Virus record (IMG/VR): IMGVR_UViG_2671180429_000009
From: a virus
Lineage: Duplodnaviria; Heunggongvirae; Uroviricota; Caudoviricetes
Direction: 5' to 3' (one strand)
Length of the DNA stretch: 4,156 bases
Every line of letters starts with the position of its first letter. Position 1 is the first letter of the stretch. This document shows, piece by piece, positions 1-4,156 of this stretch. Made by a program: the position numbers and the translations under genes. The notes under the pieces were generated by a model. That model had not been told where the DNA came from. It was given only the letters and a program-made list of their open reading frames with translations, and did no database searches.

Positions 1-444
1 GGTATGGTCACCGGGATGGCGGAAGATCTGCAGAGTCTGGTCGGCGGAACGGTGCTCCGGCGTAAGGTTTACGCCCGTTTTCTGGATGCGGTGAACTTCG
101 TCAACGGAAACAGTGACGCCGATCCGGAGCAGGAGGTGATCAGCCGCTGGCGCATCGAGCAGTGCAGCGAACTGAGCGCGGTGAGTGCCTCCTTTGTACT
201 GTCCACGCCGACGGAAACGGATGGCGCTGTTTTTCCGGGACGTATCATGCTGGCCAACACCTGCACCTGGACCTATCGCGGTGACGAGTGCGGTTATCAC
301 GGTCCGGCGGTCGCGGATGAATATGACCAGCCAACGTCCGATATCACGAAGGATAAATGCAGCAAATGCCTGAGCGGTTGTAAGTTCCGCAATAACGTCG
401 GCAACTTTGGCGGCTTCCTTTCCATTAACAAACTTTCGCAGTAA
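1..444 (+). CDS. L: Tail tip protein L (lambda gpL-like), C-terminal ~147 codons; 5' end lies upstream of the window
   Basis: Open frame from nt 1 (codon phase 1) to TAA at 442-444. Translation ...GMVTGMAEDLQSLVGG...CSKCLSGCKFRNNVGNFGGFLSINKLSQ matches my recollection of the lambda gpL C-terminus, including the Cys cluster (codons at 262, 289, 358, 367, 379). The ATG at nt 4 in the ORF track is an internal Met, not the true start. Homology is from memory, not a database search. Confidence 0.93.
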   Translation, partial: GMVTGMAEDLQSLVGGTVLRRKVYARFLDAVNFVNGNSDADPEQEVISRWRIEQCSELSAVSASFVLSTPTETDGAVFPGRIMLANTCTWTYRGDECGYHGPAVADEYDQPTSDITKDKCSKCLSGCKFRNNVGNFGGFLSINKLSQ

Positions 445-449
445 ATCCC

Positions 450-1193
450 ATGACACAGACAGAATCAGCGATTCTGGCGCACGCCCGGCGATGTGCGCCA
501 GCGGAGTCGTGCGGCTTCGTGGTAAGCACGCCGGAGGGGGAAAGATATTTCCCCTGCGTGAATATCTCCGGTGAGCCGGAGGCGTATTTCCGTATGTCGC
601 CGGAAGACTGGCTGCAGGCAGAAATGCAGGGTGAGATTGTGGCGCTGGTCCACAGCCATCCCGGTGGTCTGCCCTGGCTGAGTGAGGCCGACCGGCGGCT
701 GCAGGTGCAGAGTGATTTGCCGTGGTGGCTGGTCTGCCGGGGGACGATTCATAAGTTCCGCTGTGTGCCGCATCTCACCGGCCGGCGCTTTGAGCACGGG
801 GTGACGGACTGTTACACGCTGTTCCGGGATGCTTATCATCTGGCGGGGATTGAGATGCCGGATTTTCATCGCGAGGATGACTGGTGGCGTCACGGCCAGA
901 ATCTCTATCTGGATAATCTGGAGGCCACAGGGCTGTATCAGGTGCCGTTGTCATCAGCACAACCGGGCGATGTGCTGCTGTGCTGTTTTGGTTCATCGGT
1001 GCCGAATCATGCCGCCATTTACTGTGGTGACGGCGAGCTGCTGCACCATATTCCTGAACAACTGAGCAAACGAGAGAGGTATACCGACAAATGGCAGCGA
1101 CGCACACACTCCCTCTGGCGTCACCGGGCATGGCGCGCATCTGCCTTTACGGGGATTTACAACGATTTGGCCGCCGCATCGACCTTCGTGTGA
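450..1193 (+). CDS. K: Tail tip assembly protein K (lambda gpK-like), JAB/MPN metallopeptidase + NlpC/P60 cysteine peptidase domains; long form of 247 aa (alternative start ATG at 594 would give 199 aa)
   Basis: ORF of 247 codons starting 5 nt after the L stop. JAMM motif H68-x-H70-x7-S78-x2-D81 (nt 651-692), with an upstream E19-x2-G-x2-V element (nt 504-524). NlpC/P60-like triad candidates: C121 (nt 810-812), H187 (nt 1008-1010), H199/H200. Sequence matches recalled lambda K. No obvious Shine-Dalgarno before ATG 450, so translational coupling to L is possible. Confidence 0.9.
   Translation: MTQTESAILAHARRCAPAESCGFVVSTPEGERYFPCVNISGEPEAYFRMSPEDWLQAEMQGEIVALVHSHPGGLPWLSEADRRLQVQSDLPWWLVCRGTIHKFRCVPHLTGRRFEHGVTDCYTLFRDAYHLAGIEMPDFHREDDWWRHGQNLYLDNLEATGLYQVPLSSAQPGDVLLCCFGSSVPNHAAIYCGDGELLHHIPEQLSKRERYTDKWQRRTHSLWRHRAWRASAFTGIYNDLAAASTFV
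578..596 (+). promoter_or_regulatory. Internal Shine-Dalgarno plus in-frame ATG inside K (candidate alternative start giving the 199-aa form)
   Basis: GGAGG at 578-582, 11 nt upstream of the in-frame ATG at 594-596 (Met49 of the long ORF). As I recall, the classical lambda annotation places the K start here. Confidence 0.4.
1073..1093 (+). promoter_or_regulatory. Ribosome-binding site and start codon of I, embedded in the K coding sequence
   Basis: Purine-rich gagagagg (1073-1080) 10 nt upstream of ATG 1091-1093. Confidence 0.45.
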
Positions 1194-1762
1194 AAACGGG
1201 GGCTGAAGCCATCCGGGCGCTGGCCACACAGCTCCCGGCGTTTCGTCAGAAACTGAGCGACGGCTGGTATCAGGTACGGATTTCCGGGCGGGACGTCAGC
1301 ACGTCCGGATTGACGGCGCAGTTACATGAGGTTCTGCCTGACGGCGCTGTGATTCATATTGTTCCCAGAGTCGCCGGGGCCAAGTCAGGGGGCGTATTCC
1401 AGATTGTTCTGGGGGCTGCCGCCATTGCCGGATCATTCTTTACTGCCGGAGCCACCCTTGCAGCATGGGGGGCAGCCATTGGGGCCGGTGGTATGACCAG
1501 TATCCTGTTTTCTCTCGGTGCCAGTATGGTACTTGGTGGTGTGGCGCAGATGCTGGCACCGAAAGCCAGGACGCCCACGGCAGCAAGTACAGATAACGGC
1601 AAACAGAACACCTATTTCTCCTCACTGGATAACATGGTTGCCCAGGGCAATGTTCTGCCCGTTCTGTACGGTGAAATGCGCGTGGGGTCGCGGGTGGTCT
1701 CTCAGGAGATCAGCACGGCAGACGAAGGGGATGGTGGTCAGGTTGTGGTGATTGGTCGCTGA
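1091..1762 (+). CDS. I: Tail tip assembly protein I (lambda gpI-like), N-terminal ubiquitin-like beta-grasp domain followed by Gly/Ala-rich hydrophobic region
   Basis: 223-codon ORF in a different frame from K, overlapping the K 3' end by 103 bp. GA-rich Shine-Dalgarno (gagagagg, nt 1073-1080) 10 nt upstream of ATG 1091. Translation matches recalled lambda gpI. Stop TGA at 1760-1762. Confidence 0.9.
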   Translation: MAATHTLPLASPGMARICLYGDLQRFGRRIDLRVKTGAEAIRALATQLPAFRQKLSDGWYQVRISGRDVSTSGLTAQLHEVLPDGAVIHIVPRVAGAKSGGVFQIVLGAAAIAGSFFTAGATLAAWGAAIGAGGMTSILFSLGASMVLGGVAQMLAPKARTPTAASTDNGKQNTYFSSLDNMVAQGNVLPVLYGEMRVGSRVVSQEISTADEGDGGQVVVIGR

Positions 1763-1779
1763 TGAAAAACGTTTATGTG

Positions 1780-1809
1780 AAACCGCCTGCGGGCGGTTTT
1801 GTCGTTTCT

Positions 1810-1810
<1 letters not shown>
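1780..1810 (+). terminator. Perfect 8-bp stem / 4-nt loop hairpin followed by a U-rich tract in the I-J spacer (weak intrinsic terminator or mRNA-stabilising stem-loop; function uncertain)
   Basis: AAACCGCC (1780-1787), loop TGCG (1788-1791), GGCGGTTT (1792-1799), then TGTCGTTTCT. It lies 18 nt after the I stop and about 20 nt before the J start. The U tract is interrupted, so a strong terminator is unlikely. Confidence 0.3.

Positions 1811-4156
<2,346 letters not shown>

Follow-up and report, generated by a model that had tools for sequence, protein, structure and literature searches.

The DNA analysed here, called the window throughout, is a 4,156-nt stretch that carries the tail-tip genes of a lambda-like prophage in the order L-K-I-J. 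Gene calls in the window rest on the list of its open reading frames (ORFs), on Pfam matches and on annotated records, and give the following layout.

4..444, + strand: 3' part of gene L, minor tail protein L (Pfam Phage_tail_L, E = 6.5e-67; ORF list; annotations)
442-444, + strand: TAA stop codon of L, 5 nt before the K start
450..1193, + strand: gene K, full-length coding sequence of 247 aa, with a JAB/JAMM domain and then an NlpC/P60 (C40) domain
1091..1762, + strand: gene I, ubiquitin-like tail assembly protein (Pfam Lambda_tail_I, residues 14-97)
from 1822: 5' part of gene J

The window is not identical to lambda, and the phage record closest to it reaches 96.9% identity. Its positions 300-1300 match a prophage of E. 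coli O103:H2 strain PV16-126 with 100% identity, and copies related to this stretch are present in 4,375 of 5,426 complete E. coli genomes. An Rfam scan of the window gave zero matches, and a scan of the window for promoters and terminators gave none exceeding shuffled expectation. Between I and J, at 1781-1800, there is a GC-rich hairpin (AACCGCC-TGCG-GGCGGTT), after which comes a T-rich run; the phage 21 record marks it as a terminator, and our simple terminator scan missed it. A 481-codon ORF lies antisense to J on the minus strand (2422-3867) and probably just reflects J's GC-rich codon usage. Another antisense ORF, which overlaps K (465..893, 142 aa), was set aside as a GC-rich coding by-product.

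Gene I overlaps the 3' end of K in a different frame and has two candidate starts, namely ATG 1091 (the classical one, giving 223 aa) and ATG 1130, which is more widely conserved. ATG 1091 comes with a GAGAGG Shine-Dalgarno sequence and is confined to close relatives. ATG 1130 corresponds to Met14 of the classical 223-aa protein ('MARICLYGDLQRFGRR') and is kept across genera (loci L037-L054); in all relatives, I read from an ATG of this type shares 58-67 nt with the 3' end of K, in a different frame. The start given by PGAP is GTG 1190 (190 aa), which would drop the first strand of the ubiquitin-like domain, as the Pfam Lambda_tail_I match begins at residue 14.

In gene K, the following features bear on where the protein starts and on what it is.

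450..452, + strand: ATG start codon of K, 5 nt past the L stop, with an equivalent ATG in 25/25 loci
456..761, + strand: JAB/JAMM (MPN+) metalloprotease domain, residues 3-104 (Pfam PF14464, AlphaFold, Foldseek)
504-506, + strand: Glu19 codon GAG, the JAMM glutamate, in the context E19-S-C-G22-F-V-V25 (conserved, and aligned to JAMM structures)
578..582, + strand: GGAGG, Shine-Dalgarno-like, formed by codons Pro43-Glu44-Ala45, 11 nt before ATG 594
584, + strand: G missing from J02459/NC_001416, where it would follow reference position 14266 (alignment)
594..596, + strand: internal ATG (Met49), the classical 199-aa lambda K start, here an ordinary internal codon of K
651..692, + strand: H68-S69-H70-x7-S78-x2-D81, metal-binding part of the JAMM motif (His and Asp invariant, 102/102)
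651-653, 657-659, 681-683 and 690-692, + strand: codons of His68, His70, Ser78 and Asp81, respectively
780..1121, + strand: NlpC/P60 (C40) cysteine peptidase domain, residues 111-224 (Pfam PF00877)
810-812, + strand: codon of Cys121, a catalytic candidate

A sequence-only reading of the same DNA had described an uninterrupted ORF of 247 aa from ATG 450, and the ORF list agrees (450..1193, + strand). It had also placed an H-x-H-x7-S-x2-D motif at residues 68-81, which lies at 651-692, and had identified Met49 with ATG 594, preceded by GGAGG 11 nt upstream, which is correct. Its E-x2-G-x2-[LV] element at residues 19-24 needs amending: the Glu19 element is there, but it ends at Val25. We conclude, with a probability of about 0.9, that the upstream ATG 450 is the start of K in this lambda-like phage, and that the protein has 247 residues and two peptidase domains. 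What the analysis demonstrates is the gene model, along with the boundaries of the domains and the conservation.

The N-terminal domain gives a clear contrast between the two forms of the protein. Long K matches the Prok-JAB profile (PF14464) over residues 3-104, corresponding to profile positions 3-112 of 114 (52.3 bits, E = 6e-14), whereas the Met49 form matches only profile positions 63-112, with 23.3 bits, under the curated cut-off of 25. Residues 3-48 are worth ~29 bits of the Prok-JAB score, and as the alignment begins at residue 3, the profile favours the long form. The short E-x2-G motif is by itself weak evidence, but the N-terminal segment as a whole is far beyond chance. Glu19, which is encoded solely in the 247-aa form, lines up with the Glu of P. 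furiosus JAMM1, 2kks and 2kcq in a profile search of PDB sequences (a '..P.E.CG..V' strand). Glu19 and the 68-81 motif fit the JAMM definition E-xn-H-S/T-H-x7-S-x2-D, as set out in PMC300881, where lambda K was counted among JAMM proteins, from the 199-residue entry.

Structure prediction points the same way. The AlphaFold2 model of 247-aa K, built on an alignment of 102 sequences (pLDDT 97.3, pTM 0.91), has a helix at residues 3-15 and strands at 21-27 and 30-36 within the JAB domain. Met49 falls at the start of the second helix of this domain, and a protein starting there would be without the catalytic glutamate, helix 1 and the first two strands; the earlier claim that the Met49 form lacks Glu19 and the first strands is thus borne out by the HMM, the AlphaFold model and Foldseek. 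When searched against the PDB with Foldseek, long K matches JAMM1 (5ld9_A) over 109 columns (rmsd 2.6, target TM 0.66, E = 1.2e-4), with further matches to CSN5, Rpn11 and AMSH, whereas the Met49 form matches JAMM1 over 62 columns (TM 0.41, E = 0.12). Comparison of both forms with JAMM folds, as suggested in the sequence-only reading, hence yields the larger match for the long form. This fold search is the sole informative structural contrast of the 247- and 199-aa forms: AlphaFold returns the same local structure for the 199-aa form (pLDDT 97.1), and its confidence cannot tell whether the truncated JAB half folds. By its Glu, its H-S/T-H-x7-S-x2-D motif, its profile score and its modelled fold, the JAB domain of K is a JAMM/MPN+ domain, for which zinc binding and (iso)peptidase activity are predicted. 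The long form is accordingly the better candidate for the functional peptidase on HMM, structural and conservation grounds, as the first of the two alternatives in the sequence-only reading has it; all of its suggested checks that were run here point to the long form.

The C-terminal domain is common to both forms. PF00877 scores 49.3 bits over residues 111-224, against a cut-off of 23, and a Foldseek search with the C-terminal half of K retrieves MepS/Spr, LytE, CwlO and other NlpC/P60 enzymes. Of 102 homologues, 101 have Cys121, and the same number holds for His187 and for His199, the other two C40 catalytic candidates; Asp120 occurs in all 102. Score, Cys-His-His residues and the papain-like fold of the model identify this part of K as an NlpC/P60 (C40) peptidase domain.

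A search of 1.8 billion representatives returned 1,743 K relatives at E <= 1e-10, and K homologues are mostly 242-249 aa long and span the whole query. In relatives at 35-50% identity, query residues ~4-10 align to their own residues ~3-15; as these distant relatives align near their own N-termini, the latter coincide with ATG 450. We counted residue conservation over 102 aligned homologues, diverse and of full length. Glu19 is found in 101 of them, Gly22, Asn38, His68, His70 and Asp81 in all 102, and Ser78 in 96, while position 49 is chiefly Ile (64 homologues), then Met (17), Leu (12) and Val (six).

The same holds at the DNA level among 25 loci, which include Citrobacter, Edwardsiella, Budvicia, Limnobaculum, Spirabiliibacterium, Testudinibacter, Avibacterium and an Aeromonadaceae MAG. 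An upstream ATG giving a protein of 241-247 aa is present in every one of them, and in most loci it follows the L stop by 3-11 nt. The ATG of the 199-aa type is missing in nine of the 25, namely eight diverged loci and L027, an E. ruysiae prophage that is 96% identical and has Leu at position 49. Compared with Citrobacter loci (dS ~1), codons 2-48 show a dN/dS of 0.16-0.5, near the values for the rest of the gene: these codons are under purifying selection. Some database proteins fuse L and K (P0020, P0034, P0042, P0046 and P0047, with PF05100 + PF14464 + PF00877); genuine fusions are one possibility, gene calls frameshifted over the 5-nt L-K gap another. The PHROG family phrog_30 has 544 positions, of which K matches 290-541.

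In NC_001416, lambda K is annotated at 14276..14875, which is the classical 199-aa form named in the sequence-only reading. The difference can be traced to a single base. Around reference position 14266, lambda NC_001416 reads GGAGGC-TATTTCC, whereas the window, phage 21 and 2G7b read GGAGGCGTATTTCC in the alignment. The missing G frameshifts the long ORF, and the 247-aa K frame is therefore nonexistent in the J02459/NC_001416 record; as the 45 upstream codons are out of frame in NC_001416, the first in-frame ATG available is the one at 14276.

The G-less state is specific to the lambda reference, and all independent lambda sequences have the G. Among 124 matching phage records it is found in four (J02459, NC_001416, OR474059 and OR974322), while the G is present in DE3, KT232076, PV340536, LC730321 (48,503 bp) and the lambda imm21, imm434 and h434 hybrids. 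In addition, 15 lambda-identical contigs in unrelated assemblies (L010, L012-L014, L016-L021, L029, L032, L034, L035 and L051, from genome_contigs) show 0 mismatches to lambda and exactly one gap, and all carry the G. We took these contigs as lambda sequenced again, independently of the reference. Most likely they represent stray (commercial or control) lambda DNA. Their assemblies are labelled Neobacillus, Pseudomonas, Shewanella, Chromatium, Leeuwenhoekiella, Paenibacillus, Bradyrhizobium, Kitasatospora and others, and several of the contigs state ~1x read coverage in their names. The extra base is also present in all 240 sampled metagenome and viral (IMG/VR) contigs matching the flanks (G in 239, T in one). 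Finally, the best identity to the G-less version over 7,745 places in complete E. coli genomes is 99.2%, which means that every E. coli copy has the extra base and that the G-less version occurs at none of these places.

Two changes in the MutaMouse lambda-gt10 transgene, '14266 C>CG' and '137 AG>A', have been described as constitutional differences from the reference (PMC6760142). The latter corresponds to a second indel private to the lambda reference, at positions 137-139 (L066-L069), where it has GCGAGGC and both LC730321 and the MutaMouse transgene have GCGAGC; the reference-private GG at ~138 sits upstream of nu1. LC730321 shows both differences from the reference (14266 and 137), and OR974322 and OR474059 show neither. 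As these two G-less records share both reference-private states, they look reference-derived. The breseq lambda tutorial is also said to list '14,266 +G'. Our literature search found no paper that connects the reading frame of K with the +G variant at 14266.

The simplest reading is that the omission of the G is a one-base error of the 1982 lambda sequence, in a GC-rich run. We consider it very unlikely that the G-less state was real in the 1982 stock and that K works without its N-terminal 48 residues. Such a state does recur in OR974322 and OR474059, but both of these later records share the reference-private indel near 138, which is absent from independent sequencing, and the G is carried by the lambda-identical contigs, lambda-gt10, DE3 and the imm hybrids. 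Moreover, the site is a GC-rich GGAGGCG run, of a kind that would be prone to gel compression. The textbook 199-residue lambda K stems from the G omitted in the 1982 reference and not from a choice of start codon, and the sequence of lambda itself, once the G is restored, encodes the same 247-residue form of K.

How K is initiated is a separate matter. There is no Shine-Dalgarno match at ATG 450 (duplex dG +0.7), and this start lies 5 nt past the L stop (3-11 nt in most relatives), which points to termination-reinitiation coupling: translation of K would begin at ATG 450, most likely with ribosomes coming straight from the stop codon of L, and the initiation of K is probably coupled to L termination, to judge from the arrangement of the two genes. 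This coupling, together with the catalytic activity and the substrate of K, is the part of our account that we infer. A literature search for the N-terminus of K returned no proteomic or ribosome-profiling data. Counting against ATG 450 is the lack of a Shine-Dalgarno sequence there, whereas ATG 594 has a strong GGAGG, whose duplex with the 3' end of 16S rRNA has a dG of -9.5 kcal/mol with a spacer of 10-11 nt; OM418627 annotates this GGAGG (578..582) as the ribosome-binding site of K.

These signals could be taken to mean that two isoforms are made, one of 247 aa from ATG 450 and the other of 199 aa by internal initiation at ATG 594 via GGAGG, the latter with an intact NlpC/P60 domain and a broken, inactive JAB domain. 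The strength of the anti-Shine-Dalgarno match and the ATG start codon speak for this, the GGAGG/ATG pair is conserved in close lambda relatives, and nested in-frame initiations occur elsewhere in lambda (C/Nu3, S107/S105). Against it, Met is found at position 49 in just 17 of the 102 homologues and is replaced by Leu in L027, the GGAGG is made of protein-constrained codons (Pro43-Glu44-Ala45), the spacer exceeds the optimum and the short product would bare half a beta-sheet. Two isoforms are thus unlikely. It is quite unlikely, too, that lambda-like phages deliberately make a JAMM + C40 K plus a C40-only Met49 form that modulates or caps tail-tip assembly; if true, a nested K pair would have been hidden for 40 years by a reference-sequence error.

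Starts that would do away with the long form altogether fare worse. It is extremely improbable that K is made from Met49 only (199 aa), with the upstream 144 nt untranslated or forming a separate small ORF, as implied by the annotation of J02459/NC_001416, DE3 and the lambda h434 imm21 records. Despite its good Shine-Dalgarno sequence, this start is contradicted by the conservation, dN/dS, HMM and fold evidence, and the annotation itself derives from a record whose long frame is disrupted by the missing base; conservation and domain completeness led us to reject Met49 as sole start. An intermediate start, at GTG 519 (224 aa, NC_049954) or GTG 558 (211 aa, KT232076), was picked by gene callers in some records, and GTG 519 has a weak GGAG 12 nt upstream (dG -6.1). 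Either of them, however, loses Glu19 and helix 1, and these GTGs are missing in the diverged loci L042, L043, L048 and L050, while the upstream ATG is present throughout. Both GTGs were rejected for the same two reasons, conservation and domain completeness, and we rate an intermediate start as highly improbable. ATG 450 is therefore retained as the start of K.

Several models of K coexist in databases. K is annotated with 247 aa in phage 21 (OL657228), in PV340536 and by PGAP on E. coli chromosomes; the 100% identical gene in the E. coli O103:H2 prophage is one such case (PGAP/RefSeq, WP_001361515.1). It has 224 aa (GTG 519) in RefSeq NC_049954, 211 aa (GTG 558) in KT232076 and 199 aa in lambda, in DE3 and in the lambda imm hybrids, including records that do have the G. 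UniProt P03729 (lambda K) is presumably also 199 aa long.

The long K gene model is already in RefSeq and the JAB + NlpC/P60 architecture was published in 2006, so that the biology is already known; what is new here is the cause of the truncated canonical lambda K entry, one missing G. The remaining value lies in the case for correcting this entry (NP_040598 / AAA96551), which is still copied into new records although it is without a quarter of the JAB domain and without the catalytic glutamate. Anyone cloning, modelling or mutating 'lambda K' from the reference works on a truncated protein that is probably unable to fold, and annotation seeded from the truncated entry keeps yielding K genes of 199, 211 and 224 residues.

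As to function, K would be a 247-residue, non-virion tail-assembly protein with two peptidase domains. In the JAMM domain (residues ~3-104), the zinc ligands would be His68, His70 and Asp81, with Glu19 as the general base for the water bound to the metal and Ser78 as support for the transition state; residues ~111-224 would form an NlpC/P60 cysteine peptidase with Cys121, His187 and His199. Lambda K is needed for tail assembly and absent from virions (PMC12617516, PMC10721106). Iyer et al. 2006 (PMC1779556) describe K proteins as JAB + NlpC/P60 beside the ubiquitin-like protein I, and propose protein I as the target of the JAB domain, with a cut after the glycine at the C-terminal end of the beta-grasp domain. 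K may be a deubiquitinase-like enzyme acting on protein I, as proposed in 2006. Of protein I in the lambda virion, the tail tip shows residues 135-223 only as resolved, which is consistent with the cleavage proposal without being proof of it. Our literature search found no published assay of K activity or substrate. The corrected K model makes the proposal that K acts on ubiquitin-like I cleanly testable.

Among known systems, the closest is lambda gpK (NP_040598 / AAA96551, 199 aa), which is the same gene in the same L-K-I-J order. K of the window differs from true lambda K (locus L010) by three amino acids over 247 codons, but the gpK database entry, unlike K of the window, is without residues 1-48, because the reference DNA omits one G. 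More broadly, K of the window is a typical member of the TAPK family (Iyer, Burroughs and Aravind 2006), with an identical two-domain architecture and an identical TAPI neighbourhood: Pfam matches and annotations place it between L and the ubiquitin-like I, upstream of J. The sections of that paper on the TAPK family do not discuss the truncated lambda K entry.

Each domain also has relatives outside phage tails. The K JAB domain shares its fold, the E...HxH...S..D residues and its approximate size with the JAMM proteins P. furiosus JAMM1 (5ld9/5lda), AfJAMM (1r5x/1oi0), DSY2949 (2kks) and 2kcq. JAMM1 cleaves the ubiquitin-like SAMP2 (title of the 5lda entry), and K scores 29.7 bits with the NCBIfam desampylase model NF041370, far below its equivalog cut-off of 130 bits. 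Unlike these stand-alone JAMM proteins, K is fused to a C40 peptidase and lies in a phage tail operon, and its activity is a predicted one. Similarly, the C-terminal domain of K has its fold and Cys-His-His residues in common with E. coli MepS/Spr and with B. subtilis LytE and CwlO. In contrast to them, K has no signal peptide and no cell-wall-binding modules and is a non-virion protein, which makes it doubtful that K cuts peptidoglycan during infection; Iyer et al. (PMC1779556) suggest that K processes protein I instead.

What the first reader, a model, noticed from the sequence alone, without database searches (positions are those of the whole stretch)
450..1762. Dual-peptidase K (JAB + NlpC/P60) next to I with a ubiquitin-like domain ending in Ser-Gly-Gly
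K carries a JAMM motif and a Cys/His NlpC/P60-like domain (C121, H187, H199/H200). In I, residues 1-98 precede an S-G-G (residues 99-101), followed directly by a long hydrophobic segment. This resembles a Ubl-GG processing substrate placed next to its putative deubiquitinase-like protease. From memory, comparative-genomics work has proposed such a JAB/Ubl relationship in lambdoid tail modules, but I cannot cite it precisely and, as far as I know, it has not been shown biochemically. I is also reported to be absent or substoichiometric in mature lambda virions, which would fit processing or chaperone-like behaviour.
Basis: partly seen in the sequence, partly recalled or inferred. Interest (0 to 1): 0.5.

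Follow-up and report, generated by a model that had tools for sequence, protein, structure and literature searches.

The report
Phage tail protease and ubiquitin-like substrate
These are the lambda-type phage tail-tip genes K and I: K is a two-domain protease, and I begins with a ubiquitin-like domain that is clipped off during tail assembly, an idea published in 2006 and recently reported as confirmed, so the finding is real but not new.

Summary
The window is a lambdoid tail-tip module (L'-K-I-J'), about 96% identical in DNA to phage lambda.

**What holds up**
- K (450-1193, 247 aa) is a JAB/JAMM domain fused to an NlpC/P60 domain. Both catalytic sets are invariant in 14 phages down to 29% identity.
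- I (1091-1762, 223 aa) starts with a confidently predicted beta-grasp domain. Its nearest solved relatives are SAMP1, MoaD and CysO. K's JAB half is nearest to the desampylase PfJAMM1.

**Prior work**
- The K-cuts-I idea is exactly Iyer, Burroughs and Aravind 2006.
- A 2025 conference report says the Davidson lab showed gpK removes gpI's ubiquitin-like domain.
- An F-pyocin preprint shows the homologous N-terminal domain is removed at an assembly checkpoint.

**Corrections**
- The conserved Ubl terminus is P92-x-x-x-G96-A/S97. It aligns with the Gly-Gly of MoaD-type proteins. Ser99-Gly-Gly101 does not.
- Residue 101 is reported as resolved in mature tails, so a cut after Gly101 is unlikely. 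Ala97|Lys98 is the best guess.
- gpI is not absent from virions: its C-terminal part forms a trimeric plug.

**Still open:** the exact cleavage site and the role of the NlpC/P60 domain.

The parts
1..444 (+). 3' part of gene L (tail tip protein L), with its C-terminal Cys cluster (Cys codons at 262, 289, 358, 367 and 379)
   Evidence: Pfam PF05100 Phage_tail_L, E 6.5e-67. Annotated as L in near-identical phages. A [4Fe-4S] cluster in gpL is described in PMC10721106.
450..1193 (+). Gene K, 247 aa: non-structural tail-tip assembly protein with two peptidase domains
   Evidence: ORF. 96% nt identity to lambda K-I. The 247-aa form dominates the databases. AF2 gives pLDDT 93.2 and pTM 0.87.
456..761 (+). 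JAB/JAMM (MPN+) metalloprotease domain of K (residues 3-104). Glu19 is at 504-506. The core H68-S-H70...S78..D81 is at 651-692.
   Evidence: PF14464, E 6e-14. Motif checked. E19, H68, S69, H70, S78 and D81 are invariant in 14 phages at 29-52% identity. Foldseek gives 2kks, PfJAMM1 5ld9/5lda, Rpn11, CSN5 and AMSH. The best NCBIfam match is desampylase, below its cut-off.
780..1121 (+). NlpC/P60 (C40) papain-like cysteine peptidase domain of K (residues 111-224). Cys121 is at 810-812, His187 at 1008-1010 and His200 at 1047-1049.
   Evidence: PF00877, E 5.5e-13. D120, C121, H187 and H200 are invariant; H199 is His in 13/14. Foldseek gives 4hpe, 9ubf, MepS 8xup and 7v6s.
1091..1193 (+). 103-nt dual-coding overlap: the 3' end of K (frame 0) and the 5' end of I (-1 frame)
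   Evidence: ORF coordinates. Both reading frames are conserved in diverged lambdoid phages. The K tail is conserved in Mannheimia phage, where it does not overlap I, and in S137.
1091..1762 (+). Gene I, 223-aa precursor of the tail-tip internal 'plug' protein
   Evidence: 97% identical to lambda gpI of PDB 8iyk, 8iyl, 8k35 and 8xcg. The ATG at 1091 with its GAGAGG Shine-Dalgarno is conserved where Met14 is lost.
1130..1381 (+). Ubiquitin-like beta-grasp domain of I (residues 14-97), MoaD/SAMP type
   Evidence: PF06805. In the AF2 model pLDDT is above 90 for 14-94, with strands 14-19, 29-33, 60-64 and 87-92 and a helix at 37-47. Foldseek top hits are SAMP1, MoaD, CysO, Urm1, ThiS and ubiquitin, TM 0.68-0.75.
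1364..1381 (+). Conserved Ubl C-terminal tail P92-R-V-A-G96-A97. It is equivalent to P-P-V-x-G-G of MoaD-type proteins, and A97|K98 is the most likely scissile bond.
   Evidence: P92 65/66, G96 63/66, A/S97 58/66. Present in 14/14 loci. The profile alignment to 1v8c_A places it on 'FPPVAGG', and 4n6e_B puts G96 on residue 89 of 90. pLDDT falls below 50 at 96-100.
1385..1393 (+). It is a linker residue run and not the conserved Ubl terminus.
   Evidence: G100 31/66 and G101 49/66, with indels. Chance occurrence is 18%. Residue 101 is reported as resolved in mature tails.
1391..1558 (+). Gly/Ala-rich hydrophobic region of I (residues 101-156), comprising two predicted membrane-active helices H1 and H2
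   Evidence: Hydropathy 1.2-1.6. AF2 helices at 100-117 and 138-155, at low confidence. H1 and H2 are described in PMC11101478 and for the F7 pyocin homologue.
1559..1759 (+). C-terminal plug and beta-strand region of I (residues 157-223). It sits as a trimer inside the tip cone and holds the C-terminus of the tape-measure protein.
   Evidence: Cryo-EM descriptions in PMC10721106, PMC12617516 and PMC11101478. Invariant residues F176, N181, G186, P190, G194, G199 and S204.
1822..4156 (+). 5' part of gene J (central tail fibre / tip attachment protein), the docking partner of I
   Evidence: Pfam PF24801, PF13550, PF24421 and PF24489. Annotated as J in near-identical phages.

Best explanation
This is the phage lambda K-I pair.

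gpI is made as a 223-aa precursor with three parts:
- an N-terminal MoaD/SAMP-like ubiquitin-fold domain (residues 14-97);
- two hydrophobic helices (about 101-156);
- a C-terminal plug region (157-223).

gpK is a non-structural 247-aa enzyme. It joins a JAMM zinc metalloprotease (E19, H68, H70, S78, D81) to an NlpC/P60 cysteine peptidase (C121, H187, H200).

During tail-tip assembly gpI docks onto the J/L hub. The JAB domain of gpK then recognises the ubiquitin-fold domain as a deubiquitinase or desampylase recognises its Ubl. It cuts the linear peptide bond at the end of the Ubl's extended tail. The Ubl and gpK leave. The rest of gpI stays as a trimeric plug that holds the tape-measure C-terminus and later probably inserts its helices into the host outer membrane.

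The removable Ubl most plausibly keeps the hydrophobic helices soluble, or sterically blocks later steps, so that cleavage works as an assembly checkpoint.

Basis of each step:
- Shown here (computed): the domain identities, the conservation of the catalytic residues, the predicted beta-grasp fold, and the gene linkage.
- Reported by others: K-dependent cleavage, its timing, the presence of the C-terminal part in virions, and the absence of K from virions.
- Inferred: that the JAB domain, and not the NlpC/P60 domain, is the cutting domain; that the bond is A97|K98 (about 50% confidence; somewhere between 96 and 100 about 85%); and the chaperone/checkpoint rationale.
For: Identity:
- 96% nt identity to lambda across K-I.
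- I is 97% identical to lambda gpI in the PDB.

Domains:
- Pfam JAB, NlpC/P60 and Lambda_tail_I, all above cut-off.
- Motif residues verified.
- Catalytic residues of both K domains make up 10 of only 20 positions invariant across 14 phages at 29-52% identity.
- All 120 best profile hits carry both K domains.

Folds:
- The I model has pLDDT above 90 for residues 14-94 and matches SAMP1, MoaD, CysO, Urm1 and ubiquitin.
- The K model has pLDDT 93. It matches PfJAMM1, including its SAMP2 complex, and MepS-type peptidases.

Linkage:
- The order M-L-K-I-J, with an intact JAMM motif in K and a Ubl in I, is found in 14/14 diverse phages. In five of them small inserted genes separate K from I.
- I homologues occur in 1,746 phage records.

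Site:
- Conservation of P-x3-G-[AS].
- Alignment of this motif to the MoaD-type Gly-Gly.
- Residue 101 is present in the mature tail.

Literature:
- Prediction, PMC1779556.
- Report of demonstrated gpK-dependent cleavage after gpI joins the tip complex, PMC12908700.
- The N-terminus of the F-pyocin gpI homologue is present in stalled tips and absent from mature particles, and the gpK-homologue deletion is tipless.
- The gpI C-terminal part is in virions and gpK is not.
Against: - The only account of the biochemical proof I could find is a two-sentence conference summary. It does not give the cleavage site or say which domain of K cuts. I found no primary paper or preprint.
- The F-pyocin preprint reports that the N-terminal region is removed by unknown E. 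coli proteases when the protein is expressed alone. It leaves the responsible protease open.
- The sequence alignment to MoaD-type proteins is weak by itself (E 0.14 and 0.42).
- I could not inspect coordinates to verify 'resolved from residue 101'. Two other papers model gpI only from residue 134/135.
- The strict conservation of the NlpC/P60 active site is not explained by this model.
Confidence: 0.8

Rival explanations
1. The papain-like NlpC/P60 domain of K, and not the JAB domain, cuts the Ubl from I, as most eukaryotic deubiquitinases are papain-like. The JAB domain then binds the Ubl or has another substrate.
For: The Cys121/His187/His200 triad is as strictly conserved as the JAMM motif. 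Iyer et al. raised this possibility. The conference summary does not name the domain explicitly.
Against: The JAB half is closest to enzymes that cut after SAMP/MoaD-type Ubls: PfJAMM1 with SAMP2 and desampylase. I's Ubl is of exactly that type. The NlpC/P60 half resembles peptidoglycan endopeptidases, not DUBs. The summary calls K's relevant part 'a deubiquitinating domain'.
Confidence: 0.1
2. K's deubiquitinase domain serves mainly as counter-defence. It strips host Bil-type ubiquitin-like proteins that bacteria conjugate to the central tail fibre J. The neighbouring Ubl in I is incidental or acts as a decoy.
For: Hor et al. speculate exactly this for DUB domains in siphophage tail assembly proteins. 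J is the Bil target, and K acts on the J-containing tip complex.
Against: K is essential for tail assembly in the absence of any Bil system, by classical lambda genetics (own knowledge). The F-pyocin gpK-homologue deletion is tipless. JAB and the cis-encoded Ubl co-occur in 14/14 diverse phages. Direct K-on-I cleavage is reported. A secondary anti-Bil role is not excluded.
Confidence: 0.05
3. The Ubl is removed by host or non-specific proteases because the linker is exposed. K is only a chaperone or scaffold for the tip.
For: Recombinant PA0640 expressed alone in E. coli loses its N-terminal region to unknown proteases. The linker 96-100 is predicted to be disordered.
Against: Ten catalytic residues are invariant down to 29% identity, which argues for enzymatic function. 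The N-terminal domain is retained in assembly-stalled tips and lost only on maturation. The conference report attributes the cut to gpK.
Confidence: 0.04
4. One reading: processing occurs after the di-glycine G100-G101, releasing a 101-residue Ubl.
For: SGG is present at 99-101. G101 is fairly conserved, 49/66.
Against: G100 is Gly in only 31/66, with indels at this point. S137 has no GG. Homology places the canonical terminus at G96-A97. Residue 101 is reported as resolved in the mature tail.
Confidence: 0.05

Closest known systems
Phage lambda gpK (tail tip assembly protein K) and gpI (tail tip assembly protein I / tip plug); TAPK-TAPI of Iyer, Burroughs and Aravind 2006
   Same: This is the same system. 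K-I is 96% identical in DNA and gpI 97% identical in protein. Gene order L-K-I-J, the domains and the motifs are all the same.
   Different: A few substitutions only: for example S65, V81, S136 and the 'TAAS' at 162-165 in I. This window is a lambda relative (closest PhiR26_1/PhiR29_1), not lambda itself.
F-pyocin PA0639 (gpK homologue) and PA0640 (tip plug; PDB 25vf chain 9)
   Same: Same architecture. [quoted passage not shown]
   Different: A tailocin, not a phage. The tail reads G-S-K-Q-S-G, so there is no di-Gly. The protease has not been identified experimentally.
Archaeal desampylases and SAMPs (HvJAMM1, PfJAMM1-SAMP2; PDB 5lda)
   Same: A stand-alone minimal JAMM domain acting on a MoaD-like beta-grasp Ubl. 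These are the best structural matches for both partners.
   Different: SAMPs end in a free Gly-Gly and are conjugated through an E1. Here there is no E1, the Ubl is a cis-fused N-terminal domain ending G-A/S, it is cut once, and the JAMM is fused to an NlpC/P60 domain.
Bacterial JAMM processing of fused or adducted sulfur carriers (Mec+/CysO, QbsD/QbsE, DRJAMM on MoaD-MoaE)
   Same: A JAMM enzyme cleaves a linear peptide bond right after the C-terminal tail of a MoaD/ThiS-type domain. CysO is among the top fold matches. DRJAMM cleavage of MoaD-MoaE is cited (abstract of PMC8832034). The other examples are from my own knowledge.
   Different: Those systems expose a Gly-Gly carboxylate for sulfur chemistry. 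Here the released Ubl has no known chemistry, and the product that matters is the C-terminal structural fragment.
Phage T5 baseplate hub protein pb3 plug domain
   Same: A trimeric plug at the same place in the tip lumen, with a hydrophobic segment proposed to enter the outer membrane.
   Different: In T5 the plug is an insertion inside one large hub protein. It has no Ubl and no K-like protease.

Membership tests
JAB/JAMM (MPN+) metalloproteases | Catalytic motif E...H-x-H-x7-S-x2-D | tested here: met
   E19, H68, H70, S78 and D81 are present. All are invariant in 14 diverse phage K proteins.
JAB/JAMM (MPN+) metalloproteases | Profile match above the curated threshold, and an MPN fold | tested here: met
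   PF14464 scores 52.3 bits against a cut-off of 25. The AF2 model matches 2kks, PfJAMM1, Rpn11, CSN5 and AMSH at probability 1.0.
JAB/JAMM (MPN+) metalloproteases | Zinc-dependent (iso)peptidase activity on a Ubl C-terminus | not testable with these tools
   Only a conference summary reports that gpK cleaves gpI.
NlpC/P60 (MEROPS C40) papain-like peptidases | Cys-His-His/polar catalytic triad, with Cys at the N-terminus of a helix | tested here: met
   C121 (the helix at 121-131 starts there), H187 and H200. These are invariant in 14/14.
NlpC/P60 (MEROPS C40) papain-like peptidases | Profile match above the curated threshold, and the fold | tested here: met
   PF00877 scores 49.3 bits against a cut-off of 23. 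Foldseek gives 4hpe, 9ubf, MepS 8xup and 7v6s. TIGR02219 phage_NlpC_fam scores only 23 bits against a cut-off of 81.9, so K is not a member of that narrower family.
NlpC/P60 (MEROPS C40) papain-like peptidases | Known substrate (peptidoglycan stem peptide or other) | not testable with these tools
   No substrate is known for K's domain. K is absent from virions, so a role in cell-wall penetration is unlikely.
ThiS/MoaD/SAMP-type ubiquitin-like beta-grasp domains | Beta-grasp fold (beta-beta-alpha-beta...beta) | tested here: met
   AF2 gives pLDDT above 90 for residues 14-94, with the expected order of elements. Top PDB matches are SAMP1, MoaD, CysO, Urm1, ThiS and ubiquitin, TM 0.68-0.75.
ThiS/MoaD/SAMP-type ubiquitin-like beta-grasp domains | Conserved glycine in the extended tail after the last strand | tested here: met
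   G96 is conserved in 63/66 and in 14/14 loci. It aligns with the penultimate Gly of 4n6e_B and with 'PPVAGG' of 1v8c_A.
ThiS/MoaD/SAMP-type ubiquitin-like beta-grasp domains | Strict C-terminal Gly-Gly, activated by an E1-like adenylating enzyme | tested here: not met
   The last position is Ala/Ser (58/66), not Gly. The chain continues into the structural domain. No E1-like gene lies in the conserved M-L-K-I-J block. It works like a Ubl precursor, not like a conjugatable modifier.
Lambda gpI family (Pfam PF06805 plus the C-terminal plug region) | Ubl, Gly/Ala-rich hydrophobic helices and a conserved C-terminal region, encoded between K and J | tested here: met
   PF06805 scores 94.8 bits. 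I is 97% identical to 8iyk chain I. Invariant C-terminal residues are present. Synteny holds.
Ubl-precursor processing by a dedicated adjacent DUB | K-dependent endoproteolysis of I at the Ubl C-terminus | not testable with these tools
   Predicted in 2006. Reported as shown in 2025. Indirect support from F-pyocin mass spectrometry and from cryo-EM models that lack the Ubl.

The most novel reading that the evidence does not exclude
The strictly conserved NlpC/P60 active site of K has its own, still unidentified substrate in tail assembly. One candidate is the cut in the glycine-rich region that converts tape-measure gpH to gpH*, whose protease is unknown. Another is a second trimming of gpI. 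In addition, the JAB domain may cut at Gly96-Ala97|Lys98, with the conserved Lys at P1' mimicking a Ubl-lysine junction, and it could double as a counter-defence deubiquitinase against Bil-type conjugation to J.
Probability: 0.15. Interest if true: 0.55.

Novelty: already known. Interest (0 to 1): 0.2.

Why it matters
The K-I pair is a clean viral example of a ubiquitin-fold domain and a JAMM deubiquitinase-type enzyme working as a unit without any conjugation machinery. It was used in 2006 as an argument for the prokaryotic origin of the ubiquitin/DUB partnership. It also explains an old puzzle in lambda tail assembly: why I and K are essential while K, and the full-length form of I, are not found in particles.

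The module is very widespread. I homologues occur in 1,746 of 50,697 phage records, and also in F-type pyocins. The mechanism is therefore general to lambda-like tail tips and relevant to engineering phages and tailocins.

None of this is new. What remains open is the exact scissile bond and the job of the second peptidase domain.

Tried and rejected
- **The search for related loci with the diverse I alignment** failed because no conserved stretch could be used as a seed. I used tblastn against annotated phages instead.
- **Single-chain K+I model.** I tried to build one from a natural database fusion (P0300). MAFFT stretched the K-only and I-only sequences across the fusion, so I dropped the idea. 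The tool also returns no coordinates, so contacts could not have been measured.
I redid it with database homologues.
- **Programmed -1 frameshift making a K-I fusion.** Rejected: the database fusions have different junctions, and some carry several frameshifts. Most are singletons. There is no X XXY YYZ heptamer in the overlap.
- **Salmonella phage S137 as a natural Ubl-less I.** Rejected: the annotated start is too late. The frame is open 111 nt further upstream and encodes strands 1-2 of the Ubl.
- **P0167** (2,783 aa, 23 partial matches to I) is a repetitive junk ORF, not a poly-Ubl.
- **The T1 and Gifsy-1 papers** do not mention gpI or gpK.
- **Literature searches.** Five searches found no primary paper or preprint for the Davidson-lab result.
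- **The consensus terminator scan** did not list the I-J hairpin. Folding shows that it is nonetheless stable.
Full report
**What the window is**

The 4,156-nt window is a lambdoid tail-tip module. It is 96-97% identical in DNA to many E. coli lambda-like phages. Across the finding's coordinates it is 96.0% identical to lambda itself.

The ORFs and Pfam matches give four genes:
- the 3' part of L (1-444, PF05100);
- K (450-1193, 247 aa);
- I (1091-1762, 223 aa);
- the 5' part of J (from 1822).

The I protein is 97% identical to lambda 'tail tip assembly protein I' in PDB entries 8iyk, 8iyl, 8k35 and 8xcg. It is 100% identical to that of phage PhiR26_1.

**Checking the observation**

- K has E19 and the JAMM core H68-S-H70-x7-S78-x2-D81. 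It also has C121, H187 and H199/H200.
- I has S99-G100-G101, followed by a Gly/Ala-rich hydrophobic stretch (102-156, hydropathy 1.2-1.6).
- Pfam places Prok-JAB on K residues 3-104, NLPC_P60 on K residues 111-224 and Lambda_tail_I on I residues 14-97. All are above the gathering thresholds.

The features are far more than chance. In 14 K proteins from phages of Mannheimia, Burkholderia, Rhizobium, Acinetobacter, Moraxella, Pseudomonas, Klebsiella, Aeromonas, T1-like and HK97-like groups (29-52% identity), only 20 positions are invariant. Ten of them are the catalytic residues of the two domains: E19, H68, S69, H70, S78, D81, and D120, C121, H187, H200. All 120 best hits to a K profile carry both Pfam domains.

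**Structure tests**

It passes.
- An AlphaFold2 model built on 65 diverse sequences has pLDDT above 90 for residues 14-94. It has strands at 14-19, 29-33, 60-64 and 87-92 and a helix at 37-47.
- Its best matches among solved structures are SAMP1, MoaD, CysO, Urm1, ThiS and ubiquitin (TM 0.68-0.75).
- K models with pLDDT 93 and pTM 0.87.
- The JAB half of K is closest to DSY2949 (2kks) and to P. furiosus JAMM1, including its complex with the Ubl SAMP2. Rpn11, CSN5 and AMSH follow.
- The NlpC/P60 half is closest to peptidoglycan endopeptidases such as MepS and C. difficile autolysins.
- The best NCBIfam match of K is 'desampylase', below its cut-off.

So the enzyme looks like a desampylase and the substrate looks like a SAMP/MoaD.

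**Where the Ubl really ends**

*Conservation.* In 66 diverse full-length homologues (36-60% identity), taken from an exhaustive search that found 3,193 relatives, the conserved residues at the end of the domain are:
- P92 (65/66);
- G96 (63/66);
- A or S at 97 (58/66).

G100 is Gly in only 31/66 and G101 in 49/66, with indels between 98 and 102. P-x3-G-[AS] is found in 56/65 sequences, against a Gly-Gly just downstream in 37/65. It is found in all 14 phage loci. There the following residues read KSGG, KKAG, KKEG, GGNNG or, in Salmonella phage S137, ISAAAAAW. The solved F-pyocin homologue reads G-S-K-Q-S-G.

*Homology.* A profile of the Ubl region aligned to real PDB sequences puts 'ivPvvaGA' on 'LFPPVAGG' of the MoaD-related protein 1v8c. 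It puts G96 on residue 89 of the 90-residue ThiS/MoaD protein 4n6e_B. The E-values are weak (0.14 and 0.42), but the placement agrees with the fold match. In the model the last strand is 87-92, and confidence collapses at 96-100. The residues homologous to the canonical Gly-Gly are therefore G96-A97.

*Chance.* I is 13% glycine with four GG dipeptides. A GG within ten residues of P92 arises in 18% of shuffles.

[quoted passage not shown] If so, Gly101 belongs to the mature protein, and a product 'ending at Gly101' is excluded.

My best estimate of the scissile bond is A97|K98. Anywhere between 96 and 100 remains possible.

**What is already known**

- Iyer, Burroughs and Aravind 2006 (PMC1779556) identified the Ubl in 'TAPI' and the JAB plus NlpC/P60 domains in 'TAPK'. 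They noted the conserved C-terminal glycine and the K-I-J neighbourhood.
- A report of the October 2025 bacteriophage conference says that A. [quoted passage not shown] They used predictions, biochemistry and phage mutants.
[quoted passage not shown] Deleting the gpK homologue PA0639 gives tipless tubes. The protease is left unidentified.
- Cryo-EM and mass spectrometry of lambda show the C-terminal part of gpI as a trimeric plug that holds the C-terminus of the tape-measure protein. gpK is absent from virions.

The statement that I is absent from virions is therefore outdated. The claim 'not shown biochemically' appears to be superseded, although I found no primary paper in five searches.

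**Mechanism**

gpI is a precursor, and its Ubl is a removable N-terminal module. After gpI docks in the J/L hub, K's JAMM domain binds the Ubl as a DUB binds ubiquitin and hydrolyses the linear bond at the end of the extended tail. K and the Ubl leave. Helices H1 and H2 and the plug region remain inside the cone.

The Ubl probably keeps the two membrane-active helices soluble, or blocks premature joining to the tube, so the cut acts as a checkpoint. The timing and the cleavage itself are reported by others. The assignment to the JAB domain, the exact bond and the chaperone rationale are inferences.

Rivals:
- The NlpC/P60 domain makes the cut.
- K's main role is counter-defence against Bil-type Ubl conjugation to J, as speculated by Hor et al..
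- Host proteases make the cut.
- The cut is after G101.

Each is less well supported, as detailed in the rival list. The unexplained item is the perfectly conserved NlpC/P60 active site, whose substrate is unknown.

**Gene boundaries**

The classic lambda annotation starts K at Met49 (199 aa). That removes E19 and the first strands of the JAB domain. The 247-aa form starting at 450 is the coherent one, for three reasons. The Pfam match begins at residue 3. Residues E19, C21, N38 and F47 are invariant. The 247-aa form dominates the databases.

I is annotated with three different starts: 223, 210 and 190 aa.
- In Stx-phage relatives Met14 is replaced by Leu, while the ATG at 1091 and its GGAGAGG Shine-Dalgarno are kept. 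This supports 223 aa.
- The 190-aa start would delete strands 1-2 of the Ubl.

K and I therefore overlap by 103 nt in different frames. This overlap is real, because K's C-terminal tail is conserved in a Mannheimia phage where it does not overlap I. Most distant relatives either overlap by only 1-17 nt or have small inserted genes between K and I.

**Verdict**

However, it was published as a prediction in 2006 and has reportedly been confirmed. My added value is twofold: the correction of the likely cleavage site (G96-A97|K98, not after G101) and of the virion statement. The system is already known, so interest is low. The open questions are the exact bond and the function of the NlpC/P60 domain.

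Noticed in passing
window 450-596: The classic lambda annotation starts K at Met49 (nt 594, 199 aa). That cuts off Glu19 and the first strands of the JAB domain. The ORF from 450 (247 aa, 6 nt after the L stop) is the conserved one. 199-aa database entries are scored as 'NlpC/P60 only' for this reason, and this may also explain some 'JAB-less K' reports.
   Followed up: yes
window 1091, 1130, 1190: Gene I is annotated with three different starts in public records: 223 aa, 210 aa and 190 aa. In Stx-phage relatives Met14 is Leu (CTG), while the ATG at 1091 and its Shine-Dalgarno are kept, which favours 223 aa. The 190-aa GTG start would delete two strands of the Ubl. Residues 1-13 are predicted to be disordered, and diverse homologues do not share them.
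   Followed up: yes
window 1091-1193: K and I overlap by 103 nt in different frames, and both frames are conserved. K's predicted C-terminal helix (residues 230-244) is encoded by the same DNA as strands 1-2 of I's Ubl. In the 13 distant relatives checked, K and I either overlap by only 1-17 nt or have small inserted genes between them.
   Followed up: partly
window 1779-1812: A stable hairpin followed by a U-run lies between I and J: AAACCGCC-UGCG-GGCGGUUU, then UGUCGUUUC (-20.7 kcal/mol, z -2.5). It resembles an intrinsic terminator inside the late operon. The consensus scan did not list it. HK97-like phage mEp234 has an annotated terminator at the same place.
   Followed up: partly
window 262-381: The C-terminal part of L carries five Cys codons (262, 289, 358, 367, 379). 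These correspond to the published [4Fe-4S] cluster region of gpL.
   Followed up: no
proteins P0010, P0013, P0284, P0300, P0341, P0351, P0385 (database homologues): Many database entries are K-I fusion proteins. Their junctions differ, and some contain several frameshifts, so they look like sequencing errors or pseudogenes in the overlap. The overlap has no slippery heptamer. PHROG 35166 appears to be a genuine JAB-I fusion family, and the PHROG for J (phrog_31) contains an I-like segment.
   Followed up: partly
L016 (Salmonella phage S137) 2135-2692: The annotated I (148 aa) starts inside the Ubl. The frame is open 111 nt further upstream, encodes the missing strands and overlaps the end of K. 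I saw no obvious ATG in that extension, so its real start is unclear. After the G-A of its Ubl tail comes ISAAAAAW, with no Lys or Gly-Gly.
   Followed up: partly
protein P0167 (representative search): A 2,783-aa repetitive ORF scored 23 partial matches to I residues 10-64. It is a translated tandem repeat with chance resemblance (FGDFENLSRRMDLKVFADAIRA), not a poly-Ubl protein.
   Followed up: yes
window 2422-3867, minus strand: A 481-aa ORF lies antisense to J. It appears only in the mechanical ORF list. It was not examined, and is presumably an artefact of the GC-rich codon usage of J.
   Followed up: no
I residue K98 (window 1382-1384): The residue after the conserved G-[A/S] is Lys in most homologues (36/66, otherwise mostly Gly). 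If the cut is at A97|K98, the P1' residue would be a lysine, reminiscent of a Ubl-lysine junction. This is speculative.
   Followed up: no
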